Source: a virus
Virus record (IMG/VR): IMGVR_UViG_3300020469_000010
Length of the DNA stretch: 64,000 nucleotides
Direction: 5' to 3' (one strand)
Shown: in pieces, positions 1 to 64,000 of the stretch
How the letters are laid out: each line of letters begins with the position of its first letter
Numbering within the stretch: the first letter of the stretch is position 1
The notes under the pieces: generated by a model
Told to the model about the DNA's origin: nothing
Seen by the model: the letters and a program-made list of their open reading frames with translations, nothing else
The model's database searches: none
Position numbers and translations under genes: made by a program

Positions 1-1
1 T

Positions 2-2641
2 TCTGGATATAGACCAGGAATTCAAACACATATCGGTGTAAAGGCAGTTACTTCATCCTCAGTGGATATAATTGGTTCTGCAACTGCATTGAATGGGCAC
101 ATTACTGAAGTTTCAATATCTAATGATAAAGTCTTCTATGCTCCAAGAGATATATCAGATGTAATCTACAGCAATACAACTGGACTTACTACAGTTACAA
201 CTTCAACAGCACATGAATTGCTCATTGGACAAGAAGTTCTTCTTTCTGGTATTGCAATGACTTGTGATTACTCTGGTGCTGGTCCGGTCAATATCACTAA
301 TGTCATTTATGATAATATTAGTGGTATCATGACTGTTACAACTTCAGGAGCACATAACTTACAGACCACTGGTCAAAGAAGTGATGTTATTTTCACTGGT
401 ATTGCAATGACTTGTGATTTGGATGGTGGAGCATCAACTCACATCTATCCAAGAACAACAGATCCATTCTATTGTGGATCTAGAGTAACTACTGTCAATA
501 GTTCAACAGAGTTTGAAACTAATGTCGGTGTTTCCACCGTACCTACTTTCTATCAGTCTGGTGGTGTTGTACAACCTGTTATTATTGCTCCAAGAGTAAG
601 TAATAATTCTGCAAGCAGAATTGATCCTGCTGCAGATGGAACTCGTATTACAAGAATTATAAACAGTACTTCTTTTGAAGTTAATACAGGAATTTCTACA
701 AGAGAACATTTCTATGCAAGATGCGGTGAAGTTAACACACCAATTGAAATTGTAATTGATGGTCCGATAGGATACACAAATATTCCGTTAATTTATTCTG
801 ATAGTTCTGTTCAAGGAATAGGAACAAAAGCATCTATTGACATGTTTGTTAGTAGAGATACTTCTATTGCAGAATTTGATTTTAATAATGATGGTTTTGC
901 ATATGGTCAGGGTGAAAAGTTAACTATTGCAATAGGTGGAACTACTGGAATTCCTACTACAGGTTCTTCCTTTAAAGAGTTTGCTATTGATATTGAAAGA
1001 ACTCACTCCGATGAGTTCTCTGCTTGGAGTGTGGGTCAATTCCAACAACTTGATCCATTTGATAGTAAATTTAATGGAAAGAGAACTGTATTCCCAATTT
1101 CATTTAATGGTGATAGGATATCAATTAGAGCAGGTGCAGGAAGTAACATTGATGTATCATCCACTATATTCATCTTTATTAATGATATTCTCCAGGTTCC
1201 TGGACAATCATATCAATTTAGAGGTGGTGGACTGGTAGTCTTTGATGAACCAATTCCAAAAGATTATACATCTAGAATCCTCTTCTACAAAGGAACAAAA
1301 GATATTGATGTTGTTGAGGTTGATATTGATGAACCAGTAGAACCTGGTGATACATTAACAATCAATTCCGAAAATATCTCTCTGAAGGAAGATACTAGAA
1401 CCGTTGAGGAAATATTAGCATCTGATATCGTCCTAACAAATCCATATCGTGGACGAGGAAGAACTAACGATGAAAGTTTAGAAAGACCAGTGATGCTTTG
1501 TAAGCAAACTGAAGATACTTTCATCTATGGATTTGAAGAAACTAAAGATAGAGAATCACTAGAACCAAATATTACTCCCAAAACAAACATAATTCAAAGT
1601 GTTGGAATTGGAACAACAACAAACTTTGCTTGGGTTGAAAGTGTCAAGACTTTCTTTGACAATTCTCTAGAAAATCAAACTACACAAAGACTTGGTGTAA
1701 TTGAAATAATCTCTCAAGAGGTTACTGAACCTGGTTTTGCTTCTGCTAGAGTTTCTTCTGCTGGTATCATTACCGAATTTAGTATTACAAATCCTGGAGC
1801 AGGTTATACATCAGATCCACAAATTTCTATTGGTTCTCCAGGAACTGGAAATACCACAGCTATTGCATCATGCTCAGTCACTAGTGGTATTATTACAAGT
1901 ATAACCGTAACAAATTCAGGAACTGGTTACACAAATACAAACCCACCACAAGTTCTTATTGAACCACCAGTCGTAGAAAAAGAGTTGATTGAAAAAGTTA
2001 CATACGAAGGTGACTTTGGATCAATAGTTTCTATATCCAATACTTCAGTTGGAGTTGGAACAACAGCACTTCTACTATCGTTGTATATTCCCTTTGATTC
2101 TTTCCTAAGAAATCCAGTTGTAAATAGTGGTTTTGCAACAGGTGGATGGAGTGGAATTCAAACTGGACATTACTTTACTTGCAGTAATTCAAATACTGTT
2201 GGAACCTATGTTACAGCACTCAACCATTATGGAGAAACTTTAAGTATATCCACTTCAAGAATGAATGTCATTTTCCAGGCAGCAGATATTGAAAGAAAAT
2301 ATCAAGATATTGTTGGTATTGGATCAACTCAGGTTCTTGAGGTAACAGTTTATGTAGAAGATGAAATAGACTTGGGTGATGCTTTAGCATCTTTCGATAG
2401 TTCTTCACTTACTTTTGATGATGTACGCACCAATAGTTTTGATCAAACAATATTTGATAAGACTAATTATTACGGTGATTTCTCTTGGGGCAAGGTAACT
2501 TGGGATCCTTTAAGAAGTAGAAGAAATGCAACTCCTTTCACTGCTTACCATTTGTCAGGATACGCTGGAATATCTACATCACCTGTTGTTAAGAGAGTTC
2601 ATCCTTTAAGAACTAAACTATATACAAAGTATCAAGATTGA
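2..2641 (+). CDS. C-terminal part of a large baseplate wedge initiator (gp7-like) structural protein; 5'-truncated by the window
   Basis: The frame is open from position 2. Thr/Gly/Ser-rich beta repeats (NPGAGYTSDPQISI), C-terminus YYGDFSWGK...GISTSPVVKR, and position upstream of gp8. Confidence 0.65.
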   Translation, partial: SGYRPGIQTHIGVKAVTSSSVDIIGSATALNGHITEVSISNDKVFYAPRDISDVIYSNTTGLTTVTTSTAHELLIGQEVLLSGIAMTCDYSGAGPVNITNVIYDNISGIMTVTTSGAHNLQTTGQRSDVIFTGIAMTCDLDGGASTHIYPRTTDPFYCGSRVTTVNSSTEFETNVGVSTVPTFYQSGGVVQPVIIAPRVSNNSASRIDPAADGTRITRIINSTSFEVNTGISTREHFYARCGEVNTPIEIVIDGPIGYTNIPLIYSDSSVQGIGTKASIDMFVSRDTSIAEFDFNNDGFAYGQGEKLTIAIGGTTGIPTTGSSFKEFAIDIERTHSDEFSAWSVGQFQQLDPFDSKFNGKRTVFPISFNGDRISIRAGAGSNIDVSSTIFIFINDILQVPGQSYQFRGGGLVVFDEPIPKDYTSRILFYKGTKDIDVVEVDIDEPVEPGDTLTINSENISLKEDTRTVEEILASDIVLTNPYRGRGRTNDESLERPVMLCKQTEDTFIYGFEETKDRESLEPNITPKTNIIQSVGIGTTTNFAWVESVKTFFDNSLENQTTQRLGVIEIISQEVTEPGFASARVSSAGIITEFSITNPGAGYTSDPQISIGSPGTGNTTAIASCSVTSGIITSITVTNSGTGYTNTNPPQVLIEPPVVEKELIEKVTYEGDFGSIVSISNTSVGVGTTALLLSLYIPFDSFLRNPVVNSGFATGGWSGIQTGHYFTCSNSNTVGTYVTALNHYGETLSISTSRMNVIFQAADIERKYQDIVGIGSTQVLEVTVYVEDEIDLGDALASFDSSSLTFDDVRTNSFDQTIFDKTNYYGDFSWGKVTWDPLRSRRNATPFTAYHLSGYAGISTSPVVKRVHPLRTKLYTKYQD

Positions 2642-2657
2642 TTTTTATTATTATCTT

Positions 2658-3242
2658 ATGAAATTCAAATTTCCAGTTATTGTAATTCATAATTTTATGA
2701 ATTTTGATGAAGAAGATCGTTTACTTATGCAAGCAGATGCGCTTCATGCTAGAAGTGAAGGACTTAAAGAAGCAGAAGATGCATTTACAAGTAATAATGT
2801 AGTTCCTCGTGATTTGTCTGGCGGTTATTCTGAATTATATTCTAGATTTTTAGAAAAATCTGAAGAAATTTTTGGAGAATTAGATTTAGCTACAGAAAAT
2901 TCAACATATTGTCATGCTTTATGCCAAAATTGTGAATTTTGGGACTTTAATCCACATATTCATGACAATTGTGATATAAATTCGGTATATTATTTAAAAA
3001 TGCCGAGAGAATATGGGTCAATAATGGTTACTGATGACATCCAGAGTGGAATATGGGAAGAAATTAGACCGGTACAAGATGATTTAATTATATTTCCTGG
3101 AGATTTATGGCATGATCCATTATTTACATCTACTGTTGATTGGAGAATTTCTGTAAATATGGAGATTTTATGTCACAATGTACCTACATGGGAAGAGTAT
3201 CATGAATATGCCGAAAATGAGCGCATAATCTCACATAAATAA
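2658..3242 (+). CDS. Putative 2OG-Fe(II) oxygenase (TIGR02466-like)
   Basis: HxH/D motif PHIHD...SVYYL, distal LIIFPGDLWH, and RISVN. Confidence 0.75.
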   Translation: MKFKFPVIVIHNFMNFDEEDRLLMQADALHARSEGLKEAEDAFTSNNVVPRDLSGGYSELYSRFLEKSEEIFGELDLATENSTYCHALCQNCEFWDFNPHIHDNCDINSVYYLKMPREYGSIMVTDDIQSGIWEEIRPVQDDLIIFPGDLWHDPLFTSTVDWRISVNMEILCHNVPTWEEYHEYAENERIISHK

Positions 3243-3263
3243 GTCACAAACTATCTTATTATA

Positions 3264-3755
3264 ATGTCATTTCAAGGAATATCTACTGGAACATCCATTA
3301 ATGATGGAACTGGAGACAGTCTTTCAGCAGGTGCAACAAAAGTAAATGCTAATTTTCAAGAAATTTATGATGCTCTTGGAAATGGTACAGATTTATTAAC
3401 AGGTAATCCAAATATTACTGTAGGATTTGTAACATCTACAGGAGCATCTTTTAGTGGTGATGTATCAATTGGGGGAACATTAACATATGAAGATGTAAAT
3501 AATGTAGATTCTGTTGGTGTAGTTACTGCTAGAAACGGAATCGTAATTTCTGCTGGTGGAATTGATGTAACTGGAAATTCATCTTACAGTGATTATCTCA
3601 ATGTCAACTCTGGATTGCAAATTACTGGTGTTACTACAACAACATCAGGAATCAGTACTGGAATTGGTACGCACAGAGTTAACTTGAATGTTGTCAATTC
3701 TACAGTTGTCATTGAAGTTCCTGGTGTAGGAATAACTACACTCACATTAACCTAA
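3264..3755 (+). CDS. Small baseplate/fibre-associated structural protein with a gp9/gp10-like N-terminus
   Basis: N-terminal GTSINDGTGDSL...KVNANFQEIY motif and a GGTLTYEDV fibre motif. Confidence 0.6.
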   Translation: MSFQGISTGTSINDGTGDSLSAGATKVNANFQEIYDALGNGTDLLTGNPNITVGFVTSTGASFSGDVSIGGTLTYEDVNNVDSVGVVTARNGIVISAGGIDVTGNSSYSDYLNVNSGLQITGVTTTTSGISTGIGTHRVNLNVVNSTVVIEVPGVGITTLTLT

Positions 3756-3779
3756 TAAATAACTAGAAAATAAACGATC

Positions 3780-5348
3780 ATGTCTGCAATTGTAACAGAT
3801 CAACTACGGATTATAAATGCCAGAAAATTTATAGAAGAAGTTACTTTTAGTAGCAATGCTTATTATAGTTTTGTAGCTTTAACAAATCCGGAAGATTATC
3901 AATCTGATTGGGATGAAAATCCACCAGCACCCAAAGATTGTTTAAATGAAGAATATCACAATTGGGACACTGTTATTGGTCTCAAAAGGATTCTCGGTAG
4001 TGACATTAGATTTGCCGTTAAGAAGGTAAATTGGGCTTCCGGTATTACATACGACATGTATCGTCATGATATCAATAGAAATAATTTATCACAACCTTCA
4101 GAAGCAACTAATTTATATTCTGCAAATTATTTTGTCGTAAACTCAGATTTTAAAGTCTATGTTTGTTTAAATAATGGAACTAGTCCAGAAAATCCAAATG
4201 GAAGACCATCTTTGGATGAACCTAAATTTGTTGATCTAGAACCAAGGGTTGCTGGAGCTAGTAATGATGGATATGTTTGGAAATACTTATTTACCATAAA
4301 TCCCAATGAAATTGTAAAATTTGATACATTAAAATATTTTACTATTCCTACTGATTGGGAAACTGCTGATGAATATGCCTCTGTTAGATTGAATTCTGTT
4401 AGTAGTGGTCAATTAAAAGTAGTTCTTATAGAAAATAGAGGTGTTGATGTTGGACCAGCAAATCAAATATACACTTGCGATATTATTGGAGACGGTCAAG
4501 ATGCAACTGCTACGATTGTTGTAGATAATCAATCAAAAGTTGAATCAATTACTATTTCTGATGGTGGAACTGGATATACCTACGGACGAGTTGATTTAAC
4601 TAGTGGAGGATTCCCAACATCATCCACTACAGAACCAGAATTTAAAATTATTATTCCACCGAAGGGAGGACATGGAAGCAATATTTACAAGGAACTTGGG
4701 TGTACTAGAGTTTTAATTTACTCACAAATTAAAAATGATATACAAAACCCAGATTTTATCGTTGGAAATAAAATTTCTAGAATAGGAATAATTGCAAACC
4801 CACTTTCATTTAATTCTGATCAATTATTGAATAGAGGTGTGGCTAGTGCATTACATGCAATTAGGGTTATTGGTATTAACAATGATGATGATTTTAGAAA
4901 TGCAGTATTTAGTGCAAATTCCACAATAACCCAAACAGTTGGAACAGGACTTACTTCTATTGGAAGAGTTGTTTCATATGATAAAAATACTGGTGTTCTA
5001 AAATATTGGCAAGATAGAACTAATTATGGATTTAACTATAATTTACAACAAACAGCAGTAGATGGAACTTTTGGTAATCAAAAAATTCAATTTAGCTCAG
5101 ATATATTAGATGGTGGATCTTTAGAAATTTTTGGATCAAATCAATCTTTACAAATTGATAATACTTTTGATGGTGATTTATTAGTCATAAATAATGAAAA
5201 CTATTATCTTGGACAAACTTTTGAAAATGGACTTGCTGATCCTGAAGTGAAAAAATATTCTGGAGATTTGATTTATGTAGATAATCGATCTCCAATAACT
5301 AGATCAGCAAATCAAAGAGAAGATATCAAAATCGTATTGCAGTTTTAA
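3780..5348 (+). CDS. gp8: Baseplate wedge subunit gp8
   Basis: VYVCLNN, DGYVWKYLFTI, C-terminal YVDNRSPITRSANQREDIKIVLQF. Confidence 0.9.
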   Translation: MSAIVTDQLRIINARKFIEEVTFSSNAYYSFVALTNPEDYQSDWDENPPAPKDCLNEEYHNWDTVIGLKRILGSDIRFAVKKVNWASGITYDMYRHDINRNNLSQPSEATNLYSANYFVVNSDFKVYVCLNNGTSPENPNGRPSLDEPKFVDLEPRVAGASNDGYVWKYLFTINPNEIVKFDTLKYFTIPTDWETADEYASVRLNSVSSGQLKVVLIENRGVDVGPANQIYTCDIIGDGQDATATIVVDNQSKVESITISDGGTGYTYGRVDLTSGGFPTSSTTEPEFKIIIPPKGGHGSNIYKELGCTRVLIYSQIKNDIQNPDFIVGNKISRIGIIANPLSFNSDQLLNRGVASALHAIRVIGINNDDDFRNAVFSANSTITQTVGTGLTSIGRVVSYDKNTGVLKYWQDRTNYGFNYNLQQTAVDGTFGNQKIQFSSDILDGGSLEIFGSNQSLQIDNTFDGDLLVINNENYYLGQTFENGLADPEVKKYSGDLIYVDNRSPITRSANQREDIKIVLQF

Positions 5349-5354
5349 GGAATT

Positions 5355-8300
5355 ATGCCACAACTAACGAATCTAAACACCTTTCCATATTTTGATGATT
5401 TTGATAAAAAATCTAATTATCATAAGGTTCTCTTTAAACCTGGTCAACCGGTTCAAGCTAGAGAACTTACGACAATGCAGTCTATACTGCAGAATCAAAT
5501 TGAGCAGTTTGGCAACCATGTATTTAAAGATGGTTCAGTAGTAATTCCAGGTACGCTTTCTGTTAGATCTAAGCAATATAATATTGAACTTGAGAGAACT
5601 TTTGCTGGAATTGATGTATTTCAATATACAGATGCATTAACAGGTGTAGAGATTGTTGGATCTGAAAGTGGTGTTAGGGGAAGAGTAGAAGTTGTAGATG
5701 GAAATAGGTTATTTGTCGATATATTAACTTCTGGAAATGAATCGGAATTTTCCGAATTTATTGTTGGAGAATCAATTACAACTACAGACACTGTAAATAT
5801 AACCGAATCAAATATATCAAGTTTTCCTGAAGGAGCTGAAATTGGTGTAATTGGAAATGTTTTCAGAGGATGTATTGCAAAGTTAACTAGTGGTGTATTT
5901 TTCCTACGAGGATATTTTGTAGAAGTTGAAGATTCAACAGTAGTTATTAGTTCGGAAGAACCAAATCCAACTTGTTCTATAGGATTTTTAATTAATGAAT
6001 TACTTACTGATTCATTTGATGACGAGTCTTTATATGACAATTCGCAGGGATTTATTAATTATGCTGCGCCAGGTGCAGATAGACTTCAAATTGAAGTAAC
6101 ACTAGTTACATCATATAGAGGTGAATTTGATGATGAATTTCCACAAAATTATGTAGAAATTGCAAAAGTTACTAATGGTACAATATCTTCATCTAAAATT
6201 GAAAATCCATCATATAATATTCTTGGTGATGAATTAGCAAGAAGAACATTTGATGAAAGTGGTCACTATTATGTAAAACCCTTTACTCTTGATGTAAGAG
6301 AATCTTTGAGAGATTTTAAGGGAAATAATGGAATATTTAATGATAGTGAACTTACCCTATTTGGACAAATTCCTAGAGATGATATTGGTATCTATGATGT
6401 TTCTCCAGGAAAGGCATATATTTTTGGATATGAAGTTGACATGTCCTCAAATTCATTATTGGACTTTTCGAAACCAAGAGAAACAAAACAGTTTGAAGAT
6501 CAAGCAATAACATATGTAACTGGTCCTACATTATCTCTCAATAGGTCTTTTGGTGCGCCAGAAGTCGGTGTTTCCACCACATATACACTTTCACTTAGAG
6601 ATGAGAGAGTAGGTGCTACACAAACAAATGCTCCAGGAAAAGAAATTGGACTGGCTAGAGTGTATGATTATGCTCTAGAATCAGGATCTTACGAAACTTC
6701 AAATCTTGATGCAAACATTTGGGATTTAGCACTATTTGATGTAGTTCCATTTACAGATATTGTTGTAAACGAAAGTATTGAATCTGTACAGACTCCAACA
6801 TTTATCGAAGGTAAAGCAAGTGGTGCTGTAGGATTCTTGAGATATGATGTTTCAAATTCTGGAATTATAACTGCGTATAATGTTAGAGGAAACTTTATAA
6901 AAGGTGAAGAATTAGTTTTTGATGGAAATGATTCTGATAGAATTACTATCGCATCTACAACTTATGGAATATCAAATGTAAAATCCATATTTGGTCAGTC
7001 TGGTAGTGGAACATTCTCTGCTGATGTAAGACAATCACCAGAAATTGCTCTTGGACCTTGTAAGATTGATGGATCAGGAGTAGTAACTCAAGCAGGTAGA
7101 GATTTTACAAAAGATTTTATAGTAAATGATCTTGTTTCTTACAGGACTCCTGGAGGTGCTAGACCAACGGTTAACAGGGTAAGTGCCGTAACGGTAGATG
7201 ATATTACTTTAGCAGCAGTAGAGAATGTGACAGGTGTCTCTCTAGGTGCAGTAGCTTCCAATACCGATTCAATTGATATCTTTAAAATTTCAACAAAGAT
7301 TGCAAATACCAATACTGGAGATGATAACTATCTGTTCACTAGATTACCTAAGAAGGTAGTTTCAACTGTTGACACCTCTAATAGTGAACTTTCTTTCCGT
7401 AAGAGATTTGATACTACAGTTACTCCAGATGCTACTGGTGGAAGAATTACAATTCTTCCTTCACAACTGGGATCTACTGAGACATTCTTACCATTTGACG
7501 AAGAAAGATATATTGTAATTAATACTAATGGTCAAACTGAAGCACTAACACAAGATAAGTTTACTATTACTAGTGGAAATAAGGAATTAATCATAAGAGG
7601 TTTATCTGTAACAGGATCTGCAGTACTAATTGCCACATTAAAGACTAATGATGTAGAACCTATTACTAAACTTAGAAATAGATTAGAAGCAATTACAGTA
7701 TCAAAATCTAAACTGCCAGGTTCAGGTATTGGAGCAACAACTTTAAATGATGGACTAGAATATGGTAATTATCCATATGGAACTAGAGTTCAAGATAAAG
7801 ATATTTGTCTGCTTCAACCAGATGTAATGAAACTTCATGGTGTTTTTGAATCATCTACTGAAGGTGAAGCTGAAATCCCAAATCTAATTCTTAGAGATAT
7901 TGACAGTTTTAATGGAAGTGCTGAAGATATACTAATAGGTGAAGAGATTATTGGTTCTGAGTCTGGATGTGTTGCAATAATTTCAGATGTTATAGACAGT
8001 GCAAATGTTGAATTTATTGTAATTAATGATAAAGAATTTATTTTTGATGAGAAAATAAATTGCCAAGAAACTGAGATTACTGCGACTATTGATGCAATTA
8101 CACCCGGTGATAATAATATCACTAACCAATTTACTTTGGTTAGAGGAACTAATAATACAATTTATGATTATTCTAGAATTGTAAGAGATTCTTCTTCTGC
8201 TGAACCAATCAAGAGTCTTAGAATTTTCTACGAGTATGCAAGTCTAGATTCTAATGAGAGTGGATGCTATATGAGTGTTGACTCATATTTCCAGTTTGAC

Positions 8301-11300
8301 TACAAGGATATTGGAAATACAAATGGAATTAGACACTCAGATATTATTGATATTAGACCAAGAGTTGATCAATATATTGTAGAGGAAAATAAGAGATCTC
8401 CATTTGAATTCTTAGGTAGAGATTTCTTTAACGATCAAAACGATAATTTAAAAATTCTAGCTTCTGATGAATCCTTAACTTTCGATTATCAAATTTACTT
8501 ACCAAGAATTGATAAAATTTATCTAAACAAAGATAAAATTTTCCAATTAAGTCGTGGTGTTTCTGCAGAAAATCCAGAAGAACCATCTCTAATTGAAGAT
8601 GCAATTGAAGTTGCTCGTATAGTTTTACCAGCATATCTCTTTAATACTTCAGATGCAAAGTTAAGTCTCTCAACTTACAAACGATATCAAATGAGAGATA
8701 TTGCTGGATTGGAAGATAGAATTAAAAATCTTGAGTATTATACTTCACTATCTTTACTTGAGCAAAGTACTGCTAACTTAGAAATTAAAGATTCTGCAGG
8801 CACCGATAGATTTAAATCTGGTTTCTTTGTAGATAATTTTACAACAACTACAAATCAAATAAAACTTGGTGCTAAGAACAGTATTGATCCTAGAACTAAA
8901 GAATTAAGACCAGCAGCATACACCACACAACTAGATTTACTTTTAGGTTCAACAGAACTAACTGGTGTTGGTGGAGAAAAAAATCTAAATGCAGATCCAA
9001 GATATGTAACTGATTTAATTGGTGAAGATATTAGAAGAAGCACCGTTGATCCCAATGGAAATGCTGGTTCTGATGGTATGGGAATCATAACTCTAGATTA
9101 TGAAGAAATTGAATTAATTTCTCAAGATACTGCTACAAGAGTAGTAAACGCAGCACCATATTTTGTAACTTTCTATAAAGGAACTATTACTCTCAATCCA
9201 TCATCAGATATTTGGGTTGAACAATCTAGAGTTGAAACACAAACTGTTGAAGGTTTGATTGGTGGTTATTCTGTCACTAATATTGAAGCAAAACCCTCAG
9301 ACTTGGATCCTCAGGCAGGATGGTCTCCAATTCTATGGGGTGGATGGAATGAAGAGTGGACTGGTAAGAAAGTTACTAATAACTCAGTTAGAGATAAAGC
9401 TTCATCTATAGATGATGGAGTTAAAGTAACTGCATCTACCACAATAGTTTCACAGACAACTACTAATACAGGAACAGCAACTCAGCAAGGTTTATCAACA
9501 CAGATAGAAACTGTTCCAGGAAATAATATTAATCTTGGTGATAAAATTATTGCAAGTAATGTTTCTTCATTCCTAAGGTCTAGAAATATTGAAGTTCTTG
9601 CTAGAAGATTAAAACCACTTACAAGAATGTACGCATTCTTCTCTGGAATAAATGTAACAAATTACTGTATTCCAAAATTAATTGAAATTGAAATGATCGG
9701 TGGAACCTTTAGAGTTGGAGAAACCGTTGAGAGTACAACAAGAACTCCAGGAATTATTGAAGATAAACCATATATTAAATTCAGAGTAGCACAACCTAGA
9801 CATAGAAATGGTGCATACAATGACCCGATTGATGGATATGGAACAAGTCCATATAATGGAGCAGATTTACCTGAAGATTATTCCGTAAGTTCAAAGTTAT
9901 TGAATGTAGACTTGACTTCTCTTTGTTTACAAGCACAAGGAGATTTTTATGGATATATTAGTCCAGGAATGACTCTGGTTGGAAAATCTAGTGGAGCTAG
10001 AGCAAGAATTTCTAATGTCAGACTAGTATCAGATAATACTGGATCTCTATTCGCATCATTCTATATTCCAAATTCTAATTCTAAAACTGCTCCTAGATTT
10101 AAATCTGGAAATAATACCTTAAAAATTCAAGATAATGCCAACTTGAATGCAATTTCGGGTACTTTAAATTCTGCAACAGAAGGAACATATTTCTCACAAG
10201 GAACAATTGAGCAGGTTCAAGGATCTATCATTTCTACAAGAAATGTCGAAGTTACTAATGCATATACAACACAATCTCAAGCAATTTTTGATGAACAAAC
10301 AACAATTACTGGTGTTGATGTAGATCTTACTGTATCGGTAACTCCACAACCAATTCCAAGACCAATCCCGCAACCGAAACCACAACCCAAACCACAACCA
10401 ACACCTAAACCACAACCACAACCTAGACCCAGACCAACACCAAAACCAAAACCACAACCTAAAGCACTTCCACCAGTACCTAATCCAAAACCAGAGCCAA
10501 GACCGCAACCTTTGGCTCCACAACCAAAACCAGCTATACCACCAAAGGTACAACCAAAACCAAGACCACAACCTAAAGCATCTAAGCCACCAAAACCAAG
10601 ACCAAAACCTAAAGCAACATTCAAACCACCCAAGTCTCGGCAGAAGGATGATTCCAATCCAAGGCCGTTGCCACCAAAAGCAAAGCCAGTAAAGCCAGTA
10701 CCAAATCCAAAACCAAAGGCTGTAGCTAATCCACCTAAGCCAAAACCAAAACCGCACGCTACTCCAAAACCACAACCCAAACCCAATCCCAATCCAAAGC
10801 CCAATCCACCACCACCGGTGGTAGCACCAAAGAAACCACCAACAAATCCCAAGCCAAAGCCCAAGAAACCAAAACCAATCCCCATTCCAAAGCCCAAGCC
10901 TAAGAATCCCAAGCCAAAGCCCAAAAAACCAAAACCAATCCCCATTCCAAAGCCCAGACCGGTAGGTGATAGGCCAGGTGATGAGCCAACACCAAGACCA
11001 CCGGCATTTGTTGAACCACCAGAGGATTATGATGATCCTCTAGCGCAATCCTTCTTTGTTGGAGGAGAAAATTATAAAACTGGAGTATTTGTTACTTCCG
11101 CAAGTCTCTACTTTAAGACTACATCGGATGCAGAATCCTGTTTTGTCCAACTAAGACCAATGGTAAATGGATTACCTTCACATAAAGCGTATCCAATGTC
11201 CAATGTCGTTCTTCAAGGTGCTGATGTTGTAATTTCAGAGGATGCTTCTGTCCCAACAATTGTTACATTCCCATCACCAATTTATTTGGAAGGAAACAAA

Positions 11301-13499
11301 GAACATTGTATTGTAGTTGGATCTAGATCTACTGCTTTCAATCTATGGGTTTCCAGATTAGGTGAGGTTGATGTTTCAAATCTAGATTTGCCAGAATCTG
11401 AGCAAGTTCCGATTACGAAACAAGCAAATCTTGGTTCACTATTTAAATCTCAGAACAGTTATACTTGGACACCAAGTCAATATGAAGATTTGAAGTATTC
11501 TCTCAATAGAGCAGAATTTACTGATCGAGGATCAATTAGTTTCTTTAACCCAGATTTATCTAGAGGAAATGGACAAATTGCTATCTTGAAAAAAGATGCT
11601 CTCGTATCATCTTCTAGACAAATTGTTGTTGGACTTGGAACTACTGCTAATGGATTTGGTACTGAAATTGTACCAGGAAATACCGTTATACAAGATGATA
11701 CTACTGGAACAGGTAACTTTGTAATGGGTCTCGGTATTGCTACCGGAAATCTAACAGTAGTAAATGCTGGACTAGGTTTAACACCATCATCCGGGTTCTT
11801 CGATTATCCAGATGTAACTCTGACTAGGGTAACTGGTAGAGGTGAAAATGCAGTTGCAGATATTCATGTTAATAACGGTGTGGCAGTTGCTGCAACTATT
11901 ACCTTCGGTGGTAATGGATTTAAAGTCGGTGATATTGTAACTGGAATTGTTGGTGAAGGAGTTGGTAGAAATCTACAACTGTCAATTGCTGAGATTCATG
12001 GAATTAATGAACTTGTTATAGATCAAGTTCAAGGTGATTTCGTTGTTGGTACTGGAAAAACACTGCGTTATATCAATTCTTCTGGTGTAACTTCAGAATT
12101 CAGTGCAAATTCTACTGTAACTCTTGATACAACCCCCAGAATAATTAATGACGGTTTACACATAAAAGTAAATCATCTAAATCATGGTATGCATTCTGGA
12201 ACCAATAGAGTAAACATTGTTGATGTTGCTTCTGATATTCCATCTTCTGGTCTAGGAATTGATATTAATGAGACTCAAACAGTAGATCTTGAAGTAGGTG
12301 ATGCAAGTCGTTATTCCACATTTGAAGGTATTGGGATTGGAACAACTAATCCTGGTTACATTAAGATTGATAGTGAAATTATAGGATACACAACTATAAC
12401 TGGAAATGTCATAGGTGGACTAACAAGAGGTGTTGATAACACCTCTGCAACTGGACATGAAAGTGGATCACTAGTTATGAAGTATGAATCTTGTGGAGTT
12501 TCTTTGAGAAGAATTAATAAAATTCATGATCTTCAAGATGCAACAGTTAATGAGGCACTTGGATTAGATCATTATAATATTCGTCTTGATATGAGTGCTG
12601 AAACTGGTGAGGATAGAACTGCTTCAAGTACTTTCCCAGAGTTGTTCTTGAATGAAACAAAATCATTCGGTGGAGTTGGAATTCAAGCATCACAGAACAT
12701 TAGTTATGAAATCATGAAACCAATTATATCTACTATGACTCTCCAGAAAACTAATATTTCTGCTAGAGCAAGAACGGTAAGTTCAAGTAGTATAAGTGGA
12801 AACGAAGTTGCATTCATTGATCAAGGATATGAACAAATTTCCTTGGATAAGGATAATTACTTCGAAACTCCTAGATTGGTTGCATCTAATGTAAATGCTG
12901 ATAATCTTCTTACAAATGTTCCTGGACAAAAGTCCTTTGAAATTGAACTAACACTAGACAGTTATGATAGTAGACTATCACCAATTGTTGACTTAGATAG
13001 GGTCGGTGCAATCTTTGTTTCTAACAGAGTTAATGAAGTAATTAGTGATTATTCTTCTGATAGAAGAACTGCTTCAATTAAGGATGATCCAAATGCGTTC
13101 ATTTATGCAACGAAACCAATTGAATTAGAAATTCCAGCAAATAACATAAGAGTTCTTGCTGCTGCTTATATTAATAATTTCTCTGACATTCGTGCATTCT
13201 ATGCAATTACCAATAATCCAGATGAAGAGTTAATTTATTATCCCTTCCCAGGATTTAGTAATTTACTAGAAAGTGGTCAGGTTATTGATTCTAATAAGAA
13301 TGATGGAACTTCAGACTCCTTTGTTTCACCTGTTGATAATAAAGGATTTGAATCAGTATCCTTGGCATTCAAAGATTATGAATTCACCATTGAAAACTTA
13401 CCATCATTTAAGTTCTTCAGTGTGAAGATGGTGGCAACATCTAGAACTCAGTGTTACCCACCAAGAATCCGTGATTTCCGAGCAGTCGCATTTGCATAA
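5355..13499 (+). CDS. Very large VrlC-like (DUF4815-type) virion structural protein with a Pro/Lys-rich insertion
   Basis: N-terminal PYFDDF...LFKPG..VQARELT..QSILQNQ; APGADR; RFKSGFFVDNF; DPLAQSF; C-terminal PPRIRDFRAVAFA. Confidence 0.8.
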   Translation: MPQLTNLNTFPYFDDFDKKSNYHKVLFKPGQPVQARELTTMQSILQNQIEQFGNHVFKDGSVVIPGTLSVRSKQYNIELERTFAGIDVFQYTDALTGVEIVGSESGVRGRVEVVDGNRLFVDILTSGNESEFSEFIVGESITTTDTVNITESNISSFPEGAEIGVIGNVFRGCIAKLTSGVFFLRGYFVEVEDSTVVISSEEPNPTCSIGFLINELLTDSFDDESLYDNSQGFINYAAPGADRLQIEVTLVTSYRGEFDDEFPQNYVEIAKVTNGTISSSKIENPSYNILGDELARRTFDESGHYYVKPFTLDVRESLRDFKGNNGIFNDSELTLFGQIPRDDIGIYDVSPGKAYIFGYEVDMSSNSLLDFSKPRETKQFEDQAITYVTGPTLSLNRSFGAPEVGVSTTYTLSLRDERVGATQTNAPGKEIGLARVYDYALESGSYETSNLDANIWDLALFDVVPFTDIVVNESIESVQTPTFIEGKASGAVGFLRYDVSNSGIITAYNVRGNFIKGEELVFDGNDSDRITIASTTYGISNVKSIFGQSGSGTFSADVRQSPEIALGPCKIDGSGVVTQAGRDFTKDFIVNDLVSYRTPGGARPTVNRVSAVTVDDITLAAVENVTGVSLGAVASNTDSIDIFKISTKIANTNTGDDNYLFTRLPKKVVSTVDTSNSELSFRKRFDTTVTPDATGGRITILPSQLGSTETFLPFDEERYIVINTNGQTEALTQDKFTITSGNKELIIRGLSVTGSAVLIATLKTNDVEPITKLRNRLEAITVSKSKLPGSGIGATTLNDGLEYGNYPYGTRVQDKDICLLQPDVMKLHGVFESSTEGEAEIPNLILRDIDSFNGSAEDILIGEEIIGSESGCVAIISDVIDSANVEFIVINDKEFIFDEKINCQETEITATIDAITPGDNNITNQFTLVRGTNNTIYDYSRIVRDSSSAEPIKSLRIFYEYASLDSNESGCYMSVDSYFQFDYKDIGNTNGIRHSDIIDIRPRVDQYIVEENKRSPFEFLGRDFFNDQNDNLKILASDESLTFDYQIYLPRIDKIYLNKDKIFQLSRGVSAENPEEPSLIEDAIEVARIVLPAYLFNTSDAKLSLSTYKRYQMRDIAGLEDRIKNLEYYTSLSLLEQSTANLEIKDSAGTDRFKSGFFVDNFTTTTNQIKLGAKNSIDPRTKELRPAAYTTQLDLLLGSTELTGVGGEKNLNADPRYVTDLIGEDIRRSTVDPNGNAGSDGMGIITLDYEEIELISQDTATRVVNAAPYFVTFYKGTITLNPSSDIWVEQSRVETQTVEGLIGGYSVTNIEAKPSDLDPQAGWSPILWGGWNEEWTGKKVTNNSVRDKASSIDDGVKVTASTTIVSQTTTNTGTATQQGLSTQIETVPGNNINLGDKIIASNVSSFLRSRNIEVLARRLKPLTRMYAFFSGINVTNYCIPKLIEIEMIGGTFRVGETVESTTRTPGIIEDKPYIKFRVAQPRHRNGAYNDPIDGYGTSPYNGADLPEDYSVSSKLLNVDLTSLCLQAQGDFYGYISPGMTLVGKSSGARARISNVRLVSDNTGSLFASFYIPNSNSKTAPRFKSGNNTLKIQDNANLNAISGTLNSATEGTYFSQGTIEQVQGSIISTRNVEVTNAYTTQSQAIFDEQTTITGVDVDLTVSVTPQPIPRPIPQPKPQPKPQPTPKPQPQPRPRPTPKPKPQPKALPPVPNPKPEPRPQPLAPQPKPAIPPKVQPKPRPQPKASKPPKPRPKPKATFKPPKSRQKDDSNPRPLPPKAKPVKPVPNPKPKAVANPPKPKPKPHATPKPQPKPNPNPKPNPPPPVVAPKKPPTNPKPKPKKPKPIPIPKPKPKNPKPKPKKPKPIPIPKPRPVGDRPGDEPTPRPPAFVEPPEDYDDPLAQSFFVGGENYKTGVFVTSASLYFKTTSDAESCFVQLRPMVNGLPSHKAYPMSNVVLQGADVVISEDASVPTIVTFPSPIYLEGNKEHCIVVGSRSTAFNLWVSRLGEVDVSNLDLPESEQVPITKQANLGSLFKSQNSYTWTPSQYEDLKYSLNRAEFTDRGSISFFNPDLSRGNGQIAILKKDALVSSSRQIVVGLGTTANGFGTEIVPGNTVIQDDTTGTGNFVMGLGIATGNLTVVNAGLGLTPSSGFFDYPDVTLTRVTGRGENAVADIHVNNGVAVAATITFGGNGFKVGDIVTGIVGEGVGRNLQLSIAEIHGINELVIDQVQGDFVVGTGKTLRYINSSGVTSEFSANSTVTLDTTPRIINDGLHIKVNHLNHGMHSGTNRVNIVDVASDIPSSGLGIDINETQTVDLEVGDASRYSTFEGIGIGTTNPGYIKIDSEIIGYTTITGNVIGGLTRGVDNTSATGHESGSLVMKYESCGVSLRRINKIHDLQDATVNEALGLDHYNIRLDMSAETGEDRTASSTFPELFLNETKSFGGVGIQASQNISYEIMKPIISTMTLQKTNISARARTVSSSSISGNEVAFIDQGYEQISLDKDNYFETPRLVASNVNADNLLTNVPGQKSFEIELTLDSYDSRLSPIVDLDRVGAIFVSNRVNEVISDYSSDRRTASIKDDPNAFIYATKPIELEIPANNIRVLAAAYINNFSDIRAFYAITNNPDEELIYYPFPGFSNLLESGQVIDSNKNDGTSDSFVSPVDNKGFESVSLAFKDYEFTIENLPSFKFFSVKMVATSRTQCYPPRIRDFRAVAFA
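10845..10956 (+). repeat. Near-perfect 60-bp tandem repeat (NPKPKPKKPKPIPIPKP twice) in the Pro-rich tract
   Basis: aatcccaagccaaagcccaa(g/a)aaaccaaaaccaatccccattccaaagccca occurs at 10845 and 10905. Confidence 0.9.
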
Positions 13500-13500
13500 A

Positions 13501-13722
13501 ATGAGAAAAATAAAAGTTGAAAATAATCAGAATCTCTATCGAGATTCTGATACCAATGCTATCATTAATACTAATAAAACTGAATATAAAAATTATATGA
13601 ATTCGTTGAAGCATAGGAGAAAAGAAATCTCAAAAATACAACAACTTGAAGATGATGTTAGTTTAGTCAAACATGATCTTCAAGAAATCAAGGATTTATT
13701 AAGATGTCTAATCAAAGAATAA
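13501..13722 (+). CDS. Small conserved hypothetical protein with a coiled-coil C-terminus
   Basis: ATG directly after the VrlC-like stop; LYRD...AIIN motif; heptad-like C-terminus. Confidence 0.65.
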   Translation: MRKIKVENNQNLYRDSDTNAIINTNKTEYKNYMNSLKHRRKEISKIQQLEDDVSLVKHDLQEIKDLLRCLIKE

Positions 13723-14090
13723 CATTCAATCCTCAAGTAAATGTTCCTTATGGAGTGAATCTGACTATTTTTCCTGGATCAGATTTTCAAGCAAATTTTA
13801 GTGCTTATGATATTAATAGTGGAAGATTTAATTTTAACTCTTGGTCTGGATCATCTCAATTAGCAAAAAGTGTATCCATTGGTTCGTCGATGTATGCACA
13901 AGGAACATTTAATTTTAGTTTTACAAGTGCATCAAATGGTGAATTTAAAATTGCCATGGGATCAACAGAAACTAGAAACCTCAAAGAAGGTAGATATTAC
14001 TATGATGTTTTAGTAAGTTCTGGAACTACTGTATATAAAATTGTAGATGGTAATATTTTAATTAGACCAGGTATTTCTTCTGCTCCATAA
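13704..14090 (+). CDS. Hypothetical virion protein (single beta-sandwich domain)
   Basis: ET..L..GRYYYDV...VYKIVDG.I.IRP motif; lies in the structural operon. Confidence 0.6.
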   Translation: MSNQRITFNPQVNVPYGVNLTIFPGSDFQANFSAYDINSGRFNFNSWSGSSQLAKSVSIGSSMYAQGTFNFSFTSASNGEFKIAMGSTETRNLKEGRYYYDVLVSSGTTVYKIVDGNILIRPGISSAP

Positions 14091-14112
14091 ATAATTTTAA
14101 AGTCAAAATAAA

Positions 14113-14955
14113 ATGGCACAACCAGCATCTAGACAAGATTTAATTGATTATACTAAAAGGCAGTTAGGTGCTCCTGTGTTGGAAATCAATGTTGCGGATG
14201 AGCAACTAGATGATTTAGTTGATGATGCTTTGCAATATTTTCATGAAAGACATTTTGATGGTGTCATAAGAACGTATTTAAAATATAAGATAACACAGGA
14301 TGATATTGATAGGGGAAGATCTAGAGGTAGTTCAACAGTTTCTGGAATTACTACAGAGACTGTTACTCAAACTGTAGGATCAACTACATCATTTGCTTTT
14401 GAAGAAAATTCAAATTATTTACCAGTTCCACCTTCTGTTACTGGTGTAAACAAAATTTTTAGAATTCAATCGTCATCCGCAACTAGTGGATCGATGTTTA
14501 GTGTTAAATATCAATTATTTTTAAATGATCTCTACTACTGGGATTCAATTGATCTTTTGCAATATACAATGGTTCAGACAAAATTATCTGACATTGATTA
14601 CTTATTAAATCCATTAAAGCATTTTAGATTTAATCAAAGACAAGATCGTCTTTATATTGATATGGACTGGAGTACTCTGAGTCCTGATGATTATCTGGTT
14701 ATTGATGCTTGGAGATTATTAGATCCAAATTCATATTCTCAAGTTTGGAATGATTCTTTCTTAAAACTTTATCTAACTGCTCTTGTTAAAAGACAATGGG
14801 GTCAAAATCTTATGAAATTCCAGGGTGTAAAACTACCTGGTGGTGTAGAACTTAATGGTCGTCAAATGTATGACGATGCAGAAAGAGAACTTGAAAGAAT
14901 CAGAGAGAAGATGTCATCTACTTATGAACTTCCACCTCTAGACATGATTGGTTGA
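14113..14955 (+). CDS. gp13: Neck protein gp13
   Basis: RQLGAPVLEINV, KRQWGQNLMKFQGVKLPGGVELNG. Confidence 0.93.
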   Translation: MAQPASRQDLIDYTKRQLGAPVLEINVADEQLDDLVDDALQYFHERHFDGVIRTYLKYKITQDDIDRGRSRGSSTVSGITTETVTQTVGSTTSFAFEENSNYLPVPPSVTGVNKIFRIQSSSATSGSMFSVKYQLFLNDLYYWDSIDLLQYTMVQTKLSDIDYLLNPLKHFRFNQRQDRLYIDMDWSTLSPDDYLVIDAWRLLDPNSYSQVWNDSFLKLYLTALVKRQWGQNLMKFQGVKLPGGVELNGRQMYDDAERELERIREKMSSTYELPPLDMIG

Positions 14956-14959
14956 TAAC

Positions 14960-16408
14960 ATGTTAAATCCGTATTTTCAGCAAGGTTCACGCAGTGAACA
15001 AAATTTAGTTCAAGATTTGATTAATGAACAATTGAAAATGTATGGTGTTGAAGTATATTATATTCCTAGACAATATCTTACTAAAACAACCGTAATAGAA
15101 GAAGTAATTCAATCAGAATTCAATAATGCATATCCTATAGAAGCATATGTCAACAATTATGATGGATATGACGGGCAAGGAACAATATTATCCAAATTTG
15201 GTATTCAAGATCTAGATGATTTGACATTAATTATATCAAGAGATAGATACGAAAACTATATTACACCTTTAATTAAAGATCTTCCAAATATTGAATTAGC
15301 AACTAGACCAAAAGAAGGTGATCTAATCTATTTCCCATTTGGTGATAGATTATTTGAGATTAAATTTGTTGAGCATGAGCAACCCTTTTATCAACTCCAG
15401 AAAAATTATGTTTATGAATTGAGGTGTGAACTCTTCAGATATTCCTCAGAAGTTGTTAATACTGGTGTAGAAGAGATTGATGATAATCTCAAAGATCAAG
15501 GGTATATTCAAACATATAGAGTATCTGGTATTGGACAAACTGCTGCTGCATTTACCGGTATTGTAAATGGAGCCCTATCACTATTTACATTCTCAGATAA
15601 AGGATATGGATTTAATGCTCCTGTAACCTTAGGGTTATCTACAGCTCCTAGTGATGGTGTGAATGCAGTTGGTGTTGTCACTGGAAGAACTACATTTGGT
15701 TCTGGTGGAGATCAATTCCTTACTATACAAGGTGTTGAATTAGTCAATCCTGGAGCAGGTTATACAGTTGCCCCATTAGTTACATTTACAGGAAAAACAA
15801 CTGGTGTTGGTGCTGCGGCAACTGTTGGAATTATTGATGAAGGTGCTGTTGGTATTGTAACTATAACTGATGTTGGATCAAATTATGTCGAAGAACCAAC
15901 TATAACATTCTCTTCACCACCTGGAGCAGGAACCACTGCAACTGGTAGAGCAATTATATCTTCCAGCAATACTATTTCTATAGTAAGAATTACTAATCCT
16001 GGTTCTGGATATACTGTTGCACCATCAATTACTTTTGCTCAACCCAATGAAATTGGAAGTGGAAATTTTGAATTTAATGAGACTGTAACAGGATCTTCAG
16101 GAAATACTGGTATTGTTAAATCTTGGAATGTTGGCACAAAAGATCTAAGACTTTCAAACTTAACTGGAGATTTTATTAATGGAGAAGTTATTACTGGAAA
16201 AAATTCTGGAGCACAACACAGAATTGTAATACTAAATACTATCACAGATAATCCATTAATTTCTGACAATACTTATAATATTGCCGAAGAATCTTCTACG
16301 ACTGAAGAAACAAATCCATCAAGTGCTTATGATGAAAATGTTCGAATTCAATCTGAAGGAGATGATATTTTAGATTTCACAGAGAAAAATCCATTTGGAA
16401 GAGTTTAA
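14960..16408 (+). CDS. gp14: Neck protein gp14 with an inserted beta-repeat region
   Basis: NPYF..G..SEQ.LVQDL, RPKEGDLIYFP, C-terminal DFTEKNPFG. Confidence 0.92.
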   Translation: MLNPYFQQGSRSEQNLVQDLINEQLKMYGVEVYYIPRQYLTKTTVIEEVIQSEFNNAYPIEAYVNNYDGYDGQGTILSKFGIQDLDDLTLIISRDRYENYITPLIKDLPNIELATRPKEGDLIYFPFGDRLFEIKFVEHEQPFYQLQKNYVYELRCELFRYSSEVVNTGVEEIDDNLKDQGYIQTYRVSGIGQTAAAFTGIVNGALSLFTFSDKGYGFNAPVTLGLSTAPSDGVNAVGVVTGRTTFGSGGDQFLTIQGVELVNPGAGYTVAPLVTFTGKTTGVGAAATVGIIDEGAVGIVTITDVGSNYVEEPTITFSSPPGAGTTATGRAIISSSNTISIVRITNPGSGYTVAPSITFAQPNEIGSGNFEFNETVTGSSGNTGIVKSWNVGTKDLRLSNLTGDFINGEVITGKNSGAQHRIVILNTITDNPLISDNTYNIAEESSTTEETNPSSAYDENVRIQSEGDDILDFTEKNPFGRV

Positions 16409-16425
16409 TTTAAGAGAATACCATT

Positions 16426-17439
16426 ATGTTTGATTATTTTTACCACGAAATATTAAGAAAAACTATCATTGGGTTTGGTACGCTCTTTAACGATATTATT
16501 ATAAAAACTACAAATAGTGCTGGTGAAGTAACGTCAACAGAAAAAGTTCCACTTGCATATGCACCTCAACAAAAATTTCTTGCAAGATTAGAACAATCTG
16601 AAGATTTAAATAAGGCAACTCAAATAACATTACCAAGAATGTCATTTGAGTTTACTGGGTTGCAATATGATTCATCTAGAAAAGTAACTACAACTCAAAA
16701 ATTTGTTAGTCCTTCACCAACTGGTGATGGTACGATTAAAAAATCGTTCATGCCAGTTCCATATAATATGGAATTTGAATTGAATATTTACGCAAAATTG
16801 AACGATGATGCTCTTCAAATTGTAGAGCAAATTTTACCATACTTTCAACCTTCATATAATCTAACTATAACTTTAGTATCAGATATCAATGAAAAAAGAG
16901 ATATTCCAATTATTTTAGAGGGAATATCAATAGATGATCAATATGAAGGTAATTTTGATAATAGAAGAGCATTAATTTATACAATAAGATTTAGTGCTAA
17001 GACATATCTATTCGGTCCTGTTGCAAGAGATGTATCTGCAAATATTATCAAGAAAGCAGATGTTGGATACTATGCAAGTTCAACTAGTGGAGATAAAAAT
17101 AATAGAGATGTCACATATTCTACTGTTCCTAAAGCACTAGAAGAACTTGATAATGGTGTATTGACAACAACCACATCTGACATTAGTAAAACTGACGAGA
17201 CTGTTCAACTTAGATCAATAGCAAATATAACAGAGGAAACATATATTTCTATTAATAGTGAAGTCTTATTCGTTAAACAAAAATCTGATTCAGAAAATAA
17301 AATTCTTGTCAGAAGAGCACAAAATGGAACTACAGCAAGATCTCATGTTTCTGGTACAAATGTGACCGAAATTACATCTGGAGATAATGCATTGGTTGAA
17401 CTTGGTGATGATTTTGGATTTGATGGAGGATTTATTTGA
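16426..17439 (+). CDS. gp15: Tail sheath stabilizer/terminator gp15
   Basis: YFYHEILRKTIIGFGTLFND, VPLAYAP, LPRMSFE, QIVEQILPYFQP. Confidence 0.93.
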   Translation: MFDYFYHEILRKTIIGFGTLFNDIIIKTTNSAGEVTSTEKVPLAYAPQQKFLARLEQSEDLNKATQITLPRMSFEFTGLQYDSSRKVTTTQKFVSPSPTGDGTIKKSFMPVPYNMEFELNIYAKLNDDALQIVEQILPYFQPSYNLTITLVSDINEKRDIPIILEGISIDDQYEGNFDNRRALIYTIRFSAKTYLFGPVARDVSANIIKKADVGYYASSTSGDKNNRDVTYSTVPKALEELDNGVLTTTTSDISKTDETVQLRSIANITEETYISINSEVLFVKQKSDSENKILVRRAQNGTTARSHVSGTNVTEITSGDNALVELGDDFGFDGGFI

Positions 17440-17900
17440 TGTCTAAACTAGATGAAACTTTTAATGTATCCTCACCAGAACCTGATGAGGATAAATCTGA
17501 TGTTGTGGATATAAATGCGGAAATTGTAGAATCTACAAACGAAAATATTAGTTTAGAAAAAACAGAGGATACTGAAAAAGATTATGAATATACTAGAGGA
17601 AATCTCTATTCTTTAATTGAAAAAGGACAAGAAGCAATAAATGGTATTCTTGAACTTGCACAAGAAACCGAGCAACCAAGAGCATATGAAGTTGCTGGAT
17701 TGTTAATAAAAAATGTTTCTGATGCAACTGATAAATTATTGGATTTGCAGAAAAAAATGAATGATTTGGATCAATCTACCAAAAAACAAAATCCAACAAC
17801 AGTTAATAATGCGTTATTTGTTGGATCGACAGCAGAACTGTCAAAACTTTTGAATAGTAAGTCATTTAAAAATATACAAAACGAAACCTTGAATAAATAG
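17439..17900 (+). CDS. gp16: Terminase small subunit gp16
   Basis: DYEYTRGNLY, PRAYEVAG, NNALFVGSTAEL. Confidence 0.9.
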   Translation: MSKLDETFNVSSPEPDEDKSDVVDINAEIVESTNENISLEKTEDTEKDYEYTRGNLYSLIEKGQEAINGILELAQETEQPRAYEVAGLLIKNVSDATDKLLDLQKKMNDLDQSTKKQNPTTVNNALFVGSTAELSKLLNSKSFKNIQNETLNK

Positions 17901-17938
17901 ACTGAGAAGGTTTTTGAATAAGCTAAAAAGGAGTTGAA

Positions 17939-20900
17939 ATGGGTATTTCTACCATTCGTCTTAAAAGATCTTTTTCTCAAGGATCTCAACCAACAATTGA
18001 GCAACTGACTGATGGTGAATTAGCCATTAATCATTTTGATGGTACTGTCTTTGTAAAGCAAGACACTCAAGGTGTTGGTATTAATACTAGAGTCGTACAA
18101 GTTGGTGCAGGTAAAAGTATTGGACGTACTTTCTTTGTTATTCAACAAGGAGATGATAATAATTTAGGATTAACGCAAGCAGATGGATTGGCATCCATTA
18201 AGAGAGCATCTCAACTTGCACAACCAGGTGATACTATTAAAGTTTCTGCTGGAATATATGTTGAAGATAATCCAATTATTCTTAGAGATAATGTATCTGT
18301 AGAAGGATTTGAATTAAGAAACTGCTATGTTGCACCAAATAATCCAGATCAAGATTTATTTCATATCAATAATGCATGTCACTTAACTGACTTGGCATTT
18401 ATTGGTAAAGGTGCAGATATTGGTGGTGGTTCTAAAGGTGTTCCTGCTGGTGGATCTGAACCAGGATTCCTCGGAGGACCAGTAGACTCTGGAGTTGCTG
18501 TTGTAGCATTTGTTCCACTTAAAGGTGTTTCGGGAGACAGATATTTTGATGCCGCAAGACTGATTCGACAGAATGCGGATTATATTGCTGGTGAAGCAGT
18601 TGGATTTTTAACTAGTGGTTTTAGTGGTATTGCTGGTTCTCATAGAGCACAAGATGCTGCAAGACTTATTGATCTAAATGCAGAATTTATTGCAGCAGAG
18701 GCAGTAGGATTTATCACTAGTGTAAATTATGTTGGTGGTGCATTCTCAATGTCATTCGGTACAGCAACAGACTGTAAGGATGACGTTCATGATGTTTTAG
18801 AGGTAGTAGCACATGATTTAAGAGCAGGATATAGGGCAGGAGTTCAGGCAAATAAGAAAACTGTAGGTGCTGCACAGTCATATTTTGTTGGTGGAGCACT
18901 ATCTCACATTCTAGGTGCTGGAGTTTCTGAAGCAACGATTGCTGCAATGGATCGTGCTGCTGGTATTGCAACCTTTGTTATCAATAACAAACCATATGGA
19001 TTTGAAACTACTGGTGCTGGTGTTGCTGTAAGTGCATTTGATTATACTGCAAATACTGGTGTTGCTACAGTTACAACCACAGTCGGTCATGGATTGAGCA
19101 CTACAGACCATGTTGAATTTGCTGGATTAGCATTTACATGTGCAACAGAACATGCTGGTGTTACTACAACAATTTTCCCAGATGGTTTTGCTCCTTCTGG
19201 TCATATTTTCAAAATTGATGCTAGTGGAACATTTAATGAGAGTCAGTTTGTTATTAATGCTGGTATCTCTACTATTCAAACATTCTATACAGCAAGTTCT
19301 GGAACAGCAAAAACTGTCACACAATACAGTCCATTTGAGCAACAATTTGATACTGGAGCAGCTGCAGGAACACCTCTTCGTGGTGAAAATGTAGTTGGTG
19401 GTGTAAAGGAAACAGTTACAAATGCAACTTATGACCCTGCTACTGGTTTAACAGTATTAACTATAGGTTCACATAAACATACCGTTGGTAATAGTATCAG
19501 AATTCCTCTAGAAGCATTAGTCTTTACTTGTTCTCAAGATGGTGGTGTTTCTGAGCATAAGTATCCTCGTGCTACAGACCCTGCTAATGGAAATGATCTT
19601 CAAATACTTTCAACAACTGGTACAACTATAACAGTTAATACTGGTGCTTCTGGTCCATCCGATCAATATGCACACACATTTGTTCGTGCAGAGAAAAGGA
19701 TTATTGTTGGTGGTGGACTTTGCCTCAATGTTATCAAAGATATTAAGAATCTAGTCGGCATTATAACCAGTGCTATTGGTGCAGGCAATACAGGTAGTCT
19801 TCCTGGAATTACAACTGGTGTAAGACTAGAGCAGAATAAGTGTCGTAGGGATGTTACTAAAATTCTTAAGGCTGTTTGTTATGATATCACCCGTGGTGGT
19901 AACACCAAAGTCATTGGTGCTGCAAAGTCATATTTCGATGATCAAGGAAATAGACTTTCCGCACTTTTGGTAGATCCTGACGAATTTGAACAATCTGTTA
20001 TTGCAGTAGAATATACTAAAGATTTGTGCAGAAGAATTGTTAATAATGTAAGGGATGGTTCTTATACAATTGGAACAGCCTTCCATGTTTCTGATGCATT
20101 GTATTCTCCAACATCAGGTATCATGACTGTTACCACTCAAGTCGGTAATGGATTAACTGCTGGAAATACTATTAAACTTTCTGGATTAGGATTTAGTTGT
20201 GGTGCTCATAATAATGAAATTTCTATAACCGATTTCCAGTATGACAGACAATCTGGTTTTAGTACTATCTTTGTAAGTTCAGATCACGGATTAAGTTCTG
20301 GTGATGAATTTGAACTTCGTAATATTAAAATGAATTGTGGTGATTCTGGTACTGGTCCAGTTGTTAATGTAACAGCAGCAGCATATGATGAAGCACTAGG
20401 TGATATTGTTATAACAACTTCTGCAGCACATGGAGCACACATAGGAAAAACAATACAAGTTAAGAATCTTGAATTTAGTTGTGCTGCAGAACATGCTGGT
20501 GTTACTACAACAATTTTCCCAGATGGAACTGGAACAAGTAACTTTATTCAGGGTTATGGTAAAGATGTATTTTTAGTTACTGCAACACCATCAACAACTC
20601 AATTTAAAATTAATGTAGGTATATCCACAATTGCTCATAGTTATGTTTCTGGTGGTACTGCACAAGCAGGTATAACTACATCAATTTATCCAGATGGTGT
20701 ACAAGGTGGTGGTGATGCAATCTTTGATGCATATGTTGGTACTGGTGGAACAGTTATCTTTACAAATGTAGGTATCTCTACAATTGAACATACCTATGAT
20801 TCTGGAGGTCAAGTAAGGATAGGTGTTACTACATCTGTTTTCCCAGATGGAACTTTTGGTGATTTCTTTGACATTCAGAGTCGTCTTTCTGACAGTCAAT

Positions 20901-22702
20901 TTACAATTAATGTTGGTATGTCAACTATTGCTCATGTATATAAGAGTGGAGGAATAGTTCAAAAGACCAGATCCTTTAGACCAGACATAGGTCAAATCAG
21001 AGATATAAGTATTCAAGCAGATCCAGATACTGGAAATAATAATACTGTTGGTAACTGTAAGAATGTTATTTCTGCTGTAAATACTGCAGTTGGAATTTGC
21101 ACTGCAATCATTGAAAATGGATTCCAAGCACTTCAAGAACCAGTATACTTAGAAGTATCAACCGCAGCATATACTGCTAATAATGGAATACTTACATTAA
21201 ATACAACAACTAATCATAATCTCTCTAACGGTGATAAAATTAAATTAAGAAATAATTCTATTATCTTTACTTGCGATTCTGATGGTGGAAATACTCAAAT
21301 TGGATATCCAGATAAAACCAGTCCAATTTTTGATAGGTTTATTCCAGTTACAGTTACTGGTGCTACCTCACTGACTGTTAATACAGGAGACGCTGGTACT
21401 GCATCGACACTAACTCATAGTTTTGTTTCTATTGCTGGAACACAAACAATTAATTATGGTGGTGCTGGAATTTCTACTAGATTCCCAGGTAATAATGGTG
21501 CTGGATCTGATTTTGAAAATGATCCATCATTCTCTCCTGGAACTGACGGACCTGTTCTAAAAGGTCCATATATCAGAAACTGTACTAACTTTATCGAAAA
21601 CAGCATCGGTATGAGAATCAATGGATTTGATTCTGATCCTGGTGATAAAGATGAATTGGGTGTACAGGGTTCAATGAGTGTTGACTCATATACTCAATAT
21701 AATCAAGGTGGTATTGGTGTATCAATTACAAACGGTGCATATGCACAGTTGGTGTCTATCTTCACCATCTGCTGTAATGAAGCAATTGTAACCTTAAGTG
21801 GTGGTCAGTGTGACCTTACAAACTCCAACTCCTCATTCGGTGAGTTTGGTCTAGTTTCTAAAGGTGTTGGTGATGAGAACTCCCGTTCCAACTATAGACA
21901 AACTGCTGAAGTTGTCAAAGCAGGTGATCCTGGTAGAACAAATGCTCAAGGTCCATATGATGTTGGTTCCAGAAGAGTTACTTTATCTGGTGTCGGTACA
22001 CAAAGACCTTATGATGGTCAGACAGTATTCTTCGATGAACTCTTCTTCTCTGTAGAAAAAGTTAAAATTACCAACGAAGGTTCTGGATATGAAGGTGCTG
22101 TACCAGGAGTTACTTTCTCCGATCCAACTGGACCTCAAGGAATTACTGCACAAGGAATTCCAATTGTTGAAGATGGTAAAGTTGTCAGTTTCTTAGTTGC
22201 CAACTCTGGAACTCAATATCAAAAAGATTCTTTCCCATCAATTACTATTACACCACCTGAAGGTGATGGTGTACAGGCAACTGCAGAAGTTGAAAGGATG
22301 CAACCACTATTCTTTAAGGTTGCTTCTGCAACACTCCCACATAGTGGAATCTCAACCGTCACAATGAGTCAAGGACTAAATAATTCATTGAGTGGTGGTG
22401 AAACTGCGTTCATGACTCGTCAGAGTCTGCAAATCACATCTTCTCACTCTTTTGAATATGTTGGTGCGGGTAATACTATCCTAACAGCAAGACCTTCAGT
22501 TGGAGGTATCATTATTCAGGATAATGAAGTTGTTCAGGAAGATGGTGGTCTTGTAGTTTACACAAGCACGGACCAAGCAGGTAACTTCAGAATTGGTGAT
22601 GGTATTCAAATTGACCAGGCAACTGGAACGATCTCAGGTCGTGTTTATGTCAAATCATTGTTCAACAGCGTTACACCATTTATTCTAGCACTCGGAGGTT
22701 AA
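17939..22702 (+). CDS. Large fibre/spike-like virion protein: fibre-attachment N-terminus and a split pectin-lyase-like beta-helix with nested helical and beta-repeat insertions
   Basis: IRLKRS...P....L.DGELAIN..DG N-terminus; beta-helix start (ASIKRA...PGDTIKVSAG.Y.E); beta-helix resumes at GPYIRNCTNF...SMSVDSYTQYNQGGIG. Confidence 0.7.
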   Translation: MGISTIRLKRSFSQGSQPTIEQLTDGELAINHFDGTVFVKQDTQGVGINTRVVQVGAGKSIGRTFFVIQQGDDNNLGLTQADGLASIKRASQLAQPGDTIKVSAGIYVEDNPIILRDNVSVEGFELRNCYVAPNNPDQDLFHINNACHLTDLAFIGKGADIGGGSKGVPAGGSEPGFLGGPVDSGVAVVAFVPLKGVSGDRYFDAARLIRQNADYIAGEAVGFLTSGFSGIAGSHRAQDAARLIDLNAEFIAAEAVGFITSVNYVGGAFSMSFGTATDCKDDVHDVLEVVAHDLRAGYRAGVQANKKTVGAAQSYFVGGALSHILGAGVSEATIAAMDRAAGIATFVINNKPYGFETTGAGVAVSAFDYTANTGVATVTTTVGHGLSTTDHVEFAGLAFTCATEHAGVTTTIFPDGFAPSGHIFKIDASGTFNESQFVINAGISTIQTFYTASSGTAKTVTQYSPFEQQFDTGAAAGTPLRGENVVGGVKETVTNATYDPATGLTVLTIGSHKHTVGNSIRIPLEALVFTCSQDGGVSEHKYPRATDPANGNDLQILSTTGTTITVNTGASGPSDQYAHTFVRAEKRIIVGGGLCLNVIKDIKNLVGIITSAIGAGNTGSLPGITTGVRLEQNKCRRDVTKILKAVCYDITRGGNTKVIGAAKSYFDDQGNRLSALLVDPDEFEQSVIAVEYTKDLCRRIVNNVRDGSYTIGTAFHVSDALYSPTSGIMTVTTQVGNGLTAGNTIKLSGLGFSCGAHNNEISITDFQYDRQSGFSTIFVSSDHGLSSGDEFELRNIKMNCGDSGTGPVVNVTAAAYDEALGDIVITTSAAHGAHIGKTIQVKNLEFSCAAEHAGVTTTIFPDGTGTSNFIQGYGKDVFLVTATPSTTQFKINVGISTIAHSYVSGGTAQAGITTSIYPDGVQGGGDAIFDAYVGTGGTVIFTNVGISTIEHTYDSGGQVRIGVTTSVFPDGTFGDFFDIQSRLSDSQFTINVGMSTIAHVYKSGGIVQKTRSFRPDIGQIRDISIQADPDTGNNNTVGNCKNVISAVNTAVGICTAIIENGFQALQEPVYLEVSTAAYTANNGILTLNTTTNHNLSNGDKIKLRNNSIIFTCDSDGGNTQIGYPDKTSPIFDRFIPVTVTGATSLTVNTGDAGTASTLTHSFVSIAGTQTINYGGAGISTRFPGNNGAGSDFENDPSFSPGTDGPVLKGPYIRNCTNFIENSIGMRINGFDSDPGDKDELGVQGSMSVDSYTQYNQGGIGVSITNGAYAQLVSIFTICCNEAIVTLSGGQCDLTNSNSSFGEFGLVSKGVGDENSRSNYRQTAEVVKAGDPGRTNAQGPYDVGSRRVTLSGVGTQRPYDGQTVFFDELFFSVEKVKITNEGSGYEGAVPGVTFSDPTGPQGITAQGIPIVEDGKVVSFLVANSGTQYQKDSFPSITITPPEGDGVQATAEVERMQPLFFKVASATLPHSGISTVTMSQGLNNSLSGGETAFMTRQSLQITSSHSFEYVGAGNTILTARPSVGGIIIQDNEVVQEDGGLVVYTSTDQAGNFRIGDGIQIDQATGTISGRVYVKSLFNSVTPFILALGG
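19146..20526 (+). repeat. Identical 40-bp direct repeat pair (19146-19185 and 20487-20526)
   Basis: cagaacatgctggtgttactacaacaattttcccagatgg occurs twice and encodes EHAGVTTTIFPDG. Confidence 0.9.
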
Positions 22703-22705
22703 ATC

Positions 22706-23044
22706 ATGGCAGCAGTCGCAGTTAATAACTTTAGAACAATCACAACTGTAGTTGGAACTGGAGCACCAGTAGAAATTTATACTGCTCCAACTGGTTATAC
22801 ATCGGTCTTCTTACTTCTCCAAGTAACGAATACTGATAGTGCAACAAGAACTGTAACATTTAATCATGTAAGAACTTCTACAACCACAGAACTTGTTAAG
22901 GAATTTCCCATTCCTGCAGGTGATAGTTTAGATTTACTGGCAGGAAAATTGGTATTACAAACTGGAGATAAAGTATCAATTACTGGAAGTTCGGCGGGTG
23001 TATTAAAATTTTGTGCATCTGTTCTTGAAACATCTAACTTCTAA
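22706..23044 (+). CDS. Small hypothetical virion protein
   Basis: IYTAP...L.VTN...KLVLQTGD.....SVLE beta-rich pattern, common next to fibre genes. Confidence 0.6.
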   Translation: MAAVAVNNFRTITTVVGTGAPVEIYTAPTGYTSVFLLLQVTNTDSATRTVTFNHVRTSTTTELVKEFPIPAGDSLDLLAGKLVLQTGDKVSITGSSAGVLKFCASVLETSNF

Positions 23045-23061
23045 TTTTAGGAATATAACTA

Positions 23062-25206
23062 ATGTCACGCAGAAGATACTTCTCTGGAAGAGAAACCGAA
23101 CTTAAACTTGGTGTTGCTGGATATACTGGTACTGGAGTTGCTCTTGAAGTAACAGAAGGTAGAGTTGGTTTAGGAACAACCACTGCATATCATCAACTCA
23201 CCATTAATGGTGATATGCAACTCCAGAATGAACTTTATGGTTTTGATGGTAAGTCAGGTAATGATGGTGAATCATTAATTTCGACCGGATCTTCTGTTTT
23301 TTGGGGCCAACCAGTTGTACAGTTTGCAGGTATTACTGTTGAAGAAGAAGGTGTAACTGTTGGTGGTCTTAGTAGTATTAAAACATTAAACTTTGTTGGT
23401 CAAAGTATTTTAGCAACTGCAGATGGTACTGGTGGTATTGCCACTATAACTGTGGATGACTTTACACCATCTGGTGAGAATACAAATGTTCAATTTAATG
23501 ATAATGGGGTATTTGGTGGGGCAGAAACATTAGTATTCAACAAACTTTTAAATAAAGTTGGAGTTGGTTCTACTGCGTTTGGAGATGAGACACTTTTTGT
23601 AACTGGTAATGTTGGTATTACTAGTGAACTCAATGTAGATAAAGTATTTGTTACAGATAAGACGCCGATTCTTCCAAATGAACTTGCCTCGAAAGAATAC
23701 GTCGATCTTTTTGCAACAGCATCACTTGTAGTTCAGCAGGCTGTAGCAGTTGCGTCTACAACTAATGTAAATGCCACATATAGTAACGGATCTACAGCAG
23801 GTATTGGTAATAGTACATTAGGTGTAGGTGCCAAATTAACAGGAAATGTAAATGGTGAATTAATTCTTGATGGTTATAAAGTTTTAGATGATGATAGAAT
23901 TCTAATTAAAAATCAAACTAATGAAGCACATAATGGATATTATGTGGCGATTTCCACAGGTAGTCCTTCTGCTCCATTTATTATAGAGAGAGCACAAGAT
24001 TTCGACCAACCTGATGAGATTATCGAAGGTGCATTCTCCTTCGTAACGAACGGTAGTCAAAACGGTGCTAACGGTTTCGTTCTTATTAAAATTGATCCTA
24101 AATTTACTACTGATGGAACATCATTTGTTGGTTTCTCCACAATTAGATTTACACAGTTCTCTGCTGCTGGTCAGGTAGAAGCAGGTGATGGTCTGTTTAA
24201 AGAAGGATCTGTTATCAATGTTGGTACTGCAGATACTACAAGAATCATCGTCAATCCAGATGATATTGATCTTGCTATAGTAGTTACATCATCAACATTT
24301 AATGATACACAAAACGAGAAATTCTTTGTTAATGATATTATTACTGATGGATATGGACGAGTAACTGGATTCACTACTGATAGGCATAAATTTGCAACCT
24401 TTAATGATGTAGGTGTTGTAAAACTTGATTTTAATGCGTTTAATACAGATCCAGCTACAGGAATCATTACTGCTGCAAATTACTTTAATGTAAGGAATAT
24501 TAATTTACCTTTCCAGAATGATTCAGATGCAGGTATTATTACTGCAAGACTTATAAAAGGTGCATCTGTCGATACTAGTGGTGATATCTTAGCAATTAGA
24601 CATGGTAATTTTAGTGGAATTGTTACTGCTTCAAATTTTGTTGGTGATGGATCTCAATTAACAGGACTTATTTCTGGTATTGCAATTCAAAAAGATGATG
24701 CAAATGTCGTTACTGAGGGAACGATCTTAAACTTTGAAGGAACTGCAGTTGCTAGTGTTGTTTCAGAATCTAGTGGATCTAAAGCAACTGTTACTATCAA
24801 TGCTACAGACATTAATGCAATTGGTTCTGCAAACCAAGTTCTATTCAAAAATGCTTCTAACCAAGTAACAACATCTTCAAACTTACAGTTCAATGGAACT
24901 AACTTAACTTGTGCCGGAACAGTTACCGCAAACTCTGACGAAAAACTGAAGAAAAATGTAGAAACTATCACTGATGCACTTGATAAAACAACAAGTCTTC
25001 GTGGTGTTGAATTTGATCACAAGAAGACAGGTGATCATTGTTTAGGTCTCATTGCACAAGAAGTTGAGAAAGTAATTCCAGATGTTGTTTACGAAGATAG
25101 TGAAGGTACTAAATCAATTGCTTATCAAAATATTGTTGCACTTCTAATTGAAGCTGTTAAAGATCAGCAACAGCAGATTGATGAACTTAAGAAAAGACTA
25201 AACTAA
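23062..25206 (+). CDS. Tail fibre protein with a C-terminal intramolecular chaperone (peptidase S74-like)
   Basis: SDEKLKKNV...LRGV.F...GLIAQEVEKVIPDVV...LLIEAVK followed by a coiled coil; DRILIKNQT..NGYY fibre domain. Confidence 0.85.
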   Translation: MSRRRYFSGRETELKLGVAGYTGTGVALEVTEGRVGLGTTTAYHQLTINGDMQLQNELYGFDGKSGNDGESLISTGSSVFWGQPVVQFAGITVEEEGVTVGGLSSIKTLNFVGQSILATADGTGGIATITVDDFTPSGENTNVQFNDNGVFGGAETLVFNKLLNKVGVGSTAFGDETLFVTGNVGITSELNVDKVFVTDKTPILPNELASKEYVDLFATASLVVQQAVAVASTTNVNATYSNGSTAGIGNSTLGVGAKLTGNVNGELILDGYKVLDDDRILIKNQTNEAHNGYYVAISTGSPSAPFIIERAQDFDQPDEIIEGAFSFVTNGSQNGANGFVLIKIDPKFTTDGTSFVGFSTIRFTQFSAAGQVEAGDGLFKEGSVINVGTADTTRIIVNPDDIDLAIVVTSSTFNDTQNEKFFVNDIITDGYGRVTGFTTDRHKFATFNDVGVVKLDFNAFNTDPATGIITAANYFNVRNINLPFQNDSDAGIITARLIKGASVDTSGDILAIRHGNFSGIVTASNFVGDGSQLTGLISGIAIQKDDANVVTEGTILNFEGTAVASVVSESSGSKATVTINATDINAIGSANQVLFKNASNQVTTSSNLQFNGTNLTCAGTVTANSDEKLKKNVETITDALDKTTSLRGVEFDHKKTGDHCLGLIAQEVEKVIPDVVYEDSEGTKSIAYQNIVALLIEAVKDQQQQIDELKKRLN

Positions 25207-25231
25207 ATAATTTTATTATACTGTAGATATC

Positions 25232-26839
25232 ATGGCAAAAACCTGCAGACCAGGATACTATTATTGCTACACTGATAAAAAGTGTAAAAAAATTCCTCTT
25301 GGTTGGCATGTAGGTCGTGGTGGAGTGATTGAAAAAGATTCTGAGGATACTGAATCAAAAAATGGTAATGGGAATGGTGAATCTTCTCCAAGTAATGGAA
25401 ATGGAGGAAATGGTAATGGAAATGGTGGTTCCAACGGAAACGGAGGAAATGGTGGCGGGGTAAGTGAGGAAAAGAAAGATCATGAATATTCTATGGCTCG
25501 TTCTCAACTTAAAACTATCAAAAATGCTGCCTCTCGTCTTGAAAAAAAGATGGGTAAAAAGGGTGAGGGTGAACTCAAGGCATGGGTTCAATCAAAAATT
25601 ACCAAATCTGCAGACTACATTGATACCGCTGCAGATTATATGACTAATGAAGGAACCCTTCATAAATGGTTTAAAGGATCCAAGTCAAAAGATGGTAAAG
25701 GTGGTTGGGTTAATGTAGTAACAGGTGGAACTTGTGCTAGTGATAAACCAGGTGAAGGGACTCCAAAATGCGTTTCTTCTGCAAAAAGAGCAAGTATGAG
25801 TAAAAAAGAAAGACTTTCTGCTGCCAGAAGAAAGAAAGCAGCAGATCCTGGTCAACAGTCAAAATCTGGTGCTGCTAAACCAACCTATGTTTCAACTGAT
25901 AAAAAAGTAAAAGAAGATGTAGAACTTACTGATGCATATGGTGAAACATTTGCAGTAATTCAAGACGTTATTCAGACAGAACCAATGAAATCAAATGCAC
26001 CTAGTATCGACAGTTATGAAACTTATGATATTGAAGCAATGACCGAAGAAGAAAACGTGGCAGAAGGTAGTGACAAAAAAAGTAAGGGTAGTGGAAGCAA
26101 AGATGCTTGCTACCATAAAGTCAAATCTCGTTATTCTGTATGGCCATCTGCTTATGCATCTGGAGCACTAGTTAAGTGTCGTAAAGTTGGTGCTGCAAAC
26201 TGGGGTAACTCTACTAAAAAAGAAGAATTTGAAGAATTTTCCGATTGGAGATCTGAACTCAACGAAAAGTGCTGGCCTGGTTATGAAAAGAAAGGTATGA
26301 AAACTATGTTTGGAAAAAGATATCCAAACTGTGTCAAGAAAACAAAAACTAGAAAAGAAGAAGTAGAAATTGAAGAAGCAGCAAGAATTCCAGCACAAAC
26401 AGGTAACATTATTTCTGTTATGATTTCTTGGAGAGGAAAAGGATATTCATTAAAAATGTTCTTCCCACAAGCAAAAAGACCCACAAGACAAGAAGTTGAA
26501 CTTGAAGTGCAAAAAGTCTATCCTGATGGTAGAGTTAGATATATGGAAATTTCGGATTTAAAACCAGGAGAACAACTTTTACAAGTTACTGAAGGTTCTG
26601 CTTGGACAAAGAAATCTGGTAAAAATCAATCAGGAGGATTAAATGAAAAAGGCAGGAAGTCGTATGAAAGAGAGAACCCAGGAAGCGATCTTAAGAGACC
26701 TTCAAAGAAAGTTGGGAACCCTCGTAGAAAGAGTTTTTGTGCGAGGATGAAAGGTATGAAAGCAAAACTTACTTCTGCTAAAACTGCTAGAGATCCTGAT
26801 AGTAGAATTAATAAAAGTTTGAGGGCCTGGAATTGCTGA
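25232..26839 (+). CDS. Modular basic, Cys-containing protein; candidate internal-head polyprotein
   Basis: Short Lys-rich modules separated by hydrophobic-X-E sites; Gly-Asn linker; C-terminal RRKSFCARM...SLRAWNC module. Confidence 0.6.
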   Translation: MAKTCRPGYYYCYTDKKCKKIPLGWHVGRGGVIEKDSEDTESKNGNGNGESSPSNGNGGNGNGNGGSNGNGGNGGGVSEEKKDHEYSMARSQLKTIKNAASRLEKKMGKKGEGELKAWVQSKITKSADYIDTAADYMTNEGTLHKWFKGSKSKDGKGGWVNVVTGGTCASDKPGEGTPKCVSSAKRASMSKKERLSAARRKKAADPGQQSKSGAAKPTYVSTDKKVKEDVELTDAYGETFAVIQDVIQTEPMKSNAPSIDSYETYDIEAMTEEENVAEGSDKKSKGSGSKDACYHKVKSRYSVWPSAYASGALVKCRKVGAANWGNSTKKEEFEEFSDWRSELNEKCWPGYEKKGMKTMFGKRYPNCVKKTKTRKEEVEIEEAARIPAQTGNIISVMISWRGKGYSLKMFFPQAKRPTRQEVELEVQKVYPDGRVRYMEISDLKPGEQLLQVTEGSAWTKKSGKNQSGGLNEKGRKSYERENPGSDLKRPSKKVGNPRRKSFCARMKGMKAKLTSAKTARDPDSRINKSLRAWNC

Positions 26840-27162
26840 TGAAAAACTTTAAACAATTCATGTCAGAGTCTGTCAATATTTCTGGCGACTTCAACGGAAA
26901 CTTATACATTAACTCTCAAGACCAACAACCTCAAGAGGAAGTTGGTGAGAGTTATGTTGCCGACATAACTTGGCAAAATAGCATATATAGAATTGAGATG
27001 GTAACAAAGACTGGAATGCCATCAAAGCAGGAATTGGCTGAAAAACTTCAGAGTGAATATCCTGGTGCAATGGTACATAACATCTATCCAGTAGAAGAAA
27101 AGAACTTTAATATTAAAAATTCAAAGAGATATCATCCAGCAAAATTAGATTGGGTTGACTGA
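26839..27162 (+). CDS. Putative internal head protein with a capsid-targeting-like N-terminus
   Basis: Starts MKNFKQFMSE, similar to the T4 internal-protein CTS MKTYQEFIAE; TGATG overlap with the upstream stop. Confidence 0.6.
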   Translation: MKNFKQFMSESVNISGDFNGNLYINSQDQQPQEEVGESYVADITWQNSIYRIEMVTKTGMPSKQELAEKLQSEYPGAMVHNIYPVEEKNFNIKNSKRYHPAKLDWVD

Positions 27163-27164
27163 CT

Positions 27165-27917
27165 ATGCCTTTTAAAAATTATCTATGGGATGAAGCATGG
27201 GAACTAAATGTTTCCCGTGGTAAAGTTCGTGGTGCTTTTCATATCATAAAGTTTGGAGAAAATCTTGATATTGATGGTGGATTAGAAACTATCTGGGATG
27301 GTGGTGGATTATATACTTATCTAACATCTGCAGGAGTTCTTACAGCCACTAGCACTGATACTGATGATGATGCAACAGGAACTGGTGCAAGAACTATAAC
27401 CGTAGAAGGACTTGATGCAAATTACAATCAAGTATCAGAAACACTAACTGTTGGTGGAAGTGCAGGTAGTGTTGAGTTTTTCAGAGTATTTCGTGCCTTT
27501 GTTGCAAGTTCTGGTTCTAGTGGAACAAATGAAGGAACAATTTCAATTTCTTCTGGTGCAACAACATTAGCACAAATTATTAAAGTTGGAACGGGACAGG
27601 GAACTGGATTAGGACAGACATTAATGTCAATATATTCAATTCCTGCAGGATATACTGGATATGTTTATCAATGGGATGTATCATCTGCAAAATCTGATGG
27701 TAATGTTTTCTTAGTAAAAAGAGGTCATAATGATAATGGAACATGGAAAACTCAGGATATTATTCATGCAAATCAGAATAGTATTGAAAGAAGTTATAAA
27801 TTTCCTATAAAGATAGAAGAAAAAAGTGATATTGAAGTTAGAGCAATCTCAGAATTAAATAATATGAAATGTGCAGCAACTTTATGCATTTTACTAATTC
27901 AAAACCAATCTGAATAA
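27165..27917 (+). CDS. Hypothetical structural protein
   Basis: KFGEN...ETIW, GTGARTITVEGLD..Y, YSIPAGYTGY, EKSDIEVRA beta-rich pattern. Confidence 0.55.
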   Translation: MPFKNYLWDEAWELNVSRGKVRGAFHIIKFGENLDIDGGLETIWDGGGLYTYLTSAGVLTATSTDTDDDATGTGARTITVEGLDANYNQVSETLTVGGSAGSVEFFRVFRAFVASSGSSGTNEGTISISSGATTLAQIIKVGTGQGTGLGQTLMSIYSIPAGYTGYVYQWDVSSAKSDGNVFLVKRGHNDNGTWKTQDIIHANQNSIERSYKFPIKIEEKSDIEVRAISELNNMKCAATLCILLIQNQSE

Positions 27918-27922
27918 TTATT

Positions 27923-29566
27923 ATGAGTGACGTATATCTTGGTAATCCTAATTTAAAAAAAGCAAATACTCCTCAAGAGTTCACTAAAGAACAAATTGAG
28001 GAGTTTATTAAATGTAAAGACGATCCAGTCTACTTTGCAAAAAATTATGTAAAAATTGTAACCCTAGATCATGGTTTACAACCTTTTGATATGTATGACT
28101 TTCAAGAAAAGTTAGTCAACAGATTTCATGAGAACAGATTTAATATTTGTAAAATGCCGCGGCAGACTGGTAAGTCTACAACGTGTGTATCGTATCTTTT
28201 GCACTATGCCGTTTTCAATGAAAGTGTTAATATAGGTATATTGGCAAACAAAGCAGCAACTGCAAGAGAACTTCTTGATAGATTGCAAACTGCATATGAA
28301 AATTTACCTAGATGGATGCAACAGGGTATTATATCCTGGAATAAAGGTTCTTTGGAGTTAGAAAATGGCAGTAAAATATTGGCAGCTTCTACGTCTGCGA
28401 GTGCTGTTCGAGGTATGTCGTTTAACATCCTCTTTCTCGACGAGTTCGCATTCGTCCCGAATCATGTTGCTGACTCGTTCTTTGCCTCTGTTTATCCTAC
28501 TATTACTTCTGGTAAAAGCACCAAAGTAATTATTGTTTCTACTCCACACGGTATGAATCATTTCTACCGTTTATGGCATGATGCGGAAAAAGATAAAAAC
28601 GAATATGTACCCACTGATGTTCACTGGTCAGAAGTTCCTGGTAGAGATTCAAAGTGGAAAGAACAAACTATTGCAAATACTTCAGAACAACAGTTCAAGG
28701 TTGAGTTTGAATGTGAATTTTTAGGATCTGTTGATACACTTATTGCTCCTAGTAAATTAAGATCATTAATTTATGACGCACCAATAAACAAAAATGCTGG
28801 TTTAGATGTATATGATCCAGTCAAAGAAGGACATGATTACATAATAACAGTAGATGTTGCCCGAGGAGTTGGTGAAGATTATTCTGCATTTATAGTTGCA
28901 GATATTACAGAGTTTCCTCATAGAGTTGTAGCAAAATATAGAAACAATGAAATTAAACCAATGTTGTTTCCAAATATCATCTATGAAGTAGCAAAAAATT
29001 ATAATAATGCATATGTTTTATGTGAAGTAAATGATATTGGAGATCAGGTTGCAAGCATTTTACAGTATGATTTGGAATATCAAAATTTATTAATGTGTTC
29101 TATGAGAGGTAGAGCAGGACAGATTGTAGGTCAAGGTTTCTCTGGTAAGAAAACTCAACTTGGTGTTAAGATGTCCAAAACTGTCAAAAAAGTTGGATCA
29201 CTTAACTTAAAAACTTTAATTGAAGAAGATAAATTATGGTTCAATGATTATGAAATTATATCAGAATTAACAACCTTTATCTCAAAACACAACTCATTTG
29301 AGGCAGAGGAAGGATGTAATGATGACCTTGCAATGTGTCTCGTAATTTATGCTTGGTTAGTTGCTCAAGATTATTTTAAAGAATTAACTGATCAAGATGT
29401 ACGAAAAAGATTGTATGAAGATCAGAAAAATCAACTAGAACAAGACATGTCACCATTTGGATTTATTGTAGATGGATTGGATGAGGGAAGTACTGTTGAT
29501 GCTGATGGTGATAGATGGTATGCAGACGAATATGGAGACAGATCATACATGTGGGACTACATGTAA
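27923..29566 (+). CDS. gp17: Terminase large subunit gp17
   Basis: YLGNPNLK, Walker A PRQTGKST, Walker B LFLDEFAF, VSTPHG, nuclease motifs VDVARG and DDLAM. Confidence 0.98.
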   Translation: MSDVYLGNPNLKKANTPQEFTKEQIEEFIKCKDDPVYFAKNYVKIVTLDHGLQPFDMYDFQEKLVNRFHENRFNICKMPRQTGKSTTCVSYLLHYAVFNESVNIGILANKAATARELLDRLQTAYENLPRWMQQGIISWNKGSLELENGSKILAASTSASAVRGMSFNILFLDEFAFVPNHVADSFFASVYPTITSGKSTKVIIVSTPHGMNHFYRLWHDAEKDKNEYVPTDVHWSEVPGRDSKWKEQTIANTSEQQFKVEFECEFLGSVDTLIAPSKLRSLIYDAPINKNAGLDVYDPVKEGHDYIITVDVARGVGEDYSAFIVADITEFPHRVVAKYRNNEIKPMLFPNIIYEVAKNYNNAYVLCEVNDIGDQVASILQYDLEYQNLLMCSMRGRAGQIVGQGFSGKKTQLGVKMSKTVKKVGSLNLKTLIEEDKLWFNDYEIISELTTFISKHNSFEAEEGCNDDLAMCLVIYAWLVAQDYFKELTDQDVRKRLYEDQKNQLEQDMSPFGFIVDGLDEGSTVDADGDRWYADEYGDRSYMWDYM

Positions 29567-29619
29567 ATTAAATTTTTCATAAATATTTTGTAGATAAACT
29601 GAGACAAACGGAGAAAAAC

Positions 29620-31827
29620 ATGGCGACTCCTCAATTATCTCCTGGAGTATTAATCCGAGAGGTTGATTTAACAGTTGGAAGAGCTGAGAATGTTTTAGAT
29701 AATGTTGGAGCGATTGCAGCACCCTTTCAGATTGGACCCATCGATTTCCCAATTGATGTTTCCAATGAGCAAGAATTACTAGAGTTTTTTGGAAAACCAA
29801 TCTCTACAGACAATCACTACGAATATTGGCTAACCGCATCATCCTTCCTATCATATGGAGGAGTTCTTAAAGTTGTAAGAACTGACGGTTCAAACTTAGT
29901 CAATGCAAACTCAAAAGTTACTAATGCAAGCACAAGAGCAACTGGTGTTGCAGATGCTAGTTTGAAGATTAAAAACCTTGATGATTACAACTTGAATCAT
30001 GCAGAATCTGCTGCAAGTTATGTTTTTGGTGCCAAAACACCTGGAAAATGGGCAAACAACCTAAAAGTTTGCTTTATCGATAGTAAAGCAGATCAGATAA
30101 TTACTCTTCCTGCAGGAGCAATGTCTGACGTTGCAGTTGGATACGGTGTATCTTACGGATTCAACGGAGAAGTACTTACATCTGCTGGTAGTACCGAAGC
30201 ACTAGGAAATGGAGCATTCCTAAAAGGTATTATTACCGAAAAAGACACAAATAACAACACAATTTCAGTCAAAGTTGTTTCCCGAGTTTCTTCAGCAGGA
30301 ACTGTAACAGCAATTGATTATGCAGAAAGATCTGATGTTGCATCTTTCACTGCTGGAACTAGTGTTAATGTTCTAAACAATTCTGGTGCTGCAACAACTA
30401 CGGTTGGTCTCGGTACAGTAAAAGATTGGTATGATGAACAAAAAATTGACCTTACCAACCAAGATTTATTCTGGAAGCAAATTGCACCTAAACCAGGAAC
30501 TTCTGTATATGCAGATGACAGATCTGGTAGAAATGATGAGATGCACATCGTCGTTATCGATGACTTTGGATCTTTAACTGGTATTAAAGGTAATGTTATC
30601 GAGAAGCATTTAGGTCTTTCAAAGGCAGAGGATGCAATCTCTAATATCAATTCTCCTCAGAAAATCTACTACAAAGATTATCTCGCACTATTCTCCGAGT
30701 ATGTCTATGCAGGAGACAACCCTTCTGATAATGAAACTCTTGAAGAAGTAGCACAAACTGGATTTGCTGATAATGGTGTTGCCACATCCTTTACTGGAAT
30801 TAGCACTGGTGATGGTCTTTGGAGTCAAAATGCACAGGATGTCACATTCGCATCAATTGGCAACTATGTCTACTCACTAGCTGGTGGTAAAGATTACTCG
30901 GATACTTCTGGATCTATGAAGGCATCACTTGCTGACATAGCAACTTCTTACAGAGTAATTAGAAATGAAGATGAACATGCAGTTGATTACCTCTTAATGG
31001 GTCCTGGTTGTGACAGCAAGGCAGAATCTCAAGCAAAAGCACAAGCATTAATTGCAATTGCTGAAGAAAGAAAAGACTGTATTGCGGTAATTTCACCACA
31101 TCGTGCAGATGTTATTGATGTTGCTGGAGGAAGTAATGCTCAAACTAACAACATTATTGAATTCTTCTCTCCACTAAGTTCCTCTTCTTATGCAATATTT
31201 GATAGTGGATACAAGTACATGTATGACAGGTTCAATAACAAGTTCCGTTATGTGCCTACAAATGGTGATGTTGCTGGTCTCTGTGTAAGAACTAGTATTC
31301 AATCATTCCCTTGGTTCTCTCCTGCTGGTCAGCAGAGAGGTGTTATAAACAATGCTATCAAACTAGCATATAACCCATCCAAAGCAGAAAGAGACAAACT
31401 TTATCCTAACAGAATTAACCCAATTACCAATACTCCTGGAACTGGAATTATCCTATTCGGTGACAAGACTGCTCTCGGTTATGCTTCCGCATTCGACAGA
31501 ATTAATGTTCGTCGTCTATTCCTCACAATTGAGCAAGCACTTAAGAGTGCTGCTGATGCACAACTCTTTGAACTCAATGATGAGATCACAAGAGCAAACT
31601 TCATCAACATTGTGGAACCTTTCCTCCGTGATGTTCAAGCAAAGAGAGGTCTCTTCGGATTCCTGGTTATTTGTGATGAAACAAATAACACTCCAGATAT
31701 TATTGATAACAATGAGTTTAGAGCAGACATCTTCCTGAAGCCTGCCAAGTCTATCAACTATGTAACTCTCACCTTTGTTGCCACGAGAACTGGCATCAGC
31801 TTCGATGAAGTTGCTGGTAGAGTTTGA
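29620..31827 (+). CDS. gp18: Tail sheath protein gp18
   Basis: SPGVLIREVDLT, PWFSPAG, FDRINVRRLF, FELNDEITR. Confidence 0.97.
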   Translation: MATPQLSPGVLIREVDLTVGRAENVLDNVGAIAAPFQIGPIDFPIDVSNEQELLEFFGKPISTDNHYEYWLTASSFLSYGGVLKVVRTDGSNLVNANSKVTNASTRATGVADASLKIKNLDDYNLNHAESAASYVFGAKTPGKWANNLKVCFIDSKADQIITLPAGAMSDVAVGYGVSYGFNGEVLTSAGSTEALGNGAFLKGIITEKDTNNNTISVKVVSRVSSAGTVTAIDYAERSDVASFTAGTSVNVLNNSGAATTTVGLGTVKDWYDEQKIDLTNQDLFWKQIAPKPGTSVYADDRSGRNDEMHIVVIDDFGSLTGIKGNVIEKHLGLSKAEDAISNINSPQKIYYKDYLALFSEYVYAGDNPSDNETLEEVAQTGFADNGVATSFTGISTGDGLWSQNAQDVTFASIGNYVYSLAGGKDYSDTSGSMKASLADIATSYRVIRNEDEHAVDYLLMGPGCDSKAESQAKAQALIAIAEERKDCIAVISPHRADVIDVAGGSNAQTNNIIEFFSPLSSSSYAIFDSGYKYMYDRFNNKFRYVPTNGDVAGLCVRTSIQSFPWFSPAGQQRGVINNAIKLAYNPSKAERDKLYPNRINPITNTPGTGIILFGDKTALGYASAFDRINVRRLFLTIEQALKSAADAQLFELNDEITRANFINIVEPFLRDVQAKRGLFGFLVICDETNNTPDIIDNNEFRADIFLKPAKSINYVTLTFVATRTGISFDEVAGRV

Positions 31828-31863
31828 TAATACAATAAATTAAACTAAGGGAGTAAAACCAAA

Positions 31864-32514
31864 ATGGCAAACAACAATCCTTCACTTAAGAACTTATCAG
31901 CATTCAAGACAAGACTTGCTGGTGGTGGAGCTAGACCCAATCTCTTTGAGGTTGCAATTGATAAGTTTCCGGCAGAGGTCCAATCTTATTGGTTATCTGA
32001 CCAGAAGATAGACTTTCGATTTATGTGCAAGGCAGCACAGCTACCAGCATCTAATATTGCTTCAGTAGAAATTCCCTTCAGAGGTAGAACTCTGAAGGTT
32101 GCTGGAGATAGAACATTCGATACCTGGACAGTAACTGTTATCAACGATGAAGATTTTGCTCTAAGACATGCTTTCGAAGCATGGATGAACTTACTATCCA
32201 AACTTGATAACGCAACTGGTGCTGTTAACCCAGCTTCTTACATGGTTGACGCAAATGTCTTCCAACTTGGAAGAAGTAACAGGTTAGAAGGAACACAAGT
32301 CCGTGAAAATGTCAAGGCTCAAGGTCAAGGTTTCGGTGCTTCCGGAAGTGGAGACACTACAGTTCTAAGATCATATAAGTTTGTTGACATTTGGCCTTCT
32401 AATGTTTCTGCTATTGATGTCTCTTATGACACAACAGATGCAATTGAAGAGTTCACTGTTGAATTCCAGGTTCAATACTTTGAAATGAACGACGGTCCTG
32501 GAAACCTCCGTTAA
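31864..32514 (+). CDS. gp19: Tail tube protein gp19
   Basis: GGARPNLFEV, FRGRTLKVAGDRTFDTW, IEEFTVEFQ. Confidence 0.97.
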   Translation: MANNNPSLKNLSAFKTRLAGGGARPNLFEVAIDKFPAEVQSYWLSDQKIDFRFMCKAAQLPASNIASVEIPFRGRTLKVAGDRTFDTWTVTVINDEDFALRHAFEAWMNLLSKLDNATGAVNPASYMVDANVFQLGRSNRLEGTQVRENVKAQGQGFGASGSGDTTVLRSYKFVDIWPSNVSAIDVSYDTTDAIEEFTVEFQVQYFEMNDGPGNLR

Positions 32515-32548
32515 ACTAAGATAAATAAGTAAAACGGATAATTAAATT

Positions 32549-34222
32549 ATGGCAAGACTCTTTGGATTTTCAATTGAAGATTCAGATCCAAAGTCATCCT
32601 CGATAGTCAGCCCTGTTCCTCCTAATAATGAGGACGGGGTTGATCATTATTTGAGTACGGGATTTTTTGGTTCTTATGTAGATATTGAAGGAGTATATAA
32701 AACAGAATCTGATCTTTTAAGAAGATACAGAGAAATGTCACTTCATCCAGAAGTAGACAGTGCTATAGAAGATATCGTCAATGAAGCAATAGTTTCAGAT
32801 TCTGATGATTCTCCCATTAAGATAGAATTATCAAATTTGAATGCCAGTGATGGTATTAAAAGAAAAATTAGACAAGAATTTAAAACAATTTTAGATCTCC
32901 TTGATTTCGATAAAAAATGTCATGAGATCTATAGAAACTGGTATATTGATGGTAAACTATATTACCATAAAGTTATAGATTTAAAGAAACCTGAAGAGGG
33001 TATTCAAGAATTGCGATATATTGACGCAATGAAAATGCGTTATGTTCGTAAAACTAAAAAAGATAATAGTAATATAGGTGTAATAGTAAGGAAAAACACA
33101 GAAGATCCAATGGATTATGTGTTTCCTGAAGTAGAAGAATACTTCATGTATACACCAAAATTAAATTATCCCAATACTGCATCTGGTGGAATGAATGATG
33201 CTAAAGGTGTAAAGATTACAAAAGATGCTATTTCATATTGCACTTCTGGACTAGTAGATAGAAATAAAGGAACTACATTATCTTATTTGCATAAGGCAAT
33301 TAAGTCACTCAATCAACTTAGAATGATTGAAGATTCATTAGTTATCTACAGATTATCAAGAGCACCAGAAAGAAGAATCTTCTATATTGATGTTGGTAAT
33401 CTACCTAAGCAGAAGGCAGAACAATATTTGCGTGATGTTATGAGTAGATATCGTAACAAATTAGTATACGATGCGAACACTGGTGAGATTCGTGATGATA
33501 AAAAATACATGAGTATGCTAGAAGATTTCTGGTTGCCTCGTCGTGAAGGTGGTCGTGGTACAGAAATCACGACACTTCCTGGTGGTCAAAATCTAGGAGA
33601 AATCACTGATATTGATTATTTTAAAAAGAAATTATATAAGTCACTTAATGTTCCACCATCAAGAATGGACGGTGATAGTGGTTTTAATCTTGGTCGTTCT
33701 TCTGAAATTCTCAGAGATGAGCTTAAATTCACCAAGTTTGTTGGACGTTTGAGAAAGAGATTCTCAAATATGTTCAATGATATGCTCAAGACTCAACTTA
33801 TTCTTAAGAATATTGTTACTCCTGAAGATTGGGAGTCTATGAGTGAGCATATTCAATATGATTTCTTATACGATAATCACTTCTCAGAACTAAAAGAATC
33901 TGAGTTGATGACGGAAAGACTTAATATGGTTGCAACTGCGGAACCATATGTCGGTAAGTATTATTCTCAGGATTATCTAAGAAGAAAAATCCTTCGTCAA
34001 AGTGATGAGGAAATTATCGAACAAGATAAACTCATTGAAAAAGAAATCAAAGCAGGAATTATACCAGATCCTGCATCAATTGATCCACAAACAGGAATGC
34101 CACTTGCACCTAATGGTAATGATTTAGGAGATCCAATCATGGAACCCGATATGGAATCTGACGCTGCATCTGCAGAACCACCTGAAATTAATACTAAAGA
34201 TATTAATAGTGGAGAAATTTGA
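32549..34222 (+). CDS. gp20: Portal vertex protein gp20
   Basis: RAPERRIFYIDVGNLPK, EDFWLPRREGGRGTEITTLPGG. Confidence 0.98.
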   Translation: MARLFGFSIEDSDPKSSSIVSPVPPNNEDGVDHYLSTGFFGSYVDIEGVYKTESDLLRRYREMSLHPEVDSAIEDIVNEAIVSDSDDSPIKIELSNLNASDGIKRKIRQEFKTILDLLDFDKKCHEIYRNWYIDGKLYYHKVIDLKKPEEGIQELRYIDAMKMRYVRKTKKDNSNIGVIVRKNTEDPMDYVFPEVEEYFMYTPKLNYPNTASGGMNDAKGVKITKDAISYCTSGLVDRNKGTTLSYLHKAIKSLNQLRMIEDSLVIYRLSRAPERRIFYIDVGNLPKQKAEQYLRDVMSRYRNKLVYDANTGEIRDDKKYMSMLEDFWLPRREGGRGTEITTLPGGQNLGEITDIDYFKKKLYKSLNVPPSRMDGDSGFNLGRSSEILRDELKFTKFVGRLRKRFSNMFNDMLKTQLILKNIVTPEDWESMSEHIQYDFLYDNHFSELKESELMTERLNMVATAEPYVGKYYSQDYLRRKILRQSDEEIIEQDKLIEKEIKAGIIPDPASIDPQTGMPLAPNGNDLGDPIMEPDMESDAASAEPPEINTKDINSGEI

Positions 34223-34252
34223 TAAATATCAGTACAAACACTCATTTTTAAC

Positions 34253-34423
34253 ATGGACAATTTATTAGACTTGATCATGAAGGATGAATCTCCTTCACAA
34301 ATTAGTGATAAGATTAAAGATGTTCTTTTCACAAAAAGTGCAGACAAAATTGAAAACTTGAAACCATCTATTAGCAACTCTGTTTTTGATGAAACAGAGC
34401 CTGAGGAAGAAGAGGAAGTATAA
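34253..34423 (+). CDS. 56-aa acidic protein, gp67-like prohead core by position (not in the ORF track)
   Basis: Hand translation: MDNLLDLIMKDESPSQISDKIKDVLFTKSADKIENLKPSISNSVFDETEPEEEEEV. Follows a late promoter; lies between gp20 and gp21. Confidence 0.65.
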   Translation: MDNLLDLIMKDESPSQISDKIKDVLFTKSADKIENLKPSISNSVFDETEPEEEEEV

Positions 34424-34449
34424 ATAACTTATAAAAGCACTTTTGTACT

Positions 34450-34719
34450 ATGGCTAGAACATTATTATTGGGAGCTGAAATAGCTTTACCAACTACCACA
34501 GGTACTGCTACTAGTTTTTCTCAAGCAACTGCAGTTAGACTTGTAAATGATTCTTCTACAGCACGTTTGGTTACTGTAGTAGAAACTCAAAGTGGAGATG
34601 TTGTTGGTTCAATGACTCTTCCAGGTAATTCTGTTGAAATTATTGAAAAACAATATACGCATTGCGTATTTGCTGCAAACGCAGCAGTCAAAGGTGCAAA
34701 AGTAGGATTTACTGCATAA
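34450..34719 (+). CDS. Small hypothetical virion protein
   Basis: Beta-rich 89 aa, downstream of TATAAATA, between portal and protease. Confidence 0.6.
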   Translation: MARTLLLGAEIALPTTTGTATSFSQATAVRLVNDSSTARLVTVVETQSGDVVGSMTLPGNSVEIIEKQYTHCVFAANAAVKGAKVGFTA

Positions 34720-34721
34720 CC

Positions 34722-35372
34722 ATGAAACTAATCAGAGAAGAAATCGAAAAGGTAGAAGTTATTACCGAAACAAGAAACGGTAAGAAAACTCTTTATATTA
34801 AAGGACCTTTTCTCCAAACCGAGCAACAAAACCGTAACGGTAGAGTATATCGTCTCAATGTAATGGAACGTGAGGTAAAACGATATAATGATGAGCATAT
34901 TTCAAAAGGTCGTGCTTTAGGTGAACTCGGTCATCCGGATGGTCCAACCATTAATCTTGATCGTGTTTCTCATAAAATTGTTTCTCTTGAGCAAAATGGA
35001 AATGACTTTATTGGTAAAGCACAAATTTTATCCACACCAATGGGTAAAATTGCTGAGTCTCTTTTAAAAGAAGGTGTATGTCTCGGTGTTTCTTCTAGGG
35101 GTATAGGTTCTTTACGTCCTACAAAAGAAGGTTATCAAGAAGTTGGTGAAGATTTTATGTTAGCAACTGCGGCAGATATTGTTGCAGATCCATCTGCACC
35201 TGATGCATTTGTACAGGGAATTATGGAAGGAAAAGAGTGGATTTGGGAAGGAGGAATTCTTCGTGAACAATCTGCAGAGAAAATGGTAAAGAAAATTAAT
35301 ATTTTAGTAGATCAAAAGAAACTTGATGAGTATAAACTCAACCTATTTGATGAATTTCTTTCAAATCTTTAA
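34722..35372 (+). CDS. gp21: Prohead protease gp21
   Basis: MKLIREE start, NRNGRVY, ALGELGHP, GVSSRGIGS, DIVADPSAPDA. Confidence 0.96.
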   Translation: MKLIREEIEKVEVITETRNGKKTLYIKGPFLQTEQQNRNGRVYRLNVMEREVKRYNDEHISKGRALGELGHPDGPTINLDRVSHKIVSLEQNGNDFIGKAQILSTPMGKIAESLLKEGVCLGVSSRGIGSLRPTKEGYQEVGEDFMLATAADIVADPSAPDAFVQGIMEGKEWIWEGGILREQSAEKMVKKINILVDQKKLDEYKLNLFDEFLSNL

Positions 35373-35419
35373 TTTAATAAATAAATATAGTTTTAAAAAA
35401 CGGAAATCGGAGAGTTCAA

Positions 35420-36553
35420 ATGTCCCGTGATACTCAATTACAAGAAATGGAAGCAGGCACTAAGCAATCCAAAACTGCTGTAAATGCTGGAGCAAAAGCA
35501 GCAGACCCAATGCCAACAATGTCTGATCCAGGAACCCAACTTGGTTCGGTTGAAGATCTGGGTGGCCCAACACCAGATAATTATAGACCTGATGATGAAT
35601 CAGCAAAACTTAAAGAACCTGGTGCATCTTTAAAACAAGTCAAAGATGTTGTTAATAAAAGTGCTAAGCCTGCAGATGCAATGCCAAAAGGCATGAAGGA
35701 AGAAGAAGAAGTCACTGATGAAGTGGTTTCTGAAGAGGAGACTTCTGAAGAAGAAGTTGAAGTCGTATCCGAAGAAGAAACTTCTGAAGAAGAGACTGAA
35801 GTTGTTGCAGAGGAAGAATCTGTAGAAGAGTATGACATCGAAGAAGATGTTAATGCATTGATGGGAGAAGAAGAACTCTCTGAAGAGTTTAAAGAAAAAG
35901 CAAAAACTATCTTTGAAACTGCAATCAATTCTAAGGTTGCATCAATCAAAGAAGAGTTGGAGAAGCAATATGCAGAAACATATGCTGAAGAAATTTCTGA
36001 AGCAAAAGTAGAACTTGCAGAACGTGCAGATTCTTATCTAGAGTATGTTGCTGATGAGTGGTTCAATGAGAATCAACTCGTTATTGAAAATGCACTTAAG
36101 ACTGAAATGTCTGAATCCTTCATGAAAGGTATGAAGGAACTTTTTGAAGCACATTATGTAACTATCCCTGAAGAAAAATACAATGTACTAGATAGCATGG
36201 TAGAAAAACTTGATGAAATGGAGACTAAACTCAACGAGCAAATTGAGAAGAATGTTTCCCTAAACTCCCGTCTCGCAGAGGCTGTAGCAGAGGGTATTCT
36301 TGATCAAGTTTCTGATGGTCTTGCAGACACACAGAAGGAAAAGCTCGCTTCACTTGCTGAAAGTGTAGAGTTTGAAAGTGAAGCAAAATATCGTGAAAAG
36401 TTGGAAATGCTAAGAGAATCATACTTCTCTTCTAAGTCATCTTCAGCAGCAAAAACTGAGACACTATCTGAAGGTGGAGATGTTGCTCCAGCAGAAGTTA
36501 CTGGATCTATGGCAGCATACCTGAAGACACTCTCTTCATTTGCTAAAAACTGA
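35420..36553 (+). CDS. gp22: Prohead core scaffold gp22
   Basis: Very acidic; LSEEFKEKAKTIFE, YLEYVADEW; lies between gp21 and gp23. Confidence 0.93.
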   Translation: MSRDTQLQEMEAGTKQSKTAVNAGAKAADPMPTMSDPGTQLGSVEDLGGPTPDNYRPDDESAKLKEPGASLKQVKDVVNKSAKPADAMPKGMKEEEEVTDEVVSEEETSEEEVEVVSEEETSEEETEVVAEEESVEEYDIEEDVNALMGEEELSEEFKEKAKTIFETAINSKVASIKEELEKQYAETYAEEISEAKVELAERADSYLEYVADEWFNENQLVIENALKTEMSESFMKGMKELFEAHYVTIPEEKYNVLDSMVEKLDEMETKLNEQIEKNVSLNSRLAEAVAEGILDQVSDGLADTQKEKLASLAESVEFESEAKYREKLEMLRESYFSSKSSSAAKTETLSEGGDVAPAEVTGSMAAYLKTLSSFAKN

Positions 36554-36599
36554 ATTTAATATTACTCAAACAAAACAAACACTTTATAGGTAAACCGCA

Positions 36600-37994
36600 A
36601 TGTTCAATTCCGAGCAGTTGCAGGAGAAGTGGGCACCCGTTCTCGATCATCAGGGTCTTGATAACATTCAAGATTCCCATAAGAGAGCAGTTACCGCAGT
36701 CCTGCTAGAAAACCAAGAAAAATTCCTTAGAGAGCAGAATTCCTTTAACAATTCTGGTTCTTTCCTCGCAGAAGCACCTGCCAACGCAGTTGGTAATGGT
36801 GGATTCACCGGAGGTGGTGTCCAAGGAAGCACCGGAGGTTTCGACCCTGTTCTGATTTCTCTAATCAGACGCTCAATGCCCAACTTGGTCGCATATGACC
36901 TCGCAGGTGTTCAGCCAATGAGTGGTCCTACTGGACTCATCTTCGCAATGCGTTCCCGTTATACAAACCAGACTGGAACCGAAGCACTCTTCAACGAAGC
37001 AGATACCGCATTCTCCGGACAAGATTCTGGATTCGACAACGCTAACGGATTTAGTGATGTTGCTTCCGGTATGGGTACTACCGCACAATCTGGTAGCAAT
37101 CCCGGTGTTCTTAACCCAACTGCAAGTGCTGATAAACTAGCATACAATGTTGGTCAAGGTCTAAGAACCGATGATGCAGAAGCACTAGGTGATTCTGATC
37201 ATTTCAACCAGATGGCATTCTCAATCGAGAAAGTCACTGTAACCGCTAAGTCCAGAGCACTCAAAGCTGAGTACTCCTTGGAACTTGCACAAGACATCAA
37301 GGCAATCCACGGTCTCAATGCTGAGGCTGAACTCGCAAACATTCTCTCCACAGAGATTCTTGCTGAGATCAACCGTGAAGTCATCAGAACCATCTACAAG
37401 GTTGCTGAGCAAGGTGCTACCGTCAACACCGCAACTGCTGGTGAATTTGACCTAGACATCGACTCCAACGGTCGTTGGTCTGTTGAGAAGTTCAAGGGTC
37501 TTCTGTTCCAAATCGAAAGAGATGCGAACCAGATTGCACAAAGAACTCGTAGAGGAAAGGGTAACATCATCATGTGCTCCGCAGACGTTGCTTCTGCTCT
37601 AGCCATGGCTGGTGTTCTAGACTACACCCCAGCACTCAACGCAAACCTCAATGTCGATGACACTGGCAACACCTTTGCTGGTACTCTACTCGGTAAGTTC
37701 CGTGTATACATCGATCCATATTCTGCAAACAATGCTGCTAACCAGTATTATGTTGCAGGTTATAAGGGTACTTCACCTTATGACGCAGGACTCTTCTATT
37801 GTCCTTATGTTCCTCTCCAAATGGTTCGTGCCGTTGGTGAGAACACCTTCCAGCCCAAGATTGGCTTCAAGACTCGTTACGGTCTAGTTGCTAACCCATT
37901 TGCTGAAGGTGATGCAGGTAATCAGGGTCTTGGTAGACTCCAGGTTAACGCAAACCGTTACTACAGACGAGTAACAGTCAAGAACCTCATGTGA
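36600..37994 (+). CDS. gp23: Major capsid protein gp23
   Basis: GVQPMSGPTGLIFAMR, SRALKAEYS.ELAQD, FQPKIGFKTRYG. Confidence 0.99.
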   Translation: MFNSEQLQEKWAPVLDHQGLDNIQDSHKRAVTAVLLENQEKFLREQNSFNNSGSFLAEAPANAVGNGGFTGGGVQGSTGGFDPVLISLIRRSMPNLVAYDLAGVQPMSGPTGLIFAMRSRYTNQTGTEALFNEADTAFSGQDSGFDNANGFSDVASGMGTTAQSGSNPGVLNPTASADKLAYNVGQGLRTDDAEALGDSDHFNQMAFSIEKVTVTAKSRALKAEYSLELAQDIKAIHGLNAEAELANILSTEILAEINREVIRTIYKVAEQGATVNTATAGEFDLDIDSNGRWSVEKFKGLLFQIERDANQIAQRTRRGKGNIIMCSADVASALAMAGVLDYTPALNANLNVDDTGNTFAGTLLGKFRVYIDPYSANNAANQYYVAGYKGTSPYDAGLFYCPYVPLQMVRAVGENTFQPKIGFKTRYGLVANPFAEGDAGNQGLGRLQVNANRYYRRVTVKNLM

Positions 37995-38014
37995 TCTTTT
38001 CACAAAGTTTTTAC

Positions 38015-38040
38015 AGGACCTCTTTGGAGGTCCTTTTTTT
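38015..38040 (+). terminator. Rho-independent terminator after gp23
   Basis: AGGACCTC-TTTG-GAGGTCCT stem followed by a T run. Confidence 0.9.
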
Positions 38041-38069
38041 ATGCATATACATACTAGAGCAGAAAAATA

Positions 38070-38243
38070 ATGATGCTAAAAACACCTAGAGATATTGTTA
38101 ATGATAGACTTTCATGGTCCAGTGATGACGCAATGAAAAATCATTGTGTGTTTATTTTAGAAGAATATTTAAAAGAAGAACCAGCATTAACTGAGAAAGA
38201 ATTGGAACATTCACTTAAAAATTACTTAATGGGACTGGAATAA
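38070..38243 (+). CDS. 57-aa hypothetical protein (not in the ORF track)
   Basis: Hand translation: MMLKTPRDIVNDRLSWSSDDAMKNHCVFILEEYLKEEPALTEKELEHSLKNYLMGLE. Fills the gp23-gp3 gap. Confidence 0.55.
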   Translation: MMLKTPRDIVNDRLSWSSDDAMKNHCVFILEEYLKEEPALTEKELEHSLKNYLMGLE

Positions 38244-38267
38244 ATAGATTATCTCTAGTCTTTAAAA

Positions 38268-38837
38268 ATGTCTAATGCTTACAAAAGGCAAATACAAAAC
38301 AGGAATTTTTTATCTCCGGTAGGATTTAAATTTAATCTAACCCGAGCTCCAAAAGTTTCTTTTTTCACAAATTCGGTGAATCTGCCTGGAGTAGATCTTG
38401 GTGTTGCTGTGCAACCATCATACACAAGGATGATACCAGTTCCTGGTGATATGATGTCTTTTAATGATTTTAGTTTAAGATTTTTAGTAGATGAAAATTT
38501 AGAAAACTACCTAGAGATTCAAAACTGGATTAGAGGATTAGGATTTCCAGATTCTCTTCAGCAAATTTATGATTTGCAAAAAGAATATACACTAACAGGA
38601 AAATCTTTTAGTCCTGGTCAAGAAATGAATTTGTATTCTGATGGGTCATTACAAATTCTAACCAGTAATGAGAATGTTCAGTATATTGTCAAATTTAGAG
38701 ATATGTTCCCAATATCTCTATCAGATATTGAATTTGATGCAACAGATACTGATATTCAATATTTTACATGTACAGCAACTTTCAAGTATAGTATATACGA
38801 TATAACAGACTCATTTAACGCACAAGAAACAGTATGA
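38268..38837 (+). CDS. gp3: Tail completion / tube terminator gp3
   Basis: NFLSPVGFKF, FLVDENLENY.EI.NW, FP.SLS.IEFD, ATFKY. Confidence 0.88.
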   Translation: MSNAYKRQIQNRNFLSPVGFKFNLTRAPKVSFFTNSVNLPGVDLGVAVQPSYTRMIPVPGDMMSFNDFSLRFLVDENLENYLEIQNWIRGLGFPDSLQQIYDLQKEYTLTGKSFSPGQEMNLYSDGSLQILTSNENVQYIVKFRDMFPISLSDIEFDATDTDIQYFTCTATFKYSIYDITDSFNAQETV

Positions 38838-39271
38838 CATTTGACATTGAAATGATTAAGTCAATGTGGGAAAAAGACTCTCATATTGATATTGATAATT
38901 TGCATGAAGAATCACTCAAAGTTCCTATTCTACATGCGAAATATTATGACATTTACAATAATTTAGTTCTATTAAAAACAAAAGCAGAGCAACAAAGGAA
39001 GAATATTCGACACGAACGGTATGAATATTATTCTGGAAAAGCAGATCCAGATGTATATGTAAAAAATCCTTTCCCTAAAAAAGTAAGAGACAAGGATGCA
39101 ATGCAAAAATATCTTGATGCTGATGAAAAACTTTCAACAGTCTCTATGAAAATTGAATATTATCAAGTTATGATTAACTACATCGATAGCATTCTCAAGC
39201 AAGTTTCTAATAGAACTTATCAAATAAAAAATTCTATAGAGTTCTTGAGATTTCAATCTGGATATGGCTGA
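38834..39271 (+). CDS. uvsY: Recombination mediator UvsY
   Basis: LHAKY, YYSGKADP.VY, R.YQIKN.IEF.RF. Confidence 0.9.
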   Translation: MTFDIEMIKSMWEKDSHIDIDNLHEESLKVPILHAKYYDIYNNLVLLKTKAEQQRKNIRHERYEYYSGKADPDVYVKNPFPKKVRDKDAMQKYLDADEKLSTVSMKIEYYQVMINYIDSILKQVSNRTYQIKNSIEFLRFQSGYG

Positions 39272-40727
39272 TTTAATAGTAGAAAAATGCAATGAAGTAT
39301 ATTTAAAAATTACTACAGAACCCCACATAGAATATGAACTAAGAGATCATTTTAGATTTGAGGTTCCCGGTGCAAAATTTATGCCCCAGTATCGTAAAAG
39401 AAATTGGAATGGTGAAATTCATTTATTTGATATGAGATCTAAAAGACTGTACATAGGTCTCTTACATCGACTTGTAGAATTTTGCAGTAATTATGATTAC
39501 TCATACGAATTTGTAACAAACAAATACTATGGAAAACCTTTTGAGATTAATAAAGAAATTAGTCTAGAAGGAGTTAAAGATTATCTATCATCAATAACTT
39601 CTCTTACACCACGACATTATCAGATTGAAGCAGTTCATGACGCATTAAAATATAACAGAAAGATTCTGTTAAGTCCCACTGCGTCAGGAAAAAGTCTGAT
39701 GATTTACGCTGTCGTGCGATATCATATGGATAAGAATAGAAAAATTCTGATAGTTGTTCCGACGACCAGTCTAGTAGATCAGTTAGTCTCTGACTTTCGA
39801 GATTATGGTTGGAATTCAGATTCATATTGTCATAAAATATATGCAGGACGAGAAAAGGAAACTGATCTTCCTGTAACCGTAACTACATGGCAGTCTATTT
39901 ATAAATTAGAACGCAGTTATTTTGAAGATTTTGATGTTGTTATTGGTGATGAAGCGCACTTATTTAAGAGTAAGTCTCTCATTACAATCATGACACATCT
40001 TCATCATACCAAGTATCGATATGGTTTTACAGGAACACTAGATGGAACTCAAACTCATAAATGGGTTTTGGAAGGATTATTTGGACCATGCTACAGAGTA
40101 ACACGAACAAGTGAACTTATGCAAAAAGGTCATGTTTCCGATTTAGATATTAGATGTCTTATATTAAACCACAATCCCAAAAAATTTGAAACTTATGAAG
40201 ATGAGATACAATATCTGATTACTCATGAAAAGAGAAATAAATTTATTGTTAACTTAGCAAATGGCTTGAATGGAAATACACTTATTCTTTATAGTCGGGT
40301 TGCCACACATGGTGAGCCACTTTTTAATGAAATAAATAGCAAGGTAGGTGAAAGTCGAAAAGTCTTTTTCGTACATGGTGGAGTAAATACTGATGAGAGG
40401 GAAGATGTAAGGAGAATTACTGAGAATGAAACTAACGCAATTATCGTAGCTTCATATGGAACCTTCTCCACAGGAATTAACATTAGAAATCTTCATAATG
40501 TTATTTTTGCTAGTCCGTCTAAATCAAGAATCCGTAATCTACAATCAATAGGTAGAGTCCTGAGAAAAGGAAACAACAAAACAAAAGCAATACTATATGA
40601 TATTTCTGATGATTGTACAATCAGAGGAACAAAAAATTACACTTTAAATCATTTAATTGAAAGAATAAAAATTTATAATCAAGAAGACTTTAATTATGAA
40701 ATTATCAATATCGATATTAAAGAATAA
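39264..40727 (+). CDS. uvsW: SF2 helicase UvsW
   Basis: SPTASGKS, DEAH, FSTGINI, LQSIGRVLR. Confidence 0.95.
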   Translation: MADLIVEKCNEVYLKITTEPHIEYELRDHFRFEVPGAKFMPQYRKRNWNGEIHLFDMRSKRLYIGLLHRLVEFCSNYDYSYEFVTNKYYGKPFEINKEISLEGVKDYLSSITSLTPRHYQIEAVHDALKYNRKILLSPTASGKSLMIYAVVRYHMDKNRKILIVVPTTSLVDQLVSDFRDYGWNSDSYCHKIYAGREKETDLPVTVTTWQSIYKLERSYFEDFDVVIGDEAHLFKSKSLITIMTHLHHTKYRYGFTGTLDGTQTHKWVLEGLFGPCYRVTRTSELMQKGHVSDLDIRCLILNHNPKKFETYEDEIQYLITHEKRNKFIVNLANGLNGNTLILYSRVATHGEPLFNEINSKVGESRKVFFVHGGVNTDEREDVRRITENETNAIIVASYGTFSTGINIRNLHNVIFASPSKSRIRNLQSIGRVLRKGNNKTKAILYDISDDCTIRGTKNYTLNHLIERIKIYNQEDFNYEIINIDIKE

Positions 40728-41116
40728 TGAACAAAAATTACGAAGAATTTCATGCAACAGTTAAACTAAAAAATTCTGAGGAGGTATTCTCTATGATATC
40801 ACCTTCTGACGAAGGTGATAAAACATTTCTGGTATTATTAAATCCAGTTACAATAGAAGAAATTATTGTTAGAGGTCAACCATGCTATAAAGTAGATCCT
40901 TGGTTAAAAACATCATCTGCAGATATGATCTTAATTGATATGGATAATGTTTTAACAATTGTAGAGTGTAATGATGAAACTACTATAAAAATGTACAAGT
41001 CATTCTGGAGAAAAACTAATGCTGAGTTCCAAAAACACAATCTAAGTAGAAAAATGGGGTATCTAAATGATGTAGATGAAGCCAGAAAGTACTTAGAAAA
41101 CTTATATAAAAGCTAA
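40727..41116 (+). CDS. Conserved hypothetical protein, Sm-like beta-barrel pattern
   Basis: VKLKNSEEVF...LLNPV...PWL pattern shared with three other ORFs in this window. Confidence 0.55.
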   Translation: MNKNYEEFHATVKLKNSEEVFSMISPSDEGDKTFLVLLNPVTIEEIIVRGQPCYKVDPWLKTSSADMILIDMDNVLTIVECNDETTIKMYKSFWRKTNAEFQKHNLSRKMGYLNDVDEARKYLENLYKS

Positions 41117-41161
41117 CCGATACAATCCTTATCAACCCTAGCAGAGTTATCCTAGGCGTAC

Positions 41162-41190
41162 TTTACATATTTGTCAAGCCATGGTATGAT
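41162..41190 (+). promoter_or_regulatory. Sigma70-like promoter for gp55
   Basis: TTTACA-17 nt-TATGAT with a TGn extension. Confidence 0.7.
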
Positions 41191-41206
41191 ATATACATCT
41201 TGAATT

Positions 41207-41716
41207 ATGGGTAGAGATGAAATGCCAAGAAAACAGTCAGAACATTATGTAAACAATAAAGAATTTCTGGATGCTATTATTGAATACAAAAAAAGTGTTC
41301 TTAAAGCACAAGAAGATGAAAAACCAAAACCAAGGATTACAAACTATCTTGGTGAATGTTTTCTAAAAATTGCAACTCATCTTTCTTATAAACCAAACTT
41401 TGTTAATTATATCTTTAGAGATGATATGATCTCTGATGGAGTAGAAAATTGTATTCAGTACATTCACAATTTTAATCCAGAAAAATCTACGAATCCTTTT
41501 GCGTATTTTACTCAGATTATTCACTACGCATTTCTGAGACGTATTCAAAAAGAGAAAAAGCAATTAGATATTAAAAATAAAATTTTGGAGAAGACTGGAT
41601 TTGATCAGGTCTTCACTAATGATAACACGGTTGACAATTCAAACTACTCGGATTATAATAGCATCAAGGATGCAGTGTATTCTAAAATACGAAACATGGG
41701 CAACGATAACGCATGA
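41207..41716 (+). CDS. gp55: Late-transcription sigma factor gp55
   Basis: HYVNNKEF, LSYKPNFVNY, NPFAYFTQI...AFLRRIQKEKKQ. Confidence 0.96.
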   Translation: MGRDEMPRKQSEHYVNNKEFLDAIIEYKKSVLKAQEDEKPKPRITNYLGECFLKIATHLSYKPNFVNYIFRDDMISDGVENCIQYIHNFNPEKSTNPFAYFTQIIHYAFLRRIQKEKKQLDIKNKILEKTGFDQVFTNDNTVDNSNYSDYNSIKDAVYSKIRNMGNDNA

Positions 41717-42762
41717 AAATTGCTCTTATTACTGATCAGCATTTTGGTGCTAGGAAGAATTCAAAACTCTTCCATGATTATTTTTTGAAGTTCTATAATG
41801 AGGTATTTTTTCCATACCTAAGAGATAGTGGTATCACTACTATTGTTGATATGGGAGATACTTTTGATAATAGAACAGGAATCAACTTTAGTTCTCTAAA
41901 GTGGGCAAAAGATAATTATTATGATGTCCTAAAAGATATGGGATGTCATTTGCATACAATTGTCGGTAATCATACAGCATTTTATAAAAATACAAATAAT
42001 GTAAATGCGGTTGACTTATTGCTTCGTGAATATGATAATGTAACTGTATATTCTGACCCAGAGGAAACTACTTTGGGTGGTTTAGGAATACTCTTTATAC
42101 CATGGATTAATGATGAAAATTATGACAGAACTTTCAAACTTGTTCAAAAGACAGATTGCAAATGCGCGATGGGGCACCTTGAGCTCAAAGGATTTGCTGC
42201 TAATAAACAGTGCATCATGGAGCATGGTCATGAGAGCAAATTATTTGCAAAGTTCAGCAAAGTCTTCAGCGGTCACTATCACACTAGATCGTCTCATGGA
42301 AACATCCACTATACAGGAAACCCCTACGAAATCTACTGGAACGATGTAAATGATATTAGAGGGTTTACTATCTTTGATACAGAAACTCTAGAACACGAAT
42401 ATATTAATAATCCTTACAGAATTTTTTATAATGTGTATTATGAAGATACTGATTATAAAACTTTCAATTTTTCTGAATATGAAAATAAAATTGTAAAACT
42501 TATTATTCGTAAAAAATCTGAAAAGAAAAAGTTTGAAAAATTTATTGATAAACTTTATTCAACTAATGTTGCAGATCTGAAGATCATCGAAACTTATAAT
42601 TTTGATGGATGGTATTCTAAAGAAAACCTTGACACTACTGAATCTGAAAATACATTAAGTTTATTAAATAAATATATCCAAGAATCTGAGATAGATTTGG
42701 ACAGAACTGAGTTGTCTAAAATCATTGAGGAAGTCTATAAAGAAGCTTGTGAAATGATTTAA
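41713..42762 (+). CDS. gp47: Recombination endonuclease subunit gp47 (Mre11/SbcD-like)
   Basis: TDQHFG, GDTFD, GNH, GHL, SGHYH phosphoesterase motifs. Confidence 0.96.
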   Translation: MKIALITDQHFGARKNSKLFHDYFLKFYNEVFFPYLRDSGITTIVDMGDTFDNRTGINFSSLKWAKDNYYDVLKDMGCHLHTIVGNHTAFYKNTNNVNAVDLLLREYDNVTVYSDPEETTLGGLGILFIPWINDENYDRTFKLVQKTDCKCAMGHLELKGFAANKQCIMEHGHESKLFAKFSKVFSGHYHTRSSHGNIHYTGNPYEIYWNDVNDIRGFTIFDTETLEHEYINNPYRIFYNVYYEDTDYKTFNFSEYENKIVKLIIRKKSEKKKFEKFIDKLYSTNVADLKIIETYNFDGWYSKENLDTTESENTLSLLNKYIQESEIDLDRTELSKIIEEVYKEACEMI

Positions 42763-42763
42763 C

Positions 42764-43036
42764 ATGTATATCATAGTAATTGATGGAGAAGATGAACGAG
42801 GAGCATATTCTGTCACTGATGAAGATGGTGAAAATGTTCTTTATATCTGGGAGAACGGTGACGATGCCGAAAGATTTGTTATGATGCTTGAGGAAAGTGG
42901 TTCTCCAAAAATGAAAGCAGTAGAAGTTGAAGATGAACCTTTAATTGATGCCTGTTTTGAGCATGAATATCTTTATGCTATTATTGGTCCAAATGATTTA
43001 GTTATTCCACCTGAAGAATACGATGATAATTTTTGA
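42764..43036 (+). CDS. Hypothetical protein resembling cyanobacterial DUF3110
   Basis: GAYSV...VL..E..DDAERF..MLE...VEVE.......C....Y pattern. Confidence 0.5.
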   Translation: MYIIVIDGEDERGAYSVTDEDGENVLYIWENGDDAERFVMMLEESGSPKMKAVEVEDEPLIDACFEHEYLYAIIGPNDLVIPPEEYDDNF

Positions 43037-44738
43037 GAAAATTAAATGGAAGAATTTTCTATCAACTGGTAATCAGTTTTCAGAAATAACCTTAAACAGT
43101 AATCAAAATACATTGATTATTGGACAGAATGGTGCGGGAAAATCTACTATTCTAGATGCACTTACCTTTGTCTTATTTGGTAAATCTTTTCGTAAAATTA
43201 ATAAACCACAATTAATTAATACTACAAATGAGAAAGATTGTGTAGTTGAAATTGAATTTACTATTGGTTCTATTTCATGGAAAATTTGTAGAGGAATAAA
43301 ACCAAACATATTTGAAATTTATAGAGATGATACTTTATTGAATCAAGATGCTTCTGCTAATGATCAGCAGAAATTTTTAGAACAAAGCATATTGAAGATG
43401 AATTATAAATCTTTCACACAGATTGTAATTCTTGGCAGTAGTAACTTTGTTCCTTTCATGCAACTTTCTTCTGCTGGTAGAAGAGAAGTGATTGAAGATA
43501 TTCTTGATATTAAAATATTTTCTACCATGAATACTCTTGTAAAAGAAAAATTACGGCAGAGGAAAGAAGATGTAAAAGTTATTTCTCTGAAGAAAGAATC
43601 TTTTACAGACAAAGTAAAGATGCAGGAAAACTTTATCAAGGAGATTGAAAGTCGTGGTAAAGATAATATCAAAAAGATTAACAATAAGATCAGTGAACTC
43701 AATATCGATATTGATGTTCTAAATCAAGACAATGGTTTACTTGAAAAGGACATCAAACGTTATACTGAAGAACGTGAAAGTGTTCATGATGCAAAGGCAA
43801 AGATTCGCAAACTAGGAAACTTAAAGGGAAAGATTGCTCAGAAGATTAGTACGATTTCTAAGAATCGTGAGTTCTTTACCACTAATGATACTTGCCCTAC
43901 TTGTACTCAGAATATCCATAGTGATATTAAAGATCAGAAGATTGGTGAATATAATAAAGAATCTGAGAAACTTGAAGGTGGATATAAAGAACTTCTAGAT
44001 ACAATTAAATCGGAAGAGTTTCGTGAATCTGTCTTTGATAATATCACAAAGTCGATCATGGAATCTCAAAGTTCTATTAGTTCTAATAATGCAAAGATCT
44101 CTCAACTCAATGCTCAAGTTTATGGACTGACCCAAGATATTAAATCTATTAATTATCAATCCGAAAATGAAACTGAAGAAAAGGATAAGTTAGTTGAATT
44201 CAAAAGTAAATTAGAAAAAAGTTTTGATGATCTTGTAGAAAAGAAAAATGAAATATTAAACTATGATTTCATTCATGACCTTTTAAAAGATAACGGTGTA
44301 AAATCTAAAATTATAGAAAAGTATCTACCTCTTATCAATCAGAGTGTGGGTAAGTATCTGCAAATGATGGATTTTTATATCAACTTTTCTCTTAATGAAG
44401 AATTTAATGAAATAATTCTCTCACCAATTCATGAAGATTTTTCTTATAGTTCTTTCAGTGAAGGTGAAAAGCAAAGAATTGACTTAGCACTTTTGTTCAC
44501 TTGGAGAGAAGTTGCTAAGATTAAAAATTCTACAAATACAAATCTTCTTATTATGGACGAGATCTTTGATTCTTCTCTTGATGGATTTGGAACTGAAGAC
44601 TTTTTAAAAATTATTAAATATGTTGTAAAAGATGCAAATGTATTTGTAATCTCCCATAAAGAATCTCTGCATGATAGATTTGAAAGGGTTGTTAAATTTG
44701 AAAAAAGAAAAAATTTCTCTCAACTTGTGGATGTATGA
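43023..44738 (+). CDS. gp46: Recombination ATPase subunit gp46 (Rad50/SbcC-like)
   Basis: GQNGAGKST, CPTC zinc hook, FSEGEK signature, LLIMDE, ISH. Confidence 0.97.
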   Translation: MIIFEKIKWKNFLSTGNQFSEITLNSNQNTLIIGQNGAGKSTILDALTFVLFGKSFRKINKPQLINTTNEKDCVVEIEFTIGSISWKICRGIKPNIFEIYRDDTLLNQDASANDQQKFLEQSILKMNYKSFTQIVILGSSNFVPFMQLSSAGRREVIEDILDIKIFSTMNTLVKEKLRQRKEDVKVISLKKESFTDKVKMQENFIKEIESRGKDNIKKINNKISELNIDIDVLNQDNGLLEKDIKRYTEERESVHDAKAKIRKLGNLKGKIAQKISTISKNREFFTTNDTCPTCTQNIHSDIKDQKIGEYNKESEKLEGGYKELLDTIKSEEFRESVFDNITKSIMESQSSISSNNAKISQLNAQVYGLTQDIKSINYQSENETEEKDKLVEFKSKLEKSFDDLVEKKNEILNYDFIHDLLKDNGVKSKIIEKYLPLINQSVGKYLQMMDFYINFSLNEEFNEIILSPIHEDFSYSSFSEGEKQRIDLALLFTWREVAKIKNSTNTNLLIMDEIFDSSLDGFGTEDFLKIIKYVVKDANVFVISHKESLHDRFERVVKFEKRKNFSQLVDV

Positions 44739-45577
44739 AATTTGTAAATATATCTGGACTTCCTAGATCTGGATCTACTCTTCTAGGATGTCTTTTAAAT
44801 CAGCATCCAGATATGAATGTTTGTTTTGATAGTGATCTTTCTCATATCGTTACTTCAATATCTAATGATTCTGCAAATGTATTTAATACTGGTCAATTTA
44901 CAATAAAGCAATATGAGTTTTTGTATACAGATCTAATGAGATCTGTTATTAAATCATGGACAAATAACTTATGTAAGAGGGAAGTATATGTTGATAAATG
45001 CCGTGGATGGGAAACCGATTATGATTTATTGTTTAAACTCATTCCAAATGCAAAAGTCATTTATGTAATGCGTGATCTGAGAGGAGTTATTTCTTCTTTT
45101 GAAAAGGTAGAAAATTATAAAAGAATACTTCCAACAAATGATAGTTTAATACCAGATAAAGACGAATTTAATGATGTAGATATTATGGAATATCGTGTTG
45201 AGAATTATCTAAACGACGACATGATAAGCACACCACTATATGCTTTAAAAGAACTTCAAGATTGTAGAAAATTATATTTTAATAATTTTAAATTTATTAG
45301 ATATGAAGATTACATGGAAAAACCAAAAGAAGTTCTTGCTGACATCTATAATTTTATAGGAATCAAACCTTTTGATAATAATCTTGCAGAAATTAAACAG
45401 GGGCATTATAATGATTCTTGTTTCGCACCTTATGGTGATCATACTATTAGGAAAGAATTAATACCACAAAAGATAAATAGTAAATTCCCTCTGTTAAAAA
45501 AAGAGGCACAGGAAAGAATCATTGATAAATGTTCATGGTTCTATAATACATTTTATCCTGAAGTGACTGATAACTAA
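44735..45577 (+). CDS. PAPS-dependent sulfotransferase family protein
   Basis: 5'-PSB loop GLPRSGSTLL...LNQHP; 3'-PB motif MRDLRGVISS; IRYED. Confidence 0.85.
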   Translation: MKFVNISGLPRSGSTLLGCLLNQHPDMNVCFDSDLSHIVTSISNDSANVFNTGQFTIKQYEFLYTDLMRSVIKSWTNNLCKREVYVDKCRGWETDYDLLFKLIPNAKVIYVMRDLRGVISSFEKVENYKRILPTNDSLIPDKDEFNDVDIMEYRVENYLNDDMISTPLYALKELQDCRKLYFNNFKFIRYEDYMEKPKEVLADIYNFIGIKPFDNNLAEIKQGHYNDSCFAPYGDHTIRKELIPQKINSKFPLLKKEAQERIIDKCSWFYNTFYPEVTDN

Positions 45578-45578
45578 A

Positions 45579-45893
45579 ATGTCAAAAATTGCAAGAAAGG
45601 CAAAAGTTTTGTCTAGAATGAAATGGTTAGTTGAATATAAAACAAATAAACCATGTGCTGATTGTGGTAAAATATTCGATCCAGTTTGTATGGATTTTCA
45701 TCATAGAGAACCTCATTTAAAAGTTGATGAAATTAGAGGACTTTTGAGAGATGGATATTCTATGGAGAAGGTCATGATAGAAATTAAAAAATGTGATATT
45801 TTATGTGCATGTTGCCATCGACTGCGGCATAAAAACGAACCAGTTCTTAAAGTGGCATCTAGAACCAAGTCGAAGGCTGTTCTTCCGTTATAA
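45579..45893 (+). CDS. Small HNH-like zinc-finger endonuclease
   Basis: CADCG...DFHH...K...EIKKCDILCACCHRLRH. Confidence 0.75.
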   Translation: MSKIARKAKVLSRMKWLVEYKTNKPCADCGKIFDPVCMDFHHREPHLKVDEIRGLLRDGYSMEKVMIEIKKCDILCACCHRLRHKNEPVLKVASRTKSKAVLPL

Positions 45894-45894
45894 T
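45841..45894 (+). promoter_or_regulatory. Putative early promoter (upstream motif plus -10 box), copy 1
   Basis: CAGTTCTTAAAGTGGC starts 48 nt before TATAAT (45889); same geometry as copy 2. Confidence 0.65.
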
Positions 45895-45921
45895 ACATTC
45901 ATACGAAACAATCAACCAAGC

Positions 45922-48069
45922 ATGTCCGTCAACTTTGAAGTCAAGGGTCAACTAGCAAAACTTCTTGCTACTGAGGATTTGATTGTTGAACATCGTCCGG
46001 TTGAGACAGCAATGTTTAATGTTCAGAGTAGAGTTCTAACTCTACCTATGTGGAAAAAGGCATCGGAGTCTGTCTTCGATATGTTGGTAGCTCATGAGGT
46101 TGGTCATGCTCTATTCACTCCTGATGATTGGTCGTTTGAAGGTAAAATTCCTCAACAGTTTGTTAATATAACTGAAGATGCTCGCATTGAAAAATTGATG
46201 AAACGCAAGTATGCAGGTTTATCAAAAACTTTCTTCAGAGGTTATAACGAACTTGCTGATGAAGATTTTTTCTGTCTTGAGAATGAAGATATTTCTAAAA
46301 TGAATCTTGCTGACAGAACAAATCTCTGGTTCAAGATTAGTAACTTTGTTGATATTCCTATTGAAGATGGTGAGGAAAGAGAAATCATCGATATGATTGG
46401 AAGTGCAGAAACTTTTGCTGATGCTGTTCTAGCTGCTGAATATTTGTACAAATACTGTAAGGCAAAACAGAATAATGCCGATCAACCTCAACAACAAAGT
46501 TCTGGACAATCAAATAATAGTGATAATGAGGGAATGACTCATGAAGAGATGATGGAGGAAGCAGATCGTCGTGAAGATGCTAATGAAACGGATGGATCTG
46601 AAAATGCGGATCTTAAAGAAACTGGTGGTGGAAGCACTAATCAAGATGCCTCAGATCCCTTATCTGAGAATGAACCAAATGCAAAAACTGTAGATTCTCT
46701 GTCAGATGCAATTAAAGATCTTGCAGATTTATCTGCTATGGAAAATGTATATCTAGAGTTTCCTGAACTAAATCTTGATACAGTAGTTATTTCCAACAAA
46801 GAAGTGCATGATTATTGTGTTGATTTTTGGAAACCATATTTCGATTCAAATTCCGATTGCTTTGATTATGTAGATTCTAGTTATACTAAATTCAAAAAGT
46901 CTGCTCAGAAGGAAGTCAACTATTTGGTAAAAGAGTTTGAATGTAAGAAGGCAGCAGATTCTTATGCTCGTTCTACCACTGCTCGTACTGGAGTTCTTGA
47001 TTGCTCTAAACTGCATACATACAAATATAATGAAGATTTGTTTAAGAAAGTAACAACTCTTGCTGATGGTAAAAATCATGGTTTGGTTTTTGTTCTTGAT
47101 TGGTCTGGATCTATGAGTCCTATTCTTGAAAGCACTATCAAGCAACTTTATAATCTTATTTGGTTCTGTAGTAAAGTAAATATTCCTTTCGATGTATATT
47201 CCTTTACTAATGATTGGCATGTTGTTACATATGACGAAAAAGATCGTCCAGTTTTGCCACCTGCACACTATGCAGCAAAAGACAATCAACTTGTTGTCGA
47301 AGATAGTTTTTCTATGGTGAATATTCTAACCAGTAGAGTTTCTAAGAAAGAACTGGAATCTCAAATGAAGAATATCTATCGTGTTGTATTTTCTCTTAGA
47401 AGGTATCTAAACTATGATACACCCATTCGTATGGGTCTTTCTGGAACTCCTCTGAATGAAGCACTTGTTTCTCTAAGAAACATTATTCCTAAATTTAAAA
47501 AGGATAATAGTCTTCAAAAAGTTCAGTGTGTTGTTTTGACTGATGGAGAAGCTGCTCCTATGTCATATCATTCTACATTCAAAAATCTTTGGGATCCAGA
47601 ACCTGTTATGAGAACTCGTAGAATGACTGCTAATGCAATTATTCGTGATCGACGAACTGGTTCTACATATAAGGTAGATTCTCAGCATAGTTGTGCTTTT
47701 GTTTCTTTTACAAACTGCATTATCAACAATCTAAAAGACAATTATCCAGATACTAATTTTATTGGTATTCGTCTTCTAGAAACTGGGTCTTCTGGTTCTT
47801 TCATCAGAACTTATGCTTCTAATTTTTCTCAAGTAGAAAAGTATCGTGCCATTTGGAAAAAAAGTAAGTCAATTGTATTCAGTAGTGAAGACAATACTGG
47901 ATATGATACTTACTTCGGACTCTCTGGAAGTGATCTAGTTAATGATGATTCCTTTGTCGTTAATCCTTCTGCAACAAAATCACAAATCAAAAATGCTTTT
48001 GTAAAAAGTTTGAAAACTAAAAAGTTCAATAAAAAAGTCCTTAACGAATTTGTTTCTCTCATTGTATGA
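45922..48069 (+). CDS. Zn-metallopeptidase-like plus vWA (CobT-like) protein
   Basis: HEVGH...EDARIE, acidic linker, MIDAS motif LDWSGSM...GTP...LTDGE. ATG at 45922 follows the promoter. Confidence 0.85.
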   Translation: MSVNFEVKGQLAKLLATEDLIVEHRPVETAMFNVQSRVLTLPMWKKASESVFDMLVAHEVGHALFTPDDWSFEGKIPQQFVNITEDARIEKLMKRKYAGLSKTFFRGYNELADEDFFCLENEDISKMNLADRTNLWFKISNFVDIPIEDGEEREIIDMIGSAETFADAVLAAEYLYKYCKAKQNNADQPQQQSSGQSNNSDNEGMTHEEMMEEADRREDANETDGSENADLKETGGGSTNQDASDPLSENEPNAKTVDSLSDAIKDLADLSAMENVYLEFPELNLDTVVISNKEVHDYCVDFWKPYFDSNSDCFDYVDSSYTKFKKSAQKEVNYLVKEFECKKAADSYARSTTARTGVLDCSKLHTYKYNEDLFKKVTTLADGKNHGLVFVLDWSGSMSPILESTIKQLYNLIWFCSKVNIPFDVYSFTNDWHVVTYDEKDRPVLPPAHYAAKDNQLVVEDSFSMVNILTSRVSKKELESQMKNIYRVVFSLRRYLNYDTPIRMGLSGTPLNEALVSLRNIIPKFKKDNSLQKVQCVVLTDGEAAPMSYHSTFKNLWDPEPVMRTRRMTANAIIRDRRTGSTYKVDSQHSCAFVSFTNCIINNLKDNYPDTNFIGIRLLETGSSGSFIRTYASNFSQVEKYRAIWKKSKSIVFSSEDNTGYDTYFGLSGSDLVNDDSFVVNPSATKSQIKNAFVKSLKTKKFNKKVLNEFVSLIV

Positions 48070-48245
48070 AAAATTTAAAACATATTGTTTTAGAAGATAC
48101 CAGTGAGGTACTAGTGGTCTGCACTAGTGCCATTACTGCTATGGGGATAGGTGCAATAGTAAAACAATACTATCCTGGATATACGGCAAAAATAATTTCT
48201 GAAAAATACTACCATGAGTCAGTTCGCAAACTGTCCTCCGACTGA
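48066..48245 (+). CDS. 59-aa hypothetical protein (not in the ORF track)
   Basis: ATGA overlap with the upstream stop. MKNLKHIVLEDTSEVLVVCTSAITAMGIGAIVKQYYPGYTAKIISEKYYHESVRKLSSD. Confidence 0.6.
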   Translation: MKNLKHIVLEDTSEVLVVCTSAITAMGIGAIVKQYYPGYTAKIISEKYYHESVRKLSSD

Positions 48246-48273
48246 CTCAAAGACCACAATTCTGCATTATAAT
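48220..48273 (+). promoter_or_regulatory. Putative early promoter (upstream motif plus -10 box), copy 2
   Basis: CAGTTCGCAAACTGTC starts 48 nt before TATAAT (48268). Confidence 0.65.
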
Positions 48274-48300
48274 AACTTCAGTTCAAACAAACGAAACCAA

Positions 48301-49404
48301 ATGTCCATCTCTCCTGAGTATGTTGTCACTTCACTCCAAGCACTCTATGGTAAAAATGTAACTGCATCCGATGTTCGTGCATGGTGTGCAATGAATGGTG
48401 CCAACTACCAGACCATTACCAACAAACTGAAAGATCGTAAAGTTGGTCGTGGTAAGTGGAATCTTGAAGTAACAAAGGAAACAGTACAAGAATTGGAAAC
48501 AACTTATACTGCACCAGCTGCATTGCCAGTTGTAGAACAAAACCTTATTCCTCGGAAAGATGATACCTTCGTCCAGTTTGGTAATTTCACTGATATTAAA
48601 AAAATTATTAAGTCCGGTCTATTCTATCCAACGTTCATTACGGGACTCTCCGGCAATGGCAAAACTTTCTCTGTTGAGCAAGCGTGTTCTCAACTCAAAA
48701 AAGAACTGATTCGTGTAAACATTACTATTGAAACAGATGAAGATGATCTTATTGGTGGTTTCCGTCTTGTCGATGGGGCAACTGTTTGGCATAACGGACC
48801 TGTCATTGAAGCACTTGAACGAGGAGCAATCTTGCTACTCGATGAAGTTGACCTTGCTTCAAACAAAATCCTCTGTCTCCAATCCATTCTTGAAGGGAAA
48901 GGTGTGTTCCTGAAGAAGATTGGCAAGTATGTACAACCTAAAGCAGGTTTCAATGTCATTGCCACTGCTAACACTAAGGGCAAAGGTTCTGATGACGGTC
49001 GTTTTATCGGCACTAATGTTCTTAATGAAGCATTCCTAGAACGATTCCCTGTCACCTTTGAGCAGTCTTATCCAACTCCTTCAGTTGAACAAAAGATTCT
49101 TGAGGGTATTTCCTTGGATCTTGGTGTGGAGGATCGTGATTTCTGCAAACGACTGGTTGATTGGGGTGATATCATCCGCAAGACCTTCTTTGATGGTGGT
49201 GTTGATGAAGTTATTTCTACTCGTCGTCTGGTACATATCATTCGTGCATACTCGATCTTTGGTAATAAGATGAAAGCATTGCAAGTTTGTGTAAATCGTT
49301 TCGATGATGAAACTAAGCAATCTTTCATGGAACTGTATGACAAAATCGATGCTGATTTTGAAATGCCTTCTGAAGAAACAGTTGACACATATAGTGCCGA
49401 GTGA
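48301..49404 (+). CDS. cobS: CobS/MoxR-like AAA+ ATPase
   Basis: GLSGNGKT, LLLDEVD, ATANTKGKG, LNEAFLERF, ISTRRL. Confidence 0.88.
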   Translation: MSISPEYVVTSLQALYGKNVTASDVRAWCAMNGANYQTITNKLKDRKVGRGKWNLEVTKETVQELETTYTAPAALPVVEQNLIPRKDDTFVQFGNFTDIKKIIKSGLFYPTFITGLSGNGKTFSVEQACSQLKKELIRVNITIETDEDDLIGGFRLVDGATVWHNGPVIEALERGAILLLDEVDLASNKILCLQSILEGKGVFLKKIGKYVQPKAGFNVIATANTKGKGSDDGRFIGTNVLNEAFLERFPVTFEQSYPTPSVEQKILEGISLDLGVEDRDFCKRLVDWGDIIRKTFFDGGVDEVISTRRLVHIIRAYSIFGNKMKALQVCVNRFDDETKQSFMELYDKIDADFEMPSEETVDTYSAE

Positions 49405-49410
49405 TATAAT
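49382..49410 (+). promoter_or_regulatory. Consensus sigma70 promoter
   Basis: TTGACA-17 nt-TATAAT with a TGn extension. Confidence 0.85.
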
Positions 49411-50032
49411 GATTAATGCTTGGAGTTTCCTATACGACGAAATGTACGGACCAGATGATGAACAAAATTATGCAAAAAGACGTGAACAAATTGAAAATGG
49501 AGAAGACTCTGAATATGAGTTAACTGCTGATGGGTTTGTTTGGCCAAAGGTAAATGATTTACCACCAACAGACCAATCTACCTATATTGATGAATATCCC
49601 AAACCATTATCTTCTATGAGTGACGACAAAATTAATTTCAATGTAAATGATAACATGCCTCCTTGGGGACACAGTGATCTTGAATCATCTCTTGGTGGTT
49701 CAATCGATCTAAATCTAGATCAACTTTCAACCAATGGTTTCTGGAAGTATGAGGAAGATTTGACTATGAAGGAGGTTCGTGAATACCTATCTTCAACTTA
49801 CAATGCACATTACACATCAAAAGACAGTAAGACCCAGACACTTGATCTGATTGAAAGTATTGGTGATGCAGAACCATTCTGTCGATCAAATGCTATCAAG
49901 TATCTCTCTCGATTTGGTAAGAAGGGTGGCAAGTCTAAACAAGACATCCTAAAAGCAATTCACTATTGCGTTCTTCTCTATCACTTCTCTGGACTCCACA
50001 AACAACATAAAGGTAATTATGAAACTTTCTGA
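49409..50032 (+). CDS. DUF3310/SaV-like protein (start uncertain; 49442 is possible)
   Basis: HY...QTLDLIE.....FCRSNAIKYLSRFGKKGG....DILKAIHY. Confidence 0.75.
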   Translation: MINAWSFLYDEMYGPDDEQNYAKRREQIENGEDSEYELTADGFVWPKVNDLPPTDQSTYIDEYPKPLSSMSDDKINFNVNDNMPPWGHSDLESSLGGSIDLNLDQLSTNGFWKYEEDLTMKEVREYLSSTYNAHYTSKDSKTQTLDLIESIGDAEPFCRSNAIKYLSRFGKKGGKSKQDILKAIHYCVLLYHFSGLHKQHKGNYETF

Positions 50033-50687
50033 TTCAACTATTAATATTCTAAAAAACTTTTCCAACATTAATCAATCTCTTTTATTCAAGAGTGGCAACA
50101 AACTTCGCACAATTAGTGTGATGAAGAATATTCTTGCTGAAGTTGAAGTAACTGAAGAGTTTCCAAAAGATTTTGGTATCTATGATCTGAGTCAATTTCT
50201 TATGGGTTTAAGTCTGCATAAAGATCCTGAACTTGATATTGAGGACGATTCCTACATGGTTATCCGTGAAGGCAAGATGCGTTCTAAGTATTTCTTTGCC
50301 GATCCCAATGTAATTGTTACACCTCCAGAAAAAGATATTGTTCTTCAGTCTGAAGATGTTAATTTTACTCTATCCACTACTCAACTTGATAAACTTCTGA
50401 AGGCATCTTCTGTTTATCAATTGCCTGATCTTTCTGTAGTTGGTAATGCTGGTATAGTCAAACTAGTTGTATCTGACCGTAAGAACGATACATCTAATGA
50501 CTTCTCTATTATTGTTGGTGAGACTGATGCAACTTTCAGTTTCAACTTCAAAGTTGAGAATATTAAGATTCTTCCTGGTAGTTACAATGTTTCTATCTCT
50601 AAGAAACTTCTTTCCAAGTTTGTTAGTGAAGATAAGAATTTGACTTACTGGGTAGCACTAGAACCAGATTCTACTTACAATGATTGA
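50019..50687 (+). CDS. gp45: Sliding clamp gp45
   Basis: MKLS..T..ILKNFS.IN, FGIYDL..FL, YWVALE. Confidence 0.96.
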   Translation: MKLSDSTINILKNFSNINQSLLFKSGNKLRTISVMKNILAEVEVTEEFPKDFGIYDLSQFLMGLSLHKDPELDIEDDSYMVIREGKMRSKYFFADPNVIVTPPEKDIVLQSEDVNFTLSTTQLDKLLKASSVYQLPDLSVVGNAGIVKLVVSDRKNDTSNDFSIIVGETDATFSFNFKVENIKILPGSYNVSISKKLLSKFVSEDKNLTYWVALEPDSTYND

Positions 50688-51108
50688 TCAATCCAATAAA
50701 AAGGATTATCAAGGACCACTTTATGCTCCATGGCATAAGGTGGTTGTGGGCAAACAAATGAACAATTTGAAAATGAAACACATCTTATTTACTTTGAAGG
50801 GATGTGATACCTTTCTCCTTAATGATGAACTAATCGTAAAAAATTTAATTATTAATGCGGCAGAGATTTGTAGTTCAAAACTTCTTGCAATAAACTCTCA
50901 CAAGTTTGAACCTCAAGGTGTAACTTGTTTGGCAATGCTTGCTGAGTCTCATATTAGTATTCATACTTGGCCAGAGAAAGGTATGGCAGTGTGTGATGTT
51001 TTTACATGTGGAGCACACACAGAACCAGAAAAGGCAGTAGAATATATGCGTCTTGCTCTTGAAGCAAAAGACATTATCGTTAATGAATTTGTGAGACCTT
51101 TAGAATGA
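50680..51108 (+). CDS. speD: S-adenosylmethionine decarboxylase proenzyme family (pyruvoyl-dependent); alternative starts at 50758 and 50773
   Basis: FEPQGVT...LAESHISIHTWPE...DVFTCG. Confidence 0.9.
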   Translation: MIDQSNKKDYQGPLYAPWHKVVVGKQMNNLKMKHILFTLKGCDTFLLNDELIVKNLIINAAEICSSKLLAINSHKFEPQGVTCLAMLAESHISIHTWPEKGMAVCDVFTCGAHTEPEKAVEYMRLALEAKDIIVNEFVRPLE

Positions 51109-52058
51109 CCATGCGTGATGAATTTTTGTGGGTTGAGAAGTATCGACCCAAAACTGTAGAAGAGTGTATACTTCCTGACAATATCAAAAAAACATTTAAA
51201 AGTTTCCTAGATAAAGGAGAGATTCCTAACCTGCTTCTAGCAGGTCCACCCGGAATCGGAAAGACAACGATTGCTAAGGCACTTTGTCATCAACTTGGAG
51301 CTGACTATTATGTCATCAACGGATCCGATGAAGGACGATTCCTTGATACCGTCCGGAACCAAGCCAAGAATTTTGCTTCGACCGTATCACTTTCGTCATC
51401 TGACGCAAAGCACAAAGTCATCATTATTGACGAGGCTGACAACACAACCCACGATGTACAACTCCTCTTACGGGCAAATATTGAGGCATTTTATAGCAAC
51501 TGCCGATTCATCTTTACCTGTAACTTCAAAAACAAAATCATCGAACCTCTTCACTCCAGATGTTCCGTCATCGACTTTGGAATCAACGGAAAGAGTAAAC
51601 CAGAAATTGCAGCAAAATTCTTCAACCGTCTCAAGACTATCTTGGAGACAGAGAATATTAAATATGATCAAAAAGTTCTCATCGAACTTGTAAACAAACA
51701 TTTTCCTGATTGGAGACGTGTTCTAAACGAATGCCAAAGATATTCTGCTAGTGGAAAAATTGATAGTGCTATTCTTGCAGAATTTTCTGATGTCAATACT
51801 AAAAATCTAGTCAAGTTTCTTAAAGACAAAAACTTTCCTGAAGTACGCAAGTGGATTGTTTCCAATCTAGATAATGATACTTCTGTACTATTGCGTCGTA
51901 TTTATGATGCTTGTTATGATTCTTTAGTTCCTGGTTCTATTCCTGCTGCTGTACTTGTTCTTGCTAAGTATCAGTATCAAGGTGCTTTTGTTGCTGATCA
52001 AGAGATAAACATGCTTGCTTGTCTAACTGAAATTATGGTGGAGTGTGAATTCAAGTGA
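51105..52058 (+). CDS. gp44: Clamp loader large subunit gp44
   Basis: WVEKYRP, GPPGIGKTT, IIDEAD, PLHSRC. Confidence 0.97.
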   Translation: MTMRDEFLWVEKYRPKTVEECILPDNIKKTFKSFLDKGEIPNLLLAGPPGIGKTTIAKALCHQLGADYYVINGSDEGRFLDTVRNQAKNFASTVSLSSSDAKHKVIIIDEADNTTHDVQLLLRANIEAFYSNCRFIFTCNFKNKIIEPLHSRCSVIDFGINGKSKPEIAAKFFNRLKTILETENIKYDQKVLIELVNKHFPDWRRVLNECQRYSASGKIDSAILAEFSDVNTKNLVKFLKDKNFPEVRKWIVSNLDNDTSVLLRRIYDACYDSLVPGSIPAAVLVLAKYQYQGAFVADQEINMLACLTEIMVECEFK

Positions 52059-52453
52059 CTAATTTTTCTCCAAAGGGAATATTTAAGGAATGTTCAAATT
52101 TATCTCAACAAGTTACAATGGGTGTTACTAGAGGAATGTCCAAAGTAGCAACACTGGGATATCTTCCTGCTAGTTTTACTGCTGATGCTCAATCTGATGT
52201 AGACTTTTTGGCCTATAATCCCACTACAGGAGATGTTAAAAAGGTTCAATGTAAAACTACAACTTACAGAAAAGAAAAACACTATATTGCTTCCTTAAAA
52301 AGTGGAGGTAAAGGTAAGGGTAATCGAAAAGTTGCAAAAGATTATGATTGGTTGTTTGTATTAGATGCTGAAGGTAATGAATTTCTCATTGATTATGCTG
52401 AGATTAAAGACAGAACAACACAAGTTACTATGATGGAGTGTGAATTCAAATGA
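52055..52453 (+). CDS. Putative PD-(D/E)XK nuclease
   Basis: DVDFLAY......KKVQCKTT motif; YDWLFVL. Confidence 0.6.
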   Translation: MTNFSPKGIFKECSNLSQQVTMGVTRGMSKVATLGYLPASFTADAQSDVDFLAYNPTTGDVKKVQCKTTTYRKEKHYIASLKSGGKGKGNRKVAKDYDWLFVLDAEGNEFLIDYAEIKDRTTQVTMMECEFK

Positions 52454-53142
52454 ATCAAGTAATTACTAAGGGTAAAGTTAAAACGGTTATTCAGTGTCTT
52501 GATGAAAATCAAGTTTTAATTCAGTATCACGATAAAGTTACTGCGGGTAATGGTGCTAAAGAAGAAAATTTTGAAGGTAAGGGAAAACTTACTGCTGAAA
52601 TTTCGTCTTTAATTTTTAAAAAATTGGAAGAGGCAGGAATCAATACACACTTCATTCAGTCTGCTGGAAAGGGAATGATGCGATGTAAAAAAGTTGCAAT
52701 CATTCCTATCGAAGTTGTAGTCAGAAATATTGCTGATGGTTCTATCGTCAGGGATACTAGAATTCCAAAAAACACGGTATTCAGTCCTCCCTTGATTGAA
52801 TTTTATTTGAAAGATGATAGTAAAAATGATCCTCTTATAACTGAAGATAGATTATCTCTAATGGGATACAAGGATTTGAGATTTATTAAAAGGTATGCTG
52901 CAGAAGTAAATGCTGTTGTTTCTACACTCTTTAATAAAATTGGAATCACTCTAGTAGATTTTAAACTTGAGTTTGGTTCAACTGTTGATGGTGAAATTGT
53001 TGTCGCTGACGAAATCAGTCCAGATGGATGTAGATTGCGTAACTCAGATAATAAAAGTATGGACAAAGACTTGTTTAGAAAAAATGAGGGTGATATTATT
53101 AAAGCATACTCTCAAATACTAAAATCTTTGAAGGAGATTTGA
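52450..53142 (+). CDS. purC: SAICAR synthetase
   Basis: GKVK, IPIEVVVRN.A.GS, EFYLKDD...DP, LVDFKLEFG, ADEISPD.CR, DKD.FR. Confidence 0.95.
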   Translation: MNQVITKGKVKTVIQCLDENQVLIQYHDKVTAGNGAKEENFEGKGKLTAEISSLIFKKLEEAGINTHFIQSAGKGMMRCKKVAIIPIEVVVRNIADGSIVRDTRIPKNTVFSPPLIEFYLKDDSKNDPLITEDRLSLMGYKDLRFIKRYAAEVNAVVSTLFNKIGITLVDFKLEFGSTVDGEIVVADEISPDGCRLRNSDNKSMDKDLFRKNEGDIIKAYSQILKSLKEI

Positions 53143-53159
53143 ATGGAGTGTGACTTCAA

Positions 53160-53417
53160 GTGAAACATCATATTCCTGATGAAATTAGAAAGAATGGATT
53201 TGTCTGTTTTGGAATTTTAAACAAAGCAGAGAGGGCAGTTATAATGATGGGTGATGATGCTTACAGAGAATCATTAGACCTTGAGAATGATGATGCTCCG
53301 TGCTGGAAAATGCCTTCCAGTGAAACATATGGATTTGTAGGTTGGAATCCTCAATGTGTTCCAACTATTGATTATATTGTATGGAAACTTGATAGACATG
53401 CAAAACTGGTATCATGA
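53160..53417 (+). CDS. Hypothetical protein
   Basis: GTG start inside repeat copy 3 with an upstream GGAG; tight gene packing. Confidence 0.6.
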   Translation: MKHHIPDEIRKNGFVCFGILNKAERAVIMMGDDAYRESLDLENDDAPCWKMPSSETYGFVGWNPQCVPTIDYIVWKLDRHAKLVS

Positions 53418-53614
53418 GAGATCATATGAATAAGAATGATCTTGAAGAATTGAAATATGATGTAGCACATCATTTACTTAGTAAAATGAGTAAAGGTTCT
53501 CAATTTCAATATGCCTTAGATAAAATGCTAGAACTCTGTGATCAATACACAGAAAAAGAGTTGAAAGATTTATTACCCAAACAAAAGAAAAAAACAAAAG
53601 GAGGAGGATTCTGA
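53414..53614 (+). CDS. Hypothetical protein
   Basis: ATGA overlap; ends KKKTKGGGF. Confidence 0.6.
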   Translation: MRDHMNKNDLEELKYDVAHHLLSKMSKGSQFQYALDKMLELCDQYTEKELKDLLPKQKKKTKGGGF

Positions 53615-53907
53615 TGATTGATGTAAAATTGCTAAGAATTTTGACGGGAGAAGAAGTTGTCGCAGAAATTGTGGAAGAGAATGATGCAGAAATTGTTATT
53701 AGAAATGGTCTTGTAGTTCTTCCGACAAATACTGGTGTAGGATTTGCACCATGGGCAACTGTCATTAGTAAAGAAAAACCAGAAATTTCTATTTCAAAAA
53801 AACATATCGTGTATATTGTAGAAGTTCAAGAGGATGTATGTAAAAAGTATGAACAAATGTTTGGAAGTAAACTAGTTACTCCTGATTCTAAAAAACTTAT
53901 CCTTTAA
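53614..53907 (+). CDS. Conserved hypothetical protein, Sm-like pattern
   Basis: VKLLRILTGEEVVAEI...FAPW...Y.QMFGS; strong SD GGAGG. Confidence 0.65.
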   Translation: MIDVKLLRILTGEEVVAEIVEENDAEIVIRNGLVVLPTNTGVGFAPWATVISKEKPEISISKKHIVYIVEVQEDVCKKYEQMFGSKLVTPDSKKLIL

Positions 53908-53921
53908 TTTATTATTTTATT

Positions 53922-54797
53922 ATGAAAGCATTGAAGACACCATTAAGGTATCCTGGAGGAAAGTCTAAAGCAATTAAGACTCTTTCTCAGTGGTATCCAA
54001 AAATTATCACTGAATATCGTGAACCATTTATTGGTGGTGGGTCTATTGCAATTGATGTGACTAAGGCAAATCCAGATATTCCTGTATGGATAAATGACCT
54101 GTATGTGCCCTTGTACAATTTCTGGGTACAACTACGAGATCGTGGTCGAGACCTCTCAGAGAGTGTTAGAGAGCAGAAAGAGAAGATGCTTGAGAGTGGA
54201 ACTCAAGAAGAAAAGGACAAATTTGCCAAAAACCTGTTCGATCAGTATGCCTCAGAGATTGACACCTATGACAAATTTGAGAAAGCAGTTGCTTTCTTTA
54301 TCATGAATAAGTGTAGTTATTCTGGACTAACTGAGAATAGTTCTTTCTCTCGCACTGCTGCTAACTCTAACTTCTCTTTAGTTGGTGCAGACAAACTTGC
54401 ACAATTTTCAAAACTTATCAAAAATTGGAATATCACCAATATTGATTATTCTAAAGTTATGAATGCTTCTGGATTAGATAATACTTTTGTATTTCTTGAT
54501 CCTCCTTATGATATCAAAGATTTTTTGTATGGAAAGAATCGTGAAATGCATAAATCATTTGATCATGAAGTATTTGCTGAAAATGTATATGCATGTCCTC
54601 ATAACTTTATGATCACTTACAATGTAAATGATCGTTTACTTGAGTTGTATAAAGATTATCATCTTGAGTATTGGAAACTACGTTATTCCATGGTCCACCG
54701 TGGAGATAAAAATACTCAGGATAATGTAAAGACTGAGTTACTTGTTACAAATTATTCTCTTACACCACTCACACCCCTAGAAGAACAATGGAACTGA
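53922..54797 (+). CDS. dam: DNA adenine methyltransferase (Dam/D12 class)
   Basis: LRYPGGKS, EPFIGGGS, FLDPPY, ELLVTNY. Confidence 0.92.
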   Translation: MKALKTPLRYPGGKSKAIKTLSQWYPKIITEYREPFIGGGSIAIDVTKANPDIPVWINDLYVPLYNFWVQLRDRGRDLSESVREQKEKMLESGTQEEKDKFAKNLFDQYASEIDTYDKFEKAVAFFIMNKCSYSGLTENSSFSRTAANSNFSLVGADKLAQFSKLIKNWNITNIDYSKVMNASGLDNTFVFLDPPYDIKDFLYGKNREMHKSFDHEVFAENVYACPHNFMITYNVNDRLLELYKDYHLEYWKLRYSMVHRGDKNTQDNVKTELLVTNYSLTPLTPLEEQWN

Positions 54798-55168
54798 AAG
54801 ATTGGCTTAACTCTATTAATCAAACAAAAACAAATTTGATTGAAGAAGATCCTTCTGTTACCAAAGAATATCCACCATATATTATTAATAGATGTTTATC
54901 CGGACATCTTGATTGTATTATGTTTGTTAATGAAATGAATAAGTATCATTTTTTAGATAAAGATATGCAATATTCATTTTTACTAAATAGTCTCAGGAAA
55001 AAGAAGAGATTCTCTCCTTGGATTCGTAAAGAAAAAATTGATGATCTTAATACCATAAAAAAATATTATGGATATTCTGATGAAAAGTCAAAGGAAGCTT
55101 TAAGAATTCTTACAACTGACCAGATCAACTTCATTAGATCTAAATTTGAAACAGGTGGAAAAAAATGA
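54788..55168 (+). CDS. gp62: Clamp loader small subunit gp62
   Basis: YPPYIINRCLS, MQY.FL...RK.KRFSPW, YYGYS.EK. Confidence 0.93.
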   Translation: MELKDWLNSINQTKTNLIEEDPSVTKEYPPYIINRCLSGHLDCIMFVNEMNKYHFLDKDMQYSFLLNSLRKKKRFSPWIRKEKIDDLNTIKKYYGYSDEKSKEALRILTTDQINFIRSKFETGGKK

Positions 55169-55605
55169 CAAAGATTGTTGAACCTCAGGTTACATGGTCT
55201 CCAGCTATGATGGTAGAGATCAACTTAAGAGAACCTGATGATTTCCTCAAGGTTCGTGAAACTCTTACTCGTATTGGTGTTGCTTCTCGTAAAGAAAAAA
55301 AGTTATATCAATCTTGCCATATCCTTCATAAACAAGGAAAGTACTATATTGTACACTTCAAAGAATTATTTGCTCTCGATGGCAAATATGCTAATATCAC
55401 TTTCAATGATGTTCAACGTCGCAATAGAATTGTAAAACTTTTGGTTGACTGGGAACTTGTTGGTTTGGTAGATGAAGAAAAAATTGTTGATATTGCACCT
55501 TTAAACCAAATTAAAGTTATTGCTTATAAGGAAAAGAGTGACTGGATTCTTGAGCAAAAATATAATATTGGGGCAAAGAAAAAAAGGACCGAAGAAACCG
55601 AATAG
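55165..55605 (+). CDS. regA: Translational repressor RegA
   Basis: DDFLKVRETLTRIG, LYQSCHILHKQGKYYIVHFKELF.LDG. Confidence 0.97.
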   Translation: MTKIVEPQVTWSPAMMVEINLREPDDFLKVRETLTRIGVASRKEKKLYQSCHILHKQGKYYIVHFKELFALDGKYANITFNDVQRRNRIVKLLVDWELVGLVDEEKIVDIAPLNQIKVIAYKEKSDWILEQKYNIGAKKKRTEETE

Positions 55606-55611
55606 AAAACT

Positions 55612-55636
55612 ACGGGGTTTACCACCTCGTTTTTTT
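55612..55636 (+). terminator. Rho-independent terminator after regA
   Basis: ACGGGGT-TTACC-ACCTCGT stem followed by a T run. Confidence 0.75.
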
Positions 55637-55653
55637 ATGCTATGATATAAATA
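55618..55653 (+). promoter_or_regulatory. Overlapping sigma70-like and late promoters for hsp20
   Basis: TTTACC-17 nt-TATGAT (55618-55646) and TATAAATA (55646-55653). Confidence 0.7.
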
Positions 55654-55654
55654 A

Positions 55655-55711
55655 GTGCGGATGCCTTCGGGGTCCACACAATCAAATCTCGCTTTAAAAG
55701 GAGAAGTACAA
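55655..55711 (+). promoter_or_regulatory. Structured hsp20 leader, ROSE-like RNA thermometer candidate
   Basis: A cUUCGg hairpin, then UCUCGCUU pairing with AAGGAGA (the SD) with a bulged G. Confidence 0.6.
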
Positions 55712-56146
55712 ATGGGAAACCTTGCACGGTACAATGCCGCTGATTTATCTCAGCTAATGGATCGCATAAATAAGAATAGTATTGGTATGGATGAATACTT
55801 TGGTAGGTTGTTTGACCTGCACGAAACAACTTCCAATTATCCACCATATAACTTGGTTACAGTAAGTAATGTAGAATCGAGATTAGAATTAGCACTGGCA
55901 GGATTTAAAAAGAAACAAGTAAATGTCTACACGCAAGACGGTAAACTCTTTGTCGAAGGACAACGAGAAGATGGAGAAACTGGAACAGACTATATCCATA
56001 GAGGAGTGGCTCAACGATCTTTCACACGGTGCTGGACACTCAGTGACGAGACGGAAGTTAGATCAGTTAGCTTTGAGGATGGGCTTCTAGCTATTACTTT
56101 GGGTAAAATTGTTCCCGAAGCACACAAACGAAGAGATTATTTATGA
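55712..56146 (+). CDS. hsp20: Small heat shock protein
   Basis: NYPPYN, LELALAGF, YIHRGVAQRSFTR, FEDGLL.I.L; SD AAGGAG before ATG 55712. Confidence 0.95.
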   Translation: MGNLARYNAADLSQLMDRINKNSIGMDEYFGRLFDLHETTSNYPPYNLVTVSNVESRLELALAGFKKKQVNVYTQDGKLFVEGQREDGETGTDYIHRGVAQRSFTRCWTLSDETEVRSVSFEDGLLAITLGKIVPEAHKRRDYL

Positions 56147-56412
56147 AAAAGTTTATTATTGGATTGACAGCATTATTGATTTCGTCTCCAGTTTATGCAC
56201 ACCCAAGAAATCTTGATTTGGGTGGTATATATCATTACCCTAAAAAAGATGTCATAGTAAAAAATGACTGGAAACGGTGCAAAAAAATTAAATATGTAAC
56301 TCGTTATGATAAATGGGGATGGTATACTGAACGCAAAATTAGTTCTTTAACACCTTGTTTTAAGTATAAAAATAATGCAAAAACAAGGATAAAGGTTATT
56401 ATTAAGGACTAA
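56143..56412 (+). CDS. Hypothetical basic protein with an N-terminal signal peptide
   Basis: MKKFIIGLTALLISSPVYA|H; two Cys. Confidence 0.6.
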   Translation: MKKFIIGLTALLISSPVYAHPRNLDLGGIYHYPKKDVIVKNDWKRCKKIKYVTRYDKWGWYTERKISSLTPCFKYKNNAKTRIKVIIKD

Positions 56413-56440
56413 ATACTTTGGTATCGTCGCCGCAATGCGT

Positions 56441-56480
56441 GGGGAGACTGGCAAAAACCAGTTGACTCCCCCCTTTTTTT
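56441..56480 (+). terminator. Long terminator hairpin overlapping a sigma70-like promoter
   Basis: GGGGAG-ACTGG-CAAAAA-CCAGT-TGA-CTCCCC, then T7. TTGACT (56462)-17 nt-TAAAAT (56485). Confidence 0.8.
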
Positions 56481-56511
56481 ATGCTAAAATTATTCTAGGG
56501 AATTTAAAACA

Positions 56512-56874
56512 ATGACTGTAAAACTAGCAAGATTGAAATCCGGTGAAGAAATTGTCGCCGATGTAAAAGAAATGATTAACGATAATAAAGTCGTCGGTTA
56601 TTTCTTCAAAAAACCTTGTGTGGTTCGTATGAAAAATATTCAGGGTGTTGAGGCAAAGACGGAAGTAGTATTCGATATTTCTTTGACACCTTGGGTCCCA
56701 CTTGGTAAAGGTCCGGTCTATCCAGTAGCAATGGATTGGATTATGACTTTCGTTGATCCAATCGATAAATTGATGGAAGCATACAAAACACAAATTTTAG
56801 AACAGGATGATGAAGCATATGGAGAAGTCAGCGATAATGATTATGGTTTTGACGGACCAGACTCAACTGATTAG
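56512..56874 (+). CDS. Conserved hypothetical protein, Sm-like pattern
   Basis: VKLARLKSGEEIVADV...KPCVV...LTPWVP. Confidence 0.65.
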   Translation: MTVKLARLKSGEEIVADVKEMINDNKVVGYFFKKPCVVRMKNIQGVEAKTEVVFDISLTPWVPLGKGPVYPVAMDWIMTFVDPIDKLMEAYKTQILEQDDEAYGEVSDNDYGFDGPDSTD

Positions 56875-57079
56875 TCAAATTGAAGAAATCGGAGCAGATA
56901 TTGGTGAACCAGATTGTAAATTAACAGAACCGTTTGTAATTAGTAAACAGGGTATGTTAACTCCATGGTTGATTAATGTCACAGATGAAAATCAGTTTAT
57001 GATTTCATCTGATAAAATATTGACACTTGTGGAACCTAATTCTGCATTTATACAAAAATATAAAGATCTCTTGAAATGA
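56819..57079 (+). CDS. Conserved hypothetical protein, Sm-like pattern (start uncertain; overlaps the upstream gene)
   Basis: LISQIEE...GEPDCKLTEPF...LTPWL...SDKILTLVEP. Confidence 0.65.
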   Translation: MEKSAIMIMVLTDQTQLISQIEEIGADIGEPDCKLTEPFVISKQGMLTPWLINVTDENQFMISSDKILTLVEPNSAFIQKYKDLLK

Positions 57080-59571
57080 ATTTCTATACCAATGTCCAAA
57101 TGATCGGAAACAAGTTTTTGTTTCGTGGTTATGAGGATGGTAAACGCGTGATGTACAAAGAAGAGTTTTCACCAACTCTCTTTGTACCTTCTAAAAGTAA
57201 AACCAAATATAAAACTCTTGATGGTGAGTATGTTGAAAAAATTCAACCAGGTTCTGTAAGAGATTGTAGAGAGTTCTACAAAAAATATGAGGATGTACAG
57301 GGATTTGCAATCTATGGCAATGACAGATATATTTGCCAATATATTTCTGATAAGTATCCTCAAGAAGAAATTAAGTTTGATATCAACAAAATTCAGTTGG
57401 TAACACTTGATATTGAGGTTTCTTCTGAACAAGGATTTCCAGATACACTTTCTTGTTCAGAAGAAATTTTATGTATTACAGTTCAGGACTATGCCAGCAA
57501 GCAAATCTATACTTGGGGTGTAAAACCTTTTGAAGTAAAACAAGATAATGTTAAGTATTTTCATTGCAGTACAGAGAGAGGAGTTCTTCAGACATTTCTT
57601 GATTGGTGGGATGCAAATCCACCGGAAGTTGTTACTGGATGGAATTTACAACTCTATGATATTCCTTATATCTGTGGAAGACTAGATCGTGTCCTAGGTG
57701 AGAAGCAAATGAAAAGGTTCTCTCCTTGGGGATTAGTATCTCAGACTGAGGTGTATATTGCTGGACGAAAGCATATTGCATACGATATTGGTGGAATCTC
57801 CCAATTAGATTACATGGATCTTTATAAGAAATTTACTTATAAAGCACAGGAATCATATCGTCTAGATCACATTGCTAATGTAGAACTTGGGCAAAAGAAA
57901 CTCGATCACTCCGAGTTTGAAACATTCAAAGATTTCTATACTGGTAACTGGCAAAAGTTTGTTGAATATAACATCATTGATGTGGAACTTGTTGACCGTC
58001 TGGAAAGCAAGATGAAACTGATTGAACTTGCTATTACCATGGCATATGAAGCTAAGGTAAATTATAATGATGTGTTTTATCAGGTAAGAACTTGGGATGC
58101 AATTATCTACAATTATCTAAAAAGAAGGGATATTGTTATTCCTCCAAAAGTTGGTGGAAGTAAATCTGAAAAATATGCTGGTGCTTATGTAAAAGAACCT
58201 ATCCCTGGTAAGTATGATTGGGTAGTTAGTTTTGACCTTAACTCACTGTACCCACACTTGATAATGCAGTATAATATTTCACCAGAAACTCTTCTGGATG
58301 AAAAACATCCTACTGTAAGTGTGGATAAAATATTGAGTAAAGAACTTTCTTTTGATCTGCATAGCAACTATGCAGTATGTGCCAATGGTGCCATGTATAA
58401 AAAGGATGTTAAAGGGTTCCTTCCTGAATTGATGGAAAAGATGTACGGTGATCGTGTCATCTTTAAAAAGAAAATGCTTAAGGCAAAGCAGGAATATGAA
58501 AAAAATCCAACTAAAGCACTTGAGAAAGAGATTGCCAGATGTAACAATATTCAGATGGCTAAAAAGATTTCACTCAACTCTGCTTATGGTGCTATCGGTA
58601 ATCAGTATTTTAGGTACTATAAACTGGCCAATGCGGAGGCGATTACGCTTTCTGGTCAAGTCTCTATCCGTTGGATTGAGAATAAGGTAAATGGATATCT
58701 AAATAAACTCTTGCAGACAGAGGAAGTCGATTATGTTATCGCATCCGACACCGATTCAATTTATCTTAATCTTGGACCTCTTGTTACTAAATTTTTTAGT
58801 AACATGTCTGATAATAAAACAAAGATTGTTGGAATACTTGATAAGATCTGTGAAGACAAGTTGGAACCATTCATCGAGTCCTCTTATCAGGAACTTGCGG
58901 ATTATGTTTCGGCATATGAACAAAAAATGCAAATGAAACGTGAGAATATTGCGGATCGTGGTATTTGGACTGCCAAGAAACGTTATATTCTTAATGTTTG
59001 GGATAGTGAAGGTGTTCGATATGATGAACCTAAACTAAAAATCATGGGTATCGAAGCAGTAAAATCATCAACACCTGCACCATGTAGGACAATGATTAAA
59101 GATGCCTTGCAGTTGATGATGAATGGAACTGAAGAAGATGTTATTGAATTTATTGATAAGAGTAGAGCAGAGTTTAAAAAACTAACTCCTGAGGAAATTG
59201 CTTTCCCACGATCTGCATCTGATGTTGAAAAATACAAATCTTATTCATCAATTTATTCTAAAGGAACACCAATTCATGTAAGAGGTTCTCTACTCTTTAA
59301 TCACTACATTAAGAAGAATAAGTTGGATCGTAAGTATTCTCTTATCAATAATGGTGAAAAAATTAAATTTATTTATTTGAAGAAACCGAATATCATTCAT
59401 GAAAATGTAATCTCTTTTATTCAAGATTTTCCTCATGAACTTGATCTTGACAAATACATTGATCATGAGTTACAATTTCAAAAGGCATTCCTTGATCCAG
59501 TAAAAACTATTTTGGATTCTATTGGTTGGTCATGTGAAAAAGTTGTCACTCTAGAATTATTTTTTGTGTAA
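57076..59571 (+). CDS. gp43: Family B DNA polymerase gp43
   Basis: DIE exonuclease motif, SFDLNSLYP, KISLNSAYG, SDTDS, KKRY. Confidence 0.98.
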   Translation: MNFYTNVQMIGNKFLFRGYEDGKRVMYKEEFSPTLFVPSKSKTKYKTLDGEYVEKIQPGSVRDCREFYKKYEDVQGFAIYGNDRYICQYISDKYPQEEIKFDINKIQLVTLDIEVSSEQGFPDTLSCSEEILCITVQDYASKQIYTWGVKPFEVKQDNVKYFHCSTERGVLQTFLDWWDANPPEVVTGWNLQLYDIPYICGRLDRVLGEKQMKRFSPWGLVSQTEVYIAGRKHIAYDIGGISQLDYMDLYKKFTYKAQESYRLDHIANVELGQKKLDHSEFETFKDFYTGNWQKFVEYNIIDVELVDRLESKMKLIELAITMAYEAKVNYNDVFYQVRTWDAIIYNYLKRRDIVIPPKVGGSKSEKYAGAYVKEPIPGKYDWVVSFDLNSLYPHLIMQYNISPETLLDEKHPTVSVDKILSKELSFDLHSNYAVCANGAMYKKDVKGFLPELMEKMYGDRVIFKKKMLKAKQEYEKNPTKALEKEIARCNNIQMAKKISLNSAYGAIGNQYFRYYKLANAEAITLSGQVSIRWIENKVNGYLNKLLQTEEVDYVIASDTDSIYLNLGPLVTKFFSNMSDNKTKIVGILDKICEDKLEPFIESSYQELADYVSAYEQKMQMKRENIADRGIWTAKKRYILNVWDSEGVRYDEPKLKIMGIEAVKSSTPAPCRTMIKDALQLMMNGTEEDVIEFIDKSRAEFKKLTPEEIAFPRSASDVEKYKSYSSIYSKGTPIHVRGSLLFNHYIKKNKLDRKYSLINNGEKIKFIYLKKPNIIHENVISFIQDFPHELDLDKYIDHELQFQKAFLDPVKTILDSIGWSCEKVVTLELFFV

Positions 59572-60311
59572 TGAGATTACCTGTTAAAATTCATCAACCA
59601 TTTGGACCTTATATTCTAGAAACAACTTGTCCAAAGGAGTTGATAGATGCTTTGAATAAAAAGATAGAAGATGTCTGCTCAGATCCCGAAGAGATGGAAA
59701 AGTATTGCTCTTCTAAAAAAAATGTTCCCAATTTACTTTTAAGAGATATTGAAGTAATTTATTTCGCAGAAAACTTTCTAAAAGAAATTGGATTTGCTGA
59801 TTTTGTTGAAACACTTGGTGATTACTACATAGAAAATGCAGACAATACTGATCATTATGGGCATTCATCTGTAAAACTTTCTATTATTCCTACTGATTCT
59901 AGTTTTCATAGCATGTTCAAATTATGCGGAGATATTCGTTATGCTGATGCCTGGGTCAATAGATATTATTCTGGTGACTTTACTCCATTACATGATCATG
60001 GATCTGATCTTGCAGGTATTGTTATTCTAAAAGTTCCTGAGGACTTGCATGAAGCTAACATAAAAAATAGGGATAGTGAAGATGATTCCACTGAGGAAAG
60101 AATGGGTGGTAATGTGCAATTCATTAATGGTCCTTCCCGTGCTTTCTCTCCTGGGGAATATATGCCAGACCAAGAAGTGGGAAAAGTTCTTTTATTTCCG
60201 AGTTGGGTGCCTCATTTAACATATCCACTTCCAGTTAATTCCGAAAGGAGAACTTTAAGTTTTAATCTGGGGTCAGAACATGAATATCGAAATAGATTTA
60301 CTGCAAACTAA
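59571..60311 (+). CDS. Putative 2OG-Fe(II) oxygenase
   Basis: AWVN...GDFTPLHDH, LLFPSWVPH..YP, RRTLSFN. Confidence 0.8.
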   Translation: MRLPVKIHQPFGPYILETTCPKELIDALNKKIEDVCSDPEEMEKYCSSKKNVPNLLLRDIEVIYFAENFLKEIGFADFVETLGDYYIENADNTDHYGHSSVKLSIIPTDSSFHSMFKLCGDIRYADAWVNRYYSGDFTPLHDHGSDLAGIVILKVPEDLHEANIKNRDSEDDSTEERMGGNVQFINGPSRAFSPGEYMPDQEVGKVLLFPSWVPHLTYPLPVNSERRTLSFNLGSEHEYRNRFTAN

Positions 60312-60328
60312 ACTACGGATTAATTATT

Positions 60329-61333
60329 ATGGATTTTTTAAAAGATATTGTAAAAGAGATTGGAGATGACTACACAAAACTCGCAGCAGACATTGACGAC
60401 TCTGAAACATTTGTTGATACAGGTTCGTACATTTTTAACGGACTTGTTTCAGGGTCTATATTTGGTGGCGTATCTGGGAATAAGATTACTGCCATTGCTG
60501 GTGAGTCTAGTACTGGAAAAACTTTTTTCTCTCTTGCCGTCGTCAAAAATTTTCTGGATTCTAACCCTGATGGGATGTGCTTATATTTTGACACTGAAGC
60601 GGCTGTTAATAAGTCTTTACTCTCAAGTCGTGGGTTAGATCTAAATCGAACCGTAGTAATGAATGTGGTCACAGTAGAGGAGTTCAGGCAAAAGGCACTA
60701 AAGACTGTTGACCGATACTTAAAAGATCCTGAAGACGAACGCAGACCACTGATGTTTGTGTTAGACTCTTTGGGGATGCTTTCCACTGAGAAAGAAATCA
60801 ACGATGCACTTAATGATAAGCAGGTTCGTGATATGACGAAATCTCAACTTATCAAAGGTGCTTTTCGTATGCTCACTCTCAAGTTGGGTCAAGCAAAAAT
60901 CCCAATGATAGTTACTAATCACACCTATGATGTCATCGGATCTTATGTACCTACGAAAGAAATGGGAGGAGGTAGTGGCCTCAAGTACGCTGCTAGTACT
61001 ATCATCTACCTTAGTAAGAAAAAGGAAAAGGATGGAACGGAAATCGTCGGCAATCTTATCAAAGCTAAGACTGCTAAGTCGCGTTTAAGTAAGGAGAACA
61101 AAGATGTCACAGTACGCCTTTATTATGATGAGCGGGGTCTTGATCGGTATTTTGGCCTCCTGGAGTTGGGTGAGATAGGAGGTCTATGGAAAAATGTTGC
61201 CGGTCGTTATGAAATGAACGGTAAGAAGGTTTATGCTAAGGCAATTTTAAAAGATCCAGAAGAATATTTTACACCTGAGGTTATGGAACAACTTGATCAA
61301 ATCGCAAAAAAGGAATTTAGTTATGGAAATTGA
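60329..61333 (+). CDS. uvsX: RecA-like recombinase UvsX
   Basis: AGESSTGKT, FDTE, LDSLG, TNHTY, MGGGSG.KY.AS. Confidence 0.96.
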   Translation: MDFLKDIVKEIGDDYTKLAADIDDSETFVDTGSYIFNGLVSGSIFGGVSGNKITAIAGESSTGKTFFSLAVVKNFLDSNPDGMCLYFDTEAAVNKSLLSSRGLDLNRTVVMNVVTVEEFRQKALKTVDRYLKDPEDERRPLMFVLDSLGMLSTEKEINDALNDKQVRDMTKSQLIKGAFRMLTLKLGQAKIPMIVTNHTYDVIGSYVPTKEMGGGSGLKYAASTIIYLSKKKEKDGTEIVGNLIKAKTAKSRLSKENKDVTVRLYYDERGLDRYFGLLELGEIGGLWKNVAGRYEMNGKKVYAKAILKDPEEYFTPEVMEQLDQIAKKEFSYGN

Positions 61334-62021
61334 TCAGTCGTTCCCCTGTTTTCCCATTCCAGTTTCAATTTATAATTTTGGGCAAGATTCTCATGAATTG
61401 AATATCAAAGTTACTAATGATATTCTTGATGAAATGGATTACTTTAACAATAAAGGTATACTACGAAGTAATCTTGGTGGATGGCATAGTGATGATATGT
61501 CTCATCATGGAAGTTTCCAAATGTTATGCAATCATATTGAGAAATGTCTTGATGAATTTTGTAACACATACGGATATTATGGTGATCTTAAGATAAATCA
61601 TATCTGGGGAAATGTAAATAAAGCACAGAATTATAATTTGATGCATCATCATGGATTAAGTACTCTGACTGGAGTATACTATCCGGTACAGTGTGTCCAA
61701 GATAATAAACTTATGTTTAACTATAAAGAACAAGTATCTCTTAATGCTGGAATTGGGGATGAATCTGAAGATGGTGGTGCTTTAATACTTCAAGACCCTA
61801 ATTTTGGTCTTAAAACTACTTTGGTATCGAAGGAACGAACTCCATTTAATATTAGTCATTATCACTTATATCCAGCTGCTGGAGTATTATTAGTATTTCC
61901 TCCATACCTTCTTCATACTGTAACCCCACATTATAAAGATGATTATGATAGAGTAAGCATATCTTTCTCATGCGACTACCCACCTGACGCTCCAAAGAAT
62001 AATCCTAATGGAAACTATTGA
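61323..62021 (+). CDS. Putative 2OG-Fe(II) oxygenase (TIGR02466-like)
   Basis: RSNLGGWHS, WGNVN....N..HHH...LTGVYY, LLVFPPYLLHTV.P, RVSISF. Confidence 0.82.
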   Translation: MEIDQSFPCFPIPVSIYNFGQDSHELNIKVTNDILDEMDYFNNKGILRSNLGGWHSDDMSHHGSFQMLCNHIEKCLDEFCNTYGYYGDLKINHIWGNVNKAQNYNLMHHHGLSTLTGVYYPVQCVQDNKLMFNYKEQVSLNAGIGDESEDGGALILQDPNFGLKTTLVSKERTPFNISHYHLYPAAGVLLVFPPYLLHTVTPHYKDDYDRVSISFSCDYPPDAPKNNPNGNY

Positions 62022-63384
62022 AATTTTAATTTTAAAAAATCTTCTTCACTCTGAGGAATACGGCAGAAAAGTTCTTCCCTTTATTAAAAAAGATTACTTT
62101 GAAAATTCTTCTCAGCAAATTGTATTTGAGGAAATTTCAAAGTTTCTTATTGAGTATAACAAACTTGCTAGTAAAGAGATTCTTTGTATTGAGATTGAGA
62201 ATAGAAGTGATATTAATGAAGATTCATTTAAAGAAGTTATTAGTGTTGTCGATCAGTTAGAAGAAATTACTAGTGAACTTTCTTGGTTAATTGATACTAC
62301 TGAAAAATGGTGTCGTGATCGTGCCATTTACTTAGCATTGATGGAATCGATATACATTGCTGATGGAAATGATAAAGATAGAAATCGTGATGCTATTCCA
62401 TCTATATTATCTGAAGCTTTAGGAGTAAGTTTTGACAATCATGTAGGTCATGATTACCTCAATGATTATGAAGAAAGGTATGAATCATATCATCGTAAAG
62501 AAGATAAGATCGAGTTTGACTTGGATTATTTCAATAAGATTACGAAAGGTGGTCTTCCTAATAAAACACTCAATATTGCTCTTGCTGGGACTGGTGTCGG
62601 TAAGTCTCTTTTTATGTGTCATATGGCTTCTGCTAGCCTTCTTTCTGGTAAAAACGTATTGTATATTACTATGGAGATGGCTGAAGAAAAGATTGCCGAA
62701 CGCATAGATGCAAATCTTTTGAATGTACCAATTCAGGAAATAACTGATCTTCCTAAAGTTATGTTCGAGAATAAGGTATCAAATCTTGCAAAGAAAACTC
62801 AAGGTACTCTTATAATTAAAGAATATCCAACTGCATCTGCACATAGTGGACACTTTAGAGCACTTCTTAACGAACTTGCACTTAAAAAATCATTTAGACC
62901 TGATATTATTTTCATTGATTACCTTAATATATGTGCTTCCTCCCGTTATCGCGGAAACAGCACTGTCAATTCATACAGTTATATTAAGGCTATTGCAGAA
63001 GAACTTAGAGGATTGGCTGTCGAATCAAACGTCCCTATCGTATCTGCCACGCAGACCACTCGTTCAGGTTATGGTAGCAGCGATGTTGAGCTCACTGATA
63101 CTAGTGAGTCCTTTGGCTTGCCTGCTACTGCTGATCTTATGTTTGCCCTTATCTCTTCTGAGGAACTGGAAAACTTAGGTCAAATTATGGTCAAGCAGTT
63201 GAAGAATCGATACAACGATCCTACAATGAATAAAAGGTTTGTTGTTGGTATTGATCGTGCAAAGATGAGACTGTATGATTGTGAACAGACTGCTCAAGAA
63301 GACATCATTGACAATGGGCAGGATGAGGAGTATAATAATGAAGAAACAAAAGCAAAACGAGCATTTGAGGGATTTAAATTTTGA
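62008..63384 (+). CDS. gp41: Replicative DnaB-like helicase gp41
   Basis: LAGTGVGKSL, ITMEM, IDYLNI, ATQTTRSG, SESFGLPATAD, QLKNRY. Confidence 0.97.
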   Translation: METIEILILKNLLHSEEYGRKVLPFIKKDYFENSSQQIVFEEISKFLIEYNKLASKEILCIEIENRSDINEDSFKEVISVVDQLEEITSELSWLIDTTEKWCRDRAIYLALMESIYIADGNDKDRNRDAIPSILSEALGVSFDNHVGHDYLNDYEERYESYHRKEDKIEFDLDYFNKITKGGLPNKTLNIALAGTGVGKSLFMCHMASASLLSGKNVLYITMEMAEEKIAERIDANLLNVPIQEITDLPKVMFENKVSNLAKKTQGTLIIKEYPTASAHSGHFRALLNELALKKSFRPDIIFIDYLNICASSRYRGNSTVNSYSYIKAIAEELRGLAVESNVPIVSATQTTRSGYGSSDVELTDTSESFGLPATADLMFALISSEELENLGQIMVKQLKNRYNDPTMNKRFVVGIDRAKMRLYDCEQTAQEDIIDNGQDEEYNNEETKAKRAFEGFKF

Positions 63385-63791
63385 ATAATAAAGTAAACAC
63401 TGACGCATATCTTGAGTTTGTCAATGCGGTTACGTCACCTCAGAGTCAAAGTTATTATGATTTCTCCAATCGCATTTCCGAACTTCATGATCAAGGATTT
63501 CCTACCGAGCGACTGCTTACTGCTGCTGTAGGTATGTCTGCAGAAGCAGGTGAATTTACTGAGATTGTAAAGAAGATTGTTTTCCAGGGCAAACCCGTTA
63601 ATGAAGAAAATCTGTTTCATCTGAAACGGGAACTTGGTGACATCATGTGGTATGTTGCTCAGGCATGTATGGGTCTTGACACTTCTCTCGATGAGATCAT
63701 GGAGATGAATGTGGACAAACTCAAGTCCCGTTATCCTGGTGGTGACTTTGATGTTCACTATTCTGAAAATCGTAAAGAGGGAGACCTATGA
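63381..63791 (+). CDS. mazG: MazG-like nucleotide pyrophosphohydrolase
   Basis: GMSAEAGEFTEIVKK, ELGDIMWY, N..KL..RYP. Confidence 0.92.
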   Translation: MNNKVNTDAYLEFVNAVTSPQSQSYYDFSNRISELHDQGFPTERLLTAAVGMSAEAGEFTEIVKKIVFQGKPVNEENLFHLKRELGDIMWYVAQACMGLDTSLDEIMEMNVDKLKSRYPGGDFDVHYSENRKEGDL

Positions 63792-64000
63792 GACTATTAA
63801 CACTTGAAGATTATCAAAAGGCAGGAGAAACATTCTGGCCTAAGTATTGGTATGTTGCTAAAGAACTTGGAGAGAATGCTAAAACCGAAGACATCCTGAA
63901 AGTTATGGAAGCAGTCGGTGGAATTGCAATGAAGTTTGCATTAGAAGAAAAAGAAGGACCATTTGGATTTAATAATAAGACTGAAAAAACCGAATCTTAA
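63788..64000 (+). CDS. Hypothetical protein
   Basis: ATGA overlap with the mazG stop; SD GAGG; stop falls at the window end. Confidence 0.6.
   Translation: MRLLTLEDYQKAGETFWPKYWYVAKELGENAKTEDILKVMEAVGGIAMKFALEEKEGPFGFNNKTEKTES

What the first reader, a model, noticed from the sequence alone, without database searches (positions are those of the whole stretch)
18539..21122. Phycobiliprotein-like helical domains, with the bilin-attachment Cys, inside a phage fibre-like virion protein
Seen: the 1587-aa protein has two sets of helices. B-like: DAARLIRQNADYIAGEAV (segment from 18539) and DAARLIDLNAEFIAAEAV (from 18644). E-like: DCKDDVHDVLEVVAHDLRAG (Cys279, 18773) and KCRRDVTKILKAVCYDITRGG (Cys635, 19841). 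G-like: GVSEATIAAMDRA and QSVIAVEYTKDL. H-like: LCLNVIKDIKNLV (Cys595, 19721) and NCKNVISAVNTAV (Cys1040, 21056). Recalled phycobiliprotein sequences match in the same order and register: ApcB RAA..ISANAA.IVKEAV; CpcA [21 protein letters not shown], whose C-x-R-D is the alpha-84 bilin site (9 of 21 positions identical to the second E-like helix); ApcB GVP...TVQAIQA; and CpcB DCSAL.SE, the beta-153 site. In domain 1 the EAV-to-Cys spacing is 22 aa versus about 24 in ApcB, and both contain GG. Inference: a globin/phycobiliprotein-fold module is displayed on the virion. It might carry a bilin (light sensing, photoprotection, light-dependent adsorption) or be a purely structural relative whose Cys residues form disulfides. 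I know of no description of this, but cannot check the literature.
Basis: partly seen in the sequence, partly recalled or inferred. Interest (0 to 1): 0.88.

Follow-up and report, generated by a model that had tools for sequence, protein, structure and literature searches.

The report
Phycobiliprotein-type globin modules in phage fibres
A virion fibre protein of a marine cyanophage holds two domains that are true relatives of the bilin-carrying antenna proteins of cyanobacteria. The same module, with its pigment-attachment motif kept almost without exception, is repeated up to 34 times in giant proteins of phages that also make bilins, so it is a candidate for what phage-made bilins attach to.

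Summary
ORF 17939-22702 (1587 aa) is the orthologue of a virion protein of Synechococcus phage S-SCSM1 that was detected by mass spectrometry. It contains two internally duplicated helical modules, each interrupted by beta-barrel inserts.

The module is a family: 1281 copies in 258 proteins, in tandem arrays of up to 34.
- Profile-profile comparison with real phycobiliproteins (PBPs) gives 93.6% probability (P 2e-7; shuffles score far lower).
- Pfam PF00502 passes its cut-off on one giant homologue.
- The window's own model is poor (pLDDT 59), but its helices also match PBPs best.

The C-x-R-D bilin-attachment motif is the most conserved feature (Cys 97%, Asp 98%), and most units have only this one Cys. 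Among 50,697 phage genomes, only cyanophages have the module. Uncultured phages of about 350 kb that lack psbA and hli carry it together with an adjacent heme oxygenase and bilin reductase pair. Their cultured relatives have neither.

Bilin binding is inferred (about 0.55), not shown. I found no prior description.

The parts
17939..22702 (+). ORF of the 1587-aa virion fibre/baseplate-associated protein (P0001)
   Evidence: ORF list and translation. It is 61% identical to S-SCSM1 SSCSM1_26, annotated 'long tail fiber protein (virion protein)'. PHROG tail-fibre and virion structural families match.
17939..18523 (+). N-terminal part (aa 1-195), probably the first half of a split beta-helix
   Evidence: Inferred from sequence pattern. 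A homologue, P0134, has weak pectate-lyase/DUF1565 hits at the equivalent N-terminus. Not modelled here.
18539..18616 (+). Lone B-like helix (aa 201-226), possibly the B helix of module 2
Evidence: Matches positions 1-26 of the module HMM, E 4e-8.
18644..18994 (+). Module 1, helices B, E, F' and G (aa 236-352)
18773..18784 (+). C-K-D-D motif of module 1 (Cys279), the Arg-to-Asp subclass of C-x-R-D
   Evidence: Aligned on Cys84-x-Arg86-Asp87 of PBPs. The +2 position is Asp in 194 of the copies that have the Cys, against Arg in 801.
18995..19708 (+). Two beta-barrel inserts in the G-H loop of module 1 (aa 353-590)
19715..19810 (+). H helix of module 1 (aa 593-624) with invariant Cys595
   Evidence: H-helix HMM E 1.6e-16. 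Cys is present in 319 of 319 aligned copies. It is helical in AF2, but pLDDT is below 50, so its docking is not shown.
19826..20050 (+). Module 2, helices E, F' and G (aa 630-704)
   Evidence: HMM E 1.6e-32. hhalign against PBPs gives 88-91% and against uninterrupted units 99.8%.
19841..19852 (+). C-R-R-D motif of module 2 (Cys635), the full C-x-R-D bilin-attachment signature
   Evidence: Aligned on the PBP Cys84 motif. Across the family Cys is kept in 97%, Arg in 74% and Asp in 98% of copies.
20051..21028 (+). Beta-domain inserts of module 2 (aa 705-1030), with repeated F-[TS]-C and G-[VI]-T-T-[ST]-[IV]-[FY]-P-D-G motifs
   Evidence: Read directly from the sequence. PHROG tail-fibre families cover the region. 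Not modelled.
21029..21127 (+). H helix of module 2 (aa 1031-1063) with invariant Cys1040
   Evidence: HMM E 6.5e-17. Cys is present in 243 of 243 aligned copies.
21128..22702 (+). C-terminal beta domain and second half of the putative beta-helix (aa 1064-1587)
   Evidence: phrog_3442 and phrog_17885 (tail fibre) match aa 961-1586. Not studied further.

Best explanation
The two helical modules belong to the phycobiliprotein/BBAG clade of bilin-binding globins. They have the globin core (helices B, E, F', G, H) but lack the N-terminal X-Y hairpin that pairs alpha and beta subunits of phycobiliproteins.

Phages use this module as a bead-like unit of virion fibre and baseplate proteins. It occurs either in long tandem arrays or, as here, with beta-barrel receptor-type domains inserted in the G-H loop and perhaps the B-E loop.

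Shown: the homology, the fold, the conservation of the motif, the distribution among phages, and the co-occurrence with bilin synthesis genes.

Inferred: in the infected cell, where host or phage enzymes supply bilin, the Cys of the C-x-R-D motif forms a thioether with a bilin. Cys635 is the surest candidate. Cys279, in a C-K-D-D variant, is less sure. Attachment would be self-catalysed, as in BBAGs and ApcE, or aided by a lyase. The virion would then carry pigment. What the pigment does is open: light sensing for adsorption, photoprotection or fold stabilisation.

My odds are about 0.93 for the homology and fold, and about 0.55 for bilin attachment to at least part of the family.
For: Homology and fold:
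- hhalign gives 93.6% probability, P 2e-7, far above all shuffles. The window's own modules give 88-91%.
- PF00502 is the top Pfam hit on giant homologues: P0149 at E 7e-7 and 29.7 bits (cut-off 22.2), and P0134 at E 5e-4.
- 27 of 57 two-unit fragments hit PF00502. The next most frequent family is hit by 4.
- A profile search of PDB sequences returns phycocyanins as 4 of its 6 hits.
- The AF2 model of two units, built without templates or PBP sequences, has pLDDT 88.7.
- Foldseek and the ESM Atlas agree.
- The helices of the window model match PBPs best.

Bilin site:
- C-x-R-D aligns on Cys84-Arg86-Asp87. Cys is kept in 97% and Asp in 98% of 1281 copies that are only about 30% identical to one another.
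- All 1037 distinct copies with the Cys keep the Asp. Only 15 of the 32 without the Cys keep it.
- 72% of uninterrupted units have this Cys as their only Cys, and no second conserved Cys column exists.
- The literature names CXRD as the attachment hallmark and shows that BBAG-1 and BBAG-3 attach bilin without a lyase (PMC10151467). Asp87 protonates the chromophore (PMC7780113).

Bilin supply:
- All 339 and all 174 phage records with the module are cyanophages.
- S-SCSM1 has CpeT and a bilin reductase.
- Three module-bearing genomes of 70-100% completeness, lacking psbA and hli, have an adjacent heme oxygenase and bilin reductase pair.
- In the reverse test, all 5 reductase-bearing contigs that are at least 30% complete have the module, against 3 of 25 smaller fragments.
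- Cultured relatives have neither the module nor the reductase.
Against: - No chromophore has been observed. Nothing here measures binding.
- The window protein alone gives no PF00502 or PDB sequence hit.
- Its AF2 model is poor (pLDDT 59, H helix below 50).
- Module 1 has C-K-D-D, so it lacks the Arg that pairs with a bilin propionate in PBPs.
- P-SSM2 is known for bilin synthesis genes (my own knowledge), yet it has no module.
- The phage lyase CpeT is T-type. In hosts it serves the beta-153/155 site, not Cys84 (PMC2327270, PMC10452541).
- The co-occurrence with heme oxygenase and reductase rests on few lineages, so it is not phylogenetically independent.
- In those genomes the synthesis genes lie 80-235 kb from the module genes, not next to them.
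- Other invariant polar residues (N247, D293, N305, Y315, N350) have no known PBP counterpart. They could mean a different ligand or a purely structural network.
Confidence: 0.55

Rival explanations
1. Structural relic. The module descends from a bilin-binding globin but now serves only as a rigid, insertion-tolerant spacer bead of fibres. It carries no chromophore. C-x-R-D and the other invariant polar residues are kept for folding, helix capping or contacts between units.
For: - The module forms tandem arrays with a regular period of 140-165 aa, like spacer repeats.
- It hosts large beta inserts.
- Several invariant polar residues have no PBP counterpart.
- 18% of copies, including window module 1, replace the Arg by Asp.
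- No pigmented cyanophage virion turned up in the papers I searched.
- P-SSM2 has no module, though it is known for bilin genes (my own knowledge).
Against: - A motif freed from its ligand should decay. Here Cys and Asp are the two best-kept positions in more than 1000 copies that are about 30% identical, across very different phage lineages.
- A lone, near-invariant Cys has no obvious structural role.
- The rival does not explain the restriction to phages with access to bilins, nor the co-occurrence with phage bilin synthesis.
Confidence: 0.3
2. Another use of the conserved site. The pocket binds a different ligand (biliverdin or heme non-covalently, or a metal), or the Cys acts in redox chemistry or cross-linking of fibres after lysis.
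For: - BBAG-2 and photoglobins bind biliverdin without C-x-R-D, so ligand choice varies within this clade (PMC10151467).
- Heme oxygenase alone gives biliverdin.
- Insert-bearing modules have extra invariant Cys residues.
Against: - No His is among the conserved positions, so a heme-type proximal ligand is lacking.
- The conserved triad is exactly the covalent-bilin signature.
- A bilin reductase accompanies the heme oxygenase in the phage genomes.
- Most units have a single Cys, so a disulfide within the domain is excluded for them.
Confidence: 0.1
3. Chance or convergent resemblance. On this view the module is a generic helical bundle unrelated to phycobiliproteins.
For: - There are no single-sequence hits.
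- Sequence identity to PBPs is only 12-20%.
- Helical models often reach a middling Z (note).
Against: - Three independent methods converge on the same family in the same register.
- Shuffle controls score far lower.
- PBPs fill the eight top ranks of 48,161 chains.
Confidence: 0.03

Closest known systems
Light-harvesting phycobiliproteins (Pfam PF00502: CpcA/B, ApcA/B, CpeA/B)
   Same: - C-x-R-D lies at the start of helix E, in register with Cys84-Arg86-Asp87.
- Similar spacing between helix B and the Cys.
- Insertions sit in the loops that also vary in PBPs: G-H (the beta-155 loop) and perhaps B-E (the ApcE loop).
   Different: - No X-Y hairpin, so no alpha-beta pairing or ring assembly is expected.
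- Only 12-20% identity.
- Repeated in tandem within one chain, or nested with beta barrels.
- Part of a virion structural protein, not of an antenna.
- Chromophore not shown.
BBAGs, bilin biosynthesis-associated globins (Rockwell, Martin and Lagarias 2023, PMC10151467)
   Same: - PBP paralogues found outside light harvesting.
- BBAG-1 and BBAG-3 carry C-x-R-D and attach bilins without a lyase.
- They are defined by association with heme oxygenase and bilin reductase genes, which the module-bearing jumbo phages also encode.
   Different: - BBAGs are single small cellular proteins that sit next to the synthesis genes.
- The phage modules are repeats inside giant structural proteins, 80-235 kb from the synthesis genes.
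ApcE (core-membrane linker) bilin-binding domain
   Same: - A PBP-type domain embedded in a large multidomain chain, with a big loop insertion.
- It attaches its bilin autocatalytically (PMC2327270).
   Different: - ApcE has one PBP domain followed by linker repeats and is a cellular antenna protein.
- Its attachment Cys is at a different position (own knowledge).
Phage hemO-pcyX / pebS / pcyA / cpeT auxiliary genes
   Same: They occur in the same genomes, namely S-SCSM1 and the phages of about 350 kb. Together with the module they would form a complete system of pigment supply and acceptor.
   Different: These are enzymes, not relatives of the module. Their purpose in phages is described as still enigmatic (PMC11480375). 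No phage-encoded acceptor has been named.

Membership tests
Phycobiliprotein superfamily (PF00502, globin-like clan) | Globin-type helical core superposable on solved phycobiliproteins | tested here: met
   [not shown]
Phycobiliprotein superfamily (PF00502, globin-like clan) | Match to the curated PF00502 profile above its gathering score | tested here: inconclusive
   The window protein and its fragments give no hit. Homologue P0149 scores 29.7 bits against a cut-off of 22.2, summed over repeats. P0134 scores 20.6 bits. 27 of 57 two-unit fragments hit weakly. hhalign gives 88-94%.
Phycobiliprotein superfamily (PF00502, globin-like clan) | C-x-R-D chromophore motif at the start of helix E | tested here: met
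   Aligned in register by hhalign and HMMER. Window module 2 has C-R-R-D. Module 1 has the variant C-K-D-D.
Canonical light-harvesting phycobiliprotein subunit | N-terminal X-Y helix pair that mediates alpha-beta heterodimers | tested here: not met
   Structural alignments start at PBP residues 33-52, after X-Y. The unit begins directly with the B-like helix.
Canonical light-harvesting phycobiliprotein subunit | Covalently bound bilin | not testable with these tools
   Needs spectroscopy or mass spectrometry.
BBAG (bilin biosynthesis-associated globin) | Encoded together with heme oxygenase and a ferredoxin-dependent bilin reductase | tested here: inconclusive
   Found in the same genome but not adjacent in G016, G033, G023, G050 and G051. 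S-SCSM1 has the reductase and CpeT but no heme oxygenase. The window's own genome is not held.
BBAG (bilin biosynthesis-associated globin) | Placement within the BBAG lineages in a phylogeny | not tested
Heme globins and globin-coupled sensors | Conserved proximal His for heme iron | tested here: not met
   [not shown]
T4-type tail fibre or baseplate wedge (gp7-like) proteins | Virion location and structural-gene neighbourhood | tested here: met
   The orthologue is marked as a virion protein in S-SCSM1, whose virion proteome was determined by mass spectrometry (PMC9602691). The neighbours are neck, sheath, tube and portal genes. Which virion part it forms is not known.

The most novel reading that the evidence does not exclude
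The fibres and baseplate proteins of many cyanomyoviruses, and of a clade of uncultured jumbo phages of about 350 kb, are biliproteins. Bilins are attached to tandem C-x-R-D globin modules and so become part of the virion. The bilins would be made by the host or by the phage's own hemO plus pcyX, pebS or pcyA genes.

This would give the phage bilin-synthesis genes a phage-encoded target. It would also put a photoreceptor on the particle, which would explain light-dependent adsorption that does not need host photosynthesis.

The few phenotypes on record fit. S-PM2, P-HM1 and P-HM2 need light to adsorb (PMC6628666), and all three have the module. In P-HM1 only a single tblastn match was seen; S-PM2 and P-HM2 were hit by the module profile. 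P-SSM2 adsorbs in the dark and has no module.
Probability: 0.25. Interest if true: 0.97.

Novelty: new variant of a known kind. Interest (0 to 1): 0.88.

Why it matters
Two open questions become testable.

1. Why do phages carry heme oxygenase, bilin reductases and a bilin lyase, including phages that seem not to infect phycobilisome-bearing hosts? A 2024 study calls this still enigmatic and can only speculate on an acceptor (PMC11480375). Here the same genomes encode giant virion proteins built from dozens of phycobiliprotein-type modules, each with the attachment motif.

2. What makes adsorption of some cyanophages depend on light without depending on host photosynthesis? Light-sensitive tail fibres have been proposed, but no photoreceptor is known (PMC6628666).

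Even if no bilin binds, the result has value. It shows that the phycobiliprotein fold was recruited as a repeat unit of virion fibres. It gives a name to hundreds of 'hypothetical' or 'tail fibre-like' giant proteins. It also adds a large, diverse branch to the bilin-binding globin family, whose origin is under debate (PMC10151467).

Tried and rejected
- Single-sequence searches of the whole protein and of the helical fragments against Pfam and PDB sequences gave no phycobiliprotein hit. PF00502 found nothing in the 154-kb record of a close relative. At that stage I held the likeness to be chance. The family profile overturned that view.
- No whole genome is held for the window, so its own bilin genes could not be checked. 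The CpeT and reductase loci of S-SCSM1 have no counterpart inside the 64-kb window.
- AF2 of window aa 232-628 gave pLDDT 59 and pTM 0.38, with the H helix below 50. The docking of the H helix, and so the complete module 1, is not shown for the window protein itself.
- I tried to align the H-helix parts of uninterrupted units across the 240-aa insert, but they misaligned. They were left out of alignment A2.
- Complex prediction on the three presumed pieces of module 2 (aa 196-232, 628-710, 1030-1066) returned no verdict. It counts neither for nor against the nested-domain idea.
- The search for related loci with alignment A1 failed because no stretch was conserved enough. A degenerate DNA pattern for the motif was used instead.
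- The contigs behind L138-L142 are not held for whole-record searches, so their hosts and accessory genes are unknown.
- Gasper et al. 2017 on phage CpeT is not held. I make no claim from it.
- I rejected a disulfide between the E-helix Cys and the H-helix Cys as the general explanation, because most units have only one Cys.
- Literature searches for a phycobiliprotein-like or globin-like domain in phage virion proteins found nothing. This is a limited library, so it is no proof of absence.
Full report
**What is there.** The finding lies in ORF 17939-22702 (+), which encodes a 1587-aa protein.
- The window has about 35% G+C and one coding strand.
- Its closest isolate is Synechococcus phage S-SCSM1, a T4-like cyanomyovirus. 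The orthologue SSCSM1_26 is 61% identical at protein level. It is annotated 'long tail fiber protein (virion protein)' and sits among neck, sheath, tube and portal genes.
- The virion proteome of S-SCSM1 was determined by mass spectrometry (PMC9602691).
- PHROG tail-fibre and virion structural families cover the protein.

**The observation.** All eight motifs are present within a few bases of the stated positions. The two sets of helices are a true internal duplication (E 3e-9 and 2e-4). Alone, the protein and its helical pieces match no phycobiliprotein in Pfam or among PDB sequences. At that point I judged the likeness probably chance.

**The module is a large family.**
- An exhaustive search with aa 196-353 found 151 representative proteins, most of them giant and with up to 13 matched stretches each.
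- With an HMM built from the hits I counted 1281 copies in 258 proteins.
- In many giants the copies follow each other with a period of 140-165 aa, up to 34 per protein.
- The family consensus resembles the Cys84 region of phycobiliproteins (PBPs) more than the window's own copies do. Cys is kept in 97%, the Arg two residues on in 74% and the Asp three residues on in 98% of copies.

**Homology to phycobiliproteins.** I fetched real cpcBA loci from cyanobacterial genomes with a degenerate DNA pattern and built an alignment of 198 distinct CpcA/CpcB sequences.
- hhalign of 250 uninterrupted units against it gives probability 93.6%, P 2e-7, over 91 columns. The first helix falls on helix B, C-x-R-D on Cys84-x-Arg86-Asp87, and the third long helix on helix G.
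- Reversed and shuffled controls score 10-24 against 47.8.
- Orthologue alignments of the window's own two modules give 88-91% in the same register, and 99.8-99.9% to the uninterrupted units.
- The curated Pfam model PF00502 is the best Pfam hit on giant homologues. P0149 scores 29.7 bits against a cut-off of 22.2. P0134 scores 20.6 bits.
- PF00502 is hit by 27 of 57 two-unit fragments. The next family is hit by 4.
- A profile search of PDB sequences returns phycocyanins and phycoerythrocyanin as 4 of its 6 hits.

**Fold.** AF2 was run without templates on an alignment of 57 phage two-unit fragments only. The model has pLDDT 88.7 and pTM 0.64. Each unit has a kinked first helix, a long second helix that starts at the Cys, a short helix, a third long helix, a loop and a fourth long helix.
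- Foldseek lists almost only PBPs (probability 1.0, E 0.03-0.2). The nearest ESM Atlas cluster is a phycocyanin alpha cluster.
- The alignments begin after the X-Y hairpin of PBPs, so the phage module is the globin core alone.
- Its inserts resemble the ubiquitin E1 FCCH barrel and a phage endosialidase barrel.

I take the fold homology as established for the family and very likely for the window protein.

**The attachment motif.**
- Among 1069 distinct copies, all 1037 with the Cys also have the Asp. Of the 32 without the Cys, only 15 keep it.
- 72% of uninterrupted units have exactly one Cys, and no second Cys column exceeds 6%. An intradomain disulfide therefore cannot explain the conservation.
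- In insert-bearing modules such as the window's, a further invariant Cys stands at the start of the last helix. Its partner is unknown, and I see no support for equating it with the beta-153 site.
- Window module 2 has the full C-R-R-D. Module 1 has C-K-D-D, a subclass found in about 18% of copies.
- The literature names CXRD as the chromophore-binding motif of PBPs and of BBAG-1 and BBAG-3. These are PBP paralogues of non-photosynthetic bacteria that attach bilins without a lyase (PMC10151467). ApcE also self-attaches (PMC2327270).

**Distribution.**
- In 50,697 phage records the window's module hits 174 records and a giant's two-unit fragment hits 339. Every one is a Synechococcus or Prochlorococcus phage or a marine single-cell virus.
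- A profile search finds 9 matches in S-PM2, 4 in P-HM2, 2 in Syn9, 2 in S-SCSM1 and none in P-SSM2.
- In the window only this ORF has the module.
- Many are fragments of genomes of about 350 kb. Their capsid protein is 70-74% identical to those of Rak2/GAP32/Phosso-like jumbo phages of Proteobacteria.
- Cultured members of that group lack the module.

**Link to bilin synthesis.**
- S-SCSM1 and a 154-kb relative encode CpeT. S-SCSM1 also encodes a ferredoxin-dependent bilin reductase.
- The three most complete module-bearing genomes without psbA and hli are G016 (364 kb, 100%), G033 (275 kb, 77%) and G023 (134 kb, 70%). Each carries an adjacent heme oxygenase and bilin reductase pair.
- Each also has 9, 5 and 25 module matches in ORFs of up to 4187 aa.
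- In the reverse test I picked viral contigs only by likeness to the G016 reductase. All 5 that are at least 30% complete have the module, against 3 of 25 smaller fragments. By my arithmetic the hypergeometric P is about 4e-4. This is what one expects if every genome of the clade has both and detection depends on fragment size.
- Cultured relatives have neither the module nor the reductase.
- A 2024 paper calls the purpose of the phage hemO-FDBR cassette 'still enigmatic' and mentions phytochromes or BBAGs only as possibilities (PMC11480375).

**Caveats.**
- The co-occurrence rests on few lineages.
- The genes are far apart in the genomes.
- P-SSM2, known for bilin genes (my own knowledge), lacks the module.
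- CpeT is a T-type lyase, which does not serve Cys84 sites in hosts.

**Interpretation.** The modules are PBP/BBAG-type globins used as building blocks of virion proteins (odds about 0.93). I think it more likely than not (about 0.55) that at least the C-x-R-D copies bind a bilin covalently. Three things point that way: the signature is under strong selection, it is coupled as a unit, and it occurs only where bilins are on hand.

Function beyond binding is speculative. Light-dependent adsorption that is independent of host photosynthesis is on record for S-PM2 and for P-HM1 and P-HM2, while P-SSM2 adsorbs in the dark (PMC6628666). This agrees with presence and absence of the module. It is only four phages, and P-HM1 rests on a single tblastn row, so it is a lead, not evidence.

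**Novelty.** Public names of the homologues are 'tail fibre-like', 'structural protein' or 'hypothetical'. Four literature searches found no description of a PBP-like domain in a phage virion protein.

Noticed in passing
[not shown]
   Followed up: partly
window 19715-19810 and 21029-21127: Insert-bearing modules have an invariant Cys in a G-G-C-x-N-V motif at the start of the last helix (319 of 319 and 243 of 243 copies). Uninterrupted units lack it. Its partner or role is unknown.
   Followed up: partly
L140:5001-17552 (P0159) and G023:C1:7954-18090: A second type of giant protein has units with a period of only 108-115 aa, so apparently without the last helix and linker. G023 has 25 matches in one 4187-aa ORF. 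It is unclear how the fold closes in these units.
   Followed up: no
G016:C1:287030-288224; G033:C1:178492-179702; G023:C1:130750-131857: Adjacent heme oxygenase and ferredoxin-dependent bilin reductase genes occur in uncultured phages that have no psbA and no hli. The reductase has 393 relatives in IMG/VR. The host of these phages is unknown.
   Followed up: partly
G018:C1:171043-171916: The psbA match of this 186-kb cyanophage contig is in three pieces with in-frame stops between them. This could be an intron or a broken gene.
   Followed up: no
window 5355-13499: A 2714-aa ORF upstream corresponds to the VrlC-like virion protein of S-SCSM1. Earlier notes of this scan mention a Pro/Lys tract in it.
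   Followed up: no
LN828717.1 43949-53965 and about 156.8-160.8 kb; GU075905.1 46318-59682 and about 83 kb: The model phages S-PM2 (ORFs of 3340 and 3792 aa) and P-HM2 (gp7 of 4458 aa and a 3682-aa ORF) carry several modules each. They are ready experimental systems.
   Followed up: partly

Follow-up and report, generated by a model that had tools for sequence, protein, structure and literature searches.

The stop codon of the clamp loader gene gp44 of cyanomyoviruses appears to be a preferred entry point for small nuclease genes, many of which end in a copy of the last 21 nucleotides of gp44 itself. The explanation that we favor, and consider probable, is that these genes are homing-nuclease cassettes with the gp44 stop codon as their insertion site and with a portable tail for translational coupling and homology. 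In the marine cyanophage analyzed here, the first two copies of this tail, together with the putative nuclease gene between them, would represent a recent cassette of this kind.

The repeated gp44 tail and its neighborhood

The window, i.e., the whole 64-kb stretch of DNA under study, contains exactly three matches to the 20-nt pattern reported in the original prediction (52039-52058, 52434-52453 and 53144-53163), all on the plus strand, against a chance expectation of 0.05, and three or more matches were seen in none of 100 shuffled sequences. The full repeated unit (hereafter T) is the top-ranked direct-repeat family of the region in a repeat search; it is 21 nt long, with one more base at the 5' side, and opens with GTG or ATG. 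No inverted copies are present in the window. The features of the region are listed below (L127 is a related locus with which the window is compared):

51105..52058, plus strand: gp44, clamp loader large subunit, 317 aa (Pfam Gp44_lid, 1.9e-17; AAA, 3.2e-17); its last 21 nt are T1
52014..52058, plus strand: divergent tract on the left; the final 45 nt of gp44 show 7 differences from L127, all synonymous; 98% identity upstream of the tract
52038..52058, plus strand: T1, by sequence comparison the native gp44 3' end (VECEFK*), with GGAG and the GTGA stop/start overlap inside
52055..52453, plus strand: ORF132, predicted PD-(D/E)XK nuclease-like protein with an I-Ssp6803I-like fold; opens at the T1 overlap and closes in frame in T2
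52059..53429, plus strand: 1.37-kb block (ORF132, T2, purC, T3, GC1036 ORF) absent from the 96%-identical L127, delineated by blastn and junction alignment
52433..52453, plus strand: T2, perfect consensus copy; terminates ORF132 and supplies the ATGA start to purC
52450..53142, plus strand: purC (SAICAR synthetase), auxiliary metabolic gene (Pfam SAICAR_synt, 1.4e-67)
53143..53163, plus strand: T3, free-standing mini-ORF MECDFK* right after the purC stop; GTGA start for the next ORF
53160..53417, plus strand: conserved cyanophage ORF, T4-GC1036 / phrog_1132 (phrog_1132, 1.1e-46), the usual neighbor of purC
53430..53465, plus strand: divergent tract on the right; over its first ~35 nt, a 66-aa ORF shows 9 differences from L127
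54788..55168, plus strand: gp62, clamp loader small subunit (Pfam Phage_clamp_A), ancestral partner of the T junction

As originally described, the first copy ends gp44 (MVECEFK*), the second ends the 132-aa ORF (MMECEFK*) and the third, with two mismatches to the T consensus, follows the purC stop. All three terminate in a GTGA or ATGA stop/start overlap, and the start codons in these overlaps (GTG at 52055, ATG at 52450 and GTG at 53160) each open the next ORF, as had been claimed. The further claim, that every copy provides a GGAG Shine-Dalgarno sequence, holds in part: GGAG is located 11 nt 5' of each of the three starts, but this spacing is long for a Shine-Dalgarno sequence, which counts against the homing and coupling reading. 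An additional T-like segment inside the GC1036 ORF (53304-53328, 80% identity) is not kept in relatives and was therefore treated as a chance match.

The 10 ORFs that run from speD to regA include no recombinase gene, no transposase domain was found in the ORFs of the region, and the inverted repeats detected there are weak and short, with none bracketing the block. In these respects, the region differs from a transposon with target-site duplication, which would have a transposase and inverted repeats bounding the insert. Elsewhere in the window, there is a 128-bp indel flanked by an 8-bp repeat.

T could also be a protein-binding site, namely the recognition site of the nucleases themselves, in which TGAATTCA is the palindrome, or the operator of RegA, a translational repressor encoded downstream. 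The 8-bp palindrome lies within T, regA belongs to the same operon, and conservation at synonymous sites is somewhat higher within T than in the adjacent codons. This reading is nevertheless highly improbable: two or three T copies remain intact in genomes that bear cassettes, where a nuclease recognizing T would cut its own genome; the rest of the 64-kb window shows no enrichment of either half of T, on which ground a general regulatory motif or RegA operator was rejected; and T shows no RNA structure, its contexts folding no better than shuffled sequences (z of +1.3, +0.8 and -0.2), and no Rfam match beyond a sub-threshold S15-leader hit (E 0.12). A promoter/terminator cassette was rejected as well, with no excess of such signals in scans and none at T.

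The nuclease-like ORF132 and the cargo of related loci

ORF132 was originally described as nuclease-like, and structural modeling agrees: the best fold match of the model (pLDDT 69, i.e., a model of moderate quality) is I-Ssp6803I (PDB 2OST; Foldseek TM 0.61, E 2.7e-5), the PD-(D/E)XK homing endonuclease of the Synechocystis tRNA-fMet intron that belongs to the PDDEXK_5 family. The model combines a restriction-endonuclease-like fold with the D...(E/Q)xK motif. The same structure is the top PDB match of the ORF132 profile (E 0.02), and in the profile alignment, D50 and Q65-x-K67 fall on YDL...QVK of 2OST. The two proteins are similar in size, but I-Ssp6803I is intron-encoded whereas ORF132 is free-standing, they share 12% identity, and ORF132 has no Pfam match at E <= 0.01, missing the PDDEXK_5 (PF11645) threshold. 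Furthermore, ORF132 matches phrog_5018 (3.8e-10) and is 38% identical to the cargo of locus L007, itself a weak PDDEXK_5 match (17.8 bits against the PF11645 cut-off of 26.1); the L102 cargo scores above this cut-off (59.8 bits). No close homologue was found among 50,697 records of cultured phages. ORF132 is thus a predicted I-Ssp6803I-like PD-(D/E)XK nuclease that may be active.

Viral contigs contain 596 relatives of gp44, and the T tail terminates gp44 in 201 related loci; the comparison of these sequences indicates that gp44 of cyanomyoviruses natively ends in T. The gene that follows always starts at the T overlap, though it is hypervariable in identity. The interval between gp44 and gp62 ranges from 0 to >10 genes across 192 related loci, and in nine loci, the T overlap at the end of gp44 itself provides the gp62 start. 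In phage T4, the same two genes are translationally coupled across a stop/start overlap (reviewed in PMC2988022), and T, comprising the last seven gp44 codons and the ATGA/GTGA overlap, may be the corresponding gp44-gp62 coupling junction. Unlike in T4, gp44 and gp62 are separated by one to >10 inserted genes in most cyanomyoviruses, with copying of the junction.

Approximately 30 loci contain two or three direct T copies, with an inverted copy in none of them; in a set of gp44 loci that was not selected for T, at least two copies were present in 9 of 80. Of the 19 types of cargo that lie between T copies, about 12 encode nucleases of the HNH, endonuclease VII-like and PD-(D/E)XK kinds, with matches to HNH_3/NUMOD4, HNH, Endonuclease_7, PDDEXK_5 and the phrog_3322, phrog_953 and phrog_4234 nucleases; the first four of these are families with known homing endonucleases. 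The isolate S-H35 has the arrangement gp44-T-HNH-T-HNH, with both cassettes unannotated in its RefSeq record. Two observations speak against the homing reading: some T-flanked cargo is not a nuclease (a 43-aa membrane ORF, a 68-aa ORF and purC), and some first-position nucleases have no T or a decayed T (e.g., L114 and L161). The cargo ORF ends in T in frame 0 in 13 cases, stops at the TGA within T in 11 and reads through T in the third frame in 5; T being read in all three frames, it appears to act at the DNA or RNA level. Motif matches in L015, L058 and L090 come from one unrelated phage, at a tail-module gene junction, and were dismissed as chance. In a full-text literature search that covered part of the journals, no earlier description of the T repeat was found, the motif itself included.

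Mosaic alleles and the purC segment

The notion that genes occur at this site as units of 'gene plus gp44 tail' proved to be correct and of general validity: ORF132 followed by T is found in four contigs with different downstream genes. The body of ORF132 is 93-97% identical among the window, L154, L065 and L037, against only 73-79% in the gp44 flank (-160 to -46) of the ORF132-bearing contigs, and the identity stops exactly at the T2 end, immediately beyond which the sequences are unrelated. Similarity is higher within the cassette than in the sequence on either side of it, and a co-conversion-like tract is seen in gp44. The original prediction called for empty-site and alternative-cargo alleles, and both were found, as L127 (96% nucleotide identity without the block) and as the pair L065 and L078, where flanks that are 98% identical enclose different cargo exactly between T1 and T2; there is, then, presence/absence polymorphism at a fixed site between conserved genes. 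The 43-aa ORF with its T recurs at several array positions, in identity islands whose limits are exactly the outer ends of two successive T copies (91% compared with 76-80% in the flanks).

Both the L065/L078 swap and the islands around this non-nuclease ORF would also fit nuclease-independent shuffling similar to that of PeSL, whereby a gene with its T would be excised and re-inserted by the phage's general homologous recombination acting on T copies, possibly as mini-circles, and nucleases are frequent passengers. PeSL mini-circles are documented in T4-type phages (PMC2839356), and the 128-bp indel with its 8-bp flanks points in the same direction. We consider this scenario unlikely given that nucleases, from several unrelated families, make up most of the cargo types, the co-conversion-like tract reaches past T into gp44, 21 nt is much shorter than PeSL, and no circle junctions were seen. 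Less likely still is a T without any role in mobility, in which case insertions would come about by illegitimate recombination at the ATGA overlap, and only those that by chance had doubled the gp44 end would be retained, as the gene behind them depends on the coupling signal. Such a history would be compatible with each T feeding a downstream start, with older insertions that retain just a decayed GGAG...ATGA relic and with an S-ShM2 insertion (see below) that is bounded by the 4-bp ATGA repeat alone. It is contradicted by the cargo tails, which are near-perfect 21-mers that follow the ATG consensus also in loci whose resident gp44 has another tail, and hence would travel with the cargo rather than arise by local duplication, and by the identity islands that end exactly at T.

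Recombination between T copies, as originally suggested, does not account for the difference between the window and L127. The block missing from L127, with divergent tracts on both sides, includes the GC1036 ORF, and the difference is compatible with insertion and deletion alike. At the right end of the block, there is no significant T copy; the candidate fourth T matches at 12 of 21 positions, a score equalled by 6% of the ATGA-ending 21-mers in the window. Flanking homology alone therefore explains the exchange, which, judging from the alignments, relied on homologous stretches of gp44 and the 66-aa ORF and not on T-T recombination.

The extension of the original prediction to purC with T3 as a mobile unit was not borne out: no purC + T unit was found elsewhere, and no T flanks purC in any of the 80 purC loci. 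A T-like match in L206 lies inside a purS-like ORF, without a stop, and was rejected. In relatives, purC is found in several other genomic contexts. The neighbors of the GC1036-family ORF were compared in S-ShM2, S-MbCM100 and S-RIM12: an endonuclease VII-like gene with the same tail lies between purC and this ORF in S-ShM2, as it does in L095, and the purC/GC1036 junction is empty in S-MbCM100. The tail of the S-ShM2 nuclease gene is a copy of the gp44 end of another clade, not of the phage's own gp44, 7 kb away. Given that T3 occupies the site of this nuclease gene with the same tail, it is better read as a relic, probably of a second, endonuclease VII-like nuclease cassette, and purC with the GC1036-family ORF is an older linked pair.

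Proposed mechanism and likeness to known systems

Under the homing explanation, the gp44-gp62 junction would be a hot spot at which homing-type, free-standing nuclease genes insert in cyanomyoviruses. An inserted gene would open at the resident T overlap and bring a second T at its own 3' end, which would stop the cargo ORF in whatever frame and pass the ribosome to the next gene, so that the insertion would cost the phage little. The second T would also provide right-hand homology identical to the target, allowing recombination-dependent repair to copy the cassette behind any gp44, whatever the downstream gene; at 21 nt, this homology arm is short, which weighs against homing.

T4-like phages provide a close parallel in their free-standing homing endonuclease genes (seg and mob; intronless homing), which are small nuclease ORFs between conserved genes, often overlapping the upstream stop, and display presence/absence polymorphism, cassettes more conserved than their flanks and co-conversion-like tracts, as is the case here (PMC2988022). 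Unlike those genes, the cyanophage cassettes, for which homing activity is postulated, end in a copy of the last 21 nt of the upstream gene, and the same insertion point and tail are common to several unrelated families of nucleases. PeSL, likewise, is a short expression signal whose repeats border the variable genes of a hyperplastic region, and near-identical phages carry alternative cargo between the repeats (PMC2839356, PMC4122927); PeSL, however, is an intergenic early promoter plus terminator stem-loop, whereas T is 21 nt of coding sequence with a stop/start overlap, and scans found no promoter, terminator or stem-loop in it. Integron arrays resemble the T arrays in their co-oriented cassettes, each with a 3' repeat, and in the position of new cassettes beside a fixed entry point, with older ones further downstream; the T arrays differ in having neither a tyrosine-recombinase integrase nor a folded attC-like site, and T is a translational junction, with expression through coupling and not from a common promoter alone.

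As a tentative extension, T may be an any-frame stop-and-restart adaptor and minimal homology arm that makes the gp44 stop codon an integrase-free capture site, which nucleases would open and at which passengers such as purC would be captured, coupled, stacked and spread.

Marine cyanophages carry host-derived metabolic genes, and the routes of their gain and loss are poorly understood. The gp44 stop codon is a concrete, sequence-defined entry point for gene gain in these phages, and the 21-nt signature marks recent insertions, so that gene flux at this hot spot can be counted in metagenomes. The cassettes suggest a route by which selfish nuclease genes could enter a coupled, essential replication operon without breaking it, by bringing along their own copy of the junction, and the S-H35 isolate, with its two cassettes, makes this idea testable in culture. 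If the adaptor and capture reading is true, auxiliary metabolic genes such as purC would be expressed at once and could spread between phage lineages.

Repeated gp44 3' ends in the window

A search of the whole window with the motif of the original prediction returned three exact matches, at 52039, 52434 and 53144, all on the plus strand, in agreement with the claim that one copy ends gp44 (clamp-loader large subunit), one ends a nuclease ORF and one follows the stop of purC (SAICAR synthetase gene). The chance expectation for this pattern is 0.05, none of 100 shuffles contained three or more matches, and a repeat search ranked the same family as the top direct repeat of the region. The repeat, denoted T, is 21 nt long with the consensus ATGGAGTGTGAATTCAAATGA (the first codon of T1 is GTG):

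52038-52058, plus strand: T1, end of gp44
52433-52453, plus strand: T2, end of the 132-aa nuclease-like ORF (ORF132)
53143-53163, plus strand: T3, directly after the purC stop, a six-codon mini-ORF

Each copy closes with GTGA or ATGA and, as had been claimed, the next ORF begins at the start codon inside this overlap in all three cases. From gp45 to regA, all genes are co-directional with overlapping stops and starts; a scan for promoter-like and terminator-like sites detected no enrichment and none at T, the clearest terminator-like hairpin being located on the 3' side of regA. The speD gene (S-adenosylmethionine decarboxylase; 50680-51108) is located between gp45 and gp44, overlapping both, a further case of an auxiliary gene inserted within the clamp/clamp-loader operon. 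That T is a protein-binding site appears highly improbable given that multiple copies stay intact, neither half of T is enriched within the window and there is no structure at T.

T as the end of gp44 in cyanomyoviruses

A motif scan of viral contigs identified at least 119 loci with T; among the matches listed, T is mostly the gp44 3' end (…IMMECEFK*), with the following gene, which strongly varies between loci, beginning at the overlap. Exact matches at a tail-module gene junction of an unrelated phage (L015 2830-2850; also L058 and L090), with gp44, purC and the conserved cyanophage GC1036 ORF (T4-GC1036/phrog_1132) absent nearby, were rejected as chance occurrences. Altogether, 201 gp44 ends were gathered and downstream genes were mapped for 192 loci, in which the interval between gp44 and gp62 (clamp-loader small subunit) ranges from 0 to more than 10 genes. 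Because gp62 begins directly at the T overlap in nine loci, T is predicted to be the gp44-gp62 coupling junction of cyanomyoviruses; in T4, genes 44 and 62 are translationally coupled (reviewed in PMC2988022). In 81 sequences (the window and 80 gp44 loci chosen irrespective of T), synonymous sites are somewhat more conserved in T than in neighboring codons (major-codon fraction 0.77-0.92 vs 0.32-0.84 at codons -27 to -9), and the gp44 stop is TGA in 93%. Most of the 192 loci have a D12-class adenine methyltransferase gene between gp44 and gp62 (in the window, at 53922-54797), and in some loci this gene starts directly at the T overlap.

Cargo between T copies

Two or three T copies are present in about 30 loci (9 of the 80 loci chosen irrespective of T), always as direct repeats, with no inverted copies among these loci. 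The genes between two copies (hereinafter cargo) encode HNH_3 with NUMOD4, HNH, Endonuclease_7 and PDDEXK_5 domains and PHROG endonuclease families 3322, 953 and 4234, so that by our own count about 12 of 19 cargo types are nuclease-like; the rest are small ORFs (a 43 aa membrane-like sequence, 68 aa and 78 aa), a few unknowns and purC. Thirteen cargo ORFs end in frame with T (…ECEFK*), 11 terminate at its internal TGA (…GV*), 5 read through it in the third frame and a few stop ahead of it, leaving T as a mini-ORF; T itself contains stop codons in two frames, at most 10 nt from the restart codon. Since cargo ORFs meet T in any frame, T is not a functional peptide and acts as DNA or RNA. On the cargo side, the tail almost always has the consensus ATG form, also where the resident gp44 ends in a different variant; such tails are therefore brought by the cargo or the slot and do not arise by fresh local duplication. 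In L013 (2936-2980), L079 and L117, a diverged gp44 tail (VECTFK*, TAA stop) is followed by a pristine T mini-ORF with zero cargo between them, a tandem that simple T-T recombination does not explain. In the isolate Synechococcus phage S-H35 (NC_055719), the order is gp44-T-HNH (192 aa)-T-HNH (249 aa); both HNH ORFs (1907-2485 and 2492-3241) are intact and each is preceded by a T copy, but they are missing from the RefSeq record, where the 1.3-kb stretch from gp44 to the next annotated gene is blank.

ORF132, for which no Pfam match was found, matches phrog_5018 and is 38% identical to the cargo of L007, which itself weakly matches PDDEXK_5. With a seven-sequence profile, the first PDB match is I-Ssp6803I (2OST; E 0.02), with D50 and Q65-x-K67 aligned to YDL…QVK of that enzyme; the AlphaFold model (pLDDT 69, pTM 0.68; below 50 in the seven tail residues) has 2OST as its best fold match (E 2.7e-5, TM 0.61). 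On these grounds, ORF132, originally described as PD-(D/E)XK-like, is classified from its fold and motif as a putative I-Ssp6803I-like protein and is not counted as a member of the Pfam family.

The body of ORF132 is 93-97% identical among the window, L154, L065 and L037, vs 73-79% for gp44 positions -160 to -46; past T2, these contigs are unrelated from the very first base, as ORF132 is followed by purC, c11, a 43-aa ORF and c4, respectively. ORF132 with its T thus recurs as the proposed 'gene + gp44 tail' unit, and T1-ORF132-T2 is predicted to be a recent nuclease cassette. Alternative-cargo alleles were also found: L065 and L078 share 98% identity in gp44 and onward from T2, and differ exactly between T1 and T2, where one carries ORF132 and the other an unrelated 149-aa ORF. 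Similarly, a T + 43-aa ORF + T unit has about 91% identity between backgrounds whose own identity is 76-80%, and the region of alignment extends from the first base of one T to the last base of the next. That T is kept for translation only, with no part in movement, is considered unlikely.

purC, the block absent from L127 and the possible origin of the cassettes

The purported acquisition of purC as a similar unit was not supported: no purC + T unit was found in 80 purC loci. purC and the GC1036 ORF are commonly linked (S-ShM2, S-MbCM100, S-RIM12). In S-ShM2, the two are separated by an endonuclease VII-like gene that lies 7 kb from gp44 and matches phrog_3322; its product ends with …TEIMMECELK*, a tail that matches the gp44 end of another clade, the gp44 of S-ShM2 itself ending …TQLMMECEFK*. 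The corresponding junction is empty in S-MbCM100 (genes joined by ATGA) and contains a different 73-aa ORF in S-RIM12. Given that T3 occupies the site of the tail-bearing nuclease in S-ShM2 and L095, it would most simply be read as a relic of such a cassette that lost its body. A mobile auxiliary gene found around the replication module, purC has at least four placements in cyanomyoviruses (L226, L229, L242, L237, L262 and others): gp45/gp44, methyltransferase/gp62, near psbA, and beside purS and the GC1036 ORF. In S-RIM12 (KX349308, 2997-3695), a purC homologue is labelled 'ribosomal protein S6 glutaminyl transferase', probably a misannotation.

An empty-site allele was found in L127, which is 96% identical to the window across 11 kb and lacks 52059-53429, the gp44 tail being joined straight to a 66-aa ORF. 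Differences are concentrated on both sides of this junction: the final 45 nt of gp44 carry seven synonymous changes (upstream of this stretch, the identity is 98%), and nine changes fall within the opening ~35 nt of the 66-aa ORF. Such clusters resemble conversion tracts derived from a diverged partner. No significant T is present at the right end of the missing block; therefore, precise T-T excision does not account for this difference, and the gain or loss of the block used homology in gp44 and the 66-aa ORF. L127 also lacks a 59-aa ORF located between 758-aa and 396-aa genes (window 48066-48245); this 128-bp indel (48075-48202), flanked by the 8-bp direct repeat TGAAAAAT, is the second gene-boundary indel separating the two phages.

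Free-standing homing nucleases and shuffling by PeSLs, short repeats that flank variable genes in T4-type phages, are already known (PMC2988022, PMC2839356, PMC4122927). Endonuclease-flanked mobile cassettes have been described in cyanophages by Sullivan et al. (PMC3037559), although at sites other than the gp44 stop. In the literature searched, we found no report of the T motif, nor any in which the coding 3' end of a gene, together with its coupling overlap, forms a repeated cassette boundary. Several observations speak against homing: T is short, only 21 nt; some first-position nucleases have no T or only a decayed relic; the GGAG is 11 nt from the start codon; and part of the cargo is not nuclease-like. 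PeSL-like recombination, which needs no nuclease, is a possible but rather doubtful alternative. Homing-type nuclease cassettes appear to be the moderately favored explanation, in which the 3' T of the cassette would re-create a stop/restart junction ahead of the downstream gene and would also supply, on the right-hand side, a homology arm that matches the target exactly.
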